Source of the DNA: an uncultured Candidatus Saccharibacteria bacterium
GTDB taxonomy: Bacteria > Patescibacteriota > Saccharimonadia > Saccharimonadales > UBA7683
DNA: 64,000 nucleotides
Assembly (NCBI GenBank): GCA_964632215.1
Contig: CAZWBG010000003.1
Span: forward strand, 7,833 to 71,832
Direction of reading: 5' to 3'
Part shown: piece by piece, positions 1-64,000 of the stretch
How positions within the stretch are numbered: position 1 is the stretch's first letter
Layout: every line of letters starts with the position of its first letter
The notes under the pieces: model-generated
Database searches by the model: none
What the model was told of the DNA's origin: nothing
The model's input: the letters and a program-made list of their open reading frames with translations, nothing else
Position numbers and translations under genes: made by a program

Positions 1-1
1 A

Positions 2-934
2 ACAACTAAAGACGAGCCAGCCGATGACGATATTTGGGCAACAACAGAAGAAGAAGAGGAAGTGGCAGCAAACGAACAGGCTAGTACGTATCTAGACGAT
101 ATCTCCGATGACTCAGTTCGCCTGTATCTTCGTGAGATTGGTAAGATCCCACTCCTAACGGCCGAGGAAGAATTAGAACTTGCGAACCGAGTAGTAGCGG
201 GTGAAAAACGCGCTAAAGATAAAATGGCCGAGGCAAACATGCGACTTGTGGTTTCAATTGCCAAACGCTATAGTGGCCGTGGTCTTGATTTTCTTGATCT
301 GATTCAAGAGGGTAACACTGGTTTACTGCGTGCGGTTGAAAAGTTTGACCCTTCAAAAGGTTTTAAGTTTTCTACCTATGCTACGTGGTGGATCCGCCAG
401 GCTATTACTCGAGCTATTGCCGACCAAGCCCGTGTAATTCGTATTCCAGTACACATGGTGGAAACTATCAACAAATTACTTCGTACCCAACGGCGCATGA
501 CTCAAGAACTCAACCGTGAGCCAACCATAGAAGAGCTTGCCAAAGAGATGGAGATGGAACCTGAGAAGATCGAATACGTTATGAAGATTAAGCAGGATGT
601 TAATTCACTTGATGCTGCGGTACGTGATGACGAAGAAGATTCAGTTTTGGGTGATTTTATTGAAGATGAAGATACCAAAAGTCCGGATGAAACAGCAACT
701 GAACAATTGCTAAAAGAACAAGTTCAGGACATTTTAGAATCCGCTCTGAGCGAGCGTGAACTTAAGATTGTGAAGATGCGTTTTGGCCTTGAAGATGGTA
801 AGAACCATACACTTGAAGAAGTGGGTCACGAATTTTCCGTAACTCGAGAACGAATTCGACAGATTGAAGCCAAAGCTCTCGCGAAGTTACGTAAACATAA
901 GGATGCTAAAAAACTATATGAGTACCTCAGCTAA
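2..934 (+). CDS. rpoD: Primary sigma-70 family sigma factor (RpoD/SigA-like), 5' end truncated by window edge
   Basis: The frame stays open back to nt 2, so the ORF-track GTG at 62 is probably internal. Region 2 reads '[41 protein letters not shown]'. Region 4.2 HTH reads '[28 protein letters not shown]'. Confidence 0.93.
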
Positions 935-1484
935 GATATTTGGTCTTGCTGGCACTTTCTCAAGCGGGAAAGATAGCCTGGCCTATTTTTTGGAAGAGAA
1001 TTACGGGGTCAAACATATATCAACCAGTGATATTCTGCGTGAACTTGCCCAGGAAAAATACGGTTCTATCGAACGGCCGATTTTATATAAAACAGCCGAT
1101 GAGTTGCGGACCAAGAACCCTGGGGTCTTGAGCGAAATGGCGCTTGAGAGATATGAAAATTACCAAAATGATTATCCGAATGGTGTCTGTGTGAGTGGCC
1201 TTCGAGCCTGGGCGGAAGCCGAGATTATTCGACAACGCGGTGGCCTCATAATCTTTACTGATGCACCAGCAAAACTTCGGTATGAGCGGAGTATTGAACG
1301 AGCTCGTGATAACGAAAAGCTCAATACCTTTGAAGAGTTTTTAGAACGTGAAAAACGAGAGAACGGTACACCGAATAGTAGATTTAGCCTAGTTGGTATT
1401 CAGCAAAGAGCCGATATTCTGCTGGAGAATCCAGGTGATATGGAGGCATTCTTGAAGAGTGCAGTTCAGGCACTAGGATTATAA
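918..1484 (+). CDS. P-loop nucleotide/nucleoside-monophosphate kinase-like protein (CoaE/dNMP-kinase-like)
   Basis: Walker-A-like '[12 protein letters not shown]' lies at the N-terminus and the ~190-aa size matches small kinases. I prefer ATG 918 because the ORF-track start at 864 lies inside rpoD. The gene overlaps the rpoD stop by 17 nt. Substrate is unknown. Confidence 0.55.
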
Positions 1485-1566
1485 CCTTTGGTGGCACGTA
1501 TTATCTTCTAGGCAAGGTGGGCGCCAGGCTTGCTAGTTTATATCTGATACCCGATACTAGTAGTAG

Positions 1567-3048
1567 ATGACTAAGAAAAAACATATTGTGGTAATTGGCG
1601 CAGGATTTTCCGGACTCTCAGCTGCTGCTTATTTGGCACGCGACGGATACCGAGTTACGGTGTTAGAAAAAAATGCCCAACCTGGTGGACGGGCCCATAC
1701 CTTGGAGCAAGATGGCTTCCGATTCGAGCTGGGTCCGAGTTGGTACATGATGCCCGATATTTTTGAAGAATTTTTTGCTGACTTTGGCACTGAACAAAAA
1801 GATCACTATACATTGACGCGACTTGACCCGAACTATCGAGTATTCTTTGCAGGCAACCAGCAGTTTGATATTGCCGATAGTCTGCATAATAAAACACTTT
1901 TTAGCCAGCTCGAACCCGGGGCAGGCGTCGAGCTCGAACGTTTTATAGCAAAAAGTGAAAAATATCATACTTTCGTTCGTGAACATTTTCTCACGGAAGA
2001 TTCTAGTACTATTTGGCAAATGCTACACCCTAAGTCACTCCTGACATTCGTACAAATGCCAGTTTTTAAGAATTATCATCAGGTGATAAAGCAGCATTTT
2101 CATGACCCACGACTACAACAAATGCTGGGATTCATGTGCGTATTTTTGGGCGCTTCACCTCGTTCTATTCCAGGTATATATACGCTACTTGCCCATGTTG
2201 ATATGAACCAGGGTATTTGGTACCCAGAAGGTGGATTTACGAATCTTGCAGAAGTTTTTGCCAGGTTTGCCAAATCTCAGGGCGTGACTATTAAATATAA
2301 TCACGCGGTTACTTCAATAGAGGTCAGGGACGGTACGGCGCGAGCGGTACGAGTAGGTAAAAAACGGATTGTTTGTGACGCGGTAATTGGCGCAGCGGAT
2401 TATCACTTTATAGAAACAAAGCTTCTTAAGCCGGCTTCTCAAACCTATCCGCAGCGCTATTGGAATAAGAAAGATCTTTCACCCTCAGCGCTACTTATTA
2501 GCGTGGGTTTAAATACTAAGCTGAGCAATTTAGCACATCATAATTTATTTTTTGATACCGACTGGAACGAGGACTTCAAGCAGCTATACAAAAAGAAAGA
2601 ATGGCCTGAAGAACCACAGTTTTATGTATCAATACCAAGCAAAACTGACGCAACAGTTGCACCAGAAGGTCACGAGGCAATGTTTGTTTTAGTACCACTC
2701 GCAGCTGGACTTGAGCATGACGAGTTGGCTCAGCGTGAGCTCATTAAGAATGTGTATGCAAGAATCGGTGAACGAGCCCAGCTAGATATTGCCAAGCATA
2801 CCGTTAGTGAAGATATCAGGTCTATAGATTATTTTAAAGATACGTTTAATTCTTATCAGGGCAATGCTTTTGGCTTGTCTCACACGCTGTTTCAGGGTAG
2901 TTTCCTGCGGCCCAAAAATCGGAGCAAAAAAGTGAGCAACCTTTTTTATACTGGGCAATATACCAACCCAGGAACTGGGGTACCACTAGCGGTACTATCT
3001 GGAAAAATCGTGGCTAAAGCATTTAGTAGAACACCTGATCACTCTTGA
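1567..3048 (+). CDS. FAD-dependent phytoene desaturase (CrtI) family oxidoreductase
   Basis: N-terminal dinucleotide-binding motif 'VVIGAGFSGLSAAAYLARDGYRVTVLEKNAQPGGRA'. CrtI-type C-terminal motif 'FYTGQYTNPGTGVPLAVLSG'. Length is 493 aa. Confidence 0.75.
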   Translation: MTKKKHIVVIGAGFSGLSAAAYLARDGYRVTVLEKNAQPGGRAHTLEQDGFRFELGPSWYMMPDIFEEFFADFGTEQKDHYTLTRLDPNYRVFFAGNQQFDIADSLHNKTLFSQLEPGAGVELERFIAKSEKYHTFVREHFLTEDSSTIWQMLHPKSLLTFVQMPVFKNYHQVIKQHFHDPRLQQMLGFMCVFLGASPRSIPGIYTLLAHVDMNQGIWYPEGGFTNLAEVFARFAKSQGVTIKYNHAVTSIEVRDGTARAVRVGKKRIVCDAVIGAADYHFIETKLLKPASQTYPQRYWNKKDLSPSALLISVGLNTKLSNLAHHNLFFDTDWNEDFKQLYKKKEWPEEPQFYVSIPSKTDATVAPEGHEAMFVLVPLAAGLEHDELAQRELIKNVYARIGERAQLDIAKHTVSEDIRSIDYFKDTFNSYQGNAFGLSHTLFQGSFLRPKNRSKKVSNLFYTGQYTNPGTGVPLAVLSGKIVAKAFSRTPDHS

Positions 3049-3079
3049 TAGATTATTTCTACTCGTGGTGCGTTAATTT

Positions 3080-3904
3080 CTACCACTCAGGATTATCTTT
3101 GGTACTAATGTCTTCACTTCTTTTGGCGAGTAGGGGCATCTGCTCGTAGTCTGGCGTTGCCCTAAGGCCCTGCTGCATTAAGCAAAAAAGCTGGCGAAGT
3201 GACTCGGCGATTTGTGGGCTATCAATAACTAAGCCCATAGCTTCTTCGCCAAAAGATATCACGGAGACTTTACTACCGAATATATTCCATTCTACTGGGG
3301 CGGTGTAGTCTTCTTGCTTCATCCAGGTACGATCAAAGAGGTACTTCTTATCTATATCAGGATCATTGTTTGCGTCGGGCACGTCAGGGGATAGGATTGT
3401 GGTAGGTATTCCGTAAGTAGAGGGTCGCTTGCGCCATACATTGTAAACACCTTTACCGAAAAATTCTCTATCTTTCCAGGAACGAATGATGTACAGATCT
3501 TGTTTGTCCCGTAACTGCTCCTTGTAGATAGTCTCAATACCTTCTTTTCCCTGAAAGTAACGTACGCCCGGTTGTTCGGAGAAAGTAAAAAAGTAGTTCA
3601 GCAGCGAGGGTATCGCAGCTTTCACCTGTTTTTCGTGCTCAGCTGCAGCTTTGCGTTTAGTTTCAGCAAGATGTTCTAGTGCAGTGGGGTGGCTAGCGGT
3701 ATAGGTGAGTTTTTTATCTTGCTCTAACTTTTTTGCCAGACCAAATTCTTCCAATTGGTCAAAGACTTTATAGGCATTAGTTCGGGTAACACCAAGTTTT
3801 TGGGCGATAACTGGCGGCTTCAAACTGCCGTGTTTTACAAGTAGTAAGTAGGCCTTTGCTTGAGGTTCGGTGAGGCCGATATCTTGTAATATCTTTATAT
3901 CCAT
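3080..3904 (-). CDS. TrmB-family transcriptional regulator
   Basis: N-terminal wHTH 'LQDIGLTEPQAKAYLLLVKHGSLKPPVIAQKLGVTRTNAYKVFDQLEEFGL' is typical of TrmB-like regulators. A ~170-aa C-terminal effector domain follows. Confidence 0.7.
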   Translation of the reverse strand: MDIKILQDIGLTEPQAKAYLLLVKHGSLKPPVIAQKLGVTRTNAYKVFDQLEEFGLAKKLEQDKKLTYTASHPTALEHLAETKRKAAAEHEKQVKAAIPSLLNYFFTFSEQPGVRYFQGKEGIETIYKEQLRDKQDLYIIRSWKDREFFGKGVYNVWRKRPSTYGIPTTILSPDVPDANNDPDIDKKYLFDRTWMKQEDYTAPVEWNIFGSKVSVISFGEEAMGLVIDSPQIAESLRQLFCLMQQGLRATPDYEQMPLLAKRSEDISTKDNPEW

Positions 3905-3910
3905 AGGTGT

Positions 3911-3919
3911 ATATTAGCA
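3911..3919 (-). promoter_or_regulatory. Extended -10 box (TGcTAATAT) 6 nt upstream of the TrmB-like start codon; leaderless candidate
   Basis: The minus strand reads TGC-TAATAT-acacct-ATG, and no SD lies between box and start. Confidence 0.5.
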
Positions 3920-3928
3920 CATATTATC

Positions 3929-3957
3929 TACTTTGTGAATAGTATTTTCACAAAGTA
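3929..3957. promoter_or_regulatory. Perfect palindrome, candidate operator in the divergent promoter region
   Basis: tactttgtgaa-N7-ttcacaaagta has 11-bp perfect arms. It lies between the TrmB-like gene and the 4037 operon. Confidence 0.5.
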
Positions 3958-4021
3958 CTGCCTATATTTTATCTGTAAGGTAAATATATGACCGCATAAT
4001 ATTGACATAATTAAATAAGAA

Positions 4022-4030
4022 TGATACTAT
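4022..4030 (+). promoter_or_regulatory. Extended -10 box (TGaTACTAT) 6 nt upstream of ATG 4037; leaderless candidate
   Basis: Sequence reads TGA-TACTAT-atgtac-ATG(4037). No SD is present. Confidence 0.4.
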
Positions 4031-4036
4031 ATGTAC

Positions 4037-4774
4037 ATGAAAAATATTGAGCAGATCCCGCAAGTACGACCAGTTATTCTTTATGACGACACACCCTACT
4101 ATCATTGGGGCTCAGAATCACCTATAGAGGAGCAGGCAACTATTCTAGCTGGCTTCCGTGGTTATACAGAGGGTGGTTTTACACTCATTAAGTTCAGTGG
4201 TCTTGTAGGTGATGAAGTTAAGAGAGCTCCTGATTACGGCTACAGTACGTCAAATTCCGAAGTGTATAAGCAATTTGTTAGTGATACAATCGCAAACTAC
4301 CTGGAAGAGGGTGGCGCTCCTATCACAGACATCGTAGCTCAAACTTATCTGAGAGAGTCACCAATATTAGACGAAGATCCCCGACTTGAGCATGTAGTAT
4401 GGTGGAAACTTAAAGTTGCATCGTATCCGTTTTACCACGGATCCACAGATAGTTTAACCTATGCAGGAGGTGGGCCAGCCCACAAGGCTAAGCCTATTAT
4501 TGTGGACTCCCAAGGAAGCGACATCCAGGGTGGTTTTAACGGTCCGATAGAAATATATCTCTTCGATAGCGATCCTATGGTTAGTGTGCGTGAAGAGTAT
4601 GACTATAAAGCAGGAAGATCTCTTGGTGGTGAAAAAAGGCAGATGGATCTTAGCGAACTACCTACATTCACAGAAGCCTTGCCACAGTTTAGTTTTATTC
4701 GTGCGGTCAGGGAGAGCAACCAGAGAATCGAAGACCAGGCATACAAGGAGTTTGTGGAGTCCATGGCTTGGTGA
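4037..4774 (+). CDS. Hypothetical protein (no recognisable domain)
   Basis: The ORF is 245-247 aa with balanced composition. The start may be 4031 or 4037. It is the first gene of a two-gene unit divergent from the TrmB-like regulator. Confidence 0.6.
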   Translation: MKNIEQIPQVRPVILYDDTPYYHWGSESPIEEQATILAGFRGYTEGGFTLIKFSGLVGDEVKRAPDYGYSTSNSEVYKQFVSDTIANYLEEGGAPITDIVAQTYLRESPILDEDPRLEHVVWWKLKVASYPFYHGSTDSLTYAGGGPAHKAKPIIVDSQGSDIQGGFNGPIEIYLFDSDPMVSVREEYDYKAGRSLGGEKRQMDLSELPTFTEALPQFSFIRAVRESNQRIEDQAYKEFVESMAW

Positions 4775-4823
4775 TATTGACAAAAGTAAACATAAGTGTT
4801 TTAATGAGAGGCGGTAAACAATA

Positions 4824-5882
4824 ATGAAAAATCAAAATACACTGACAGTAACAAGAGAAGATGAACATCAGTCAGACAGATGGCCCGAAGCTCCCAGCCC
4901 AGCCGAGAGCTGGCTGATGAGTGGCGAAGCTGGGCCAGCTTATCTTGTGTCTATCGCTACTTATGGTGCCGATGGACCAGAAGCGGCTGGTAGTATGAGC
5001 CCTAACTGGGGCCAGCCTGGTAGGCTTGAGCTTAACAAGAGGCCAGCTGAAATGAAGCAGCTAACAGACGAGCAAAGAGCTGAGATCGTGAAACTGCGAG
5101 CTACTGAGTCTCGGCTAAAAATGAACAAATTCTTAGATGTACATAGACTAAACAGGGCTGACCTTGTAGTCATTAAGCCCCAGGGTGAGCGTAGCTCAGG
5201 AGTGATCGATATCGTGTGTGCTGATAACCTGCCACGACCAAGTGACTCATACCTAGAAGATTCAACTCCAGCCAGTATGATGTACACACGAGATCCAGAG
5301 CGTGTTTTGGCAATTCGGCCTGCTGACTGCCCAACCTTGATCGGCTATGGATTAGATGAAGAGAGTCAACCACTACTCTTCTTGCTACACTCTGGTTGGC
5401 AAGATGAAGAAGCCGGCTTCGTAGAGCAGGGTCTTAGTTTCGTCCGTGACGAGTTGGGCGTGGACCCAGCCATTATGAACTTCATTATTGCACCTGGTGG
5501 CATAGATTTTGACTATAAGCGACCAACAGATCCAGCAACTGGCCAAGATGAACGGTTTCAGCATTCAGCTTGGGCGGATCACTTGAAAAACGTGCAACAA
5601 GATGAAGATGGAAACTATCGGTTTATCATTGATATGCCAGGGTTTCTCACTTCACGATTGCATGAATTTGGGGTAACCGATCACCAAATATTTTTTGATG
5701 ATTCTGACACATCTCGATTAGATTCTGGCTATAGCTCGCATAAGCGATGGGCCAACAAAGACGTGCAAACACCGATGCGTGATGTGGTCGTGGCTATGAT
5801 GCCCCAATATGCTGAGAAAACAAGCGAAAGAGGCAGGCGATTCAGGACTCTAGAGAAAAAACTTTTACAGCTGGAGGTGTAG
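4824..5882 (+). CDS. YfiH/PgeF (DUF152, 'laccase-domain') family protein with ~170-aa N-terminal extension
   Basis: Family-like motifs 'RPADCPTL', 'LLHSGWQ' (compare HAGWRG) and C-terminal 'GYSSHKRW' (compare FSYRR) occur in the correct order and spacing. The N-terminal ~170 aa is unrelated. Confidence 0.55.
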   Translation: MKNQNTLTVTREDEHQSDRWPEAPSPAESWLMSGEAGPAYLVSIATYGADGPEAAGSMSPNWGQPGRLELNKRPAEMKQLTDEQRAEIVKLRATESRLKMNKFLDVHRLNRADLVVIKPQGERSSGVIDIVCADNLPRPSDSYLEDSTPASMMYTRDPERVLAIRPADCPTLIGYGLDEESQPLLFLLHSGWQDEEAGFVEQGLSFVRDELGVDPAIMNFIIAPGGIDFDYKRPTDPATGQDERFQHSAWADHLKNVQQDEDGNYRFIIDMPGFLTSRLHEFGVTDHQIFFDDSDTSRLDSGYSSHKRWANKDVQTPMRDVVVAMMPQYAEKTSERGRRFRTLEKKLLQLEV

Positions 5883-6007
5883 TACCAGGGTGCAGATGAT
5901 GCCTTTGCCTTCGCATCATTTGAAGCAGCTGAACGTGGCTGGGATCGTGCCTCAAATCAGTATTGGCCACAAAAGAAGTACTAGAAGCAGAAGTCAATGA
6001 TCTCCTC

Positions 6008-6550
6008 TCAGAACAGGAACCAGGCCGCTAGGGCTATTAGGCCAAGCATAAAGATATCGGTGATGCTGGTGACAATTGGTATGAGTATATCGCTGGGGTT
6101 GAGTCGATGCTTCTCCAAGAGTTTGTCTAAGAAAGTAGTGAGACCAAACATAGCAACTATCGTGGTTACCATGGAGATGATAACGAAGAGTATGAACTTA
6201 ATCATGAATACAGATGTAAATAAGTAATCTCGATGCCAGGCAATAAAGACGCTGAGGATGATGATACCGATGATATTGACCCAGATAGCCTTACTAATGG
6301 CTTTGCTGAGCTCTCGTTTGGTGGTGGTCTGTTCAGCTGGATCCGAAGCGTGAGCAGCAATAATGGCCGCGTAATCTCCGACCATGGTATTGAGTGCGGG
6401 CAAGGCAATAATGAGTGGTACAAGCGGAAGTAGTTTCGCTTGTACGGCCTCTAAACTTAGACCACCGATAAGACTCATGCACGAGGCAGCGCCTGTCGTG
6501 AAAGCGATAAAGCCGATACTGCGAACGCGACGCCAGTTCATGTCAGCCAC
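6008..6550 (-). CDS. MgtE/SLC41-type divalent cation transporter membrane domain protein (half-size)
   Basis: Polytopic membrane protein. C-terminal 'RLNPSDILIPIVTSITDIFMLGLIALA' resembles the MgtE TM-domain signature (DPA..s.P.ittl.D..g). No cytosolic CBS or N domain is present. Confidence 0.55.
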   Translation of the reverse strand: MADMNWRRVRSIGFIAFTTGAASCMSLIGGLSLEAVQAKLLPLVPLIIALPALNTMVGDYAAIIAAHASDPAEQTTTKRELSKAISKAIWVNIIGIIILSVFIAWHRDYLFTSVFMIKFILFVIISMVTTIVAMFGLTTFLDKLLEKHRLNPSDILIPIVTSITDIFMLGLIALAAWFLF

Positions 6551-7143
6551 CCAATCACTACTACCATGGTGATGACGCTTAAGATATCAAAAATGGAAGA
6601 TTCAATAGGTCCCACGACATCGTCGGGATTTATTTTAAATGAACGGAAGACGACACTCAGTAAGCCAATAATTGGGAAGCCAATGAGTGCGCTAAGGCCA
6701 ATGGCGCCTAGAGCAAGCCAGAAGACTTGCCAAAATATAGCATCAAAAAACCAAACTGAAAGCCCTGCGCCGACAACTCCAACTAAGATACCTGAGAGCA
6801 GAGAAATAAGTAGAGCAAAACTGACATTACGCAGGAGTACAGGCCACCATTTTGCTTCTAGTTCTTCGAGCTGGTGATTAATCTTGGCGCTTAGCGTTGC
6901 ACCTAGAGAGCCGTCTAAATCAAAAATGCCGGGTAGTACCACAAAGGCTCCGGCCACGAGAGCCAGGGTGCCCTTATTGGTTTCAAGTAGTACTCCTGCT
7001 ATGACTGAACCAACAAGTGAGATAACTTGTGTCCAGGCCATCTGCTTTCCGTTGATACCAAGTGCTCGACGCCGACGCTTTTGGTAAAGATGGTGCCAGT
7101 GACGACCGTTATGGGCTGGCAAGTTCTTGGTTTTTGTGGGCAT
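6538..7143 (-). CDS. MgtE/SLC41-type divalent cation transporter membrane domain protein (half-size), paralog of downstream gene
   Basis: 'FKINPDDVVGPIESSIFDILSVITMVV' matches the same signature. It overlaps the downstream gene by 13 nt. The ORF-track start at 7224 lies inside a terminator hairpin. ATG 7143 (MPTKTK...) is preceded by CATAAT plus 6 nt. Confidence 0.5.
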   Translation of the reverse strand: MPTKTKNLPAHNGRHWHHLYQKRRRRALGINGKQMAWTQVISLVGSVIAGVLLETNKGTLALVAGAFVVLPGIFDLDGSLGATLSAKINHQLEELEAKWWPVLLRNVSFALLISLLSGILVGVVGAGLSVWFFDAIFWQVFWLALGAIGLSALIGFPIIGLLSVVFRSFKINPDDVVGPIESSIFDILSVITMVVVIGWLT

Positions 7144-7149
7144 GCGCTC

Positions 7150-7155
7150 ATTATG
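7150..7155 (-). promoter_or_regulatory. -10 box (CATAAT) 6 nt upstream of ATG 7143; leaderless candidate
   Basis: The minus strand reads CATAAT-gagcgc-ATG. Confidence 0.35.
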
Positions 7156-7203
7156 CGTGAATGGACTGATCATGTAAATAAGATGTCGGTGTTTGAAATA
7201 ATT

Positions 7204-7254
7204 ACGGCCGATGACAGTGAGCACTTGAAGTGCTCGGAACTGTCATCGGCCGTA
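7204..7254 (-). terminator. Compound hairpin terminator downstream of the ACP gene
   Basis: The outer 14-bp stem pairs acggccgatgacag with ctgtcatcggccgt. The inner 6-bp stem pairs gagcac with gtgctc. On the minus strand the hairpin is followed by a T-rich 'gtaattatttc'. Confidence 0.6.
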
Positions 7255-7289
7255 CCCGATTTAGGTAGAATGGATGTGGTTGGTGGAAT

Positions 7290-7547
7290 TTAGGTCTTAT
7301 CGAGCATGCGCTCGATCAGGGTTACTACATCGCCAATAGTGACGATATCTTCCAGTTCGGACTCATCAATAGTGATCTTGAACGCCTCTTCCAGCGCCAT
7401 GGTTAGTTCAACCAGATCAAGTGAGTCGGCCTCGAGGTTATCGGCGAAACTTGCTCCGAGTGTTACGAGAGCTTCGTCTACCGCGAGGTATTCGACAACG
7501 ATGGGCTTGAGGCGATTGAGGATATCATCTTGTGATTGGGTGGTCAT
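7290..7547 (-). CDS. acpP: Acyl carrier protein
   Basis: Phosphopantetheine-attachment motif 'LEADSLDLVELTMALEEAF'. The product is ~85 aa from ATG 7547 (MTTQSQDD...). The ORF-track start at 7580 adds 11 unlikely residues. Confidence 0.85.
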   Translation of the reverse strand: MTTQSQDDILNRLKPIVVEYLAVDEALVTLGASFADNLEADSLDLVELTMALEEAFKITIDESELEDIVTIGDVVTLIERMLDKT

Positions 7548-7773
7548 ACTCAACCTTTTTATAGATGGGCGGGTACACACTTAGTGGCGTAAGTTGCGCG
7601 GTTGCGCTCTTACAGACCTCTGGTGATGGTTTGATAGTACGTTAAATGTGACTAAAAAGCGAGCATAAGCATAAAAAATTACCTCTGTAAAAGAGACATC
7701 ATATAGGGAGTAGGGTATACTTTAGGTATGAGTGCGAGAAAAAACCACAGTATCAAAGCATTCTGCTTGATAC

Positions 7774-10443
7774 GTGGCAAGCCTGGCGGAGGTTATGGTG
7801 TCTGAGCGTAAGAAGCTAGCTATTATTGATGGAAAAAGTGTTTTTTATCGTGGATACTACGCTATGCCGAACCTTTCAGCGGCTGACGGTACACCAACTG
7901 GTGGGGTGTACGGCTTTGCAACGCTGGCTATTCAACTAATGAAGCAACTCAAGCCGGATTATGTAGCCGTAGCCTGGGATAAACCAAAAACAAACATTAG
8001 AAAACGCAAAGAAATCTACCCAGCATATAAAGCTGGGCGCAAGCCACCTCCAGATGATTTTTACGCCCAGATTCCTATTTTGCACGAACTGCTTGCTGCG
8101 CTCGGCTGGCCGCTATATGAGCTAGACGATTATGAGGCTGATGACATTATGGCCACCCTTGCCAAAGAGGCTGATAGCCTAGATATTGAGACAGAACTGG
8201 TTACTTCGGATCTGGATGCTTTGCAGGCTATCACGCCATTGACGCATGTCTATATCTTAAAAAAAGGCTTAACAAATATAGAGCGTTTTCATCCAGAGAG
8301 TTTTGAGGCTAAGTACGGTATTCGAGTTGATCAATTTTTGGATCTCAAGAGCCTGAAGGGGGATTCTTCGGATAATATTCCTGGCGTCGCGGGGATAGGT
8401 GAGAAGACGGCCATCCAACTTTTACAGCAGTACGAAACGCTCGATGGTATTTATGAAAATATCGCATTGATTAAAGAATCAACGGCTAAGAAACTTGAAG
8501 CGGGCAAAGAATCCGCCTATATGAGCAAACAAATTGCCACGCTTTGGGTAGATGCACCAGTAAAGTTTAACGAACAAGAGCTTGATGGTAGTAAAATTGA
8601 TGTTAAGGCCTTGAAAGATCTGCTCGAGAAACTTGATTTTCGTACACTCATTCGGCAGTTGCCTGACTATCTTAAAGATCGTGGAGATGGTGGATCAGCC
8701 GTAGATTTTACAGCTGAGGCCTCGCCACAGACTCATGTTAAAAACACGCTGATTACCAAAGGTGCCGACTTACCGACACTTAGCGCGAAAGAACTTTTGG
8801 TTTACGCACGTTGTAGCAAGGCACAGGGGTGTGGCCTGCAATACTTGATTGTTTCACCAGATGAAAAAACGAGTTACACTTTACAATTGGGCAAGGCGCT
8901 CGACGAAAAAATGGTTGCTAAGTGGCTTACAAAAACTTTTGCTCAAACTGAGCTGATAGGACATGATCTTAAGCAGATTCTAAAGGTATTTTTACAGCTT
9001 CAAGTACCGATACCAGCAATTGCTCACGATACCCATCTCGCAGCATTCTTGCTGAATCCTCTGCTCAGAAGTCAGGATTTAAGCGATCTGTTAGAAAAGT
9101 CATTTGGCTTCGGCTCGGGTATTGATAGCGCTTCGCCAGAGGACTTTTTGCAATACGTTGAACAGATTGTAAGTGGTGTCTGGAGATTAACTCAATCTCA
9201 GCGTAAGGAAATGGCACTTTATCCAAAATTTGAGCAGTTGGCACACGATATTGAATGGCCGATTGTGCCGGTACTAGCCAATATGGAATATACCGGAATC
9301 AAGCTGGATAGCCACTATTTAGAAGTGATGAGTCAAGAGTTTACAGGACAGATTAGTGATATCGAACAAGAAATTTACGGCTATGCCGATAAAGAGTTTA
9401 ATATCAGCTCGCCAGCTCAGCTGGCGACGGTTTTGTTTGAGGACCTGAAACTCCCTGTAAAAGGTATTAAAAAAGGTAAGACCGGCTATTCAACAGCTGC
9501 TAGTGAGCTCGATAAACTGCGGTGGTCTCATCCGATAATTAATTTAGTTACTCAGTACCGTGAATACACAAAGCTTAAAAGCACCTATGTGGATACCTTA
9601 CCGAAATTAGCGGATAGCCAAGGCCGCTTGCATACGACATTTAACCTGACAATTGCTCAGACTGGCCGACTTTCAAGCACTGATCCGAATTTGCAGAACA
9701 TACCAATTCGTACCGAGATTGGTAGAAAAATTCGTGAGGCTTTTGTGGCAGGTGAGGGTAATGTATTGGTGAGTGCTGATTACAGTCAGTTTGAGCTTCG
9801 ACTTGCGGCCGCTTTGGCACACGACGAAGAGCTAGTGGAGCTGTTTAATCAAGACGCTGATATTCATACTACAACTGCTGCTCAGGTGTATGACATTAAA
9901 CCACACGAGGTGACACCCGACCAGCGCCGACACGCTAAAGTGATTAACTTTGGGATTCTTTACGGTATGAGCCCGCATGGTCTTTCGGTTGCTACGGGTA
10001 TGAGTGAGATTGAGGCTCGTGAGTTTGTACTCAAGTACAAAGAGCTGCGCAAGCCAATTTTTGACTATACGAATACTTTGATTGAGCAAGCGCGAGAAAA
10101 AGGTTATGTAGAAACGCTATTTGGTCGCCGCCGCCCAATGCCCGATATCCATTCGAGTAACTTTATTGTTCGTTCGAGTGCGGAGCGGGCTGCGATGAAT
10201 ATGCCGATACAAGGAACTGAGGCAGACTTAATGAAACTTGCCATGATAGAAGTTGAAAAAAAACTCCCGGAAGGTGCCAGGCAACTTTTGCAGATCCATG
10301 ACTCAATTATTGTTGAATGTTCTGAAAAACAAGCTGAGACGATAGAGAGGTTACTAGCTGAGACGATGGAAAATATCTACAAAGAATTGCCCGTAAAACT
10401 CAAAGTAGACGTCCATACTGGCAAAACCTGGGGTGAGCTGTGA
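7774..10443 (+). CDS. polA: DNA polymerase I
   Basis: 5'-nuclease domain ('GDSSDNIPGVAGIGEKTA'). Pol A motif 'LVSADYSQFELRLAA', motif B 'RRHAKVINFGILYGMS' and motif C 'LLQIHDSIIVE'. The start may be ATG 7795, which follows GGAGG. Confidence 0.95.
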   Translation: MASLAEVMVSERKKLAIIDGKSVFYRGYYAMPNLSAADGTPTGGVYGFATLAIQLMKQLKPDYVAVAWDKPKTNIRKRKEIYPAYKAGRKPPPDDFYAQIPILHELLAALGWPLYELDDYEADDIMATLAKEADSLDIETELVTSDLDALQAITPLTHVYILKKGLTNIERFHPESFEAKYGIRVDQFLDLKSLKGDSSDNIPGVAGIGEKTAIQLLQQYETLDGIYENIALIKESTAKKLEAGKESAYMSKQIATLWVDAPVKFNEQELDGSKIDVKALKDLLEKLDFRTLIRQLPDYLKDRGDGGSAVDFTAEASPQTHVKNTLITKGADLPTLSAKELLVYARCSKAQGCGLQYLIVSPDEKTSYTLQLGKALDEKMVAKWLTKTFAQTELIGHDLKQILKVFLQLQVPIPAIAHDTHLAAFLLNPLLRSQDLSDLLEKSFGFGSGIDSASPEDFLQYVEQIVSGVWRLTQSQRKEMALYPKFEQLAHDIEWPIVPVLANMEYTGIKLDSHYLEVMSQEFTGQISDIEQEIYGYADKEFNISSPAQLATVLFEDLKLPVKGIKKGKTGYSTAASELDKLRWSHPIINLVTQYREYTKLKSTYVDTLPKLADSQGRLHTTFNLTIAQTGRLSSTDPNLQNIPIRTEIGRKIREAFVAGEGNVLVSADYSQFELRLAAALAHDEELVELFNQDADIHTTTAAQVYDIKPHEVTPDQRRHAKVINFGILYGMSPHGLSVATGMSEIEAREFVLKYKELRKPIFDYTNTLIEQAREKGYVETLFGRRRPMPDIHSSNFIVRSSAERAAMNMPIQGTEADLMKLAMIEVEKKLPEGARQLLQIHDSIIVECSEKQAETIERLLAETMENIYKELPVKLKVDVHTGKTWGEL

Positions 10444-10865
10444 ACGATATTTTACAGCGGGTGGCGCTTAAGGCAGTGATAGTTAACGATGAAGATAAAA
10501 TACTACTTCTTCGCGAAGCCAGTACATATGAAGAGGGTACAAACGTTGGACGCTACCAGATACCTGGCGGAAGACTTGAGCCAGGAGAAAAATGGGAAGA
10601 CGGTCTCCACCGAGAAGTGGCGGAAGAAACAGGTCTCACGGTTGAGGTTCGTAAGCCACTCTATGTTGGTGAGTGGCATCCAGTTATCAAGGGAACCCAA
10701 AACCAGATTATTGCTGTATATGTGATCTGCGAGTCTTCGCACAAAAAAGTACAACTGAGCGAGGATCATGATGCATATGTTTGGGTTTCAGCGGCTGACT
10801 ATTCTCGGTATGATGTTCTAGATCCAGAAGGTAAGGTAATTGAGGCTTACTACAATGAATGTTGA
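10440..10865 (+). CDS. NUDIX hydrolase
   Basis: Nudix box 'GGRLEPGEKWEDGLHREVAEETGL'. The GTG start overlaps the polA stop (GTGA). Confidence 0.85.
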   Translation: MNDILQRVALKAVIVNDEDKILLLREASTYEEGTNVGRYQIPGGRLEPGEKWEDGLHREVAEETGLTVEVRKPLYVGEWHPVIKGTQNQIIAVYVICESSHKKVQLSEDHDAYVWVSAADYSRYDVLDPEGKVIEAYYNEC

Positions 10866-11292
10866 GGTAAAGATAAGAAAGGTTTCTGAGAGTGCGCAGA
10901 TACCGCAGTATCAGACTACGGGTGCGGCAGCGGTAGATTTGCACGCCTGCTTGGACGAACCTGTTACGTTGCAATCTATGGAGCGCACAGCAGTTCCTAC
11001 GGGGATTGCAATTGAACTTCCTGAAGGATACGAGGCGCAGTTACGTGGCCGAAGCGGACTGGCGGCGCATCATGGCGTTGGTCTTACGAATGGCATCGGT
11101 ACGATCGATAGTGACTATCGCGGTGAAATTAAAGTGTTACTCATCAACTGGGGGAGTGAACCATTTACTATTGAGCCTGGTATGCGAATTGTACAGATGG
11201 TTATTACCCAACATTCTCGGGCACAATGGGTCGAGGTAAAAGAACTTGGCGAGACGGAGCGTGGCGCTGGCAAATTTGGCAGTACAGGTTAG
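10855..11292 (+). CDS. dut: dUTP diphosphatase
   Basis: Motifs 'GAAAVDL', 'GRSGLAAHHGV' and 'GTIDSDYRGEI'. ATG 10855 (MNVEVK) overlaps the Nudix stop. Confidence 0.9.
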   Translation: MNVEVKIRKVSESAQIPQYQTTGAAAVDLHACLDEPVTLQSMERTAVPTGIAIELPEGYEAQLRGRSGLAAHHGVGLTNGIGTIDSDYRGEIKVLLINWGSEPFTIEPGMRIVQMVITQHSRAQWVEVKELGETERGAGKFGSTG

Positions 11293-11300
11293 AGTAGTAA

Positions 11301-11309
11301 TGATATAAT
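11301..11309 (+). promoter_or_regulatory. Extended -10 box (TGaTATAAT) 9 nt upstream of GTG 11319
   Basis: Sequence reads TGA-TATAAT-ttaccagac-GTG. No SD is present. Confidence 0.45.
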
Positions 11310-11318
11310 TTACCAGAC

Positions 11319-12254
11319 GTGAAAAAAATAAAACTTTCATACAATAAATGGCTACTAATTGGTTTACTGAGCATGTTGTTGGCCGCGCCCAATGCAACGG
11401 TGATTCGTCATACTGTGGGGTCAATAGATCCGACATTCTTTAACGTTATTAAATACGGACTATTGGCTGCTGGGTTGTTGCCATACGTGCTGATCAGGCG
11501 AAAAACATTCACAAAGCTATCACTGAAGTACGCGGTGATAGCCGGTGCTTCGATGGCTGCCGCTATCACTTCTTTTGTATGGGCGGTTTATCATAGCCAG
11601 GCAAGTCACGTGGTGATTATAACTTTACTAACGCCGATCATCTTGATTCTGTATTCGATCCGTCTGAACAAAGAACGAGTTACTAAGAGATCAATCGCTG
11701 GCATTAGCTTAGCTGCTGCAGGCGCTTTTATGATTGTAGCTCTTCCAATAGCCCTGCAGAATCGGGCGGACTTTCAATTTTATGGTCTTGCGACTGCGTT
11801 GGCATTGGTAAATTGTTTGACGTTTCCATTGGCAACTATCTATGCCAAGAAGGCTAATGACGCAGGCATTTCTTTACTTTCTGTTTCTGGTATCACAACC
11901 TTCATTGCCTTTGCGGTGTCGCTTGTAGTCCTCTTGGTGCGCGGAGGTACCGTGGAGGTGCCAACAACACTTTCTCTTGAAGTGATTGCTGGGATAGCTT
12001 ACAGTGCTCTTGGCGTAGCTCTGAGCGCACGCATATTGGGAGTTGCCAGCTATGAACACATTGGTGCCACGGCGATAGGTGCTCTGTTCTATCTTGAGAT
12101 GCTCATAGCTATTATCATCCCAGTACTATTTTTACATGAGAAGATATCGGTTGAGTTGATCGTGGGCGGTGTTTTGATTCTACTGGGTATCTATGTAGTG
12201 GAACATCGATCTGCGCTGCATCATCGACATTTTAATTTCTCGCGACACCACTAG
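11319..12254 (+). CDS. EamA/DMT-family transporter
   Basis: About 10 predicted TM helices in two similar halves. Size is 311 aa. Confidence 0.65.
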   Translation: MKKIKLSYNKWLLIGLLSMLLAAPNATVIRHTVGSIDPTFFNVIKYGLLAAGLLPYVLIRRKTFTKLSLKYAVIAGASMAAAITSFVWAVYHSQASHVVIITLLTPIILILYSIRLNKERVTKRSIAGISLAAAGAFMIVALPIALQNRADFQFYGLATALALVNCLTFPLATIYAKKANDAGISLLSVSGITTFIAFAVSLVVLLVRGGTVEVPTTLSLEVIAGIAYSALGVALSARILGVASYEHIGATAIGALFYLEMLIAIIIPVLFLHEKISVELIVGGVLILLGIYVVEHRSALHHRHFNFSRHH

Positions 12255-12262
12255 GCAATCTT

Positions 12263-12271
12263 TGCTATCAT
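12263..12271 (+). promoter_or_regulatory. Extended -10 box (TGcTATCAT) 6 nt upstream of ATG 12278; leaderless candidate
   Basis: Sequence reads TGC-TATCAT-gagcat-ATG. Confidence 0.45.
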
Positions 12272-12277
12272 GAGCAT

Positions 12278-12844
12278 ATGGTAAAAGCGATAGTTTTTGA
12301 TTGTTTCGGAGTGCTCACTGAAGACGGCTGGCTGGCCTTTGTGCACCAGTGGGTTACGCCAGACACGCTAGACGCAGCTAATTATCTCAACCATCAGCTA
12401 GATGTTGCAATGATTGCCTACCCTGACTTTTTAGACCAGATAGCTGTTTTGACGGGCGCTTCTAAAGACGAAGTAAATAAAATGATTCGCAGGTATCATC
12501 ACAGAAATGCAGCGCTTCTTACGTATATCACTCAGCTGAAAAAACACTATAAAATTGGCCTACTTTCTAACATAGGCGGTAACTATTTAGCCGAATTCTT
12601 AACTAAGGAAGATCTGACACTTTTTGATGCCATGTCACTTTCGTGTGAGACTGGCTTTTTAAAACCAAACTCCGAGGCGTATCAAGATATCTGCACAAAA
12701 CTAGATACGTTACCCGAAGAAGCGATTTTTATAGATGACAGAGAGGGTTACTGCGAGGGCGCGCGGACGGTTGGTTTGCAGGCGGTTCACTATACCGGGG
12801 TGTCAGCATTAAGACGTGAACTTGCCAAGCTTCATATAGGCTAG
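12278..12844 (+). CDS. HAD-superfamily hydrolase
   Basis: N-terminal 'AIVFDCFGVLT' is a motif-I-like sequence in which the second Asp is replaced. 'IGLLSN' is motif II. 'IFIDDREGYCEGA' is motif IV. Confidence 0.65.
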   Translation: MVKAIVFDCFGVLTEDGWLAFVHQWVTPDTLDAANYLNHQLDVAMIAYPDFLDQIAVLTGASKDEVNKMIRRYHHRNAALLTYITQLKKHYKIGLLSNIGGNYLAEFLTKEDLTLFDAMSLSCETGFLKPNSEAYQDICTKLDTLPEEAIFIDDREGYCEGARTVGLQAVHYTGVSALRRELAKLHIG

Positions 12845-12929
12845 CACTTAGAGTGAGCTCCTCTGTTGAGAACCTTCATTCTATCTTGCGCAAAGAGAAG
12901 CGTAAGAGGTATACTATAGGGTAAGTCTA

Positions 12930-15900
12930 ATGAGGACGAAATACACTATTCATATGGAAAAAACACCGAGCAAAGTCAGTCGTAGAACTCCTGTGATTTC
13001 GATGGTTGGGAGCGTTATTATTGCTCTGCTTATAGCGGTGCTTCTTTTTTGGCTTTTTCGTTATTTGGGTAATCTAACGCAACCGACTGATAATACTGGA
13101 ACACCTCAACAAGCGCAGCTTGATGCTATTCAATCTGAACTCAACAACCTTAAACTACGCGTTACACAAGCAACTTCAGCAAATGACACTACACCGAATA
13201 GTTCACTTCAGGGATCCTCAGAAACATCTGCATCCCAAGGCGCTCCTAGCGTTCAGGGTCCAGTTGGCCCACAGGGTCCTCCTGGACCCAGCGGTACGGC
13301 TAGTTGCCCCAATGGCCCGTGTGCCTCGTTGCAGTCTACGACTCCAGGGGTGCAGGAAACTGGAAATTTTAACATTAGTGGTGGAGCCGTCTTTGGCGGC
13401 GATATCTCTGCTGGAGATATTACTGCCAGTGGTACCATTAGTGGTGATGGTTCTGGTCTCACGAACGTTGATGCCGCCACCCTGGGTGGCTACAGTGTCG
13501 GTAATAATGCGAACCAGATACCCCTCAACAATGGTACGCTCAATACCGACTTAAATGCCGATCTGCTCGATGGACAGCATGGATCCTTCTACCAAAATGC
13601 CGACAATCTCACTGCTGGTACCCTCGGTGATGCCCGTCTCTCAGCCAACGTCGTCCTGCAAAATGCTGCCAATGTCTTTACTGCCCCTACCAATACCTTC
13701 CAGGGCATAGCTGCTACTAACCTCCTGCAAGGTGGCAACCAAGTTTGTGACATCTCCAACAACTGTAACTATGCCCCAGGCTCTGGTAGTGGTAACTACA
13801 TTCAAAATGGTACCTCTGCTCAGACAGCCAATTTTAATATTACGGGTAACGGTTACTTTGGTGGTAATGTGGGGATCGGGACAACGAATCCTTTAAATCC
13901 ACTACAGATATTGAGTAATGGCGGTGCGGATGTCAGTATTGGTAATATTGCATCGTCGTATGGGGCGATCGGATTTTCTGATGCAGCTCTTTCAACATCT
14001 AACTATGCGCTGGCGGGTAATGGAGCTGGAGAAACAATTTTACAAGGTGGGACTGGCGGTATTGGGTTTAGGAATGGTGCAGGCGATCTCATGCGGCTTA
14101 CGCAGTCAGGTAGGCTTGGCATAGGGGTAGCGGCACCAAACAGTCCACTTGACGTCTTGGGTGGTGCAAATAATGGATATGTTGCTCGTCTCCAAAACCC
14201 CACACTAGGTGGCTATGGTTTGTTGATACAGACGAGCAGAAATAACTCTTCGGATGTAGGTTTAGCTATTAACGATCTGTTCTCAGTTACTACTGATGGT
14301 AGGGTGAACGCTACTAACCTTATTGCCACCAATACAATTACTGGTGCAAGCTTATTACAGGGTGGCAACCAGGTCTGCGATATCTCCAACAACTGTAACT
14401 ATGCCCCAGGCTCTGGTTCAGCTAACTACATCCAAAATGGCACAAGCTTACAGACAGCCAATTTTAACATTACGGGTAACGGTTACTTTGGTGGGAACGT
14501 TGGAATAGGGACAACAACACCGAACTATAAGCTAGAAGTAGGAGGCTCAGCACTATTTTCTACTATCTCAGGCTCTACGGTTGTTCACCTCAATGCAAGA
14601 AGTTCTGCGAATCAGTCGACCTTGCGATTCCAGGAGGACGGCACGCGTGCAGCAGATATTACTTTTGGTAATTCAACTCACGCATCACTCGCCAATCAAC
14701 TTAGGATCGTAAACGCTACCTCTACGGGGTCTTTGGTCCTTGGTACTAACGATTCGAGTAGGCTCACGATTCTTAGTGATGGTAATACTGGCGTTGGCAC
14801 GACAACGCCTGGCGCTCGTTTAGAGGTTGTAGCATCTAACGATCGAGCCGCGATATTTAACTCAGGGATCATGAGCGGAAATGGAAACATCGTTGATATA
14901 CAAGGCAGCCTAACGCGCAGCAGCACTGCCTCTACATATGGAGCTGCGCTCAACATAGGGGCTACAATTAGCCCGACGAGCGGCACCAGTAACCTGAGCT
15001 TTATAGATATAAATGGGACGATTAATCAAACAGCCACAGGTATTACTCGTGGGCTTTACGTACGACCAACAATAACTGCAGCACCTAACTTCCGTGGTGT
15101 AGAAATCGCCAACAATACTGGCTTTGGTTTGTATCAGAGTGGGGCAAACGCTTTGAACTACTTTGCAGGCAATGTGGGGATAGGGATGAGCAACCCTTCA
15201 GCAAAGCTTAACGTATTAGGAGATACCCAATTCTATGCTTTTGGCGCTACGGCTATGGGCGGCTTAACAAACTGGCTCAGGAGCGATCAAGGTACTGTTA
15301 CAGTGGTTGTGGGTATGAATGGTTCAACCAATGGACTTGGTGCCAATGTATCGAGCGGTAATATCCGTTTCAGTGGCCGCGACGTAGCCTCGGGCGACTT
15401 TGGCTATTATCCCACCGGTGGTGGAGCTGGCAACTATGGGACGTTCCGTTTTTCTAATAGTGGTAATGCGATCGCGACAACTCCCAATGCAAAGATTGGT
15501 GTAGGACAACTGTATTCGGCGGGAAGTGTTGCTATTGGTACAACATCCCCAAGCTACCTCTTGGACGTCCAAGGTGGCACCGGCATTGTCGGCCAGTTCT
15601 CTGGACGCGTGATTGGTGGCGATGCAGCAAATGCCAATGAATTCGTAACACTCGGGCAACTTAATGGTGCAGCTGGTAATTACATCCAAAATGGCACCTC
15701 TGCTCAAACAGCCAACTTTAATATCACAGGAAATGGTATTTTTGGCGGTAATGTGGGCATTGGCGCTACTCCTGTATCTAAGTTAACGGTTGGGGAGTAC
15801 ACCGATACAGCTCAGTCGCTAACCTTTGGCGATGATAGTAGCGCTCAGTATTACGGTATTTCAGCCTTTGATAATAAATTGAAGTTTGCGAGCCCTGGTG

Positions 15901-16814
15901 GCTTCCGGTTTGTGACTAATAGTAATACTACGCCGCAAGATGCTTTAACTATTTATGAAAGTGGTGGAGTATTCGGTGTTGGTATTAATAATGCTGTTGC
16001 TCCAAATATGCTGTCAGTCAACAGCCTTAGTACTGCTAATACTACGGCGCAGGTAGCTATTGGTACCAACGGAACGGGGAATAAGGGCTTGGTTATCCAG
16101 GGCACTTCTGGCCAATCCGCCAATCTGCAAGAATGGCAGGATAGCACTGGCTCAAGTGTTGCTGCCGTAACCTCGGGAGGCACCATAATTAGTACTGATA
16201 TGCGGACGGGTGGTATTGTTGATACTACGCAGGCTGGTCCTTATCTTACCTTCGGCTCAGATGCTCTGACACTTATAACGCGTCAGGCAGCCAATACTGG
16301 TTTAGCAATTCGCGGAGCTTCAGGTCAGGTCGCAAGTCTCTTACTCCTGCAAGACGCTTCTGGTGTGGCGCTGGCGCAAATTGATGCCAGTGGCAACTTA
16401 AGTGTCAAATCAGCAATGGTTGAGGGTGATTTATCGGTAACTGGCTCTATCACCACAGGAAACATTACTGTCAACGGGCATATCATCACCGGCAACACCT
16501 CTGGTTCCACTACCGCTGCAGCTGGATCAGACTCTGGCTTAGGTGCTAGTGTCTCAATAAATGGTAACGATACGTCCGGAACTATTACTATTACGACTGG
16601 TACTGGAGTGAGCGCTGGGCAGCTGGCAACCGTTACTTTCGCTAACGCGTATGGTACTAACCCTAGTGTAGTGATTACACCCAAGGATATTCCTGGTGGC
16701 GCTATTTTTCCGCAATATCATTACACCAGCACTACTGGTGGCTTTGAGCTAAAATCCTTTAACGCGCTCACCGATAGCGTTACCTACACATTCAGCTACT
16801 TCACTGCCCAGTAA
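12930..16814 (+). CDS. Giant membrane-anchored fibre/adhesin-like protein with collagen-like tract and tail-fibre-like repeats
   Basis: N-terminal TM 'ISMVGSVIIALLIAVLLFWLF' is followed by a coiled-coil-like segment and the GXY run 'GPVGPQGPPGPSG'. There are three copies of 'YIQNGTS.QTANFNITGNG.FGGNVGIG' and a Gly/Ser/Thr/Asn-rich beta-rich body. The start may be 12954. Confidence 0.8.
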   Translation: MRTKYTIHMEKTPSKVSRRTPVISMVGSVIIALLIAVLLFWLFRYLGNLTQPTDNTGTPQQAQLDAIQSELNNLKLRVTQATSANDTTPNSSLQGSSETSASQGAPSVQGPVGPQGPPGPSGTASCPNGPCASLQSTTPGVQETGNFNISGGAVFGGDISAGDITASGTISGDGSGLTNVDAATLGGYSVGNNANQIPLNNGTLNTDLNADLLDGQHGSFYQNADNLTAGTLGDARLSANVVLQNAANVFTAPTNTFQGIAATNLLQGGNQVCDISNNCNYAPGSGSGNYIQNGTSAQTANFNITGNGYFGGNVGIGTTNPLNPLQILSNGGADVSIGNIASSYGAIGFSDAALSTSNYALAGNGAGETILQGGTGGIGFRNGAGDLMRLTQSGRLGIGVAAPNSPLDVLGGANNGYVARLQNPTLGGYGLLIQTSRNNSSDVGLAINDLFSVTTDGRVNATNLIATNTITGASLLQGGNQVCDISNNCNYAPGSGSANYIQNGTSLQTANFNITGNGYFGGNVGIGTTTPNYKLEVGGSALFSTISGSTVVHLNARSSANQSTLRFQEDGTRAADITFGNSTHASLANQLRIVNATSTGSLVLGTNDSSRLTILSDGNTGVGTTTPGARLEVVASNDRAAIFNSGIMSGNGNIVDIQGSLTRSSTASTYGAALNIGATISPTSGTSNLSFIDINGTINQTATGITRGLYVRPTITAAPNFRGVEIANNTGFGLYQSGANALNYFAGNVGIGMSNPSAKLNVLGDTQFYAFGATAMGGLTNWLRSDQGTVTVVVGMNGSTNGLGANVSSGNIRFSGRDVASGDFGYYPTGGGAGNYGTFRFSNSGNAIATTPNAKIGVGQLYSAGSVAIGTTSPSYLLDVQGGTGIVGQFSGRVIGGDAANANEFVTLGQLNGAAGNYIQNGTSAQTANFNITGNGIFGGNVGIGATPVSKLTVGEYTDTAQSLTFGDDSSAQYYGISAFDNKLKFASPGGFRFVTNSNTTPQDALTIYESGGVFGVGINNAVAPNMLSVNSLSTANTTAQVAIGTNGTGNKGLVIQGTSGQSANLQEWQDSTGSSVAAVTSGGTIISTDMRTGGIVDTTQAGPYLTFGSDALTLITRQAANTGLAIRGASGQVASLLLLQDASGVALAQIDASGNLSVKSAMVEGDLSVTGSITTGNITVNGHIITGNTSGSTTAAAGSDSGLGASVSINGNDTSGTITITTGTGVSAGQLATVTFANAYGTNPSVVITPKDIPGGAIFPQYHYTSTTGGFELKSFNALTDSVTYTFSYFTAQ
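13731..13885 (+). repeat. Intragenic repeat copy 1 (155 nt)
   Basis: Near-identical to 14361-14515. Both encode 'GGNQVCDISNNCNYAPGSGS.NYIQNGTS.QTANFNITGNGYFGGNVGIGTT'. Confidence 0.9.
14361..14515 (+). repeat. Intragenic repeat copy 2 (155 nt)
   Basis: Same length and frame as 13731-13885. The differences are mostly synonymous. Confidence 0.9.
15675..15764 (+). repeat. Intragenic repeat, partial copy 3 (90 nt)
   Basis: Matches 13791-13880 ('GNYIQNGTSAQTANFNITGNGIFGGNVGIG'). Confidence 0.8.
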
Positions 16815-16944
16815 ACGGCTCTGATCTTGATGCAAATCTGTAGTATAGCCACCTCAACAGTTCAGACTATAGGTTGGCTTGTGGTCTACTAGCAGATCAG
16901 ATATAATAAAGCTTAAGATTAAAGCTTAATGGAGGGATATTTTT

Positions 16945-17445
16945 ATGGATCAGTTTCGAGCAAAGCCAGCCGTGCATAAACAGGCTACACCTACTTCACA
17001 ACCTGTATCGGCACCGAGTGCACCGCGCCGAAACAGAGGCTTGATTATCAAGGGTCTTCTGATAGTGGTGATTATTGGGGTGCTTGTAGCGGGCGGTGTG
17101 ATGGCATGGCGAATGAAGCACGGTACGACACCTCTAATTGGTGTAAATCAAGATCAATATCAGGCGCTCTTTCTAACAAATGGTCAGGTGTACTTCGGTA
17201 AGTTGAACAGTGCTGGATCACAAACCATTAAGATTTCTGATATCTATTATCTGCAGGTACAAGAGAAAGTACAGCCTGCTGAAGGTGAACAAAAAGAGGG
17301 TGATACATCTCTAGTAAAATTGGGCGAAGAATTACATGGTCCGGAAGATCAAATGTTTATTGAACGACATCAGGTCATATTCTGGGAGAATCTGAAGGCT
17401 GATGGTAAAGTAGCTCAGGCTATTGCTGAACACCAAAAGAAATAA
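16945..17445 (+). CDS. Hypothetical single-pass membrane protein
   Basis: SD GGAGGG lies upstream. TM helix 'LIIKGLLIVVIIGVLVAGGVMAW' is followed by a ~110-aa extracytoplasmic domain. A strong terminator follows the gene. Confidence 0.65.
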   Translation: MDQFRAKPAVHKQATPTSQPVSAPSAPRRNRGLIIKGLLIVVIIGVLVAGGVMAWRMKHGTTPLIGVNQDQYQALFLTNGQVYFGKLNSAGSQTIKISDIYYLQVQEKVQPAEGEQKEGDTSLVKLGEELHGPEDQMFIERHQVIFWENLKADGKVAQAIAEHQKK

Positions 17446-17462
17446 CTTCTAATATTCATAAA

Positions 17463-17499
17463 TTAATAACCTCCCAATAAGGGAGGTTATTAATTTTTA
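17463..17499 (+). terminator. Rho-independent terminator
   Basis: Perfect 13-bp stem (ttaataacctccc / gggaggttattaa), 5-nt loop, then TTTTT. Confidence 0.9.
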
Positions 17500-17697
17500 A
17501 CGTAAACTATTGAGATAAAGGTATGTAGTTTTTTACAACAAAACATTAAATTTTTATTAAATATTTGCAGTTTTTATAACAGATAGGAATGACACTATAC
17601 GGCTCAAAAACTGTCTTTACTTGGGTTGACTCAGGCAACTAGGAGCGTTATACCAGGTAGTAAGAACATTAACTAAATATGAAACATGAGGTAGGTA

Positions 17698-17958
17698 GTG
17701 GCATGGATAGATTTAGGTAATCCATTTGGCCCTGTTGTCTTGGGTCAGGACGCTTATGTTGTGGCTGAGAGTAGTGGCTTCGCTGACGTGAGTAGAGAGG
17801 CAGACCCAGAGGGATATAGAGCATGGGTTGAGGAGACGAGTAACGGTACAGTAGCTGAGCATCTTGCAAAGATATCCGTGGGCCAAGAGACGAAACCATC
17901 GACGGGTCGTTGTAGTCATGCGGTTTTGCGTGCTAGCGGCATAGCCTACGCTGCCTAG
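17698..17958 (+). CDS. Possible small acidic protein (86 aa), uncertain; could instead be non-coding
   Basis: A GTG start sits 6 nt after GAGG and the translation looks protein-like (MAWIDLGNPFGPVVLGQDAYVV...). The region is locally GC-richer than its flanks and shows no recognisable homology. Confidence 0.3.
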   Translation: MAWIDLGNPFGPVVLGQDAYVVAESSGFADVSREADPEGYRAWVEETSNGTVAEHLAKISVGQETKPSTGRCSHAVLRASGIAYAA

Positions 17959-17965
17959 TAGACTT

Positions 17966-17974
17966 TGCTATACT
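17966..17974 (+). promoter_or_regulatory. Extended -10 box (TGcTATACT) 6 nt upstream of mutM ATG; leaderless candidate
   Basis: Sequence reads TGC-TATACT-aagccc-ATG(17981). Confidence 0.5.
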
Positions 17975-17980
17975 AAGCCC

Positions 17981-18850
17981 ATGCCAGAATTACCCGAGGT
18001 AGAGACAGTCCGTCGTGGGCTACAAGATTTGCTCGTGGGACATGTAGTCACCGCAGTAGCCTTTGATACACCAAAGGGTTTTCCTAACGCTTCGGCTGAT
18101 GTCAAAGCTTTTTTGGTAGGTGCCAAGATATTATCGGTTCGTCGTAGAGCAAAAGTACTCATGATTGATCTTTCAACCGAGTATAGTTTAGTAATTCATC
18201 TTAAAATGACAGGCCAACTTGTGTATCGAGGAGAGTTAGCATTTGGAGCTGGGCACCCAACTGCCTCGTTGGTCGGTAAGTTACCCGATAAGTCTACCCG
18301 AGTCACGCTAGATTTAGATAAAGGTGCACACTTCTTTTTTAATGACCAACGTAAGTTTGGCTGGATGCGTCTGATGCCAACTGTAGAAATACCGAATATT
18401 GATTTTATGAAGAAGGTTGGTCCTGAGCCACTAGAAAAAAGCTTTACGAGCACCATATTTATTCAGCGGTTACAGCGCCGCAAAAAGAGTACCATTAAAG
18501 CCGCACTGCTTGATCAAACGGTTCTGGCGGGTGTCGGTAATATTTATGCAGATGAATCGCTGTGGGGTGCTAAAATTCACCCCGCTACTCGAGTGGAGCT
18601 GGTGCCACAAAATAAATTAAAAAAGTTATTCAGTGAGCTACAAGAAATTTTACTGCTAGCAATTGAAAAAGGTGGCTCGACCGATAAAAACTATGTAAAC
18701 GCTGAGGGTAAAAGTGGTAGTTATCTTACTTTTGCCCGAGTGTTTCGTAAAGAGGGCACGCCTTGCCCGCGACATCCGGATACATTAATAGAAAAAATTC
18801 GGGTGGCTGGCCGCGGAACGCACATCTGCCCCAAATGCCAGAAGCTATAG
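17981..18850 (+). CDS. mutM: Formamidopyrimidine-DNA glycosylase
   Basis: N-terminal catalytic 'MPELPEVETVRRGL', H2TH region, and C-terminal zinc finger 'CPRHPDTLIEKIRVAGRGTHICPKCQ'. Confidence 0.92.
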   Translation: MPELPEVETVRRGLQDLLVGHVVTAVAFDTPKGFPNASADVKAFLVGAKILSVRRRAKVLMIDLSTEYSLVIHLKMTGQLVYRGELAFGAGHPTASLVGKLPDKSTRVTLDLDKGAHFFFNDQRKFGWMRLMPTVEIPNIDFMKKVGPEPLEKSFTSTIFIQRLQRRKKSTIKAALLDQTVLAGVGNIYADESLWGAKIHPATRVELVPQNKLKKLFSELQEILLLAIEKGGSTDKNYVNAEGKSGSYLTFARVFRKEGTPCPRHPDTLIEKIRVAGRGTHICPKCQKL

Positions 18851-18894
18851 ACCCGAGAAACTGGTATACTAAGTGGCAAGAGGAATAAAGGTGC

Positions 18895-19719
18895 ATGAGC
18901 GAATTACCCCGCCGAATTAAACAAGCAGTTAAGCAGCCATGGCGTTTAGCCGTACCACTCAAGCGATTAGTAATCGTGGTACTTTTTTTGATTGTCGCAG
19001 TAATCATTTATGCCTGGGCTTTTGATAACGTTTGGAGGCGGCAAGATATCGCCGTCACATTAGTTGCGCTCTGGCTGGTGACGGCCTACTTTTTACTGCC
19101 TCGGGCACATCGGTTCTTAACAGGTATTTATGTACCCAATTACTTTATCGGTAGAGCCAGAACGTCCGACGGCTTGCTGGCTGATCCGGTTAATATGGCT
19201 ATCCGAGGTTCAGAAGAAAAACTTACACATGCTATGGCGAAGGCTGGCTGGTCAACGGCTGACCCTATTACCATCAGAAGTGCTCTACGGATTGTTTTTG
19301 ATACTCTGCGGCGCAGTAGCTACACGAACGCACCAGTTAGTGACTTGTACGTTTTTGGCGCTAAGCAAGAGCTAGCTTATCAAAAAGAGGTAGACGGCAA
19401 CCCAGCGAAGCGTCATCATGTCAGATTTTGGCGTGTGCCAAAAGGAATGTATCTACCTGGTGGGCACAGGGCTGACTGGGTCGCAGCAGCTAGCTATGAC
19501 GACGCGGTGGGTGTTTCTTTATTCACGCTGCAAATTACGCACAGTATTGATGGAGATGTCGATGCCGAGCGTGACTTTGTAGCGCAGACTATAAAGGACG
19601 CTGAGCACGCACAGGTAGTGGAGAAGATTGAACATTTCTTTCCTGGTTATCATCATAGAAATGGTGGCGGTAGTAAATTCTTTACAGACGGCTCTATGGT
19701 AATCGTGGAGCTAAAATAG
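18895..19719 (+). CDS. Membrane protein, tentatively LssY C-terminal-domain-like
   Basis: Two N-terminal TM helices precede a ~190-aa soluble domain containing 'RHHVRFWRV'. The family assignment is from memory only. Confidence 0.45.
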   Translation: MSELPRRIKQAVKQPWRLAVPLKRLVIVVLFLIVAVIIYAWAFDNVWRRQDIAVTLVALWLVTAYFLLPRAHRFLTGIYVPNYFIGRARTSDGLLADPVNMAIRGSEEKLTHAMAKAGWSTADPITIRSALRIVFDTLRRSSYTNAPVSDLYVFGAKQELAYQKEVDGNPAKRHHVRFWRVPKGMYLPGGHRADWVAAASYDDAVGVSLFTLQITHSIDGDVDAERDFVAQTIKDAEHAQVVEKIEHFFPGYHHRNGGGSKFFTDGSMVIVELK

Positions 19720-19721
19720 GC

Positions 19722-20636
19722 ATGGTAATCACGCTTTCGGGCAAGAATAGCTTTTTACGAGGTCAAAAACTCGCAGAACTGAAACAGTCATTTGTACAAG
19801 AACATGGAGAGAGTGGAGTTGAGACAATTCAGGCCGAAGGCTTAACGACCCAGGAACTTAAGGGGCTGGTAGCTGGGGTTTCCTTGTTTGCCGAACATCG
19901 CTTTATTGTACTCAAAGAGGTCAGCGGTAATAAAGCAATTACCGAAGCGCTGGGCTCGATTCTAGACAGTGTACCCGATACGACTACGTTAGTTTTACTC
20001 GAAGCTGTGTTCGACAAGCGTACCCAATTTTATAAAGTATTACAAAAGCAGTCCGAACTTCTCATATGTGACGAGCCTTCCGACCAGGAGTTGCTCGCAT
20101 GGATTCCACAATTTGCACAAAGTTTGGGTGGCAAAGTACAAAATTCAGGAGCACGTCAACTCTTAGAGTATGTGGGGCCCGACCAGGAGCGATTAGCGCA
20201 CGAACTCGAGAAGCTCGTAAGCTACAGTCCTGAAATAGATAAGCAGTCAATTGAGCTACTCGTGGAAAAGCGCCCCCAAGAAAGCGTCTTTTTACTACTA
20301 GATGCAGTGATTGCAGGCAAGACCCACGAGGCACTGAACCTCCTGGCTAGGCTAGAACAGGCTTATGAAGACCCTTATCAAATAGCCAATATGCTCACCT
20401 GGCAGATGCAAGTTGTGGCAGTTTTGGTGGTGGCACCCGATGTGTCAGAAAGCGAGCTTGCTAAACAGACCAAGCTTAATCCATACGTGCTTAAGAAGAG
20501 TCGGCGATTTACTGACCAACTCTCAAAATCAGCGTTTTATGAGTTGATAGATCAGGTTGCTCGCCTAGATATCATGCTCAAAACAACTGCCACGAACCCT
20601 TGGAGGGTTTTAGAGCAGACAATCTTTTCAATCTAG
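19722..20636 (+). CDS. holA: DNA polymerase III delta subunit
   Basis: At 304 aa, the N-terminal layout ('ITLSGKNSFLRGQKLAELKQ...LFAEHRFIVLKE') and helical C-terminal domain are typical of HolA. Confidence 0.7.
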   Translation: MVITLSGKNSFLRGQKLAELKQSFVQEHGESGVETIQAEGLTTQELKGLVAGVSLFAEHRFIVLKEVSGNKAITEALGSILDSVPDTTTLVLLEAVFDKRTQFYKVLQKQSELLICDEPSDQELLAWIPQFAQSLGGKVQNSGARQLLEYVGPDQERLAHELEKLVSYSPEIDKQSIELLVEKRPQESVFLLLDAVIAGKTHEALNLLARLEQAYEDPYQIANMLTWQMQVVAVLVVAPDVSESELAKQTKLNPYVLKKSRRFTDQLSKSAFYELIDQVARLDIMLKTTATNPWRVLEQTIFSI

Positions 20637-20643
20637 AAGATAT

Positions 20644-20671
20644 AAAAACTGGTCCGTGAAGACCAGTTTTT
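20644..20671. terminator. Bidirectional rho-independent terminator between convergent holA and rpsT
   Basis: aaaaactggtc-cgtgaa-gaccagttttt gives an 11-bp perfect stem flanked by an A-run and a T-run. Confidence 0.85.
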
Positions 20672-20698
20672 GAAAATGTACTTGCGTACAAAAAGGAG

Positions 20699-21100
20699 TT
20701 ACTTTTTTGCGACAGCTTTTTTGACTGGAGTTTTCTTCGCAGCTGGCTTCTTTGCTGGGACTTTCTTAGCTACTGCTTTGGTAGTTGCTTTAGCAGCTGG
20801 CTTCTCGACAATCTTTTTGGCAGTAGTAGCTGGCTTGGCGCCGAGTGTCTTAAGCTGTGCATTCAGGCTACTGAGCTTGCGAGCAGCAGTATTCTTCTTC
20901 AAAACGTTCTTTTTTACCGCAAGATCAACCTTACTCTGAACTTTCTTCAGTTCCTGAGCTGCTTTTTTAGCATCTTTAGCTGCAATCGCAGTACTAAAAG
21001 ACTTAAGCTCCGCGCGTAGACTTCGTTTAGTGGTAACGTTACGTGCATGGCGTTTTGTAGTTTGGCGCATGCGTTTCGCGGCGGATTTAATAATTGGCAT
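20699..21100 (-). CDS. rpsT: 30S ribosomal protein S20 with Lys/Ala/Pro-rich C-terminal extension
   Basis: 'MPIIKSAAKRMRQTTKRHARNVTTKRSLR' is canonical S20. The C-terminal ~46 aa 'AKPATTAKKIVEKPAAKATTKAVAKKVPAKKPAAKKTPVKKAVAKK' is extra. SD AGGAG lies upstream. Confidence 0.9.
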   Translation of the reverse strand: MPIIKSAAKRMRQTTKRHARNVTTKRSLRAELKSFSTAIAAKDAKKAAQELKKVQSKVDLAVKKNVLKKNTAARKLSSLNAQLKTLGAKPATTAKKIVEKPAAKATTKAVAKKVPAKKPAAKKTPVKKAVAKK

Positions 21101-21301
21101 AGATGTTCTTTCTCCTGATTTTAGTCGTTAATAACAGTCTAGGGGACAAGTATACCGTAAACTGGGGTGAAGGTAAAGCCCCTTATCTGTTGTAAGTGCT
21201 TCCCGTATCCTTTAAGTTTCCACCTAGCGGGCTCTTGACAGTTTAGTGTATCTGATGATACTGTTTATGTATTACATTATTCTAAATAAAACAAAAATAC
21301 T

Positions 21302-23455
21302 ATGGATCAAAACCCGCAAGATCAAACACCAGTAACAGATGAGCAAACCAGTCCGGTTTCATCAAATGTGAAGCAACAGATTGCCGAGAGTATCAAGGGC
21401 GGTAAAAACATCCTAGTTACCGTAGATTCTAATCCAACAGTTGATGAGCTTGCCGCAGCACTTGGACTTACATTTTTACTTAGCAAGCTCGATAAGCACG
21501 CCTCGGCGGTCTTCAGTGGTGAGATTCCTCCTGCGATGGAATTCTTGGACCCCGATGCGACATTTGAGAGCTCCGTTGATTCGCTCCGTGATTTCATTAT
21601 TGCGCTGGACCGCGAAAAAGCTGATAAACTGCGTTACAAAGTAGAAGATGAAGTGGTAAAAATCTTTATTACGCCATATAGGACAGTGTTAAAGAAAGAT
21701 GATTTCCAGTTCAGCCAGGGTGACTTCAATGTTGATGTAGTGGTTGCGTTAGGTGTAGAAAAACGAGACAACTTAGACAAAGCAATTATTGCGCACGGTA
21801 GAATTTTGCACGATGCTACAGTTATTACCATCAATATTGGTGATATCAGTAGTGGTTTGGGTGCACTTGATTGGAATGATCCTAATGCGAGCTCAATTTC
21901 GGAAATGCTCATGAGTATAAGCGAATCTTTTGGTAGCGGATTGCTGGATGAGCAGATCAGCACCGCCTTTTTAACGGGTATCGTGGCAGCAACCAACCGT
22001 TTTAGTAATGAAAAAACCAGTCCAAAGGTGATGACGATGGCTGCACAGCTTATGGCAGCTGGTGCTAACCAGCAGCTTATTGCAACGAATTTACGGCGTG
22101 AGGGAATGATTAGCGAGCAGGTTCGTCAAGACAATCATGCTCACAAAGACGATGGCGAGATGCTTGTAGAACACGAGCAAGAGAAACCCAAGCAAGACAC
22201 CCCTCAAAATAAACCACAACCGAGTCAAAATAGTGGACCTGCCAGAAAAGATAATAATACTAGCAACAAAAAGCCTCCAAAGAATGACGGTGGACAGAAG
22301 CAGGGCCAGAATCAGAATGCAAGTCAGAACCGAAACCAGAGTCAGAGTCAGCCACCTCAGAAACCCCAGAGTAATATTTCTCGAGTTCATCTGCAGAGCG
22401 CAGAACCGTCTCAGAGTGCAGACAGTGCGGGCGAGTTGAAGAAGACCCTCGACTTAGCTAACCAAAAAGTTGAAGCTGTGCCGCCACAGGCACCACAAGC
22501 TCCTTTATCGGTTGATGCACCACTTCATTCAATTACAGATGTTAAGTCAGAGGATGGGCCCGTGACTCGTGTAATTTCGGCACCAGCCCCACAGTTAGCT
22601 CCAACCAAAGCAGACGACCGCCCAACTTTTGGAGGGACACTCAATGCAACAACGGCCCAAGCAGCACAAAATGAAGTTGCACAAACCTTCCAAGAGGGTA
22701 CAACCAACAACGCAACGTTAGAGCACATGACGAGCGAATCTTCTAATGACGAAGCTGTAGCCGCAGCACGAAGAGCCGTAGAAGACGCTACCTCCCTTGA
22801 GCCATTTAATCCTGCGGGTCAGCCTCGAGAAGACATAGCCGCACAATCCTTGCCGTTACCAAGCTTAGGTGCGGTACCAGCTCCTCAGCCAAATGAGATT
22901 GAGTCTGTTGTGGCTGTGCCAGAGGTTTCACAGGTGCCCGAGCTGCCACCTTTGCCTCAGAGCGGTGGGTTCTCAACCGAGGCTGTGCCGATGCCACAAG
23001 CGGTGAATCAGCCAGAGCCATTCCCAGCTCCAGCTACACCACAAGTAGAATCACCAGGTGTTGTGGAGCCGATACCACTTGCAGCTCCTTCGGCAATGGA
23101 TGCTTCACCAGTCGGTGGCATACCGCCTTTGCCCCCAATGCCACCAATGCCTGTATCAACCGGTGATTTACCGCCTTTACCACCAATGCCAGGTCAGACA
23201 AATGATCCCGCGGCTAGCTTTCAACCTCAAGTGAGCCCAGACTTTATGCAAAACCAACCTCGAAGCCAGAACTACTTGACCGAACAAGGAGAAGCGATTG
23301 CAGCACAACAAGCTGAAAAAACTGCTACCCGCCAGGCTAAGATTGATGAAAGAACTGAACAGTACGACGCAGCCGTAGAGAAGAACCAAGAGCTCAAGGC
23401 TCAGGCAGCCGATCCGAACGATCATGCAACCTTCCCATTACCTCCGCAGTACTAG
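21302..23455 (+). CDS. Degenerate DHH/NrnA-like domain protein with long Gln/Pro-rich disordered region
   Basis: The N-terminal ~260 aa aligns by eye to the DHH-DHHA1 layout, but the catalytic motifs are replaced ('VTVDSNPTVDE' for H.nPDGD, 'GIVAATNRF' for G..tDTg.F). Low-complexity Q/N/P-rich sequence follows, including 'PPLPPMPPMP...PPLPPMP', and the protein ends in a coiled-coil tail. Confidence 0.5.
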   Translation: MDQNPQDQTPVTDEQTSPVSSNVKQQIAESIKGGKNILVTVDSNPTVDELAAALGLTFLLSKLDKHASAVFSGEIPPAMEFLDPDATFESSVDSLRDFIIALDREKADKLRYKVEDEVVKIFITPYRTVLKKDDFQFSQGDFNVDVVVALGVEKRDNLDKAIIAHGRILHDATVITINIGDISSGLGALDWNDPNASSISEMLMSISESFGSGLLDEQISTAFLTGIVAATNRFSNEKTSPKVMTMAAQLMAAGANQQLIATNLRREGMISEQVRQDNHAHKDDGEMLVEHEQEKPKQDTPQNKPQPSQNSGPARKDNNTSNKKPPKNDGGQKQGQNQNASQNRNQSQSQPPQKPQSNISRVHLQSAEPSQSADSAGELKKTLDLANQKVEAVPPQAPQAPLSVDAPLHSITDVKSEDGPVTRVISAPAPQLAPTKADDRPTFGGTLNATTAQAAQNEVAQTFQEGTTNNATLEHMTSESSNDEAVAAARRAVEDATSLEPFNPAGQPREDIAAQSLPLPSLGAVPAPQPNEIESVVAVPEVSQVPELPPLPQSGGFSTEAVPMPQAVNQPEPFPAPATPQVESPGVVEPIPLAAPSAMDASPVGGIPPLPPMPPMPVSTGDLPPLPPMPGQTNDPAASFQPQVSPDFMQNQPRSQNYLTEQGEAIAAQQAEKTATRQAKIDERTEQYDAAVEKNQELKAQAADPNDHATFPLPPQY

Positions 23456-24162
23456 TCTTTAAAGTAGTGGAAATGGTCTTGCATGTGCTCAGTTGTCCCG
23501 ATGCTCTCTTGCAAGGCAAGAACTTGCTTCATATCTTCTCGTTGAGAGTGGTGGGCACGCATAATTTCGAGTTTATGACTAATAACGTCACGATTGTCGA
23601 CAATCTCATCTATTTCTGCAGCTACTTTACCTGCAGGCATGTAGAGCCAGTTGATATTGGCTTGGGGTACCGAGACCTTCGGCAGGCAGAAATACTTTAG
23701 TACTCCCAGCGTAATATTGGGCTTGGCTTGTTCGCGCAGTGTCAAATAGACGAAGGTGGTGATACAGCTGACTGCAATATGGTCAAGGTGACCCGATATG
23801 CCTCCGCTGTCGAACGTCATAAAATCAACCGTAATAGGCTCGTGGTAGTGTCCGAGCGTTATTTCAATATATGTGAGTATTTTCTGGGCAATTTCAAGGT
23901 ATAGGTCATTATCAAGTCCACCGTCGGGGTAGTGCAGGGCGTGGCCGGATTTCACACCGATGAGCTTACCGCTATTTGCCCATTCTTTGAGTCGCACCTC
24001 TCCGAGATTCGTCACATTGTCGGGGTTGCGACCTGCCTCGCCGTCGGTCACAAGTATTAAGTGCACATCTGCACCAGCCTGAGTGGCTTTATAAAGAGTA
24101 GCGGAGGGGCCAAAGCCTTCGTCATCTGGGTGAGCAAAAATACCAAACAATACTTTCTTCAT
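23452..24162 (-). CDS. PIG-L/LmbE-family N-acetylglucosaminyl deacetylase
   Basis: Signature 'FAHPDDEGFG', plus downstream 'HLDH' and 'AHHSQ' metal and substrate motifs. Confidence 0.8.
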   Translation of the reverse strand: MKKVLFGIFAHPDDEGFGPSATLYKATQAGADVHLILVTDGEAGRNPDNVTNLGEVRLKEWANSGKLIGVKSGHALHYPDGGLDNDLYLEIAQKILTYIEITLGHYHEPITVDFMTFDSGGISGHLDHIAVSCITTFVYLTLREQAKPNITLGVLKYFCLPKVSVPQANINWLYMPAGKVAAEIDEIVDNRDVISHKLEIMRAHHSQREDMKQVLALQESIGTTEHMQDHFHYFKD

Positions 24163-24168
24163 AGCTCT

Positions 24169-24176
24169 AGTATACT
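24169..24176. promoter_or_regulatory. Palindromic shared -10 element (AGTATACT) for divergent PIG-L and truB genes
   Basis: The plus strand reads TATACT + 8 nt + ATG(24185). The minus strand reads TATACT + 6 nt + ATG(24162). Only 22 nt separate the two start codons. Confidence 0.55.
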
Positions 24177-24184
24177 AAATATCA

Positions 24185-24865
24185 ATGAAAGATATTATTC
24201 TGATTGATAAACCTGCCGGTTGGACTAGTTTTGATGTGGTAGCTAAGATCCGCGGGAAGATTCGAGCCCAGTATACCGAGCGTGGGGAGAAGCCCACGAA
24301 GAAACAGTTGCGCGTGGGACATGCTGGTACGCTGGATCCTTTTGCAACAGGCCTGTTGATCATTCTACTCGGCGAAGGTTGCAAGAAAGCTGGTGAATTC
24401 TTGAAACTCGACAAAACCTATGAATTTACCGCCAAACTAGGAGAGATGAGTACTACTGGTGACACTGAAGGAGGAATTGAGGTAGTATCTGACACCAAAC
24501 CAGATGAAAAAGCCGTCCTGGGGGCTCTAGACCAGTTCAGGGGGCAAATTACACAGGTACCTCCGGCATTCTCGGCTGTTAAGATTGGCGGTAAACGGGC
24601 ATACAAGCTTGCTCGAGAGGGTAAAACGTTTGAAATACCTTCTCGTCAGGTACAGATAGCCCGCCTTGAGCTTGCTTCGTACGAATATCCGTACCTTAAA
24701 TGCGTCTGCGATGTAAGCAGTGGAACCTACATCCGCACCTTGGTGGAAGATATTGGCAAAACTCTCAAAACTGGCGCCTACTGCACAGAACTCCGCCGCA
24801 CCAGAATAGGTGACTACCAGATTAAATATGCAAAGAATATAGAGGATATTATAAAAAGCACTTGA
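24185..24865 (+). CDS. truB: tRNA pseudouridine(55) synthase
   Basis: Catalytic motif 'VGHAGTLDPFATGLLIILLG', plus 'QVPPAFSAVKIGGKRAY'. Confidence 0.92.
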   Translation: MKDIILIDKPAGWTSFDVVAKIRGKIRAQYTERGEKPTKKQLRVGHAGTLDPFATGLLIILLGEGCKKAGEFLKLDKTYEFTAKLGEMSTTGDTEGGIEVVSDTKPDEKAVLGALDQFRGQITQVPPAFSAVKIGGKRAYKLAREGKTFEIPSRQVQIARLELASYEYPYLKCVCDVSSGTYIRTLVEDIGKTLKTGAYCTELRRTRIGDYQIKYAKNIEDIIKST

Positions 24866-26239
24866 TTAGTGGCGGGAGATACGGCGGCGGTGTATCAGGT
24901 AGAGACCAGAGCCAATAATTGTTATGAAGGAGGCCGCTGTAAGCGGTAGCAGGTTGGTGCCAGTATTGGCCAAGCTACTACTGGCACTGGCTAGATTCAC
25001 GGTTACGGTGCTAGTAGTACACAGCTGGGAGTTTGCAGTTGAGCAGATTGAATAGGTAAATGAATCCTGAATAGCACTTTGAGCTGAAGCAGGCTTGAAA
25101 AGTAAGCTATCGAATGACGCGAGTAAATTAAAACCAAGATTAGCCTGCTTATTTGGGGTATAGGTTATTTCACCGGTGGTTTGGTTGACCACTACAGTAC
25201 CTTTTTGCGGCTGGGTAGTGATGGTAACACTTGTGGGATCGACACTTTCATAGGTATCAGTATGGTTACTTGGAGCGTTGTAGGTTACGGAGCCTTTAGT
25301 CGCATCTAGAGTAATGGAAGAATCTATAATACTTGGAGCTATCGTGAGAGGTTGCCAGTCTTGGGACATCAGAGAGGAGATTTGCTGAGTATTAGTCAGT
25401 TGTTCCAACTCTGTACCGTCGATATTAATTGTATGGATTTGGCTTAAGCCTGTAACGTTTGATCTAAAAACGGCTTTCGCTCCATCTGGAGAAAAAGCTG
25501 GTCCAGATGTGTTGGATGCGGCTGTCCCAGGAATCGGAGATTGGTTAGCACCATTAGTATCCATAAGATACAGCTCATATGTACCGCTACGATTAGAGAC
25601 AAACAGTATCCTTAATCCGTTTGGAGAGAAGCTTGCATTTTGATCATTTCCAGTGCTAAATGTGAGTCTTTGAAGTTCGGTTCCATTGATATTGATACTG
25701 AAGAGTTCTACACCAAATCCTGATACTGTTTGGTGATAAACAATCGTTGTCCCGTCAGGTGAAAACACAGGGTAATTGCAGCTCGCACCTGAACCATTAG
25801 TGACTTGCTCTATATTAGTTCCATCAGAGTTCATCACAAAAACTTCTTGTATTGCCCCGCCCGCCCTGTTGCTTTTAAACACAATTCGAGAACCGTCCGG
25901 ATGCCAGCTTGGGTGCGCTTCGGTATAAGCGTTGTTACTTATATTAATCGCATTACTGCCATCTGCATTCATAATGTATATTTGATTATTGAGCCGATAA
26001 GCGATCTTCGTACCGTCCGGAGAGTATCTTGCCTCTTGTATCGCTTCAGAAGATACCAACTTGATATCCTCTCCGTTACTCCTCATTGTATAAATACCGT
26101 TGGGGTTTGCAGCGAGGTCTTGATACATAATTCTCCCGTTTAAACCTTGGAACGAGGCATAAGTTTGAGATGGAATAAGAGCCACCAGCAAAGCCAGAAC
26201 AGATGTGGTGGCTGCTAACTTTTTGAACGTTTGTTTCAT
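24866..26239 (-). CDS. Secreted PD40/TolB-like beta-propeller surface protein with LAxTG cell-wall sorting signal
   Basis: Signal peptide 'LAATTSVLALLVALIPSQTYA'. Repeated 'SPDG/HPDG...I.F.SNR' blades (at least 6). The C-terminus reads 'LANTG' followed by a hydrophobic stretch and 'HRRRISRH'. Its stop abuts the truB stop with a 0-nt gap. Confidence 0.8.
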   Translation of the reverse strand: MKQTFKKLAATTSVLALLVALIPSQTYASFQGLNGRIMYQDLAANPNGIYTMRSNGEDIKLVSSEAIQEARYSPDGTKIAYRLNNQIYIMNADGSNAINISNNAYTEAHPSWHPDGSRIVFKSNRAGGAIQEVFVMNSDGTNIEQVTNGSGASCNYPVFSPDGTTIVYHQTVSGFGVELFSININGTELQRLTFSTGNDQNASFSPNGLRILFVSNRSGTYELYLMDTNGANQSPIPGTAASNTSGPAFSPDGAKAVFRSNVTGLSQIHTINIDGTELEQLTNTQQISSLMSQDWQPLTIAPSIIDSSITLDATKGSVTYNAPSNHTDTYESVDPTSVTITTQPQKGTVVVNQTTGEITYTPNKQANLGFNLLASFDSLLFKPASAQSAIQDSFTYSICSTANSQLCTTSTVTVNLASASSSLANTGTNLLPLTAASFITIIGSGLYLIHRRRISRH

Positions 26240-26342
26240 TTATAACCTTACAGATTGATAGATCTATTTTAACATGGTTATGCTCGTATACAAGTAAGTC
26301 ATAACGACCGATTAGCTCCAGCTATGCAAGGTGGGGTGTTGG

Positions 26343-26468
26343 TACGCTCGTGGAGCTGTCTTTGTTGAAGAAAGCAAAAGAGGTGCTTATTGCACCGAGT
26401 TTCATCGTACTAGAATAGGCGACTACCAGATTGATAATGCACAGAACATAGTCGATATTACACGATAG
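26343..26468 (+). pseudogene. Relic of a truB 3' end (copy 2)
   Basis: 26388-26468 translates to 'YCTEFHRTRIGDYQIDNAQNIVDITR*', against truB 'YCTELRRTRIGDYQIKYAKNIEDIIKST*'. The alignment is gapless, with 18/26 aa and about 55/75 nt identical by hand. Weaker similarity continues upstream ('KRGAYCTE' vs 'KTGAYCTE'). Confidence 0.8.
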
Positions 26469-26494
26469 TTCCTAGTTCCTAGTAAATTAGGAAC
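26469..26494. promoter_or_regulatory. Candidate operator: three TTCCTA(G) half-sites (two direct, one inverted)
   Basis: The sequence ttcctag-ttcctag-taaat-taggaa lies immediately upstream of the -10 box of the wHTH-PRTase gene. Confidence 0.35.
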
Positions 26495-26499
26495 CTTTA

Positions 26500-26508
26500 T
26501 GATATACT
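26500..26508 (+). promoter_or_regulatory. Extended -10 box (TGaTATACT) 6 nt upstream of GTG 26515; leaderless candidate
   Basis: Sequence reads TGA-TATACT-cactac-GTG. An in-frame stop at 26500-26502 leaves GTG 26515 as the only available start. Confidence 0.45.
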
Positions 26509-26514
26509 CACTAC

Positions 26515-27492
26515 GTGAAAACATCAGAAAAAATTATCCGATATATTAAAAAACACCAACAGGTTACAGGTGTTGAATTGGCAGATTATCTTGATATTGG
26601 TGATCGAGCGGTACGTAAACAGCTGAAAACATTGCTTGATGGGGGAAAAATTCACAAGATTGGTAAGCCACCCAGGGTATACTATTATTTCAATACACAA
26701 GAAGTGTCAGAAGAACCTGTTGCTATACAACTTGATCCAGACACTCGGGATCTTATTGAAGAGAATTTCTATCATGTTACTCCAGTAGGGAACATACTTG
26801 AAGGGGTGGCAGGGTTTGTGGCTTGGTGTACCGCCAGGAATACCGATCCAGCTCATATGGCGGCCCAGTATTGGCAGGTGTATGAAAAATATGATAAGTA
26901 TCGTATCGATGGACTGGTTGACGGTACCAAAAAGCTACAGACTACCTTTGACAAGACGATGCTTGACGAACTTTTTTACATTGATTTTTATAGTGTGGAG
27001 ATATTTGGTAAAACTAAACTAGGTCAAATGCTTCTTTTCGCAAAGCAGAGTCAAGACAGATCACTGATTAACCAGGTTGCAGACATTGTTGCACCTCGAG
27101 TACGAAAAGTGATAAAAGACTATAAAATTGAGGCAGTTGGCTTTATACCACCAACCGTGAAGCGTGAACTGCAATTTATGAAACAGATTGAGAAGAGACT
27201 GCAGCTAGAATTGCCGGTAATTCCAATTTTAAAGATCAAGACCCCGGTAGTTGTCCCACAAAAAACACTTTCAAAACTTCAAGACAGGGTGATGAATGCT
27301 CAGAATACTATCAAAGTGGGTGGTCATACACCATATAAAAATATATTGCTGATAGACGACGCAGTTGGATCAGGAGCTACTTTGCAAGAAACTGCTCGTA
27401 AATTGCGCCAGAAAGGACTTGCAGAAGGCAGCATCATAGGACTTGCAATTACTGGCAGTATCAAGGGATTCGATGTAATTAGTGAGGTATAG
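26515..27492 (+). CDS. wHTH domain fused to ComF/GntX-like phosphoribosyltransferase
   Basis: N-terminal wHTH 'VTGVELADYLDIGDRAVRKQLKTLLDGGKIHKIG'. C-terminal PRTase PRPP loop 'ILLIDDAVGSGATLQETARKL', preceded by a ComF-like 'VGFIPPT...' segment. The Cys4 zinc finger typical of ComFC is absent. Confidence 0.65.
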   Translation: MKTSEKIIRYIKKHQQVTGVELADYLDIGDRAVRKQLKTLLDGGKIHKIGKPPRVYYYFNTQEVSEEPVAIQLDPDTRDLIEENFYHVTPVGNILEGVAGFVAWCTARNTDPAHMAAQYWQVYEKYDKYRIDGLVDGTKKLQTTFDKTMLDELFYIDFYSVEIFGKTKLGQMLLFAKQSQDRSLINQVADIVAPRVRKVIKDYKIEAVGFIPPTVKRELQFMKQIEKRLQLELPVIPILKIKTPVVVPQKTLSKLQDRVMNAQNTIKVGGHTPYKNILLIDDAVGSGATLQETARKLRQKGLAEGSIIGLAITGSIKGFDVISEV

Positions 27493-27626
27493 CCTCCGCC
27501 GCACTAGAGTAGATGAGTACTTAATTGCGAGTACCTGGACCATTGACGAGATACCTAAATAAACATATAGTTTACTCAGCTTTCGGGGGATCCTGAAGGT
27601 GTACCTATCAATCAAGGAGGTCCACC

Positions 27627-28334
27627 ATGGCGGTGGAGCAGTATATGCGAGAAGGTTCACTGCTCGTCAGTGACGAACGCCTCACGGAGCGTAAAGCTCG
27701 CCAGCAGCTGCTGAGTGAGACGGGGTTCGAACAGGTGCTCTCCTACGAGGAGACCCAGGTCCATCGGCTTGAGATGGCCAAGCTGGTCTTCACTGAGTTG
27801 ACGGGGAAAGAGCTGACCATGTGGCGTCGGTTTCTGCCGACTACGGTCTCCACTGAACAATATCGTTTCGATCAGCCGCCAACCGAAGTACTCGAGGTCA
27901 TCAAGGCGGCTCAAGCGATGCAGTGTTTTGATCGGATCGAAATCTGGACACCAGAAGGTAACAACGTACGTGGGGCCATTGCTCGTGTGATCAAACGAGG
28001 GGTCAACCGTGTTACCAACTTTCTGGCTGAGATCGATCCGATGGCGGTTGGAGTAATCAATGGCGCCGACAACGCTCCGTGCTACTACCCGATTGTGCGT
28101 TGGGGCGAGAGTCTCTTGCCCGTCAAGCGAATAAAGGCCCATGTTAGACATACCCGCTTAGGTGTGCGTACCGTCGCCACACTGTTGGCCATGGTCATCC
28201 TGGCTGCGCTCGGTGGAGCAGTTTTCGGCATCGCTGCGATGGCCGCCGCTTTCGGCTGGTGGCTACTCCTCTGTGCGGCTGTGGTGGTTATTGTTGTCGC
28301 GTGGTTGGGGCGCGGCGTTTACCTCTTGTGGTGA
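27627..28334 (+). CDS. Hypothetical protein with C-terminal double TM anchor, encoded in a GC-rich (foreign) patch
   Basis: Strong SD AAGGAGG lies 7 nt upstream. A soluble ~170-aa N-domain is followed by 'VATLLAMVILAALGGAVFGIAAMAAAFGWWLLLCAAVVVIVVAWLG'. Hand GC counts are 36/60 and 40/60 nt inside the gene versus 18/60 in the neighbouring gene. Confidence 0.7.
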   Translation: MAVEQYMREGSLLVSDERLTERKARQQLLSETGFEQVLSYEETQVHRLEMAKLVFTELTGKELTMWRRFLPTTVSTEQYRFDQPPTEVLEVIKAAQAMQCFDRIEIWTPEGNNVRGAIARVIKRGVNRVTNFLAEIDPMAVGVINGADNAPCYYPIVRWGESLLPVKRIKAHVRHTRLGVRTVATLLAMVILAALGGAVFGIAAMAAAFGWWLLLCAAVVVIVVAWLGRGVYLLW

Positions 28335-28504
28335 CCTAGTTCAGCCGACTTTCCTTAACGGACTACATAGCCTCATCCTGATGTATCAGGATGGTCCGTG
28401 CCCTGCTGCACATATATTTGTGCGCGGGGTGTAGGCGTCCTACTTGCGTAGCAACTGATGAGACCTAGGAAGTTTAGGTCGAATAGGACAAAAGATGAGT
28501 ACGT

Positions 28505-28650
28505 GTGAGCTCTACCCACACGATTTACTTTGAGAACTTCTCGGCAGTGGTGTTCTCTTGGGATTGGTACTTTATTGTACCGACCCCTGCCACACTAAAA
28601 CAGGCAACTACAGTATTGAAAATGCCCTGAATATTGACAATATAGCCTAG
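28505..28650 (+). pseudogene. Relic of a truB 3' end (copy 3, more decayed)
   Basis: 28573-28650 translates to 'YCTDPCHTKTGNYSIENALNIDNIA*' and aligns without gaps to both other copies (YCT[ED]...T[RK].G[DN]Y.I..A.NI..I). A possible frameshifted 'VSS...' segment begins at 28505. Confidence 0.65.
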
Positions 28651-28663
28651 AGTATGCTATAAT
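28634..28663 (+). promoter_or_regulatory. Consensus sigma-70 promoter (TTGACA-18-TATAAT)
   Basis: The -35 TTGACA (28634-28639) lies inside the last codons of truB relic 3. The -10 TATAAT is at 28658-28663. The promoter drives the 28706 gene. Confidence 0.6.
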
Positions 28664-28705
28664 AAAATAATAGATATGGTTCAATATGATTGAAAACGAT
28701 AGCTG

Positions 28706-30085
28706 ATGAAGAACTATGAAACAAACACCAAGTTAAAGAATCCAGGTATTCCTAAAAGCCGCGAGATCTTTGTAGGCGATATTAACGACGCTGTCATCAA
28801 AGTACAGCAGGTTACTGGCTTTGAGGTTACACCTGAATGGTGGATGAGTGAAGTTGGTAATGAGGGTGCGACCGAAGACATACTCGACCGCTTCGACAGA
28901 GCATTTGAGCAGTTTATTCACCTACAAATGAGTACAGCTGAATCTAGCGAGGTTGAGAATGCGACGATTTCCGAAGCTGATAAGCAGTTAGACGAGTTTG
29001 ATCAGGCAATGCCAAAAACAGAAGCAGATGTTCAGCTTCGAGAGGAGTTCCTTGAGGAGCTCGCAGAACATCTGAAGGAGAAATATTGCTCAGAGAAGCC
29101 AGAAGTAGTAGGTACCGACCCCAGAGACCAGATACTTCTATCAGGATCCGTAGAGTACTTAGCGGCGGAGCAGGCACGTAAAGAGCTTGAAGACCCGGTA
29201 ACGCGAATCGTGGAGCTTCACTACTCGAGCGAAGGTCGAGAGATTACGCTTCTTGGCACGAACCACACTTTTGACCCTGATGACCCAGGGATCGCTTATT
29301 TAGACAGTTTTGTGAGAGAAAAGGCGAGTAACCCGCGAACGGTATTTATTCTCGAGGGTCAGTACAGTAAAACCGAAGCGCCAATGACCAATCCAGTTGA
29401 TGCGGTGATAACTGGCGGCGAATTTAACTACACGGCTTCTTTGGCTAATCAACTTGGTGTTGAATATATTCCAGCTGAACCTGATCCCAGGACTAATGCT
29501 GAACAGATCTTAGTGGAAAACCCAGAGATTACTCGTGAAGAAGTAGCTTTGCACTACACGGTGAAAACATTGTCAGCATTATTCAAAGATCAGGATGAAC
29601 AGCCTCTAGCTGATATTTCTCCGTATGTTTATTGCAGCGCAGGTATTGGCGGTACCACAGAAGACGGAGGAGTAGTTGAAAAAAGTTTCAGTAGGACCGA
29701 CATTCTAGAAATTAGCGATGATCTGCGGGGTAAGATTAATCTTGCTATGCCACAGCTTATCGAACAGCTCAACGAAGTATTTATTAAAGTTGTACCTGGG
29801 GAGACCTTACTGGAATTAATAGATGATGACGTCGTGAAACTAGTGTATAACCTTAATAGTCAACCGGTGCTTTGGGATCCTGCACCCGAACTCTCAAATC
29901 GTGAACCAACTGTCATAACGAAAATATCACAACTAGATATGCTTATGAGAGACCGTCACACGTTTAGTCTTATGCAGCAAGCACTGGATGAGGGTAAGGA
30001 GCCCGTAGTGGCTGTTGGAAGCTCGCATGTGAGTACACTAGGTCCAGCCATGGATGCAGCATACAAAAAATCAGAAGAGCAGTAG
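28706..30085 (+). CDS. TraB/GumN-like (erythromycin-esterase superfamily) protein with acidic N-terminal region
   Basis: 'ITLLGTNHTFDP...VFILEG' and C-terminal 'MRDRHTFSLMQQAL...PVVAVGSSHVSTLG' resemble the TraB/PrgY/GumN motifs (GTaH...E, RD..m, vGagH). The assignment is by eye only. Confidence 0.4.
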   Translation: MKNYETNTKLKNPGIPKSREIFVGDINDAVIKVQQVTGFEVTPEWWMSEVGNEGATEDILDRFDRAFEQFIHLQMSTAESSEVENATISEADKQLDEFDQAMPKTEADVQLREEFLEELAEHLKEKYCSEKPEVVGTDPRDQILLSGSVEYLAAEQARKELEDPVTRIVELHYSSEGREITLLGTNHTFDPDDPGIAYLDSFVREKASNPRTVFILEGQYSKTEAPMTNPVDAVITGGEFNYTASLANQLGVEYIPAEPDPRTNAEQILVENPEITREEVALHYTVKTLSALFKDQDEQPLADISPYVYCSAGIGGTTEDGGVVEKSFSRTDILEISDDLRGKINLAMPQLIEQLNEVFIKVVPGETLLELIDDDVVKLVYNLNSQPVLWDPAPELSNREPTVITKISQLDMLMRDRHTFSLMQQALDEGKEPVVAVGSSHVSTLGPAMDAAYKKSEEQ

Positions 30086-30217
30086 CTTATGACTTTTAGT
30101 CTACATCTGGTAGACTACGGGTATGGATATTTATGCAATTGGTAAGATTCAGGCAGGTACCTCAAGTTGATTAACTGAGTCAGAGACATTAATCAACGGA
30201 TAACAAGGTAGGATTTT

Positions 30218-31891
30218 ATGATTGCACGAATTTTAATTGCTAATAAGAGTTTTGGTGACAAACAACTTTATAAAGATTTAGACATCTCAGTTCAGCGTGG
30301 GGAGAAGATCGGCCTGATTGGTCGTAATGGTACGGGTAAATCTACTCTACTAAATATTATCAGTGGACTAGATAAAGATTACGACGGCGATATCACTTTG
30401 CAAAAAAGTGCTGTTTTGATCTCGAGTCGTCAGGAGCATCATGGCTATGAGAAACTTTCAGTCTTAGAGTACATCCTGGGTGATTTACCAGAGTACGCTC
30501 AGCTCAAGCACGTGATAGAAACCTATCCGGAGCACATGGGAGAGAACGAGCAGAAATTGCAGGCTTACAGCGATGCACTGGAGCGGTTTGGTAGTTTGGG
30601 TTATTTTGAGATTGAAAGTGATGTTGAGCGAGCGCTGTCAGATTATCAGTTAGTGCTTGATATCAACCATACAACTCTCGGTAGCTTGAGCGGTGGCCAA
30701 AAGCGGATGGTGGAGCTCGTAAAGGTACAGCGGGCTCGGGCCGATGTAGCGTTGATTGATGAGCCGACTAACCACATGGACTATGTAGCCAAGCAGTCGT
30801 TTGTGAGCTGGCTGAAGAATACCGACGAAGCAGTGCTGGTGATTACTCACGACCGCGATGTTTTGGGCGTGGTGGACAGAATTGTCGAGATTCGCGATGG
30901 CAAGGCCTACAGCTTCAAGGGTAACTATAACGACTACTTGCGATCTAATACTCAAAATATCACCTCACAAGTAAATGAATTTGAGACTGCCCAGCGGCGG
31001 ATTGTAAATCTTAAGAGTAACGTCGTAAGGTTTAAGCGAATGAAAGAACGCTCGCGTGATCCGGGTACGATCCACCGTTTTAAATCACTCGAGCAGCGGG
31101 CAGCGGCTGAGTTGGCTGAGCTCTCAGGTGGCGAGAAGCCAACTTTCTGGATTGATCGTGAATCTGCCGAAGATCTTGGGACGAAGATGAGTGAGGCTTA
31201 TTCTGAGCATAAAGCTCGTAATATTCGAGTGCGCACCAAGCATAAAACTGATGCGAGCGAGAAGCAGCTGATTAAGGTTGATGGTATCAGTTTGGGCTAC
31301 GGTAAGGAGCCACTTTTTGCACCTGTAAATTTTGAGCTACGATCTGGCAGTAAATTGCAGCTGAAAGGTCGTAATGGTGCTGGTAAGACCACGCTAGTGC
31401 AGGCAATTCTAAGTACGGTACACGGTGGCAAGCCAGAATCGACTGTATTTAGCGGACATATTGAGCACGAGCCACGCTTGAGAATTGGTGTTTACGAACA
31501 AGAAATTGACCCACAGTATTTGGAGATGACACTGAATGAAGCGATCGAACACATTTATAATGTAAAAGATTTATCCATTACCGATGAGAAGATTAAGCAG
31601 CTACTGAGTGACTACCTTTTTAACCCACACACCGATGCAATCATGCAGCTGCAGCGGTTGAGTGGTGGTCAGAAGGCTCGCTTCCAACTGATTGCGATGC
31701 TAGCGGGTGACCCAGAGGTACTTATTTTGGATGAGCCAACCAACCACCTTGATCTACCGAGTATTGAAGAGCTGGAGGATGCTTTGAGTCAGTACCACGG
31801 GGCAATTTTGTATATCTCACACGATAGCTTCTTTACCAAAAACCTTGGCGGCGAAGTTGTGGAGGTGGCAGCTGAGACAAAAACGACTTGA
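30218..31891 (+). CDS. ABC-F family ATPase (two ABC domains, no TM domain)
   Basis: Walker A motifs 'GRNGTGKSTLL' and 'GRNGAGKTTLV'. Signature motifs 'LSGGQKRMVEL' and 'LSGGQKARFQL'. Walker B motifs 'ALIDEPTNHMD' and 'LILDEPTNHLD'. A charged interdomain linker joins the two ABC domains. Confidence 0.9.
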   Translation: MIARILIANKSFGDKQLYKDLDISVQRGEKIGLIGRNGTGKSTLLNIISGLDKDYDGDITLQKSAVLISSRQEHHGYEKLSVLEYILGDLPEYAQLKHVIETYPEHMGENEQKLQAYSDALERFGSLGYFEIESDVERALSDYQLVLDINHTTLGSLSGGQKRMVELVKVQRARADVALIDEPTNHMDYVAKQSFVSWLKNTDEAVLVITHDRDVLGVVDRIVEIRDGKAYSFKGNYNDYLRSNTQNITSQVNEFETAQRRIVNLKSNVVRFKRMKERSRDPGTIHRFKSLEQRAAAELAELSGGEKPTFWIDRESAEDLGTKMSEAYSEHKARNIRVRTKHKTDASEKQLIKVDGISLGYGKEPLFAPVNFELRSGSKLQLKGRNGAGKTTLVQAILSTVHGGKPESTVFSGHIEHEPRLRIGVYEQEIDPQYLEMTLNEAIEHIYNVKDLSITDEKIKQLLSDYLFNPHTDAIMQLQRLSGGQKARFQLIAMLAGDPEVLILDEPTNHLDLPSIEELEDALSQYHGAILYISHDSFFTKNLGGEVVEVAAETKTT

Positions 31892-31971
31892 TAATTTTGG
31901 CTACATCTGGTAAGATGGTTTGTAACGCCATTGGAAACAATACATCTCTAACACAATTTTGAAAGGTTCGG

Positions 31972-32238
31972 ATGATTACAACGGAGAAAAAAGCAGTTGC
32001 CATTAAAGCAACACAACGAAGCAAAGCAGATGTCGGTTCATCAGAAGTACAGGCTAGTATTTTAACTGCTCGTATTAAAGAATTAACTGAACATCTTAAG
32101 ATTCATAAAAAAGACAATCACTCACGTCGTGGCCTTTTACAGATGGTTGGTAAGCGCAAGAGACTTCTCAAGTATCTAAAAGAGACAAACTTCGCAACCT
32201 ACAAAGCTACCGTCGAAAAACTCGGTCTTCGTAAGTAG
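31972..32238 (+). CDS. rpsO: 30S ribosomal protein S15
   Basis: '[48 protein letters not shown]' is canonical S15. Confidence 0.92.
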
Positions 32239-32455
32239 AGAACTCGCGAGAACTCTCCATGGCTAGGGCTGTGGAGGGCAAGGCGAGCGCTCCATAAAGA
32301 GTAGTCGATCGCGCGAATGCGTGTCTCAATGGGCATATCTCGATGTTTAACAATAAACTGCCAGTTGGTGGTGTATGACGCTGAGCGCGCAGCCCTTTTG
32401 GTGCGAACTGTGCGGTATACATCATGCTGGTCATGAAGAAGAAAGGACATACATC

Positions 32456-34579
32456 ATGTCATCAGATACTATTAACCCATTTGGTAAAGAAAAAATTTCA
32501 GTTGAGACTGAGCTTTGCGGTAAAACCCTTAAGCTCGAGGTAAATCGAGTTGGCTTTAGAACTTCAGCCTCAGTTATTGTCAGTTACGGAGAAACAGTGG
32601 TTCTTGGTACGGCTATGGTTGGTAATAAGCCAATGAGTGGTATGGATTACTTTCCACTTTCTATCGACTACGAAGAAAAATTCTACGCAGCTGGTAAGAT
32701 TAGTGGCTCCCGCTTTGTTAAGCGTGAAGGTCGCCCATCTGACGATGCTATTTTAATTGGCCGTTTAATTGATCGTCCAATACGACCACTCTTTCCAAAA
32801 GGCTATCGCCAAGAAGTCCAGGGAGTGGCGACGGTGCTTTCTATGGATCCAACTTTCCGCCCAGACATGGTAGCGATGATTGCTATGAGTGCAGCCCTAA
32901 GCCTTACCGGTGCTCCATTTGATGGCCCGATCGCAGGACTCCGCCTTGCACAGGTGAACGGTGAATTTAAAGCTTTTGCGTCACCTGAGGAAATTGAAAA
33001 TAGCGACCTCGACCTTGTTGTCGCAGCTACTGAAAAAGCTATTATTATGGTAGAAGCTGGTGCCAGCGAAGTCAGCGAAGAATTGGTCGGAGATGGTCTC
33101 GCTTGGGCGCACGAGGCTATGCTGCCGGCTATTAAACTGCAGCAAGAACTGATAGCTCTTGTGAAGCCAGAACCACGTGAGTACGAACTTGTATTACCGA
33201 ATGAAGAGATTCAGACCGAAGTAAATGCTTGGGTAGATGGCAAGCTTGGTGAAGGTCTGCGTGCGCCATATCCAGAACGTAATGAGCTAGTTTCAACTTT
33301 GAAAAATGCTTTCCACAGTGAATTTAAAGAAAAGCATGGTGAAGAATATACGAATCTCCATAATGAATACGAGGAAGCTTTTACCAAGGCACTTCACGAA
33401 GATGTACGCAAGGGAATTGTCGAACATCAACTGCGTCCAGATGGTCGTCAGTTAGATGAAATTCGCCCACTCAGCTCTGAGGTTGGCTTCTTACCCCGCG
33501 TACACGGATCAAGCATCTTTACTCGTGGTATGACTCAGGCGATCAACATTATAACGCTTGCTCCACTTTCTTACGCACAAGTTGTTGACACGATGGAGCA
33601 GACCGATGGTGAGCGACGCTATATGCACCATTACAACGCTCCTGGTTACACGGTTGGTGAAGTACGCCGACTTGGTGGAGCAGGACGACGCGAAATCGGT
33701 CACGGCTACTTAGCTGAACGAGCCCTAACTGCAGTTCTGCCAAAAGAAGAAGATTTCCCATATGCCATACGTTCGGTCACTGAAATTATGAGCCAAAACG
33801 GTTCTACCTCTATGGCTGCAACGTGCTCAAGCTGCTTGGCCCTTATGGATGCTGGTGTTCCTTTGGTTCGCCCAGTGAGTGGTATTGCAATGGGTCTGAT
33901 GATGGACGGTGATACGCCGTACGTACTTTCAGATATTGCTGATGCTGAAGACTTTGCTGGCGACATGGACTTTAAGGTGACTGGAACTGAAAAGGGTATT
34001 ACTGCACTCCAGATGGATATGAAAGTCCACGGTTTGCCGATTGAGATTCTGCGGGAAGCTTTAGCTAAGGGTAAAATTGGCCGAGCTAAGATTCTTGACC
34101 ACATGATTACCATCTTGGCTGAGCCACGAGACAAGCTTAGCCCATATGCTCCGCGTATTGAAAAATTGATGGTTAACCCAGAAAAAATCGGTGCAATTAT
34201 TGGTAAGGGCGGTGAAACCATCAACAAGATTACTTCTGAGACAGGTGCTATGATCGACATTAAAGACGACGGCTTAGTAACAGTCGCTGCTGTTGACGGC
34301 GACTCAATTGAGCGAGCTTTGAATTGGATTAAGGGCCTAGTTGAGGAGCCAGAAGTCGGCAAGATCTATACCGGTAAAGTCGTGAAAGTCATGGACTTCG
34401 GTGCCTTTGTGCAGTTTATGCCAGGTCAAGACGGCATGGTGCATATCTCCGAACTAGCTGATGGCCGAGTAGAAAAAGTTACTGATGTCGTTAACGAAGG
34501 CGACGAAGTACAAGTAAAGCTAATGGCGATTGACGACCGTGGTCGCATGAACCTTTCTATCAAACAAGTTAAGGAATAA
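32456..34579 (+). CDS. pnp: Polyribonucleotide nucleotidyltransferase (PNPase)
   Basis: Two RNase PH domains ('RPDGR...IRP', 'GGAGRREIGHG'), a KH domain ('IGAIIGKGGETINKI') and an S1 domain ('GKVVKVMDFGAFVQF'). I prefer ATG 32456 after GAAAGGA over ORF-track 32375. Confidence 0.95.
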   Translation: MSSDTINPFGKEKISVETELCGKTLKLEVNRVGFRTSASVIVSYGETVVLGTAMVGNKPMSGMDYFPLSIDYEEKFYAAGKISGSRFVKREGRPSDDAILIGRLIDRPIRPLFPKGYRQEVQGVATVLSMDPTFRPDMVAMIAMSAALSLTGAPFDGPIAGLRLAQVNGEFKAFASPEEIENSDLDLVVAATEKAIIMVEAGASEVSEELVGDGLAWAHEAMLPAIKLQQELIALVKPEPREYELVLPNEEIQTEVNAWVDGKLGEGLRAPYPERNELVSTLKNAFHSEFKEKHGEEYTNLHNEYEEAFTKALHEDVRKGIVEHQLRPDGRQLDEIRPLSSEVGFLPRVHGSSIFTRGMTQAINIITLAPLSYAQVVDTMEQTDGERRYMHHYNAPGYTVGEVRRLGGAGRREIGHGYLAERALTAVLPKEEDFPYAIRSVTEIMSQNGSTSMAATCSSCLALMDAGVPLVRPVSGIAMGLMMDGDTPYVLSDIADAEDFAGDMDFKVTGTEKGITALQMDMKVHGLPIEILREALAKGKIGRAKILDHMITILAEPRDKLSPYAPRIEKLMVNPEKIGAIIGKGGETINKITSETGAMIDIKDDGLVTVAAVDGDSIERALNWIKGLVEEPEVGKIYTGKVVKVMDFGAFVQFMPGQDGMVHISELADGRVEKVTDVVNEGDEVQVKLMAIDDRGRMNLSIKQVKE

Positions 34580-35145
34580 TGGAAGCAAAAAAACCACTAT
34601 TACTAGCACTTCTTGGTGTGCCAGGCTCTGGCAAGAGTTATTTTGCGCGTAACTTGGCACTGGAAATCGGCGCAGTTCATTTAAATAGCGATTCAATGCG
34701 CCTCGCAATTTTTAAATCAACTGATGAAACGACAAAAATCTATAATTCTGAAGACCGACCGAAACTAAATACCTATGTATTTGGCGCGCTTGACTATGTG
34801 AGCGCGCAAATACTAGGAAGCAGTACAAATCTTATATACGACGCTAATAACAATAGTCGAGAAGAAAGGGTGAGCCTAGAGAAGATCGCTCAAGAACATA
34901 GAGCTCTTGCAGTGGTAGTCTGGATCAAGACACCACATGAACTTGCCTTGAAACGTGGTCAAGAGCGGACGGCTACCAACGAACAGCGTCAGCTTTCGGC
35001 AGATGTCATGCGTGATACGATAGCCAAGCACGCTGCAAAGATTGATGAACCAAAAGATGACGAACATGTAGTTATAATTGACGGTACGATACCGTTTGAC
35101 GAGCAGTATGTCTCATTTACCGAACAACTGGAGACTATAATATGA
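34579..35145 (+). CDS. P-loop ATPase/kinase (AAA_33-like)
   Basis: Walker A 'LLGVPGSGKSYFA'. Size is ~188 aa. The gene shares a 1-nt overlap (TAATG) with pnp. Confidence 0.55.
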   Translation: MEAKKPLLLALLGVPGSGKSYFARNLALEIGAVHLNSDSMRLAIFKSTDETTKIYNSEDRPKLNTYVFGALDYVSAQILGSSTNLIYDANNNSREERVSLEKIAQEHRALAVVVWIKTPHELALKRGQERTATNEQRQLSADVMRDTIAKHAAKIDEPKDDEHVVIIDGTIPFDEQYVSFTEQLETII

Positions 35146-35714
35146 GTAAACGGGATGATTTGCAGGTGATTGCAGACGACATTATCAAGAATAATGTTAC
35201 GCCTGAGCTTCGGGATGGAGCGACTCAGTTGGTGTTTGCAGACGGCAACCCTGCGGCCGAGATTGTCTTTATTGGCGAGGCGCCTGGCAAAAATGAGGAT
35301 CTAAAAGGAATTCCATTTATCGGTGCAGCGGGGAAGTTTCTAGACGAGATGCTGAGTACAATTGGTCTCAAACGAGAAGATATTTACATTACGAATATTG
35401 TAAAATACCGTCCGCCAGAAAACCGCGACCCATTACCGGAAGAAAAGAAAGCATTTTGGCCATACCTGGTGCGTCAGCTTGATGTCATACAACCAAAATT
35501 GGTGGTGACATTAGGCCGGCACAGCATGGAATATTTTCTGCCCGAACAGAAGATAAGTACCATTCATGGTGAGCCCAAGCGGATTACATTCGGCGAGCGA
35601 AAGCAGGTGATTATGCCGTTATTTCACCCGGCTGCAGCGTTATATAACGGCGGGATGCGACAAACATTACTGGATGATTTTAGTCGGATCCCAAACATAC
35701 TAAAGAAGATTTAA
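35142..35714 (+). CDS. Uracil-DNA glycosylase, family 4
   Basis: Motif A 'GEAPGKNEDLKGIPFIGAAGKFLDEML' and motif B 'HPAAALYN'. ATGA overlap with the upstream gene. Confidence 0.85.
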   Translation: MSKRDDLQVIADDIIKNNVTPELRDGATQLVFADGNPAAEIVFIGEAPGKNEDLKGIPFIGAAGKFLDEMLSTIGLKREDIYITNIVKYRPPENRDPLPEEKKAFWPYLVRQLDVIQPKLVVTLGRHSMEYFLPEQKISTIHGEPKRITFGERKQVIMPLFHPAAALYNGGMRQTLLDDFSRIPNILKKI

Positions 35715-35909
35715 CAGGAAACAGAATGACAGAACACAGAAATTTATCAGGGATCAGAAAGCAGACGAAAGTTAGTGTCTGTTATCTGACATCTGCTAAA
35801 TTTCTGCAACCTGCAACCTGTCAGTCTGAAACAGCAAGAATACGAATAATAAATTGACTGGATCCCCGGTCAAGACCGAGGATGACAACCAGTTTGAAAG
35901 GAAAATTAT

Positions 35910-37898
35910 ATGGTAAAACCAAGAATGCAACCAAAGAGTCCCGAAGAGCGTAAGGAAAAAGCTCAGAAATATCAACAGAAACCACGAACCGACCGACCGG
36001 CTCGTCCGCAGATTAGTCAGATGAAGACTAATCGTGGCGAAGCAATTCGTGCAGGACGTCGTAACTTTGACACAGCCGATAAAGCAGTTGACCGTTGGAA
36101 CGTGTTTGAAAAGCATCACGAACATCAGGCAAACTATATCCCACTTTCTGCACCAGATAAGCTGAGAATCACTATTTTGGGTGGTCTTGAAGGAATCGGT
36201 GAAAAGAATATGATGGTGCTTGAGCATGGCAACGATGCAATTATTGTCGACTGTGGCTTTGACCTCTCGGTTGACCTACCAGGGGTAAACTTTGCTATTC
36301 CAGCAACTCAGTACCTTGAAGGTATTAAAGATAAAATTCGAGCTTACGTGGTAACACATGGTCACATGGATCACATTGCGGCACTGCCCTATGTAGGTGA
36401 GACATACCCAGCTCCAATTTACTGCGGTAGCCAATTTACGGCCGGTATGATAGAAAAGCAATTCGATAACATTAACCAAGAACGCGGTACCGACCTCAAC
36501 CCCGATATCGTTATTCTGGACATGGACAAGCACGAACGTTTTGTTATTTCGCCGTCGTTTACCATTGAGTATCTGCGTGTAACACACTCCATTCCAGACT
36601 GTTCATCGCTAGTAATCGATACGCCGTTTGGCCGAATCGTTAATACTGGTGATTTCCGTCTCGACCCTGAGCCACTGGATAACCACCCGTCAGATTTGGC
36701 TCGCTTCGCTGAACTTGGTAAAGAAGGTACATTGCTACTGATGAGCGATAGTACTAACGCGCGCTATCCTGGGCGAACTGATACCGAGCACACCTTGCAG
36801 CAAAGTTTTCACGATATTTTTGAGCAATCCGGTGGCCGTATTTTCGTGGCTATCTTCTCGACCAATATGAACCGAGTTCAGATGATTATTAACTCAGCTG
36901 CTATAGCTGGCCGTAAAGTCGCCTTCGACGGTCGCGGTATGATGACAGTTGGTGAGATTGCTGTGCGTACGGGGAACTTGAAGATTCCTAAGGGTACTGT
37001 TATTGCAATGCGTGAAGCACCAAATGTACCGGAAGATAAACTAGTGGTTGTCTGTACTGGTGGACAAGGTGAGCCAGGTTCAGCCTTGCAGCGCATGAGT
37101 ATTGGTGAGCATAAACACATTAAACTCAAAGCTGAGGATACGGTAGTAGTGAGTTCTTCGCCAATCCCTGGTAACGAAGTCCGTTATCAGCAGATTGGAA
37201 ACGATTTAGCGGAGCTTGGTGTTACCATCTTTAGGCACCCTTCACGAGAGCTTGATGGCTGTGGTCCGCTACACGTTTCAGGACACGCTAACCAGGATGA
37301 GCTCAAAGAAATGGTTGAGATGACAAAGCCAAAATGGGTCTTGCCGATTCACGGTGGTATGTTGGACCGTAGATACCACTCTATGGCAGCAGTAAAAGGT
37401 GGTGTACCTAAAGACCGCGTCATTTTGGCCAAGAACGGCTCAATTTTGGAGTTTGATAAGGACGGTAATATGACCGAGGCTGGCGAAGCTCCAGCGGGTG
37501 CCGTATTGGTAGACCAAACAGGTGCTCTAGTACCAGGCTTGGTAGCCAAAGACCGACTATTAATGTCAGAAGAGGGTATGGTTGTTATTATGCTAACAAT
37601 TGATAAGCGAAGTGGACGCCTCCTTACGAGCCCAGACATTATTACTCGTGGTTTCATCTATATTCGAGATAACACCGAGCTTATGGACGGTCTGCGTTCT
37701 GAGCTAAAGCGCGCAGCGGCTCAACGCTTTAACCGAGTAGATCTTGATCGTTTCAAGCAAGAGTTGAAAGACCACATTGGACACTACCTGTACGAGCACA
37801 CCAAGCGTTCACCAGTTTTGATACCAGTTGTGAATGTGATTGGTGCCAACGGACAAAGTAATGTTCGACCCAAACCTCAAGCCGATACAGGCCGCTAA
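35910..37898 (+). CDS. rnj: Ribonuclease J with ~85-aa basic N-terminal extension
   Basis: Metallo-beta-lactamase motif 'THGHMDHIAALP', beta-CASP layout, and 'HVSGHANQDELKEM'. The N-terminus 'MVKPRMQPKSPEERKEKAQKYQQKPRTDRPARP...' precedes the usual 'LRITILGGLEGIGEKNM' start. SD GAAAGGA is present. Confidence 0.85.
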   Translation: MVKPRMQPKSPEERKEKAQKYQQKPRTDRPARPQISQMKTNRGEAIRAGRRNFDTADKAVDRWNVFEKHHEHQANYIPLSAPDKLRITILGGLEGIGEKNMMVLEHGNDAIIVDCGFDLSVDLPGVNFAIPATQYLEGIKDKIRAYVVTHGHMDHIAALPYVGETYPAPIYCGSQFTAGMIEKQFDNINQERGTDLNPDIVILDMDKHERFVISPSFTIEYLRVTHSIPDCSSLVIDTPFGRIVNTGDFRLDPEPLDNHPSDLARFAELGKEGTLLLMSDSTNARYPGRTDTEHTLQQSFHDIFEQSGGRIFVAIFSTNMNRVQMIINSAAIAGRKVAFDGRGMMTVGEIAVRTGNLKIPKGTVIAMREAPNVPEDKLVVVCTGGQGEPGSALQRMSIGEHKHIKLKAEDTVVVSSSPIPGNEVRYQQIGNDLAELGVTIFRHPSRELDGCGPLHVSGHANQDELKEMVEMTKPKWVLPIHGGMLDRRYHSMAAVKGGVPKDRVILAKNGSILEFDKDGNMTEAGEAPAGAVLVDQTGALVPGLVAKDRLLMSEEGMVVIMLTIDKRSGRLLTSPDIITRGFIYIRDNTELMDGLRSELKRAAAQRFNRVDLDRFKQELKDHIGHYLYEHTKRSPVLIPVVNVIGANGQSNVRPKPQADTGR

Positions 37899-37947
37899 TA
37901 AGCAGTCGCATAAATGAGAAGAAAGTGTTGTAATTTTTTAACGCTTA

Positions 37948-37956
37948 TGGTATACT
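37948..37956 (+). promoter_or_regulatory. Extended -10 box (TGgTATACT) 7 nt upstream of ftsK ATG; leaderless candidate
   Basis: Sequence reads TGG-TATACT-actacat-ATG(37964). Confidence 0.5.
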
Positions 37957-37963
37957 ACTACAT

Positions 37964-40177
37964 ATGGCAAAAAAGAAAAAACCGGTACGCAAGGCCGTAA
38001 AAAAAACTACTTCTAAGCCAAAAGCCCAGCATATTCTACCAAGTGGCTGGTGGCAACAGGTTGTCAGCGTGTTGGTTGGGCTCACGGCTATACTCTTGAT
38101 TCTCGCGATGTTTAACCTTGCCGGGCCGTTACCAAAGGGTCTTTTAGATACGACCCGCACACTCTTTGGTTACGGAGCGTTTATATTACCAGTGGTGTTA
38201 ATTACGCTCACAATTCAGAAGTTTCTCTCGGAAGAGGGCCGCCTCAGCGTGATGGTATATCTAGGCTCATTTATATTCATGGGCTCATTGAGTGGCTTCA
38301 TGCATCTGTTTGTACCAGTTGGTCAATCGGCCGCTACGGTAGAAAAAGGCCAAGGTGGAGGTATGGTGGGTGCTTCTATCAATCAATTTTTGAGCAGCTT
38401 TTTAAGTCCAATCGCTCAGGGTGTTATATTATTCGCCCTGATTTTGCTTTCAATTCTCTTCATTTTAAAAATTCCGGTTAAAGATGTCTTTAAGGCATTC
38501 TTCGAAATATTTAAGAGCGATGAGCTCAGTAGTACAAAAGAACCCACTCTGGCCGTGGAGACCAAAAAGTCTACCCCTGAGCTTAAGATGAACACTGGTG
38601 TACCAGTAGAGGAGCAAGGTGAGTTTAAGGAAGAAACTAAGCCTTCGCGTCTTTCAACCCTGCGCAATAGTGTTGTTCAAGATAAAACTGAAGAGAGTAA
38701 AGAGGCGCTTACGCTTGCGAGCGATCCAGACTGGAATCTGCCTGGACTTGATATTCTTGTTAATAAACAATATAAAGCCGATGCTGGAGATATTAAGCAT
38801 AATGCTCAGGTTATTAAAGACACGCTACAAGATTTTAAAATTAATGTTGAGATGGAAGAGGCCAACGTTGGTCCGCGGGTCACTCAGTACACTATGCGTC
38901 CACCTGCTGGAGTACGTCTTTCTAAGATCACGGCTCTGGATACTAACTTAGCGCTCAATCTAGCCGCTGAGGCTATTCGTATGGAAGCACCGATTCCGGG
39001 CAAACGAGCTGTTGGTATTGAGGTACCAAACAAGAAGTCGGCCATTGTGACGCTACGTAGCGTGCTGGAATCGCCCGAGTGGACTAGTAGCGCCTCAACT
39101 CTAGCCTTTGCAATTGGTAAAGATATTGCTGGTCAACCAATTGTTGGCGAGCTGGAGAGTATGCCGCACCTGCTCGTAGCTGGTCAGACTGGTTCTGGTA
39201 AGTCAGTTATGATCAACACTTTGCTTAGCAGTTTACTGTACCGCAATAGCCCAGCTGATCTCAAGTTGATCTTAGTTGACCCCAAGCAAGTTGAACTGAC
39301 GCCGTATAATCATATTCCACATCTGCTAACCCCAGTAATTACGGAGCCCGAAAAATGTATTTCAGCGCTGAAATGGGCGGTGAATGAGATGGAGCGCAGA
39401 TATACACTGTTGGCTGAATCTGGCAAGCGAAATATTCAGGGTTTCAACGCTACCAACAAAGAAGACCATATGCCTTATATTGTAATCGTGATTGATGAGC
39501 TTGCAGACCTAATGATGCTTGCAGCTCGCGATGTCGAAGCTTTGATTGTGCGAATTGCCCAAAAAGCTCGAGCCGTTGGTATCCACCTGGTGCTTGCTAC
39601 ACAGCGACCAAGTGTGGATGTCATTACTGGGCTCATTAAAGCTAATATTCCGGCCCGTGTAGCCTTTACAGTTGCCTCACAAATTGATTCACGTACTATT
39701 ATCGATCAGATGGGTGCTGAGAAGCTGCTTGGTAAGGGTGATATGTTACTCACTACTGCTGCCAACCCGAAGCCACGTCGTGTTCAAGCAGCCTTTATGG
39801 ACGACCCTGAGATTATGAAGGTTACCGACTTTATGAAGATGCAGCGACCACCTGAATATAACGACGAGGTGGTAACGCAGCCAGTCCAGATCAGCAACAA
39901 GGGTGGCCTGGTGATGGATATGGACAACGCTGCAGACGACGATATGTATAAAGATGCCGTTCAATGCGTGATCGAGAGCGGTAAGGCTTCAGCTAGCCTT
40001 CTACAGCGCCGCCTGCGAGTAGGCTACGCCCGCGCGGCCAGGCTCATGGAAACTATGGAAGAGCAGGGGATTATTGGCCCAGCCGACGGTGCTCGTCCCC
40101 GCGACGTGCTTGTCTCAAGCCTCGACGATGTCTTCGGCAGCAGAGACACACAAGCCGACGCCCCAGAAGAAGTGTAG
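37964..40177 (+). CDS. ftsK: DNA translocase FtsK/SpoIIIE
   Basis: N-terminal TM helices and a linker. Motor Walker A 'AGQTGSGKSVMIN' and Walker B 'IVIVIDELADLMM'. C-terminal gamma wHTH 'ASASLLQRRLRVGYARAARLMETMEEQGIIG'. Confidence 0.92.
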   Translation: MAKKKKPVRKAVKKTTSKPKAQHILPSGWWQQVVSVLVGLTAILLILAMFNLAGPLPKGLLDTTRTLFGYGAFILPVVLITLTIQKFLSEEGRLSVMVYLGSFIFMGSLSGFMHLFVPVGQSAATVEKGQGGGMVGASINQFLSSFLSPIAQGVILFALILLSILFILKIPVKDVFKAFFEIFKSDELSSTKEPTLAVETKKSTPELKMNTGVPVEEQGEFKEETKPSRLSTLRNSVVQDKTEESKEALTLASDPDWNLPGLDILVNKQYKADAGDIKHNAQVIKDTLQDFKINVEMEEANVGPRVTQYTMRPPAGVRLSKITALDTNLALNLAAEAIRMEAPIPGKRAVGIEVPNKKSAIVTLRSVLESPEWTSSASTLAFAIGKDIAGQPIVGELESMPHLLVAGQTGSGKSVMINTLLSSLLYRNSPADLKLILVDPKQVELTPYNHIPHLLTPVITEPEKCISALKWAVNEMERRYTLLAESGKRNIQGFNATNKEDHMPYIVIVIDELADLMMLAARDVEALIVRIAQKARAVGIHLVLATQRPSVDVITGLIKANIPARVAFTVASQIDSRTIIDQMGAEKLLGKGDMLLTTAANPKPRRVQAAFMDDPEIMKVTDFMKMQRPPEYNDEVVTQPVQISNKGGLVMDMDNAADDDMYKDAVQCVIESGKASASLLQRRLRVGYARAARLMETMEEQGIIGPADGARPRDVLVSSLDDVFGSRDTQADAPEEV

Positions 40178-40367
40178 TGACCTTTAGAAGATTTAGAAGC
40201 AGGACTTCCTTGGTATAGGCATCATATGGTCTTTGACTATCGAGACCGGGCGGGTTTACTCAAGGACAGCCCAGGCCTAGAGCTTGAGGAGTGTAGATTT
40301 GCTCCGTTTAACGCACTTAGCCTACTAGCATCGCTAGATATGTCCTATACTCTCCGACCTTCGAGTG

Positions 40368-40396
40368 TTGACCAACAGGGGTGATTTTGGTATAAT
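40368..40396 (+). promoter_or_regulatory. Near-consensus promoter for rpsF operon (TTGACC-17-TGgTATAAT)
   Basis: -35 at 40368-40373, extended -10 at 40388-40396. An ~85-nt leader follows. Confidence 0.65.
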
Positions 40397-40484
40397 TAGC
40401 TTACTATTACTTAACTCATGCGTGGTGGAGTTGCAATCACGCTCCTGAGGAGTTTAATACTCAGCAGGAACCAAAGGAGTTCTC

Positions 40485-40832
40485 ATGGAAAAAACGTACG
40501 AACTAATCGTTGTACTACACCCAGATCTAGAGATTGATCTGGAAAAACCTCTTAAAAAGGTTGAAGAGATTATTACTCAAAATGGTGGAAAAATCACCAA
40601 GCAAGACAGTTGGGGTAAGCGAAAACTTGCCTATCCAATCCGCAAGCTAGACTACGGTATATATGTCTACTCAGAGGTAGAGATTGCGCCAACTCAAGCT
40701 AATAAGGTTCAGTCAGTTTTTAATATTACTGATGAAATTCTACGTTATCTTATGGTAGAAAAAGATCTTAAAGCTCCAGCCGCTACCGAAGCTGCCGCTG
40801 TTGTTGAGACTAAAGAAGTAAAGGAGGACTAG
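40485..40832 (+). CDS. rpsF: 30S ribosomal protein S6
   Basis: 'YELIVVLHPDL...WGKRKLAYPIRK' is canonical S6. SD AAAGGAG is present. Confidence 0.92.
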   Translation: MEKTYELIVVLHPDLEIDLEKPLKKVEEIITQNGGKITKQDSWGKRKLAYPIRKLDYGIYVYSEVEIAPTQANKVQSVFNITDEILRYLMVEKDLKAPAATEAAAVVETKEVKED

Positions 40833-40833
40833 T

Positions 40834-41304
40834 ATGGCAAAAGGATTTAACAAAGTTACTCTTATGGGTAATCTAACTCGTGATCCTGAAACTCGTACCA
40901 CACCGAATGGTCAGAGTGTTACTAACTTTAGTTTAGCCGTTAATCGTACCTGGAAGGGTGCTGATGGCAATACGCAAGAAGCAGTCAGCTACATCGACTG
41001 TGTTGCTTGGGGTCGCCCTGGTGAGGTTATCTCGCAGTATATGCAAAAGGGTCGCCCAATCTTGGTCTCTGGTCGTCTTGACCAGCGTAGTTGGGAGCAG
41101 GATGGCAACAAGCGTTCTAAGGTAGAGGTAGTTGTAGAAGACTTTAACTTTGTTGGTGGCGGCGGTGGTGAAGGCGGCGGTTATAGTGGTGGTGACTCAT
41201 CTACACCTGCCGCTAAGTCTGGTACTAAGAGTGATGCGCCTGATGATGTCGTGATCGAAGATATCGACGATAAGCCAATTGACCTCAGTGAAATTCCATT
41301 TTAA
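40834..41304 (+). CDS. ssb: Single-stranded DNA-binding protein
   Basis: OB fold 'NKVTLMGNLTRDPETRTTPNGQSVTNFSLAVNR', a Gly-rich linker, and acidic tip 'DLSEIPF'. Confidence 0.92.
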   Translation: MAKGFNKVTLMGNLTRDPETRTTPNGQSVTNFSLAVNRTWKGADGNTQEAVSYIDCVAWGRPGEVISQYMQKGRPILVSGRLDQRSWEQDGNKRSKVEVVVEDFNFVGGGGGEGGGYSGGDSSTPAAKSGTKSDAPDDVVIEDIDDKPIDLSEIPF

Positions 41305-41328
41305 TTTAAGAAGTACAGGAACTATATT

Positions 41329-41523
41329 ATGCTAAAGAAGAAACCAGATCTTACCTATTTTGACTATAAAGATATTAAGACACTCCAAAAGTTTGTGAAT
41401 CAGTTTGGACAAATTGAGCCAGCAGCAAAAACTGGGCTCTCAGCAAAGCAGCAACGGCAACTTGCCGTAGCAGTAAAGCGTGCTCGACACCTTGCTTTAC
41501 TTCCATTCATCGCACAAATTTAA
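41329..41523 (+). CDS. rpsR: 30S ribosomal protein S18
   Basis: '[51 protein letters not shown]'. Confidence 0.9.
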
Positions 41524-41532
41524 GATGACTCT

Positions 41533-42093
41533 ATGTATCAGCCAACTGATCTAAAAAAAGGAACCATTCTACAACTCGAGGGAAAGCCTTACCGAGTTGT
41601 AGAATACTCCCAAAAAGTTATGGGTCGTGGAGGCTCCATTGTTAACGTTCGTATCAAGAACCTTATAGATGGTAGTGTCATCCCTAAGACCTTCAAGGGT
41701 GCAGATAAGATTGAACCAGCAAGTGTGAACACACGGGCAGTACAATTTTTGTATACAGACAGCGAACTCCACTTTATGGAGCCGGAGAGTTTTGAGCAAT
41801 TTTCTATTGCTAAAGAAGATGCCGAGCATGCTCTGGGTTATCTAAAAGAGGGTGACATGGTGAGCCTGCAATTTTTTGATGGACAAGTTATTAATATTGA
41901 GCTTCCAAAAAATGTCTATCTTGAGGTAACATACGCCGAGGATGTCGTTAAAGGTGATACCACTAGCTCAGTGCTCAAAGAAATCAAAACCGAAACTGGT
42001 TTGAGTGTAAAAGCCCCTTCGTTTATCAAAGTTGGTGATATTATTTCTGTTAGCACAGAGGATGGCAGTTATCGTGAGCGAAAAAAGGACTGA
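41533..42093 (+). CDS. efp: Elongation factor P
   Basis: 'DLKKGTILQLEGKPYRVVEYSQKVMGRGGSIVNVRIKNL' has the EF-P layout. Three-domain length is 186 aa. Confidence 0.9.
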   Translation: MYQPTDLKKGTILQLEGKPYRVVEYSQKVMGRGGSIVNVRIKNLIDGSVIPKTFKGADKIEPASVNTRAVQFLYTDSELHFMEPESFEQFSIAKEDAEHALGYLKEGDMVSLQFFDGQVINIELPKNVYLEVTYAEDVVKGDTTSSVLKEIKTETGLSVKAPSFIKVGDIISVSTEDGSYRERKKD

Positions 42094-42115
42094 TGCGCCT
42101 GAAGCAAGACGACTT

Positions 42116-42571
42116 ATGATCGCTGCTCCGCTGAGTTCTGTGGCTGTTCGTGAAGTGCTACCAAAATTACCACCACACGTAACAATAATCCCGTGGTTTG
42201 ACCTCTCTAGATCAGATTGGGGTGAATTTGATGCTGCTATGTGTGAGTTGACGGCTGAAGAGGACTTTAGTCATATTTTTGGTGGAGAGTCTGCGTGCTT
42301 CGGCGAAGCATGTGATGTGCGTGTACGCAAGCTTGCTGGGGTTCTGTTCGGTGTGCATGCACATGCACTTGGTGTCGTACATAGTTTTGGTTGTGAAGTA
42401 GACCCACAGTTTACGGGTATCAATTGGGCACCACATGTGACGAATACTGACCACTATGAGGTAGCTGAAGGCGAAGCCCTTGATCTGCAACAGATTGCAG
42501 TGTTCTCGAAAGACCCAGAAGACAGGGTTAAGCGGGTGGAGGCAGTGTATGTAAAGGGGTGCGTCTCGTGA
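42116..42571 (+). CDS. 2H phosphoesterase superfamily (LigT-like) protein, tentative
   Basis: Two H-x-T motifs, 'PPHVTIIPWF' and 'APHVTNTD', lie ~85 aa apart. The start is uncertain: ORF-track 42032 overlaps efp, and ATG 42116 is used here. Confidence 0.45.
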   Translation: MIAAPLSSVAVREVLPKLPPHVTIIPWFDLSRSDWGEFDAAMCELTAEEDFSHIFGGESACFGEACDVRVRKLAGVLFGVHAHALGVVHSFGCEVDPQFTGINWAPHVTNTDHYEVAEGEALDLQQIAVFSKDPEDRVKRVEAVYVKGCVS

Positions 42572-43293
42572 AGCATCGGCTTGATCACCTGCTAGTTGAG
42601 AAGAGCCTTGTCCCAACCCGCTCTCAGGCAGAGAGTTATATTCGCATGGGGCAAGTCAAGGTTAATGGCACGGTGATCAAGAAACCAGGTTATTTTGTCG
42701 CCGAAACTGCCCAGATCGAATTTGGGGTAAAAGAGCAATATGTGAGTCGGGCAGCTCTCAAGTTAGCCTCGGTCGCTCAGGTATTGAAGCTCGATTTTAA
42801 GCATAAAGTAGTATTAGATGTGGGGAGTAGTACTGGCGGATTTACCGATTATGTCTTGCAGCACGGTGCAACTAAAGTGATAGCAGTGGATGTTGGCACA
42901 CAGCAGCTACATCAAAAATTACGGGCAGATACACGTGTAGAACTACATGAGAAAACTGATATTCGTAGTTTTACATCTGAAGTTAGGGCTGATATTGCAG
43001 TTATCGATGTTAGCTTTATCTCTATGACTTTGGTGCTTGCCAGTGTGGGTAAATTGATTAAAGATGATGGCCAGATAGTGGCAATGCTCAAGCCACAGTT
43101 TGAGGCAGGCAAGGGGCAGCTTAATAAAGGTGTGGTTAAAAATAGTATTCAACGACGTGAGATTCTACAAAATTTTGAGCGATGGTGTAAGGACCATGGC
43201 TTTGTCATTCGTGCAAAATCAGATAGTGCAGTGAGTGGCGAAAAAGGTAACGTCGAGCGATTCTACTTATTAACCCTAGAGAAGCGCTCGTAA
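42559..43293 (+). CDS. tlyA: TlyA-family rRNA 2'-O-methyltransferase
   Basis: S4 domain 'RLDHLLVEKSLVPTRSQAESYIRMGQVKVNG' plus SAM-MTase motif 'VLDVGSSTGGFTDYVLQHGA'. Confidence 0.85.
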   Translation: MRLVKHRLDHLLVEKSLVPTRSQAESYIRMGQVKVNGTVIKKPGYFVAETAQIEFGVKEQYVSRAALKLASVAQVLKLDFKHKVVLDVGSSTGGFTDYVLQHGATKVIAVDVGTQQLHQKLRADTRVELHEKTDIRSFTSEVRADIAVIDVSFISMTLVLASVGKLIKDDGQIVAMLKPQFEAGKGQLNKGVVKNSIQRREILQNFERWCKDHGFVIRAKSDSAVSGEKGNVERFYLLTLEKRS

Positions 43294-43923
43294 CTTCTCA
43301 GGTTCACATACAACAATTTGTGGGCCACTGAGTATGATGTATCCATGTCTGGCGAGCGAGGTAAGTTCACGGCTGGTTGTCTCGCGACTCGCATTGATTG
43401 AGCTTGCAATATCATGACGGCGAATTGGTGCACTAATAGCAATGCCATCTTTTGTTTTAGTTCCAAAACGATCAGCGTGTGTCAGCAAGAATGAAGCTAC
43501 CCGTTCCCGAACGGTGCGATACTCGAGGTTGTTCACTCGTTCAGAGTGTAGTCGATAGGCCTCGATAGCCATATCTAGCAGCACGGGTACCACATGCTCA
43601 TTCTCTTGTAGGAACTTGAGGAAGTCACTCCGGGCAACTCGCCATAGAGTGGTGTCACTCATAGTCTCATAGGTAATATCACGATGTAGTCCCGTAAAGG
43701 CCCAGATGAGTGGGAATAGATCATCTTTCTGACGAATAATTAGAAGATTCTCCTCACCGTACTTAGTAATGGCATAGGCTTTTACAAACCCTGAGGTAAC
43801 GTAATAGATTCCACGCGGGTCATCACCAGCGTGGACGATCGATTCACCCTTTTTGTATGAAAGCTGTGTTCCAGTGTGAAAAAAGGCTATAAGTTTTTCG
43901 TGCGCTGCTTTATCCGCCAACAT
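43276..43923 (-). CDS. Crp/Fnr-family transcriptional regulator
   Basis: cNMP-binding beta-barrel ('GESIVHAGDDPRGIYYVTSGFVKAY') and C-terminal HTH ('RHDIASSINASRETTSRELTSLARHGYI'). I prefer ATG 43923 (MLADK), which is preceded by TGtCATACT plus 6 nt, over ORF-track GTG 43974. Confidence 0.75.
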   Translation of the reverse strand: MLADKAAHEKLIAFFHTGTQLSYKKGESIVHAGDDPRGIYYVTSGFVKAYAITKYGEENLLIIRQKDDLFPLIWAFTGLHRDITYETMSDTTLWRVARSDFLKFLQENEHVVPVLLDMAIEAYRLHSERVNNLEYRTVRERVASFLLTHADRFGTKTKDGIAISAPIRRHDIASSINASRETTSRELTSLARHGYIILSGPQIVVCEPEKLRALL

Positions 43924-43929
43924 GCCACC

Positions 43930-43938
43930 AGTATGACA
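43930..43938 (-). promoter_or_regulatory. Extended -10-like box (TGtCATACT) 6 nt upstream of ATG 43923
   Basis: The minus strand reads TGT-CATACT-ggtggc-ATG. Confidence 0.35.
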
Positions 43939-44056
43939 GGTCAGGATATTTTTATAAAGCGTGATAAAGATCACTACTCATATGTGAGATTGCGTACAGC
44001 ATGCTACTCCCGTTAGCCTATACTAAGAGTACAAGGTAAGGCAAAGGAGGCGAACA

Positions 44057-44668
44057 ATGGCATACGTGGCTGGTAAACCGATCCTAAGAACTAACCCACT
44101 CGATCTTTTCACCCGCATGGAGTTGGCTGAATTACCTCATTTACTCACACCTGGCGAAACAGTTCTCGGTATAGTGGGAGGATTCTACAGTGCCGGTACT
44201 GCAATTTTATGCGTTACAACTCAGCGACTGCTATTACTTGATAAAAAGCTTTTTCGACTCTCTTTTGAAGATGTAAGATTCGATGTTATTAATGAAGTAA
44301 TTTACAGCCATCAAATGTTCCTTGCATCAGCTACTTTCTATGTTGCAGGTAGGAATTTAAATTTCCGTACATGGTATAAAAAGGAACTTCAGCTACTAGT
44401 GCGCTATGTGCAGAATAAGATGTTTGAATCTAGGGGTGAGGCTACGGTCGAAGATAGCGGTGTACAGGAGTTGTTGGGCGAGCAGGCTAAGCATGAAATT
44501 TCTGGTAATGAAGTAGCAAAGCCACTTTCTCAGACTCAGTACCATTATACCTCACGATTAACTCCCGCCAGGCGGCCGTATATGGGGCAGGGAACAGCTA
44601 GGTGGCGTCGAGCTGGCCGATTTATGAATACACTTCCGAGTCACCCCGGCTCACGGAATAGTTCGTAG
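44057..44668 (+). CDS. Bacterial PH-domain (YokE/bPH-like) protein with basic C-terminal tail
   Basis: 'LLTPGETVLGIVGG...AILCVTTQRLLLLDKKLFRLSFEDVRFDVINEV' is typical of bacterial PH domains. SD AAGGAGG is present. Confidence 0.45.
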   Translation: MAYVAGKPILRTNPLDLFTRMELAELPHLLTPGETVLGIVGGFYSAGTAILCVTTQRLLLLDKKLFRLSFEDVRFDVINEVIYSHQMFLASATFYVAGRNLNFRTWYKKELQLLVRYVQNKMFESRGEATVEDSGVQELLGEQAKHEISGNEVAKPLSQTQYHYTSRLTPARRPYMGQGTARWRRAGRFMNTLPSHPGSRNSS

Positions 44669-44682
44669 CGGGGTATATTGGA

Positions 44683-45819
44683 TTACTTACTGACGTTGAA
44701 TCTAAACTCAACCACATCATCTGGTTGCATACTGTAGGTCTTTCCTTCGGTACGCACCTTACCAGCAGTTTTCGCGGCTTGTAGTGACCCGACACTAAGC
44801 AGATCGGAACAGGTGACTATTTCTGCTGCAATAAATCCGCGTTCAAAATCGCCGTGAATCACACCTGCAGCTTGCGGAGCAGTCGCTCCAATTTTGATAG
44901 TCCAAGCTCGCACTTCTTTATCCCCCGCAGTCAGGTAGCTTTGTAAACCCAGGGTTGTGTAGGCGGCATGAATAACCTGTGTGAGGCCAGATTCGTTCTG
45001 ACCGTAACTTTCTAGAAGTTCACTGGCTTCAGTTTCGGACATGTCTTTGAGCTCGGCCTCAAGTTGAGCATTCACAAATAAACTTTGAGCGGGCTCGCCT
45101 GACTGGCTTTCTGATCGGGCAGGTGAGACAAGCTCACTGAGCTCTTTTTGCTCTGCTGTATTACCAAGGTTTTCCTCATCAATATTAAAAACATAAATAA
45201 CTGGCTTAGTGGTGAGTAGTTGCATGTTACGAAGTGCTAATACTGGCTCTGAATTGGCGTCGAGATTACCGAGTGTTTGCGTGAGTGAGCCTATATCTCC
45301 AGCTTCTAAAAATGACAGCACAGTTTTTAGAAGGTCTACATTACCCTTGAGCTTAGGATTGGCTCGGGCTTCTTTTTCAAGTTTGGGTAAGCTTTTTTCA
45401 ATAGTCTGTAGATCGGCCAGAATAAGCTCGGTATTGATAATCTCGATATCATCCTTAGGGTGAACTCGCTCGTGTACGTGTACAATATCGTTATTCTCAA
45501 ATGCCCGAACCACGTGCACAATAGCGTCACACTCGCGAATATTGGCTAAGAATTGATTGCCCAGGCCCTCGCCTTTACTGGCCCCTGCAACCAAGCCCGC
45601 GATATCTACAAAGGTAACCGTAGCCGGGACGATCGGTGCGTTGTTGTAGAGTTGGCTTAGCTGTGTGAGTCTTTCATCTGGTACGGGTACAATACCAGTA
45701 TTTGGTTCAATAGTTGCAAATGGATAATTAGCCGCTAAAATATCATTTTTAGTCAGTGCATTAAAAAGTGTAGATTTGCCTACATTTGGTAAGCCAATAA
45801 TGCCAATGGATAAACTCAT
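44683..45819 (-). CDS. ychF: Redox-regulated ATPase YchF
   Basis: G1 motif 'GIIGLPNVGKSTLFNALT', 'DIAGLV', and a TGS-like C-terminus 'DFERGFIAAEIV'. Confidence 0.92.
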   Translation of the reverse strand: MSLSIGIIGLPNVGKSTLFNALTKNDILAANYPFATIEPNTGIVPVPDERLTQLSQLYNNAPIVPATVTFVDIAGLVAGASKGEGLGNQFLANIRECDAIVHVVRAFENNDIVHVHERVHPKDDIEIINTELILADLQTIEKSLPKLEKEARANPKLKGNVDLLKTVLSFLEAGDIGSLTQTLGNLDANSEPVLALRNMQLLTTKPVIYVFNIDEENLGNTAEQKELSELVSPARSESQSGEPAQSLFVNAQLEAELKDMSETEASELLESYGQNESGLTQVIHAAYTTLGLQSYLTAGDKEVRAWTIKIGATAPQAAGVIHGDFERGFIAAEIVTCSDLLSVGSLQAAKTAGKVRTEGKTYSMQPDDVVEFRFNVSK

Positions 45820-45826
45820 TAATCTT

Positions 45827-45835
45827 ATTATAACA
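45827..45835 (-). promoter_or_regulatory. Extended -10 box (TGtTATAAT) 7 nt upstream of ychF ATG; leaderless candidate
   Basis: The minus strand reads TGT-TATAAT-aagatta-ATG. Confidence 0.5.
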
Positions 45836-46014
45836 GAGGTATAATATAAGTACTAGGTAAAGCCTTCTTGAGTATGCCCGCAGTATAAATTCTGAGGAAC
45901 TTCTCCAAGCTTGATGTGTGCTGTGGCTAGAATATGTGGGGGTTGAATAGATTCTAACGTTACTAAATGCTGGCCAGACACACTTGCTTAATTGAAAAAG
46001 GGGTAAGCATAAGC

Positions 46015-46020
46015 TATAAT
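46015..46020 (+). promoter_or_regulatory. -10 box (TATAAT) 9 nt upstream of ATG 46030
   Basis: Sequence reads TATAAT-tctctcaag-ATG. No SD is present. Confidence 0.4.
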
Positions 46021-46029
46021 TCTCTCAAG

Positions 46030-46554
46030 ATGTCTCAAGAAGATTTTAAAGATACTCAGAAGAATAAAAAAAGATCACTCATCGGCAAGAGAAAGTGGGT
46101 TGTGCCAGTGGCCCTACTGGTAGTTATTTTACTTGTGGCAGGCGTAGCTGGCGGATATTTTGTGCAAAAAAAGCGGGCGCAGAATATTTGTAGCGGTAGT
46201 GCTGCGGGAACTGCTTTCTTTGAAGAAGCTGCCGGGTTTCTTGCAATTGGTAGCTCTGTATCAGAACTAAGGCCATATGCCGAAAAGGTGTTTGCCACAA
46301 AAGGGTATGAAAAGTCTGCAAGTTGTCTCTATGTAGTGCTTGTGTACAGTATTGACCTCAGTGACCCGGGTGAGTCACGCCTATACTTGGATAAATTGAC
46401 AGCAATTTATAATCCCGAGCAAGGGTACGACAAGGGGATCGAAGGGGTTGCGCTCACACTCGATGAACTAAAGCCCATTGTTGAATTCTTGGAACAACAA
46501 GCGAAGCCAACTAATCCTGGATTGCGTTACGCACCACAGGTGTCAGAACAATGA
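46030..46554 (+). CDS. Hypothetical single-pass membrane protein
   Basis: I prefer 'MSQEDFKDTQKNKKRS...' plus the TM helix 'VVPVALLVVILLVAGVAGGYFV' over ORF-track 45967. The stop overlaps the next gene's start (ATGA). Confidence 0.55.
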   Translation: MSQEDFKDTQKNKKRSLIGKRKWVVPVALLVVILLVAGVAGGYFVQKKRAQNICSGSAAGTAFFEEAAGFLAIGSSVSELRPYAEKVFATKGYEKSASCLYVVLVYSIDLSDPGESRLYLDKLTAIYNPEQGYDKGIEGVALTLDELKPIVEFLEQQAKPTNPGLRYAPQVSEQ

Positions 46555-49382
46555 AATATAATAAATATGTCGTATCTAAGTATTACGTATTGACGAGGCT
46601 AGTATGCCTAGTGTTATTTTGGGTAGTTCTCTCTCTTGTTACTGGTGTATTACCAACTCATGCAGCTATCCCATTGAACCCTGATCCAAATACACACGGC
46701 GGCATACCGTGGGTCTATAGAGATCACCTCCAGCAGTGTAATAGTGGCGGCCCTGCGCTTACGACCTGGATATCTGCTCGCAATCAATCGGCCAGCACTA
46801 GCATAACAGTTCCATATGGTACCCCTTATGTAGATTTACAACTTAACGACTCCGGTGCCACATGTGCCAGTGATAACGCCGGCAGAGCTTACGTTAATAG
46901 GGTTACGGGAGTGGGGCAGGGTGTGGACCCGAGCATTATTGGTCAACAAAACGGCTACGCTTTTGTCAATTACACTCAACCGGGTAATTACAACCATGCT
47001 TCAATGCCTTTTCGCTATACACCAGTTGGCGGTTTTACAGTAAGTGGAGATTATTATGTTAATATTACTGCCCACTCCATTGCGCAATTTACGAGTGACT
47101 TTAGATGTATCCCGGGTGGTCAACCAACCACGAGCTTAAATAACTTTGCCCCCTGCCCTACAGAAGCTACTAATTTTAATATTCATATAACGGTAAGTGA
47201 TAATACACCCGAGGGAACCATAGACTCAGGGCACTGCAGTATTTTATCGGGGTGGGTAGTAGATAGAGATAGGCCAAGCAGCTCCATAAATGTACATGTG
47301 TATGCAGACGGTCGTGCGGGAGATGGTGGTAACTACATAGGTAGCTATTTGGCAAATGCATCCCGTCCTGATGTTAATAGTGCTCTTGGTGTGAGCGGAA
47401 ATCATGGGTTTAGTATTGACCTTGCGAGTAACATGGCAACTACACCAAGAACTTTCTATGTGTATGCTATCGGTGTTAACGTAGGTGGAGCTACAAATGG
47501 CAATAATCCGCAACTGCATGCACGTCCGGATATTCCTCTTTATACGGGACCACCTGGCCCGGGTCGGAATCCACTAGGAGGTATGGTGGCGAGCAGCGCC
47601 AAGGGTCCGGCCTGTAATCAGGCGCCCATGGGGGATGTTTGGACAGGTGACTGCAGTATTATGACAGGTTGGGCCTTAGATATGGACAGACCAAGTAGCG
47701 AGATTAATATAGATGTCTACGCAGACGCGCCACGTGGAACAGGTACATACATCGGTCGTTTTCCGACGAATGTCTACAGTGCTGGTATAAACGACTACTT
47801 CGGGGTGACCGGTAATCATACCTTTAGTATTAACATGACAAATTATATGGCAACCACCCCTCGAGCCTTTTATCTCTACGCCATTGGTGTGAATAGTAGT
47901 GGCTCACTCGACGGAATGAACCCGCAGCTCTTATCAAGCACCCTACCGTCGTATACTACCCCACCTGGCCCGGGTAAGACTGGCACGGGTGGAATAGTGG
48001 CCAGCAGCGCAAAGGGACCAGCTTGTGTGCCAACCTGTACAGCGTCTGCTAATCCATCAATCATTAGTTATGGGGGTAACTTTACACTTAACTATTCATT
48101 TACAGGTGGACAGTCGGCAACATTAAACCCTGGAAACATCTCTGTTACAACTGGACAAAATCCGAATAATACTATTAACGGTGCTAGCGTGATTACACCC
48201 TCTCCATCTCCTGTCGCAAAAACAACCTACACTCTGACAGTCACCAACTCGATTTCGGGCAAGTCGAGTAACTGTAGCTTTGTAATTGATGTCAAAGTTA
48301 ACAAACCTTACCTTAGGGTTTCAGGTAACGATGTTATGAGTGGAGCGGTATTTGCCGGTATAGACGGAAGAACCTGCGAGACTGCTCGGCAGAGTCCTAT
48401 TCCGGGGAATGATATTAGTGCCCAAAATGCTTCTATTAATACCAATGGGTATTACTCTCAAAGCAGCGTAGCACTACGTTCGACATACGCAGCATATGGA
48501 GTTTCGTCGTCCCAATACGCTGTATTTGCCAGTGGTATCGTCGGTAATAACAATAAAGATGACAATAACTTTGTAGGAAATAGCGGCTACTTCCGTCAAA
48601 ATATTGCCAAAGATGTGACTTTTGCAAACGATCAGGGGTTTGCAGGCAACTACGGCCAATACTATATGACAGCAGGGACTATACCTTGTGTTAACCTCTC
48701 TACGATTTCGGTACCCGTTACCACTACTGGCGGCCCTAATGCCCAGCTAGAGACGTTGCTCAGTGACTCAGCAACAATCGTGCGTGCACCAGGTAATGTA
48801 ATCGTTACTACTGCTGCGCCATCTGGATCGGCTCCAGTCACGCTAGTCGCTGGTACTCGTAAGGTGGTTATAGCTGAAGGTGATGTTACGATTGCTAAGA
48901 ACATTGTGCCTAGTAGTAGCTATAGTGACCTAGATGCCGTACCTAGTTTAACTATTATTGCCAAGGGTAATATTTATATCCAAAGTGGAGTCACTGATGT
49001 TAATGCTACGCTCATAGCTTACCCTACAACTGCAGCTACGGGTCGCCTAGATACCTGTAGCAATGTAGGTGGAACAGGTGCCTGGCCCGCCAATGGTACG
49101 ACGTTTACAACAAGTGTTTGTGCTAATAAATTAACGATTAGTGGTTTCGTGGCCGCCAAGCAAATACTCTGGAAACGAGCATATGGAACCCTGGGTCCAA
49201 CGAGCAATGCTGTTAATACTACCTGCGTTGTTAACAGTGTTGCAATTGCTCGGCTGGAAGCATGTAGTGCTGAACAGATTAAGGCCGTACCTTCTCGATA
49301 TCTTGTTGACCCGCTCGCGCCAAGCGCAAGTGGAGTCGGAAGTATTCCTGTAAGCACTCGAGAGCTACCACCAATATACTAG
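46551..49382 (+). CDS. Large secreted protein with internal tandem domain duplication (adhesin-like), function unknown
   Basis: Signal or anchor sequence 'LVCLVLFWVVLSLVTGVLPTHA'. Two ~128-aa repeats are each bounded by Cys ('G.CSI..GW..D.DRPSS.IN..VYAD ... VASSAKGPAC'). The C-terminal half is Thr/Ser/Gly/Asn-rich. Confidence 0.8.
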   Translation: MKYNKYVVSKYYVLTRLVCLVLFWVVLSLVTGVLPTHAAIPLNPDPNTHGGIPWVYRDHLQQCNSGGPALTTWISARNQSASTSITVPYGTPYVDLQLNDSGATCASDNAGRAYVNRVTGVGQGVDPSIIGQQNGYAFVNYTQPGNYNHASMPFRYTPVGGFTVSGDYYVNITAHSIAQFTSDFRCIPGGQPTTSLNNFAPCPTEATNFNIHITVSDNTPEGTIDSGHCSILSGWVVDRDRPSSSINVHVYADGRAGDGGNYIGSYLANASRPDVNSALGVSGNHGFSIDLASNMATTPRTFYVYAIGVNVGGATNGNNPQLHARPDIPLYTGPPGPGRNPLGGMVASSAKGPACNQAPMGDVWTGDCSIMTGWALDMDRPSSEINIDVYADAPRGTGTYIGRFPTNVYSAGINDYFGVTGNHTFSINMTNYMATTPRAFYLYAIGVNSSGSLDGMNPQLLSSTLPSYTTPPGPGKTGTGGIVASSAKGPACVPTCTASANPSIISYGGNFTLNYSFTGGQSATLNPGNISVTTGQNPNNTINGASVITPSPSPVAKTTYTLTVTNSISGKSSNCSFVIDVKVNKPYLRVSGNDVMSGAVFAGIDGRTCETARQSPIPGNDISAQNASINTNGYYSQSSVALRSTYAAYGVSSSQYAVFASGIVGNNNKDDNNFVGNSGYFRQNIAKDVTFANDQGFAGNYGQYYMTAGTIPCVNLSTISVPVTTTGGPNAQLETLLSDSATIVRAPGNVIVTTAAPSGSAPVTLVAGTRKVVIAEGDVTIAKNIVPSSSYSDLDAVPSLTIIAKGNIYIQSGVTDVNATLIAYPTTAATGRLDTCSNVGGTGAWPANGTTFTTSVCANKLTISGFVAAKQILWKRAYGTLGPTSNAVNTTCVVNSVAIARLEACSAEQIKAVPSRYLVDPLAPSASGVGSIPVSTRELPPIY
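47229..47615 (+). repeat. Intragenic tandem domain repeat, copy 1
   Basis: 'GHCSILSGWVVDRDRPSSSINVHVYADGR...TPRTFYVYAIGVN...GGMVASSAKGPAC'. Confidence 0.85.
47646..48026 (+). repeat. Intragenic tandem domain repeat, copy 2
   Basis: 'GDCSIMTGWALDMDRPSSEINIDVYADAP...TPRAFYLYAIGVN...GGIVASSAKGPAC'. The start is offset 417 nt from copy 1. Confidence 0.85.
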
Positions 49383-49430
49383 TCAGCGTGATTATTTCTT
49401 ACCTACCCCTTGGCAAGTATAAAACGCTTA

Positions 49431-49439
49431 TGGTAAACT
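49431..49439 (+). promoter_or_regulatory. Extended -10 box (TGgTAAACT) 10 nt upstream of pilM ATG
   Basis: Sequence reads TGG-TAAACT-aagcacaagt-ATG(49450). No SD is present. Confidence 0.4.
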
Positions 49440-49449
49440 AAGCACAAGT

Positions 49450-50502
49450 ATGAAGCAATCAATATTCAATGCGGTGGGAGAGTTCTTTGCCTTGGACATC
49501 GGGTCAACGGCAGTAAGAATTGTACAGCTACGTCCAAGCGGGCATGGTTTTAACCTAGTAAAGTATGGTGCTACCCCTGTTGATGTCAAAACTGCACTCT
49601 CAGATGCTCCAGCTGACCAACTTAAGATTGGCGAGATTATCTCTAGTCTTATCACTGAGATAGGTCTTTCTACTCGTAACGTGGCAGTAGGCTTACCGTC
49701 TAATAAAACTTTCGTGACCATTGTTGATGTTCCTAAGATGTCACCACAAGAACTGGCGAGCACAATTAAGTACCAAGCTGACCAATTTATCCCTATGGCT
49801 GCGAATGAGGCAAAAATCGATCATGCGGTCTTGGGTGATTCACCTACGGAACAGGGAAAGTCAGAGGTATTACTTGCTAGTGTTACTAATAAATTTAGTG
49901 AACAAAGACTAGAGATGCTTGAGGCGATTGGACTTAATGTTGTAGCCTTGGAGCCAGAATCACTGGCCTTGGCTCGTGCGCTTACGCCCCTAAATGGATC
50001 AGCAGGCGGACAGATGATTGTCGATATTGGTGAGTACGCCACAGATATTGTGATTACACTGGGCGGAGCTCCGCGGCTCGTGCGTACTATACCTACGGGT
50101 GGTCAGACCCTGATTCGTTCAGCGGTACAAAACCTTAACATAGATGAAAATCAAGCTCGCCAGTTTGTTTACAAGTTTGGTCTTGATAAAACTAAGCTTG
50201 AAGGTCAAATATACCGAGCCCTAGATGCATCAGTAGAAGTGATTGCTACCGAAGTACAAAAATCGATCAAATTCTTTTCAGCACGCTATCAGAATGCACC
50301 TATTAATGCTATTACTACTTCAGGTGCAGCAGCAGTTTTACCTGGTTTTCACCAATATCTTTCAGCCTCTGCAGGCAATATACCAGTTCAGGCGGGCAAT
50401 AGTTGGCAAAATGTCTCGTACCCTAATAACATTCACGAACAGCTGATGGCTGTAAATCATCAGTTTGCGGTGGCCGTAGGCTTGGCAGAGAGGAGTGCTT
50501 AA
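49450..50502 (+). CDS. pilM: Type IV pilus assembly protein PilM (actin-like ATPase fold)
   Basis: 'FALDIGSTAVRIVQL' phosphate-1 motif. Size is 350 aa. It is the first gene of the pil operon. Confidence 0.8.
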   Translation: MKQSIFNAVGEFFALDIGSTAVRIVQLRPSGHGFNLVKYGATPVDVKTALSDAPADQLKIGEIISSLITEIGLSTRNVAVGLPSNKTFVTIVDVPKMSPQELASTIKYQADQFIPMAANEAKIDHAVLGDSPTEQGKSEVLLASVTNKFSEQRLEMLEAIGLNVVALEPESLALARALTPLNGSAGGQMIVDIGEYATDIVITLGGAPRLVRTIPTGGQTLIRSAVQNLNIDENQARQFVYKFGLDKTKLEGQIYRALDASVEVIATEVQKSIKFFSARYQNAPINAITTSGAAAVLPGFHQYLSASAGNIPVQAGNSWQNVSYPNNIHEQLMAVNHQFAVAVGLAERSA

Positions 50503-51221
50503 TGGTTCAGATTAATCTCTTGCCAGATGTAAAGCGTGAGTATCTACACTCTCAACAAATGAAGCACACCTTTATTATTGGTTCAGTACTACTCGCAGCC
50601 ACAGTATTGGTGCTTCTGGCTCTGCTTTATGGCTATGTGCAAGTTTTACAGCCTCGTCACCGAGTTAATCTCCAGAAAGACATAGATGTTACTGTCGCTT
50701 CGATTCAAGATAAGAAAGATGGTTCAAAGGTCGTCACTGTTCAGGGTGCTCTTGAGCAGTTGCCAGGATTACAGGATAAAAAATTGATGACCACTCGATT
50801 ATTTGGCTACATACAAGGGTTTACACCTACTGGTATTGCATACAATGATGTTAGCCTTGATACGTCTATTAACACCATGAAGCTTACCGGTACATCAGTT
50901 AGCTATGAACGAGCTAACGCTCTGGCCAATAACTTAAAGAGTGCTCAATTTAGTTACAAACAAAATGATACTACTCAAACTATTCAACCATTCTCAAATA
51001 TTGTATTTGAGGGTCTCTCTAAGAGTGAGCAGGCAGAGGTTGGTAGCGCAGTTTCGTTTCAGATTTCATTTACGTATAACCCGATTCTCTTTGATCAAAG
51101 TATCAGCGACACCAAACTCGTAGTAAATGCTTCGTCAGAAGAGCTTCTTTTACCGACTGTTCAACCTTTTAGTAATATGCCTAGCACAACTAATACTCCA
51201 TCTCCAGGAGGAGCACAATGA
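50502..51221 (+). CDS. pilN: PilN-like pilus assembly protein
   Basis: Hallmark N-terminus 'MVQINLLPDVKRE' followed by a single TM helix. ATG overlaps the pilM stop. Confidence 0.7.
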   Translation: MVQINLLPDVKREYLHSQQMKHTFIIGSVLLAATVLVLLALLYGYVQVLQPRHRVNLQKDIDVTVASIQDKKDGSKVVTVQGALEQLPGLQDKKLMTTRLFGYIQGFTPTGIAYNDVSLDTSINTMKLTGTSVSYERANALANNLKSAQFSYKQNDTTQTIQPFSNIVFEGLSKSEQAEVGSAVSFQISFTYNPILFDQSISDTKLVVNASSEELLLPTVQPFSNMPSTTNTPSPGGAQ

Positions 51222-51835
51222 ACCAGAAAACTGAGAGTAAGCGGGCGCAAATTACTAAAGCTGGATCAGCCGTATTTGTTGCAGTTGCCGTAGCAGCGGT
51301 TGTTATTGCGGTGAGTGCAGTTTCCATAAAGTTCTTATGGGAACGCAAGGTTTACAACGATCGTGTTATTGAAGCAAAAACTCAAGCTCGGAATGAATTG
51401 CAAAGTAATGCTACTAATATAGATAAACTTCTAGAACAATTCCCAACTTTGGAAAATAGCCCGACTACGAATTCTAGAACTATCCTGCATGCCCTACCAC
51501 CAGTGTATGATTACCCAGCTCTGGTTACGTCGCTCGATTACTTGGCTCAGATTTCGGGCGTCACCATGACTGGTGGTGCTGGTGCGGATCTTTCTGCAAC
51601 CGCAATCAAACAGTCAGATGTGTCAGTACCACAAGAAATACCACTGAGCTTTGAAGTACAGGGAACCTACCAGTCAGTAAGCCAATTTATAGAAAATCTT
51701 GAGCGCAGTATTCGTCCTATTTTGGTAACGAGCGTGCAGTACAGTGGTACAAATGCAGACCTCAAGGCCAATATTCAGGCTAAGACCTATTACCAACCGG
51801 TACGATCGCTAGAAGTTATAAGGAGTCCACTCTAA
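51218..51835 (+). CDS. pilO: PilO-like pilus assembly protein
   Basis: N-terminal TM helix, a coiled-coil segment and a ~100-aa C-terminal domain. The position after pilN and the 4-nt overlap support the call. The assignment is positional and architectural. Confidence 0.5.
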   Translation: MNQKTESKRAQITKAGSAVFVAVAVAAVVIAVSAVSIKFLWERKVYNDRVIEAKTQARNELQSNATNIDKLLEQFPTLENSPTTNSRTILHALPPVYDYPALVTSLDYLAQISGVTMTGGAGADLSATAIKQSDVSVPQEIPLSFEVQGTYQSVSQFIENLERSIRPILVTSVQYSGTNADLKANIQAKTYYQPVRSLEVIRSPL

Positions 51836-52077
51836 TGAAGAAGAACGACATCGCAGCAGTAGTGTTAATTGTGGCCATTGCAGGTATTATCTCTTGGTTT
51901 GGTGCGGGCGCTCTGATTGGGAAGCCAGAGAATAACCCTGTAGAGATTGAGCGGATGACTGTTATCGAGCCTAATTTTCCGACACCAGATCCGCGTATTT
52001 TCAACGACAAAGCGATTGATCCTACGGTAGAAATCAAAGATGGTGGACAATCTTCGCAGAATCCATTTGGAAACTAA
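51835..52077 (+). CDS. Small single-pass membrane protein of the pil operon
   Basis: 'IAAVVLIVAIAGIISWFGAGALI' TM helix. The 80-aa gene overlaps the pilO stop. Confidence 0.5.
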   Translation: MKKNDIAAVVLIVAIAGIISWFGAGALIGKPENNPVEIERMTVIEPNFPTPDPRIFNDKAIDPTVEIKDGGQSSQNPFGN

Positions 52078-52088
52078 AAGCATAAAGG

Positions 52089-53900
52089 GTGGCTGGTTTG
52101 AGCGTATTGTCTGAGGAGAATCAAAGAAAGCTAGAGTCTCTACTTGTAGAAGACAAGCTACTGAGTGCTGCAGATGTTGCAAAATATAAGCAGATTGCTA
52201 ACGAAAATAAAGTCCCTTTTCTCAGCTATCTTGTACAAGAAAAACACCTAACTAGCGAGCAGTTTACAAAGGTAATGTCCCGTGTTTTGGGCCTGCCATA
52301 CGTAAACCTGATGGCTTCAAAGGTGAATCCTGCTATTTTAAATCTTTTACCACAAGATGTAGCAGAGCGGTTTATGGCGGTACCCTTAGGTGAGATGCAG
52401 CATCGTCTAGCAGTCGCTATGCTTGACCCGAATAATGTGCAGGCAGTTGATTTTCTCTCCAACAAGATTGGGCGAGCACTTAAAGTCTATATGGCGAGTG
52501 AAGATGGTATCCGACATATCCTTGACCAGTACAATACTGATCTACAAGAAGGGGTGAGCGATGCGCTTACATCCGCAGATGATCTGCTAGATAACGATGC
52601 TCAGGTTGAGTTCGATCGTGATAGTAAGAAGAATAGTACCGAAGAGATTAAGACCATTGTACAAGATTCTCCAATCAGTCGGGCGCTCAGTACTATTTTG
52701 GAATATGCAGTTCGGGCCCGAGCCTCAGATATACATATAGAGCCGCTGGAAAATACGCTGCGTATTCGTTGTCGAGTAGATGGTGTCTTGCGTGAGATCA
52801 TGAAACTCCCTAAAACCATTGAGCCAGCTCTTATCTCACGTGTTAAAATTCTCTCCAACCTAAAGATAGACGAACACCGTATTCCGCAAGATGGTCAGTT
52901 TACAGTACGCATTGGGAATCATGGGGCTGATCTGCGTATAGCTATCTCTCCGGTCGTATGGGGTGAGCAAGTTATTATCAGAATTTTAGACAAGACAAAT
53001 ACGAGCTTTAAGCTTCAAGACCTAGGATATGCCGGTCGAAGCTTACAGGCAGTCTACAAAGGTCTTAAAAGACCGAGCGGCATGATTCTAACCTCTGGAC
53101 CAACTGGTTCGGGTAAATCTACAAGTTTGTATGCCCTGATTCAAGAGATTAAGAACGATACCATTAATATAGTCACCCTAGAAGACCCAGTTGAGTACAA
53201 GATGGAAGGTGTGAATCAGATACAGGTGAATCCAGATGTGGGCCTTACTTTTGCAACTGGACTTCGTTCAATTTTGCGTCAAGATCCAGATGTGGTTTTA
53301 GTAGGTGAGATTCGTGACAAAGAGACTGCTCAGCTAGCAGTGCAGGCGGCACTTACGGGGCACTTAGTGTTTAGTACATTACACACGAACTCAGCAGCCG
53401 GTGTGTTACCGCGACTACTTGATATGGGGATAGAGCCGTTTCTTATTGCTTCAACGGTCAATACAATTATTGGCCAACGGCTCGTTAGACGTATTAGTGA
53501 AGAGAAAACTACTTACCAGGCAGATAAGGTTGAAGTAGGAGCAATCAACGAGACTCTACAGAGGTTATTACCCGAGAAGGAGGCAGATCGTAAAAAAACT
53601 GGTGAAGAATTAGGCTACCAGAACTTGCCCTTACGGGACCAAAACGCTTATACTTTATGGAGAGGTAAAGATACCTCCCAAACACCCGGTGGTTATAAGG
53701 GTCGTGTTGGGCTATACGAAGTGATTGATGTGAATGGAGAAATTGAAACCATGATCCTTAATCGAGCAACTTCGAGTGAAATTCAAAAGAAGGCAGTAGA
53801 GCAGGGCACGATCACAATGCGTGAAGACGGCTACCTGAAGGCAGTAACTGGCCTAACTTCGATTGAAGAAGTAAACCGTGTAACCGCAGCAGATATATAA
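52089..53900 (+). CDS. pilB: Type IV pilus extension ATPase PilB (GspE family)
   Basis: N-terminal GSPII_E_N-like domain. Walker A 'SGPTGSGKSTSLYA', Asp box, Walker B 'VVLVGEIRD' and His box 'TGHLVFSTLHTN'. Confidence 0.9.
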   Translation: MAGLSVLSEENQRKLESLLVEDKLLSAADVAKYKQIANENKVPFLSYLVQEKHLTSEQFTKVMSRVLGLPYVNLMASKVNPAILNLLPQDVAERFMAVPLGEMQHRLAVAMLDPNNVQAVDFLSNKIGRALKVYMASEDGIRHILDQYNTDLQEGVSDALTSADDLLDNDAQVEFDRDSKKNSTEEIKTIVQDSPISRALSTILEYAVRARASDIHIEPLENTLRIRCRVDGVLREIMKLPKTIEPALISRVKILSNLKIDEHRIPQDGQFTVRIGNHGADLRIAISPVVWGEQVIIRILDKTNTSFKLQDLGYAGRSLQAVYKGLKRPSGMILTSGPTGSGKSTSLYALIQEIKNDTINIVTLEDPVEYKMEGVNQIQVNPDVGLTFATGLRSILRQDPDVVLVGEIRDKETAQLAVQAALTGHLVFSTLHTNSAAGVLPRLLDMGIEPFLIASTVNTIIGQRLVRRISEEKTTYQADKVEVGAINETLQRLLPEKEADRKKTGEELGYQNLPLRDQNAYTLWRGKDTSQTPGGYKGRVGLYEVIDVNGEIETMILNRATSSEIQKKAVEQGTITMREDGYLKAVTGLTSIEEVNRVTAADI

Positions 53901-53910
53901 GGAGGATCAG

Positions 53911-54978
53911 GTGGCAATAGTATTACGAATTGAAAATCTACTAGAGCAAGTTATTAAGAACAAGGCTTCTGATTTGCATTTGCAAGTTGATCTTGCTCCA
54001 ATGCTTCGTATTGATGGAAAACTTGTTCCTGTGGCAAGCGCACCAATATTAACGGAAGAATTAGTTGAAAATCTAGTATTCGCTATTTTAGATGATGATC
54101 AAAAACAGGTACTTTTAAAAGATAAAGAGTTTGATTTTAGTTTTGCTTTTGGTGATCTTGGACGCTTCCGCGTGAATGCTTTTCATGAACGAGGTAACCT
54201 GGCGGCTGCTCTACGTCTTATTCCTAATGAAATCCTCTCGCTTGAGCAGCTTGGTTTACCAAATACGGTGAATAAGTTCTCCGAATATCCGCGAGGGTTG
54301 GTATTGGTAACGGGACCAACTGGTTCGGGTAAATCTACGACGCTCGCTGCGCTTGTAGACAAAATTAACACCGAACGGGCAGAGCACATTATTACTATTG
54401 AAGATCCAATTGAATATACCCATAAATCGAAGAAATCGGTTGTTGTGCAGCGAGAGGTACACTACGATACCTACTCATTTAGTGCAGCACTGCGCTCGAG
54501 TCTGCGTCAAGATCCAGACGTCGTACTAATCGGTGAGATGCGTGATCTTGAAACTATCTCCGCGGCAATTACGATTGCTGAAACCGGACACCTGGTGTTC
54601 GCAACACTACATACCAACTCGGCAGCTCAATCAATCGACCGTATGATAGATGTTTTTCCACCGCATCAACAGCCTCAGGTTAGAGCACAGCTTTCGAACA
54701 TCCTAATGGCTATTTGTTCCCAGCGGTTGATACCGACTATTGGTGGGGGCCGTATTGCAGCATCCGAGATACTTATTGCTACTCCAGCCGTCCGTAATAT
54801 TATTCGTGAAGGCAAGAGTCACCAGTTGGATGCAGTTATTCAGACTGGGGCAGATTACGGAATGCAGTCTATGGATCGCACTCTAGTTTCACTTATAAAA
54901 GCCGGAACTATCACCTATGATGATGCAAAAACCTTTGCTGTGGATCTTGAAGAATTCGAACGCTTAATGAGAGGTTAA
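53911..54978 (+). CDS. pilT: Type IV pilus retraction ATPase PilT
   Basis: 'ASDLHLQV', Walker A 'TGPTGSGKSTTLAA', 'GHLVFATLHTNSAAQSIDR', and PilT motif 'AVRNIIREGKSHQL'. Confidence 0.9.
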   Translation: MAIVLRIENLLEQVIKNKASDLHLQVDLAPMLRIDGKLVPVASAPILTEELVENLVFAILDDDQKQVLLKDKEFDFSFAFGDLGRFRVNAFHERGNLAAALRLIPNEILSLEQLGLPNTVNKFSEYPRGLVLVTGPTGSGKSTTLAALVDKINTERAEHIITIEDPIEYTHKSKKSVVVQREVHYDTYSFSAALRSSLRQDPDVVLIGEMRDLETISAAITIAETGHLVFATLHTNSAAQSIDRMIDVFPPHQQPQVRAQLSNILMAICSQRLIPTIGGGRIAASEILIATPAVRNIIREGKSHQLDAVIQTGADYGMQSMDRTLVSLIKAGTITYDDAKTFAVDLEEFERLMRG

Positions 54979-54985
54979 TGATACG

Positions 54986-56197
54986 ATGATTACTTTTCAA
55001 TACGTTGCAAAAAATAACAAAGGACAAGCAGTCAAGGGTCTTGTAGAGGCGGATACCGAAGATTCAGCTGCTAAACTATTACTAGAACAGGGTCTTAATC
55101 CGATTGATATTAAACTCAAGAACCAGGGCAGTGGCGTGCTTTCTATAGTGACGAATCGAATCGGTAGTAAGGATCGGATTATCTTTACGAGACAACTAGC
55201 TACACTTATTAACGCCGGACTACCACTTACGCAGAGTCTCCGAACGGTGGCCGAGCAAACAAATAGCAAGCCTTTGGCGGTTATTGTGAATCAAGTTATT
55301 GCTTCGGTAGAGGGTGGAACAACACTCTCTGATTCGTTGGCAAAATTTCCTAAGGTCTTTAACGACGTTTACATTGCTTTGGTAGCAGCTGGAGAGACCT
55401 CCGGTACGCTCGACCAAGCCTTAGAGCGTATTGCCAATCAGCAGGAAAAAGATGCCGATATGATCAGTAAGGTGCGAGGGGCATTGGTTTATCCAGTCAT
55501 TGTTACATTAGTTATTGTTGGTGTGGTGGTCTTCTTATTGACAACAGTTGTGCCGCAGATTGAGCTACTGTATAAGGATTTTGACAAACAACTACCACTC
55601 CTCACGGGTATCTTGATTAGTATAGCTAAACTTATTACTAACTTCTGGTGGCTGATACTTCTGATATTAGCCGGTGTTGGATTCTTTCTGGCTCGTTGGT
55701 TTAAAACAAAAGCAGGTGAACGATTTGCTGATGCTACGAAGATGAGAATTCCACTCTTTGGAGACCTCTTCCATAAGCTGTACATGGCTCGCTTTTGTCG
55801 CACTGGGCAGACATTGATGGCTAGTGGTGTGCCAATGCTAGAGATGCTGCGTATTACGGCTCGTGCTGTGGACAATGTGTATATTGCTGAGGCGATAGCG
55901 AGGGCTTCGGAGAAGGTCAAGGGTGGTAAGCCACTTTCTGAGGCCTTAAAGCAAGAACCGGTATTTCTGCCCCTTGTTTCACAGATGTTAAAAGTTGGAG
56001 AACAATCTGGATCAATCGACCAGATGATGGACAAGGCAGCAACTTACTACGAGAATGAGCTCGATAATAAGATTAAGACTATTAGTACTACTATTGAGCC
56101 AGTGCTCATGGTGTTGTTAGCTGTTGTGGTAGGTGGTATTGTGCTTGCTATCTTGGTGCCGGTGTATAACCTTGCAAGTGAAAACCTCTCGACCTAG
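54986..56197 (+). CDS. pilC: Type IV pilus platform protein PilC (GspF family)
   Basis: Two T2SSF repeats ('FTRQLATLINAGLPLTQSL', 'FCRTGQTLMASGVPMLEML') and three TM segments. Confidence 0.88.
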   Translation: MITFQYVAKNNKGQAVKGLVEADTEDSAAKLLLEQGLNPIDIKLKNQGSGVLSIVTNRIGSKDRIIFTRQLATLINAGLPLTQSLRTVAEQTNSKPLAVIVNQVIASVEGGTTLSDSLAKFPKVFNDVYIALVAAGETSGTLDQALERIANQQEKDADMISKVRGALVYPVIVTLVIVGVVVFLLTTVVPQIELLYKDFDKQLPLLTGILISIAKLITNFWWLILLILAGVGFFLARWFKTKAGERFADATKMRIPLFGDLFHKLYMARFCRTGQTLMASGVPMLEMLRITARAVDNVYIAEAIARASEKVKGGKPLSEALKQEPVFLPLVSQMLKVGEQSGSIDQMMDKAATYYENELDNKIKTISTTIEPVLMVLLAVVVGGIVLAILVPVYNLASENLST

Positions 56198-56233
56198 TCG
56201 AGGCAGCCTTACTACAAAGGCTCAAAAAAAGGC

Positions 56234-56261
56234 TTGACTAGTAGTCGGGTATGGTTATAAT
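56234..56261 (+). promoter_or_regulatory. Promoter of pilin gene 1 (TTGACT-16-TATAAT)
   Basis: -35 at 56234-56239, -10 at 56256-56261. The leader carries an SD (AAAGGG). Confidence 0.6.
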
Positions 56262-56292
56262 AAGCATTAGCAATTAACAGTTTAACGTGAGA

Positions 56293-56392
56293 AAGGGTGT
56301 GGTATGAGTAGTAAATTGAACAAAAAAGGTTTTACCTTGATCGAAGTAGTGTTAGTGCTTGCAATCGGAGGCTTGATCTTCCTGTTAGCATT
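56293..56392 (+). repeat. Pilin 5' cassette, copy in pilin 1 (100 nt identical to 57488-57587)
   Basis: Character-by-character identity covers the SD, start codon, leader peptide and N-terminal helix. Confidence 0.9.
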
Positions 56393-56786
56393 CTTAGCAT
56401 TCCAACAAGTACAAACAAACCGTCGTGATACAGAACGACGTAGTGCAGCAGGACGAGTTGTTGCTGAATTACAAAATTATAAAGGGGATACGGGCTCACT
56501 CCCTGCGGCTTCAGCAGCAGTTACTCCGAATATATGTGCTGCACCAAGCTCGGCAGGTACAGCCTTCCAAGACTTTATGTGGGGCTATCTCTGCGGCAAG
56601 GTCACTACTGGCTTTGTCTCCCCTCAGGGTAACTACACTACTATAGCCTCTGGTACACCTACAAAAGATCAAATCTTGTTTGTTAAAGATGTCAAATGTA
56701 GTGGTAATACCACAACTGCAAGTACTGGTAATAGCGCGGTGCTTATAGGTCTTGAAAAAGGCGTAGTTTGTCGAGACGATAGTTAG
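56304..56786 (+). CDS. Type IV pilin (paralog 1)
   Basis: Class III signal 'MSSKLNKKG|FTLIEVVLVLAIGGLIF' with Glu at +5. A C-terminal Cys pair is present. Confidence 0.88.
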   Translation: MSSKLNKKGFTLIEVVLVLAIGGLIFLLAFLAFQQVQTNRRDTERRSAAGRVVAELQNYKGDTGSLPAASAAVTPNICAAPSSAGTAFQDFMWGYLCGKVTTGFVSPQGNYTTIASGTPTKDQILFVKDVKCSGNTTTASTGNSAVLIGLEKGVVCRDDS

Positions 56787-56808
56787 GTCAAGCTGATTGA
56801 CACAATAA

Positions 56809-56835
56809 AAATACACCCGTATGGGTGTATTTTTT
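56809..56835 (+). terminator. Rho-independent terminator after pilin 1
   Basis: 10-bp stem (aaatacaccc / gggtgtattt), loop gtat, then a T-run. Confidence 0.8.
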
Positions 56836-56883
56836 ATCACCATTATCTATAATAAGCATGAGGGCAATAAATGACGGAGTGGT

Positions 56884-57426
56884 ATGGGTAAATTGAACAG
56901 AAGAGGTCTTAGCTTGAGCTCGTCGGAAGGTTTTACCTTGATCGAAGTAGTGTTAGTGCTTGCAATCGGAGGCTTGATCTTCCTGTTAGCATTTCTTGCC
57001 TTTCGGCAGGTGACGGTTAACCGCCGCGACACACAACGCCGTGCTGACGCGGCAAGAATAATAGTAGAGCTACAGAACTATTACACCAATAACTATAAAG
57101 ATCCTGACTTATTTCCTACCCCTGGCTCTCCCGGGCTTGCAGCAAGTGCAACCTGTGATCCTGACGAAACCAGCCCATTTATGCTGTTTCTTACTACATA
57201 TATGTGTAAGGATGGCGAGTTTAAATCTCCAAGTGGAGACAACTACAGCACTCGTCGTTACAACCATGCCTTATTAGATAGTGGGGGTACGGATATGATA
57301 CGTTATATCAATAAAGCGACCTGCAACGCCGATTACCCCGGAGGGCCTACTGTGTTGGGTTCAGTCAGGGTAGATATCGGCCTAGAAAACGGCAGCTGGG
57401 TCTGTCGCGATCTAAAAACTCAATAG
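56884..57426 (+). CDS. Type IV pilin (paralog 2, longer leader peptide)
   Basis: 'MGKLNRRGLSLSSSEG|FTLIEVVLVLAIGGLIF'. The globular domain is divergent. The C-terminus reads 'GSVRVDIGLENGSWVCRD'. Confidence 0.85.
   Translation: MGKLNRRGLSLSSSEGFTLIEVVLVLAIGGLIFLLAFLAFRQVTVNRRDTQRRADAARIIVELQNYYTNNYKDPDLFPTPGSPGLAASATCDPDETSPFMLFLTTYMCKDGEFKSPSGDNYSTRRYNHALLDSGGTDMIRYINKATCNADYPGGPTVLGSVRVDIGLENGSWVCRDLKTQ
56927..57049 (+). repeat. Pilin 5' cassette, copy in pilin 2 (123 nt identical to 57521-57643)
   Basis: Identity is perfect by eye from 'aaggttttacc' to 'gtgctgacg'. Confidence 0.9.
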
Positions 57427-57443
57427 GACTAAAACTCGGGACT

Positions 57444-57475
57444 GTTTATTTTACTGAACGTTTCGGTTATGCTTA
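57444..57475 (+). repeat. Duplicated copy of the pilin/pilD junction including the first 7 nt of pilD
   Basis: gtttattttac-N6-tttcggttATGCTTA matches 58039-58070 at 28/32 positions. Here the ATG opens only a 3-codon frame. Confidence 0.75.
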
Positions 57476-57487
57476 TATAGACGTATG

Positions 57488-57643
57488 AAGGGTGTGGTAT
57501 GAGTAGTAAATTGAACAAAAAAGGTTTTACCTTGATCGAAGTAGTGTTAGTGCTTGCAATCGGAGGCTTGATCTTCCTGTTAGCATTTCTTGCCTTTCGG
57601 CAGGTGACGGTTAACCGCCGCGACACACAACGCCGTGCTGACG
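57488..57643 (+). repeat. Pilin 5' cassette in pilin 3: mosaic of the pilin 1 and pilin 2 copies
   Basis: 57488-57587 equals the pilin 1 copy and 57521-57643 equals the pilin 2 copy. The 67-nt core is shared by all three. Confidence 0.9.
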
Positions 57644-58017
57644 GCGCTCGAATTATAGCCGAATTGCAGAATTATTATGTCACAAATGGAAAATATCCTT
57701 TACAGACCAACGTTCCAGAACGAAGTGCAAGCCAGTCGTGCACTCCGCGCTCACCAGAAGACATCGGGAACTTTATAGATTTCTTAAGTGTACATATGTG
57801 CCAAGACGGATTCTTTGAGGCACCAGATGGTAACTACGCTACAGCCCACTACAATAATGCATTGAGTAGCTCATCACCAGTAAATAAGATTAGATATAAA
57901 ACAAACGCCAGCTGTGACTACGAGTATCCAGGTGGAGATAACGTGCCAGGCTCAGTACGGGTAGATATTGGACTTGAGAATGGAAATTGGGTTTGTAGAG
58001 ACTCCAAGGGTCGATAA
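57499..58017 (+). CDS. Type IV pilin (paralog 3, mosaic of 1 and 2)
   Basis: The leader is identical to pilin 1, and the following helix 'RQVTVNRRDTQRRAD' is identical to pilin 2. The C-terminus reads 'GSVRVDIGLENGNWVCRD'. Confidence 0.88.
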   Translation: MSSKLNKKGFTLIEVVLVLAIGGLIFLLAFLAFRQVTVNRRDTQRRADGARIIAELQNYYVTNGKYPLQTNVPERSASQSCTPRSPEDIGNFIDFLSVHMCQDGFFEAPDGNYATAHYNNALSSSSPVNKIRYKTNASCDYEYPGGDNVPGSVRVDIGLENGNWVCRDSKGR

Positions 58018-58038
58018 TAGTGCATTCATACACCCAAG

Positions 58039-58070
58039 GTTTATTTTACGGTAGTTTTCGGTTATGCTTA
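58039..58070 (+). repeat. Original pilin/pilD junction (partner of 57444-57475)
   Basis: Same motif. Here the ATG at 58064 is the pilD start. Confidence 0.75.
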
Positions 58071-58894
58071 GTGTAATGCAGTACGTACTTATCTTTATAT
58101 TGGGCTTAGCTTTGGGAAGTTTTGTGAATGCACTGGTGTGGCGTGTTCATGAGCAAGCACATAAAAAGGGTGCTAAAAGTAAAGACCTATCAATTCTGAC
58201 GGGGCGTTCTATGTGCCCTGATTGTAAACATACGCTTTCGGCTATGGATCTCATCCCGGTTATTAGCTGGGTAGGCCTAAGAGGTAAGTGTCGATACTGT
58301 AAAAAGTCAATTTCATGGCAGTATCCACTCGTAGAGTTACTTGTGGCAGCAGCACTGAGTGTATCGTTCTATGTCTGGCCATACGTGCTAAGTGGTGCTC
58401 TTGGCTACCCACTTTTTATTATCTGGGCAATGATCATCGTTTTGTTCGCTGCACTAACGGTGTATGACCTTCGGTGGATGCTATTACCCAATAGACTCAT
58501 ATACCCAACTGGTGCGCTAACGGCAGGTTTTGTACTTCTCAGCAGCTTGATCTTGGGCTCTTGGCAACCGATAACCTCAGGTTTAATTGGAGCGTTGATT
58601 GCTGGCGGTTTTTTCTGGCTTATGTACCAGATTTCTCACGGTAAATGGATTGGTGGGGGAGATGTGAGACTCGGTTTTCTACTCGGCTTATTACTCGGTT
58701 GGCAACAGACACTCATGGCTCTATCACTTGCAGCTTATCTATCGCTTGCCGTTATTATTGTCATCGTACTCTTGGGTAGATATCATAAACGTATGCGCCT
58801 ACCGTTCGGGCCATTTTTAATTGTCGCAGCTTACATAAGCCTCCTTTGGGGTTCGTATGTTATTGATTGGTATTTGCGACTTGCTGGCCTCTAA
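58064..58894 (+). CDS. pilD: Prepilin peptidase (A24 family) PilD
   Basis: N-terminal Cys pairs 'CPDCKH...CRYCKK'. Catalytic Asp contexts 'DLRWMLLPN' and 'GGGDVRLG'. Polytopic membrane protein. Confidence 0.88.
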   Translation: MLSVMQYVLIFILGLALGSFVNALVWRVHEQAHKKGAKSKDLSILTGRSMCPDCKHTLSAMDLIPVISWVGLRGKCRYCKKSISWQYPLVELLVAAALSVSFYVWPYVLSGALGYPLFIIWAMIIVLFAALTVYDLRWMLLPNRLIYPTGALTAGFVLLSSLILGSWQPITSGLIGALIAGGFFWLMYQISHGKWIGGGDVRLGFLLGLLLGWQQTLMALSLAAYLSLAVIIVIVLLGRYHKRMRLPFGPFLIVAAYISLLWGSYVIDWYLRLAGL

Positions 58895-58936
58895 AATGAT
58901 ACTGCTTATGCTACAATATACTCTAAGGAGAACGTA

Positions 58937-59677
58937 GTGAATAGATACGGTTATACACTGCTTGAAGTAACACTTTTCTTAGCAATTTCAGGAGCACTTG
59001 CGGTAGTTGCTCTTATAGGCTTAGGTCCACGTTTGACGAACGTTCGATTTACAGATGCCGTACGCTCGCTTGAGTCAACGAGCACCAAACAACTGCGTAG
59101 TTTTCAAGCGGGTGAGAATGTGCGGGAATCTGTACGTAAATGTGTAGCGGTAGATGGTCCACCAATAAGAGTTAGCTTCTCTTCTCCTTCGGGTACGGTC
59201 TCGGGAGTCGGTGCAGAAGAGGCCTGTGTCTTAAATGGGAAAGTAGCAATTTTTAAGCAAGATGGCGTAGATTACTACCCAATTGTTTCGCGTAGAAGTG
59301 CACCTACAGGTTGTCCTGTATCTGCAAACCCACTTCTTTGTTACGGCCCGACGATTGTTAACAATGCATACGCTGGAATTTCAAAGCAAATAAGTTTGTA
59401 TCGAAATGGGGCCACAAACCAGGCGCCTGCGACTGCGGCATACGGCTATCTGCAAGATCCGAATAGCACGCGTATCTATCCTTTTGTTATCCCATCTGAC
59501 CAACTGACAACAGAAATTATTAATGATGCTGACAATGTACAACTTGGTGCAGTTAATACTCAATTTACTACAGATCAACAGGCATGCGTAAATTTGAGAC
59601 TTGGATCTCGACAGGCGAGGATTCTTTATAAGACAAACTCTCTTACGCCAGAGACAACTTTTGAGATGGGGTGCTAA
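58937..59677 (+). CDS. Minor pilin-like protein
   Basis: 'MNRYG|YTLLEVTLFLAISGALAVV' class III signal. GTG start after AAGGAG. Confidence 0.65.
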   Translation: MNRYGYTLLEVTLFLAISGALAVVALIGLGPRLTNVRFTDAVRSLESTSTKQLRSFQAGENVRESVRKCVAVDGPPIRVSFSSPSGTVSGVGAEEACVLNGKVAIFKQDGVDYYPIVSRRSAPTGCPVSANPLLCYGPTIVNNAYAGISKQISLYRNGATNQAPATAAYGYLQDPNSTRIYPFVIPSDQLTTEIINDADNVQLGAVNTQFTTDQQACVNLRLGSRQARILYKTNSLTPETTFEMGC

Positions 59678-59679
59678 TC

Positions 59680-60198
59680 ATGAGAGTATTTAAAAGAATT
59701 TTACAAGATGGTGACACAATTGTTGAGGTTATGTTGGCCCTCTCGACCCTCTCTCTTATTCTTTTCATCTCTTGGGGTGTGACTAACCGTGCCACACAAA
59801 TTAGTCTCAATGCTCGTAAGCGCATCGAGATGGTTAATCAGATCAAAGAACAGGCCGAGATCATCAAATCACTCCATGCTACAAATGGTACAGACTCAAC
59901 GATCTTTCAAGAAAAAGTTGTGGGTACGCAGTTACCAGAAGATGTTGCAAATCTGAACCCGTGCGAAGAGCCAAGAACTTCTGAGGGCGTACCAAGAAAC
60001 GCATCTTACCTTTCCGTAACAAATGCCGAGACGGTCTCAAGTCCAGGAGTTAAAGTCGTTGATGATACTTCAAGTGTTTGGATACAGTACAGTCAGGGTG
60101 CGGGGTACATAGACTTTTATGTACGTGGTTGTTGGTTAAGTACTGGTGGCACACAAAAAGAAGAAAATTCACAATTTGTAGTAAGGCTTAACACATGA
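59680..60198 (+). CDS. Minor pilin-like protein
   Basis: '...QDG|DTIVEVMLALSTLSLILF' is an atypical prepilin-like N-terminus with Glu at +5. The start may be GTG 59671 or ATG 59680. Confidence 0.5.
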   Translation: MRVFKRILQDGDTIVEVMLALSTLSLILFISWGVTNRATQISLNARKRIEMVNQIKEQAEIIKSLHATNGTDSTIFQEKVVGTQLPEDVANLNPCEEPRTSEGVPRNASYLSVTNAETVSSPGVKVVDDTSSVWIQYSQGAGYIDFYVRGCWLSTGGTQKEENSQFVVRLNT

Positions 60199-60809
60199 GT
60201 ACCCTGCGTAACGACAGCAAGGGCTTTACACTTATTGAGTTGATGCTTGCAATGGCCCTTTTTATCACAGTTCTTATACTTTCCACCGTGGGTTTTATAG
60301 AAATGAACCGTACTTTCTCACGTGGCTTGGTGCGAAAACAACTTTCTGAGAGTGTGCAGCGTACTACCGAAGAGGTGACGAGAGCTGTTCGTGCGAGTCC
60401 CGTTAATACATTGCCGGGTAACTGTCAGACTTCAGGACAGACTGATTGTCCCGCAGATGGTTGGAAGGCACTCTGTTTTATATCAGTTCGTTTTCTATGG
60501 AAGACAGACGCCGAGCCATACGGGCTATATACTGATAATAAAGGATGCCAAGATGGGGTAGATACGAGTAGTGCGAATCAGATTATGGGTAGTCGTTATA
60601 AGGTTAGTGATCTACAAGTAGGGGACCTAGTGGACGATCTTTACAGGGTATCAGGTGTTTTCAGAACATCTGATGATGAGGCAATTGTAGATCTCGCAGA
60701 CCCGAGTATTATGCGTTGTAAGGGCACAAGCCAGTCACCGCTCGTCCGTAGTTGCGCGGTAGAGAGGTTTAATTTTATCGTAAATGCTCGAGGAGGGACT
60801 AGTCAATGA
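60195..60809 (+). CDS. Minor pilin-like protein
   Basis: 'MSTLRNDSKG|FTLIELMLAMALFITVL'. 4-nt overlap with the upstream gene. Confidence 0.7.
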   Translation: MSTLRNDSKGFTLIELMLAMALFITVLILSTVGFIEMNRTFSRGLVRKQLSESVQRTTEEVTRAVRASPVNTLPGNCQTSGQTDCPADGWKALCFISVRFLWKTDAEPYGLYTDNKGCQDGVDTSSANQIMGSRYKVSDLQVGDLVDDLYRVSGVFRTSDDEAIVDLADPSIMRCKGTSQSPLVRSCAVERFNFIVNARGGTSQ

Positions 60810-61981
60810 AGCGTTTAAATCAGTCAGGTGCGGTTTCATTACTGAGTGTGGTTGTATTTTCGCTCATTATTACAGTTATTGTGACGGTGTATTTACGGGT
60901 TGGGTTAGATTTGCAGCAAGAAGCGAATAACTATGATTTTAGTACAAGAGCTTATTATGCTGCTGAGTCGGGCGTGCAAGATGCAGTTCGCGGTTTGAAC
61001 GCCAATCCTTTACTCCTTACTACGGGTCAAGATACTTGTAAGACTTCTGGTGGTTCATATGTCGGTGGTACAGGGGATCTTGGTAATGGCATGGGCTATA
61101 CTTGCCAATTAATCGACACAAAGGTAGATGAAATCACGGGTAGTACGGCGAATGGTCCGGTTACGGTTCGGATTCGCCCCGAAGCTCCTGTCTCAACTGA
61201 CCAGTACGCACTCAGCATTAATTGGTCTAAGCGCTATGATCCAAGCGACGGCGCAAATGTCGGATATATACCCTTGGTGCCGCGTGATGACGCACCAAGC
61301 CGCCTCTTTCCACCAGAAGCTAACTGGAGAGCAGACGACCCAGACCTTGGTAACGCCGCGGTACATCCTGTCATGCGAACAACTTTACTATCTGTCCCTA
61401 CGACCAATATTACAAGCAGTAATATCTTACAAAAAGTATACTTTTTAAACCCAACTACTGAAAACTCGGGAGCGGTTGCACCGAGTAGCCTGCTTGATGC
61501 ACAAGATTTTTCGGCCCAGGCGGCAGAATCAATTGTTCAGAATGTGAAATGCTATCGTAACGACACAGAGGATGTGTACATTCCAGGACTAGACTTTAAC
61601 GGATACTCTTGCAAGCGATCACTCTTCTTTAGTGGAAGTTTATATAATAGTAACGACCTTTACGTTCGGCTGAGTAGTATATATGGAGCTACAGACTTTA
61701 GTATCACACTTCATAAATATACGCAGGCCAGTGACACGCTTGGTGATATGCAAAAACTCATTGGGTCACAAGCCACTATAGACGTAACAGGAAAAGCTGG
61801 TGACACCTTTCGCCGTGTAAAGCAGACGGTTCCAATTGGAACAGGTTATAGTGTAGATATGTTCCCAGAGGCTGCTCTTGTAGCTGGAGATGGTATATGT
61901 AAATATTTCAGCATTGGAGCATCCGCGGCACAATTTAGCTCGGGCTGTAATCCAACGAACCCACCGTACTACGGACCATAG
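60806..61981 (+). CDS. Large pilus-associated protein (PilX-like N-terminus, no Glu+5)
   Basis: 'QSGAVSLLSVVVFSLIITVIV' hydrophobic N-terminus. At 391 aa it is the last gene of the pil operon, with a 4-nt overlap. Confidence 0.5.
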   Translation: MKRLNQSGAVSLLSVVVFSLIITVIVTVYLRVGLDLQQEANNYDFSTRAYYAAESGVQDAVRGLNANPLLLTTGQDTCKTSGGSYVGGTGDLGNGMGYTCQLIDTKVDEITGSTANGPVTVRIRPEAPVSTDQYALSINWSKRYDPSDGANVGYIPLVPRDDAPSRLFPPEANWRADDPDLGNAAVHPVMRTTLLSVPTTNITSSNILQKVYFLNPTTENSGAVAPSSLLDAQDFSAQAAESIVQNVKCYRNDTEDVYIPGLDFNGYSCKRSLFFSGSLYNSNDLYVRLSSIYGATDFSITLHKYTQASDTLGDMQKLIGSQATIDVTGKAGDTFRRVKQTVPIGTGYSVDMFPEAALVAGDGICKYFSIGASAAQFSSGCNPTNPPYYGP

Positions 61982-61987
61982 CCGTTA

Positions 61988-62914
61988 CTAACTAGGTTTA
62001 ATGTCTTTATGGAACTTCCGGTGAACTTCTTTTAGGTGTGGATCTGTAACGTGTGTATAGATCTGTGTTGTTGATATATCGCTGTGTCCAAGCATTGTCT
62101 GTACGCTGCGTATATCAGCGCCGTTCATGAGTAGGTCGGTTGCAAAACTATGTCGCATAGTGTGAGGTGTTACTTTTTTAATAATGCCAGCTAATTTTGC
62201 GTACCGTTGAACAATACGCTGGATACTACGGGGTGTTAATCGCAAGAAATCGCCACTCGTATCTTGCTCTTTTGTACCGCCGTAGCGAATAAATAGGGCG
62301 GGCGAGTTGTCTTGACGCTTGGTAATGTAAGCGTCTATCCAGTAGGCTGAAACCTCACTCATAAATATCGGCCGATCTTTCTGCCCTTTACCTCTAACCA
62401 CAAATTCTCGGCGTTTCGTACTAACGTGTGTACGATCTAAGCCGACAAGTTCTGAGACTCGCAGTCCGCCGCTAAAAAGAAGTTCAAGTAGGGTCCGATC
62501 ACGTAGTCCAATACTAGTAGAGGTATCTGGTTGAGCAAACAGTGCCTCTAGTTCGTCACGGTTTAAAAATGTCACTTGCTTACGTTTCGTACGCGCCAAT
62601 TCAACCTTGCTTGGCGAAAGGGAGTCAATTTCTCGTTTGGAACAAAACTTTAGAAAACTTCTTAGTGCAATAAGATGATAATTTTGTGTTGTAGTTGATA
62701 TGTCTTGGTCCGTATCTCGGTTTAATCTGTTAAGCCAGAGTCGCCATTTACGAACTGTCTCAGTAGTCATTTTTTCTACTTCAATATCTCCTGAAAACTC
62801 TACCAAACGCATAAGGTAGTGGTGATAATTTTCAATAGTCTTCTGTGAACGGTTTTGTTCAATCTCAAGGTATTCGAGAAACTCAATAATTGTGTCAGAA
62901 AGGTAGTGAGTCAT
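61988..62914 (-). CDS. Tyrosine recombinase XerC/XerD family
   Basis: N-terminal SAM-like core-binding domain. Catalytic 'GLRVSELVGL', 'TPHTMRHSFATDLLMNGADIRSVQTMLGHSDISTTQIYTHV' (R..H-R-Y set). Confidence 0.85.
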   Translation of the reverse strand: MTHYLSDTIIEFLEYLEIEQNRSQKTIENYHHYLMRLVEFSGDIEVEKMTTETVRKWRLWLNRLNRDTDQDISTTTQNYHLIALRSFLKFCSKREIDSLSPSKVELARTKRKQVTFLNRDELEALFAQPDTSTSIGLRDRTLLELLFSGGLRVSELVGLDRTHVSTKRREFVVRGKGQKDRPIFMSEVSAYWIDAYITKRQDNSPALFIRYGGTKEQDTSGDFLRLTPRSIQRIVQRYAKLAGIIKKVTPHTMRHSFATDLLMNGADIRSVQTMLGHSDISTTQIYTHVTDPHLKEVHRKFHKDIKPS

Positions 62915-62920
62915 ATTTGT

Positions 62921-62926
62921 ATTCTA
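62921..62926 (-). promoter_or_regulatory. -10 box (TAGAAT) 6 nt upstream of xer ATG; leaderless candidate
   Basis: The minus strand reads TAGAAT-acaaat-ATG. Confidence 0.4.
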
Positions 62927-63132
62927 GTGAAAATAGACACAAAATACCAGGTTGAAATCATTTATGCTTAAAATTGATACCAGGTTTTGCTAGCGTGGTT
63001 TTTTTGCAACTGAACACAAAAAATAGTGTTCAGTTATCTTGACGGACACCCTGAAATACTGGGCAGATATTGTTCAATAGCAACATGTAGTCTTGAAATT
63101 CTTGGATACTCGCGTCAGTATCCAAAAACCGC

Positions 63133-63138
63133 TATAAT
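63133..63138 (+). promoter_or_regulatory. -10 box (TATAAT) 8 nt upstream of uppP ATG; leaderless candidate
   Basis: Sequence reads TATAAT-agaaagca-ATG(63147). Confidence 0.45.
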
Positions 63139-63146
63139 AGAAAGCA

Positions 63147-63953
63147 ATGAGTATTATTACGAGTATTATTCTGGGTATTGTCCAGGGTGCAACTGAATTT
63201 TTGCCTGTCTCGAGCTCGGGGCATCTTATTATTATGAGCCACCTTTTAGGGAGTAAGAGCTCTTTTGAATTTGATGTGTTGGTCAATTTTGGTACTCTCG
63301 CCACCATTATTATCTATTACCGCAAGCGCTTGTTAAGTATTGCTCAAGACGTCTTTGTGAGACGCGATTTACGCCTCATATTAAAGCTTATTCTTGCTAC
63401 AATTCCTGCCGCTTGCATCGGCTTTTTTGGGCAAAGTATTATTGAAACATATTTACATACGACATGGGTAGTTGTGTTTATGCTCCTGGCCGTGGGTGTT
63501 CTAATGGTTGCTTCCCGTTGGTGGAAGCCGAGTGAATCGCTCGCTATTAATAAAGATTTACACGGCGTAACATTCCGACAGTCACTTCTGATAGGTTTCG
63601 CTCAGTGTTTTTCACTCATTTCTGGTGGTTCACGTTCTGGTATCACAATTTTAACGGGTTTAAAGCTAGGGTTTACTACTCAAAAGGCAGCCGAATGGAG
63701 CTTCTTAATGGGTATCCCGATTATCTTTGGAGCTAGTATGAAGGTGTTATTCAGTGAAAAAGGTATGGCATTTGTGACTGAACAAACAGGAGCGTTCATT
63801 ATAGCCAACATCGTCTCATTTATAACTGGCATGCTAGCCATTCATCTTTTGATGAGATTATTACAACAAAAAGGCCTCTATTGGTTCGGTTGGTACCGCA
63901 TCGCCTTGGCATTTGTACTAGTAATACTGTTATCTGCTAAAATACTTTCATAG
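63147..63953 (+). CDS. uppP: Undecaprenyl-diphosphate phosphatase
   Basis: 'GIVQGATEFLPVSSSGHL' signature and 'SRSGITI' motif. Eight TM helices. Confidence 0.92.
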   Translation: MSIITSIILGIVQGATEFLPVSSSGHLIIMSHLLGSKSSFEFDVLVNFGTLATIIIYYRKRLLSIAQDVFVRRDLRLILKLILATIPAACIGFFGQSIIETYLHTTWVVVFMLLAVGVLMVASRWWKPSESLAINKDLHGVTFRQSLLIGFAQCFSLISGGSRSGITILTGLKLGFTTQKAAEWSFLMGIPIIFGASMKVLFSEKGMAFVTEQTGAFIIANIVSFITGMLAIHLLMRLLQQKGLYWFGWYRIALAFVLVILLSAKILS

Positions 63954-64000
63954 AGTTAACCAAAAAGAGGAGTAAATCATAGTGAGTACACAAATGCACC

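What the first reader, a model, noticed from the sequence alone, without database searches (positions are those of the whole stretch)
27600..28500. Sharply GC-rich patch encoding a soluble-domain + double-TM protein: recent horizontal acquisition
Hand counts give 36/60 G+C (27661-27720) and 40/60 (28201-28260). The adjacent gene gives 18/60 (26521-26580). The patch begins near a perfect AAGGAGG SD (27613-27619), whereas many native genes here lack an SD. It ends at truB relic 3. The protein (235 aa) has no motif I recognise and ends in two Ala/Gly/Val-rich TM helices. Small membrane-disrupting effectors and actinobacterial membrane proteins both have this architecture. If the organism is a Saccharibacteria-like epibiont of high-GC Actinobacteria, transfer from the host is a plausible source. 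That is inference only.
Basis: partly seen in the sequence, partly recalled or inferred. Interest (0 to 1): 0.6.

Follow-up and report, generated by a model that had tools for sequence, protein, structure and literature searches.

The report
GC-rich single-gene cassette beside truB
The GC-rich patch is real: it is one horizontally acquired gene sitting in a variable slot after the truB gene of a Saccharibacteria genome, but it belongs to an uncharacterised protein family found only in ultra-small (CPR) bacteria, not in Actinobacteria, and its arrival cannot be called recent.

Summary
ORF 27627-28334 (235 aa) is the strongest compositional outlier among 58 ORFs: GC 0.571 against 0.451, and GC3 0.648 against 0.404 (z about 5.4). 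It also has the highest codon bias in the window. Three independent assemblies are identical across both borders, so a misjoin is unlikely.

The gene is a one-gene cassette (about 27566-28548). It lies between two decayed copies of the truB 3' end. These sit in a truB|ABC-F slot that carries different genes in three relatives with otherwise conserved gene order. Horizontal acquisition is therefore supported.

An actinobacterial source is not supported. All named homologues are Saccharibacteria or other CPR. Phages and plasmids gave no match, and the flanking truB relics are Saccharibacteria-type. "Recent" is also not supported: the nearest homologue is 45% identical and the downstream relic is heavily decayed.

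The protein has a confidently modelled cytoplasmic domain of about 165 aa with no Pfam, PHROG, NCBIfam, PADLOC or PDB match. It ends in a two-helix membrane anchor, which other family members replace with a zinc ribbon or lack altogether. Its function is unknown.

One result is unexplained. In 12 of 12 close-clade loci, the homologue has the highest GC3 in its neighbourhood.

The parts
24185..24865 (+). truB (tRNA pseudouridine-55 synthase), the left anchor of the variable slot. Its last ~100 nt are the template of the relics.
   Evidence: Pfam TruB_N E 3.6e-46 and TruB_C_2. Homologues are 73-80% identical and some are named Ca. Saccharibacteria.
26376..26465 (+). truB relic 1 (TruB aa 195-224, 70% aa identity, 76% nt identity). 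It separates the PD40 cassette from the HTH-PRTase cassette.
27494..27565 (+). truB relic 2 (TruB aa 203-226, with a stop codon near the end of the homology): LRRTRVDEYLIASTWTIDEIPK*. This is the left border of the GC-rich cassette. GC is 0.44.
   Evidence: tblastn, nucleotide alignment, GC, and resemblance to Saccharibacterial TruB tails.
27543..27571 (+). Promoter-like site TTGACG-17-TATAGT (10 of 12), overlapping the end of relic 2 and about 55 nt upstream of the start codon.
   Evidence: This is a consensus match only.
27614..27620 (+). Shine-Dalgarno AAGGAGG, 6 nt before the ATG. A GGAGG(T)-type SD is present in 6 of the 11 family loci aligned, the window included.
27627..28334 (+). CDS of the 235-aa protein. 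GC is 0.571 and GC3 is 0.648.
27627..28121 (+). Conserved N-terminal domain (aa 1-165), predicted cytoplasmic. Invariant or near-invariant residues are W66, D82, F101, W107, T108, E110, D137, G142, R158, W159, G160 and E161.
   Evidence: Alignments A1, A2 and A5. AlphaFold model pLDDT 87.9, pTM 0.80. No Foldseek match in the PDB.
28155..28331 (+). C-terminal hairpin of two Ala/Gly/Val-rich membrane helices (aa 177-235), preceded by a strongly basic stretch (KRIKAHVRHTRLGVR).
   Evidence: Hydropathy and model helix 166-234.
28358..28443 (+). Three stacked GC-rich hairpins in the 3' UTR. They may act as a terminator or mRNA stabiliser, but no T-run follows.
   Evidence: RNA fold -46.1 kcal/mol, z = -3.08. 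GC 0.54 over 28335-28440.
28549..28644 (+). truB relic 3 (TruB aa ~192-222): ...YCTDPCHTKTGNYSIENALNIDNIA*. This is the right border of the cassette and the most decayed copy.
30218..31891 (+). ABC-F ATPase, the conserved right-hand border of the variable slot (75-81% identical in relatives).

Best explanation
The patch is a single-gene accessory cassette of about 1 kb (about 27566-28548). It carries its own promoter-like site, a strong ribosome-binding site, a CDS and a structured 3' end.

Location (shown). It sits in a hypervariable slot between truB and a conserved ABC-F gene in a Saccharibacteria genome. The slot holds four unrelated accessory genes, three of which are followed by a decayed duplicate of the truB 3' end.

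Most likely history (inferred). Each cassette arrived on DNA from another Saccharibacterium in which it lay directly downstream of truB. It integrated by recombination anchored in truB homology on the left and an illegitimate join on the right. This displaced the previous truB tail, which then decayed. Saccharibacteria are naturally competent, which would supply such DNA.

Under this model the 235-aa cassette is the oldest of the three relic-bounded insertions. Relic 2 would then be the truB tail that came in with it.

The protein (shown). It belongs to a large family without any annotation, at least 769 clusters at 50% identity, seen only in CPR bacteria. The family is defined by a ~165-aa N-terminal domain with an acidic/aromatic set of invariant residues. 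The C-terminal tail is variable: a membrane hairpin here, a zinc ribbon or nothing elsewhere.

Function (low-confidence inference). It may be a cytoplasmic enzyme or sensor domain held at the inner face of the membrane, acting as a stand-alone accessory (conflict or defence-type) gene rather than a housekeeping one.
For: Composition: outlier status.

Cassette borders: relics on both sides by tblastn and nucleotide alignment. Similarity stops at the truB stop codon in every copy.

Variable slot: three relatives keep fpg-LssY_C-holA-rpsT-714aa-(PIG-L; not called in L042)-truB-[variable]-ABC-F-...-rpsO-pnp. In the slot they carry 338 aa + NUDIX, or 543 aa, or CM_2/PDH/aminotransferase/NUDIX. None of the window's four cassette proteins has a homologue there.

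Autonomy: the gene is a singleton at a different position in nearly every genome. Examples are dprA|topA, rnhB|rplS, der|CAP, and between uvrB (plus a 144-aa ORF) and uvrA. There is no recurrent neighbour. It carries its own SD and a promoter-like site.

Donor type: named homologues are CPR only. Many hits come from 0.1-um groundwater fractions. Relic tails match Saccharibacterial TruB tails.

Relative age: the invariant LRRTRIG motif reads FHRTRIG, LRRTRVD and PCHTKTG in relics 1 to 3.

Competence: Saccharibacteria are naturally transformable (PMC10633639, found).

Protein: alignments; family size; tail variants; models.

No integrase, transposase or flanking inverted repeats occur in or beside the cassettes.
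Against: No donor sequence is known, and the nearest homologue is 45% identical, so neither the transfer event nor its direction is shown directly.

The three relatives examined have no truB relics. The relic-leaving mechanism therefore rests on one genome.

A site-specific recombinase acting in trans cannot be excluded.

The family-wide GC3 excess (12 of 12 loci) means high GC in this gene is partly a property of the family. By itself it is weaker evidence of a foreign origin than it looks.

The functional proposal rests only on architecture, conserved acidic residues and genomic behaviour. No homology or fold match supports it.
Confidence: 0.62

Rival explanations
1. The high GC is not a trace of the donor. 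Instead a gene-specific force keeps synonymous sites GC-rich wherever this family resides. Candidates are GC-biased gene conversion at a gene that recombines often, or selection on synonymous sites. The gene could then be an old resident of the lineage.
For: In 12 of 12 close-clade loci the homologue has the highest GC3 of its neighbourhood, up to 0.98 against 0.57. N-domain GC1 and GC2 stay near 0.6 and 0.4 whatever GC3 is. L006 and L009 carry the gene at the same site (dprA|gene|topA). The family protein (49%) has diverged about as much as DprA (50%), which suggests long residence. Yet GC3 is 0.62 and 0.92 against hosts at 0.47 and 0.50. Upstream non-coding DNA is AT-rich.
Against: In this window the gene is absent from the same slot in three relatives and is bracketed by relics, so acquisition is still needed here. 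In five loci from distant CPR clades the gene ranks at or near the bottom for GC3, which fits imported composition better than a universal upward force. Ribosomal protein genes are not GC3-rich, so this is not ordinary expression-linked bias. The two ideas are not mutually exclusive.
Confidence: 0.25
2. The cassettes are small integrase-less mobile elements, inserted at a specific site in the truB tail by a recombinase encoded elsewhere. This would resemble satellites or integron cassettes, and the relics would be att sites.
For: Tandem direct repeats of the 3' end of a target gene are the classic footprint of site-specific integration into tRNA, tmRNA and some protein genes (established knowledge). 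All relics share the stretch from the LRRTR codons to the stop codon. A Xer-like tyrosine recombinase ORF lies at 61988-62914; this rests on a motif seen output and was not tested further.
Against: No recombinase lies in or next to the slot. The left ends of the relics differ (aa 195, 203 and about 192-199). No conserved core or inverted repeat is visible at cassette ends. Homologues elsewhere sit at unrelated sites with no repeats of flanking genes.
Confidence: 0.15
3. The gene was transferred directly from a high-GC actinobacterial host of the epibiont.
For: Cultivated Saccharibacteria live on Actinobacteria (PMC10633639). GC3 values of 0.9 or more in some homologues are in the range typical of high-GC Actinobacteria.
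Against: No actinobacterial homologue appeared in a word-indexed search of 5.8 billion clusters. A pattern scan of 185,579 species genomes gave 9 loci, none actinobacterial, although only one peptide pattern was used. Phage and plasmid collections gave no match. Sampled clusters are small and metagenome-derived, which is unlike a family from heavily sequenced Actinobacteria. The truB relics bracketing the cassette are Saccharibacteria-type and about 39-44% GC.
Confidence: 0.04
4. The patch is an assembly chimera joining DNA from a GC-richer organism into a Saccharibacteria contig.
For: The GC step is sharp at the CDS borders. The source is a metagenome.
Against: Contigs assembled independently from three sequencing runs are identical to the window across both borders. 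The borders are truB relics homologous to the adjacent truB. Homologues in other Saccharibacteria show the same local GC jump.
Confidence: 0.02
5. It is a holin-like or toxin-like small membrane-disrupting effector, perhaps of phage origin.
For: The tail is a two-helix hairpin rich in small residues. The gene is solitary and patchily distributed. The neighbouring cassette resembles part of a defence toxin, PsyrT.
Against: There are no PHROG, PADLOC or BFVD matches and no relatives in IMG/VR or GenBank phages. The conserved module is the 165-aa soluble domain, and the membrane tail is dispensable in much of the family. No lysin or antitoxin partner recurs.
Confidence: 0.07

Closest known systems
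Genomic islands integrated in tandem at the 3' end of a tRNA, tmRNA or protein-coding gene
   Same: A conserved target gene is kept intact. Each insert is followed by a displaced, decaying copy of the gene's 3' end. Several unrelated inserts sit in series, composition is heterogeneous, and the inserts are absent from relatives.
   Different: Each insert here is a single gene of 1-1.5 kb. There is no integrase, excisionase or fixed crossover core, and the relic left ends differ.
Homology-facilitated illegitimate recombination after natural transformation (described in Acinetobacter and Streptococcus pneumoniae; cited from my own knowledge)
   Same: One homologous anchor (truB) plus an illegitimate join would insert foreign DNA next to the anchor. 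It can also duplicate part of the anchor. The host phylum is naturally competent (PMC10633639).
   Different: This is inferred from the footprint only. No donor sequence is available, so microhomology at the right-hand joints could not be examined. Natural serial arrays of this kind are not something I know to be described.
Core-gene-flanked hotspots for accessory and defence genes in bacterial genomes
   Same: The cargo varies between two conserved core genes (truB and ABC-F) across related genomes. One cargo gene resembles the PRTase half of the PsyrT defence toxin.
   Different: The genome is a reduced CPR genome. The cargo is one gene at a time, and the target-gene relics between cargo genes are not a usual feature of such hotspots.
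C-terminally membrane-anchored (tail-anchored) cytoplasmic proteins
   Same: A soluble N-terminal domain with no signal peptide is followed by a basic juxtamembrane stretch and then a C-terminal hydrophobic anchor.
   Different: The anchor is a hairpin of two helices, not one. No sequence or fold relationship to any characterised protein was found.

Membership tests
Site-specific integrative island at a gene's 3' end | Direct repeats of the target gene's 3' end flank the insert | tested here: met
   Relic 2 (27494-27565) and relic 3 (28549-28644) flank the cassette, and both are homologous to the truB tail.
Site-specific integrative island at a gene's 3' end | The element encodes an integrase or recombinase | tested here: not met
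   The cassette has one ORF with no Pfam hit. None of the eight proteins scanned across 21302-31891 (the slot and its flanks) is a recombinase.
Site-specific integrative island at a gene's 3' end | A fixed crossover core is shared by all att copies | tested here: inconclusive
   All copies share the LRRTR-to-stop stretch, but their left ends differ and identity is only 56% per column.
Integron gene cassette | An attC imperfect inverted repeat at the cassette end, with an IntI integrase and attI nearby | tested here: not met
   No inverted repeats lie at cassette ends. No integrase domain was found among the eight proteins scanned across 21302-31891.
Horizontally acquired accessory gene (general) | Compositional outlier, absent from the same site in relatives, patchy distribution | tested here: met
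   composition; absence in relatives; different sites elsewhere.
Actinobacterial membrane protein family | Homologues present in Actinobacteria | tested here: not met
   Named homologues are CPR only. There is no match in phages or plasmids.
Phage holin / small membrane-disrupting effector | A small protein dominated by membrane helices, with phage context or a partner lysin | tested here: not met
   A 165-aa conserved soluble domain dominates the protein. There are no PHROG hits, no viral contigs and no partner gene.
Known anti-phage defence systems (PADLOC-DB 2.0) | Match to a defence protein model | tested here: not met
   0 families at E <= 0.1.
Any Pfam / NCBIfam family or solved fold | Sequence or structure similarity above threshold | tested here: not met
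Homology-facilitated illegitimate recombination product | Homologous anchor on one side and a microhomology join on the other, seen by comparison with donor and recipient | not testable with these tools
   No donor or pre-insertion sequence is available. Only the footprint (anchor duplication) is seen.

The most novel reading that the evidence does not exclude
The most novel reading combines two claims.

First, this CPR-restricted family of solitary genes may be kept far more GC-rich at synonymous sites than every genome it lives in. GC3 reaches 0.98 against 0.5-0.66, even where the gene has stayed at one site between deeply diverged genomes. That would imply a gene-specific GC-raising process, for example biased gene conversion at a selfish, recombination-prone gene. 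It runs against the usual rule that mobile and foreign genes are AT-richer than their hosts.

Second, in this genome the gene is one unit of an integrase-free array in which single genes are stacked behind truB. Each insertion leaves a truB-tail relic. This would be a natural record of serial transformation-driven gene capture in an epibiotic ultra-small bacterium.
Probability: 0.2. Interest if true: 0.75.

Novelty: new variant of a known kind. Interest (0 to 1): 0.45.

Why it matters
How reduced, host-dependent CPR bacteria gain genes is poorly understood. This locus preserves a readable stack of single-gene acquisitions at one site, with relics that order the events. It arose without any recombinase gene nearby, in a phylum recently shown to be naturally transformable.

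The locus also brings to light a large protein family seen only in CPR (at least 769 clusters). The family has a confidently predicted domain with no match to known folds, and it behaves as a solitary mobile gene. Its persistent GC3 excess over its hosts is unusual and bears on how composition is used to call horizontal transfer.

For the finding as written, the practical result is a correction. Transfer is supported, but it did not come from the actinobacterial host and is not demonstrably recent.

Tried and rejected
- Pfam, PHROGs, NCBIfam and PADLOC scans of the protein, plus Pfam and PHROGs scans of 60 family members. No consistent hit, apart from Zn_ribbon_NUD on the Cys-rich tails of three members.
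- PDB sequence-profile search: nothing.
- Foldseek of the full-length model against the PDB and BFVD, and of the higher-confidence N-domain model against the PDB: nothing better than E 0.17.
- IMG/VR scan and tblastn against phages and plasmids: no relatives.
- tRNA and Rfam scans of the window: empty.
- Looked for relics of flanking genes around homologues in seven other loci. Only short matches at chance level were found.
- Looked for truB relics in three relatives: none.
- Looked for a conserved 5' UTR element across 11 loci. Only the SD is shared.
- Looked for a recurrent partner gene around 21 family loci: none.
- Tested whether the membrane tail's Ala/Gly/Val content explains the GC. Rejected, because the excess is at third positions and is equally strong in the N-domain.
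- Tested expression-linked codon bias. Rejected, because rpsO and rpsT have GC3 of 0.31 and 0.39.
- Cluster look-ups to obtain taxon names for representatives gave almost none.
- A literature search for GC-rich transfers into Saccharibacteria found nothing specific.

Full report

Yes. ORF 27627-28334 (+) encodes 235 aa.

- Among 58 long ORFs it has the highest GC: 0.571 against 0.451 (sd 0.022), z = 5.5.
- It also has the highest GC3: 0.648 against 0.404, z = 5.35. GC2 is ordinary.
- The most GC-rich 708-bp window in the whole 64 kb is 27611-28318.
- Codon bias against the rest of the window ranks first of 58. The tetranucleotide profile of 27601-28600 ranks third of 316 windows.
- The elevated stretch covers the CDS and about 106 nt of 3' UTR, which folds into stacked hairpins.
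Most ORFs here lack an SD-like motif.
- The two C-terminal hydrophobic helices are there.
- Contigs assembled independently from three sequencing runs are identical to the window over 13.7-20.7 kb across both borders. A misjoin is therefore very unlikely, although reads could not be inspected.

**2. What surrounds it?**

The organism is a Saccharibacterium. TruB homologues of 73-80% identity include proteins named Candidatus Saccharibacteria or Saccharimonadales.

The last ~100 nt of truB (24185-24865) recur three times downstream, always on the same strand and always between genes:
- relic 1 at 26376-26465 (70% aa identity);
- relic 2 at 27494-27565;
- relic 3 at 28549/28573-28644.

Each copy runs to a stop codon at or near the end of the homology, and similarity ends there.

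The order of features is: truB | PD40 beta-propeller surface protein (minus strand) | relic 1 | HTH-PRTase | relic 2 | the 235-aa gene | relic 3 | 459-aa protein | ABC-F | rpsO | pnp.

Three relatives with TruB 77-79% identical keep the flanking gene order on both sides, with ABC-F 75-81% identical. Between truB and ABC-F, however, they carry quite different genes. None carries a homologue of the window's four cassette proteins.

The GC-rich patch is therefore one cassette (about 27566-28548) in a hypervariable slot. No integrase, transposase or inverted repeat is associated with it.

**3. Where did it come from?**

The protein has 25 homologues at 29-46% identity in a word-indexed search. An exhaustive profile search finds 769 cluster representatives at E <= 1e-3.

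- Every homologue that carries an organism name is from Saccharibacteria or another CPR lineage. The exceptions are three MAGs labelled Binatia, Planctomycetota and 'bacterium'.
- Many hits come from 0.1-um groundwater fractions.
- Sampled clusters are small and metagenome-derived, mostly singletons.
- No relatives exist in IMG/VR, GenBank phages or PLSDB plasmids.
- The relics on either side of the cassette look like Saccharibacterial TruB tails and have GC of 0.39-0.44.

If insertions happen next to the functional truB, which is an inference, relic 2 is the tail that arrived with this cassette. The immediate donor was then another Saccharibacterium of ordinary GC. An actinobacterial source is not supported.

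**4. Is it recent?**

This is not shown.

- The nearest homologue is 45% identical.
- TruB's LRRTRIG motif is invariant in the four relatives' tails compared here. It reads FHRTRIG in relic 1, LRRTRVD in relic 2 and PCHTKTG in relic 3.
- Under the insertion model, relic 3 was displaced when the 235-aa cassette came in. It is the most decayed copy.
- The cassette would therefore be the oldest of the three relic-bounded insertions.

A GC3 of 0.65 could be a partly ameliorated remnant of a higher starting value. That is speculation.

**5. How did it get in?**

Two routes fit the footprint.

The route I favour is recombination of transforming DNA, anchored by truB homology on one side and joined illegitimately on the other. 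This duplicates the truB tail. In its favour:
- no recombinase is nearby;
- the relic left ends differ (aa 195, 203 and about 192-199);
- the phylum is naturally competent (PMC10633639).

The alternative is site-specific insertion by a recombinase acting in trans. No donor sequence exists to examine the joints, and the relatives show no relics. The mechanism therefore rests on this one locus.

**6. What is the protein?**

Alignments define a conserved N-terminal domain of about 165 aa. Invariant or near-invariant residues are W66, D82, F101, W107, T108, E110, D137, G142, R158, W159, G160 and E161.

The domain starts at residue 2 with a conserved strand, so there is no signal peptide. A basic stretch precedes the first membrane helix. 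The domain is thus predicted to be cytoplasmic, tethered by a C-terminal hairpin.

Across the family the tail is interchangeable. It can be one or two membrane helices, a Cys-rich zinc-ribbon-like tail, or nothing.

AlphaFold gives pLDDT 80 for the whole protein and pLDDT 87.9 with pTM 0.80 for the domain alone. Foldseek finds nothing in the PDB or BFVD. No Pfam, PHROG, NCBIfam, PADLOC or PDB sequence match exists.

The gene is a singleton with its own SD, at a different site in almost every genome, with no recurrent partner.

My best guess, at low confidence, is a stand-alone accessory protein. Its conserved acidic residues may form a metal-dependent active or binding site, held at the membrane in this clade. 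The holin or effector idea has no support.

**7. An unexplained pattern.**

In all 12 loci of the close clade, the homologue has the highest GC3 of its neighbourhood. The excess is often enormous (0.92 against 0.50; 0.98 against 0.57), while N-domain GC1 and GC2 stay constant.

- Ribosomal protein genes are not GC3-rich.
- Two deeply diverged genomes carry the gene at the same site (dprA|gene|topA). The family protein has diverged about as much as DprA, yet GC3 is still 0.62 and 0.92 against hosts near 0.5.
- In five loci of distant CPR clades, the gene instead sits at or near the bottom of the GC3 ranking.

Three explanations could not be separated here: repeated import from an unsampled GC-rich reservoir, allelic replacement through conserved flanks, or a gene-specific GC-raising force. 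This pattern weakens GC alone as proof of a foreign origin for this gene. The slot comparison and the relics carry that conclusion instead.

**8. Verdict.**

The gene was horizontally acquired, but not from Actinobacteria, and its arrival is not demonstrably recent.
- The closest known analogues are tandem islands at the 3' ends of genes and core-gene-flanked hotspots. This locus differs in having single-gene units without an integrase.
- I rate it a new variant of a known kind. Interest is moderate. It is raised by the relic array, the unannotated CPR-only family with no fold match, and the GC3 anomaly.

Noticed in passing
window 24866-30217: The truB|ABC-F slot holds four unrelated accessory genes separated by three decayed copies of the truB tail. 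Three relatives with conserved flanking gene order carry other genes in the slot and have no relics.
   Followed up: yes
window 26515-27492 (+): A 325-aa protein with an N-terminal HTH and a C-terminal phosphoribosyltransferase domain. It aligns to the C-terminal half of the PADLOC PsyrT defence-toxin model (E 1.4e-19) and weakly to ShosT and retron PRTase models. Its GC (0.404) is on the low side of the window.
   Followed up: partly
window 24866-26239 (-): A 457-aa PD40/WD40-like beta-propeller protein with bacterial Ig-like repeats. It ends in LANTG, then a hydrophobic stretch and RRRISRH, which is a sortase-type sorting signal. Its stop codon abuts the truB stop codon.
   Followed up: no
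window 28634-28663 (+): A perfect sigma-70 consensus promoter (TTGACA-18-TATAAT with an upstream TG) faces the 459-aa gene. Its -35 hexamer lies inside truB relic 3, so a relic has been recruited as promoter DNA.
   Followed up: no
12 family loci: window, L004, L006, L007, L009, L011, L012, L013, L019, L036, L037, L038: The family gene always has the highest GC3 among its neighbours, up to 0.98 against 0.57. In five distant CPR loci it is among the lowest. The cause is unresolved.
   Followed up: partly
L006:9002-13321 and L009:587-4867: Two deeply diverged Saccharibacteria carry the family gene at the same site between dprA and topA (DprA 50%, TopA 66%, family protein 49% identical). This suggests long residence or a shared hotspot.
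   Followed up: partly
family proteins P0021, P0022, P0025, P0051 to P0160: About half of the more distant family members replace the membrane tail with a Cys-rich HCG...CxxCG tail, which hits Zn_ribbon_NUD in three members. Others have no tail at all.
   Followed up: partly
window 27657-28151 (-): A 164-aa antisense ORF lies inside the gene. Antisense ORFs spanning the whole gene also occur in L013 and L019. They are probably a by-product of high GC3 rather than a real gene.
   Followed up: no
window 21302-23455 (+), especially 22201-23400: A 717-aa protein with no Pfam hit is conserved in relatives (47% identity). It contains the second most deviant stretch of the window (GC 0.54, AT skew up to 0.35, top tetranucleotide distance).
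   Followed up: no
L011:7044-7565, L011:34-423, L004:4629-6327, L004:9194-9796: Further ORFs with GC3 of 0.82-0.94 lie next to the family gene in genomes of about 0.53-0.55 GC. None has a Pfam hit.
   Followed up: partly
TruB homologues P0183-P0301: TruB length varies from 218 to 300 aa among close relatives, and the tail after LRRTRIG is highly variable. This would fit frequent recombination at the 3' end of the gene.
   Followed up: no
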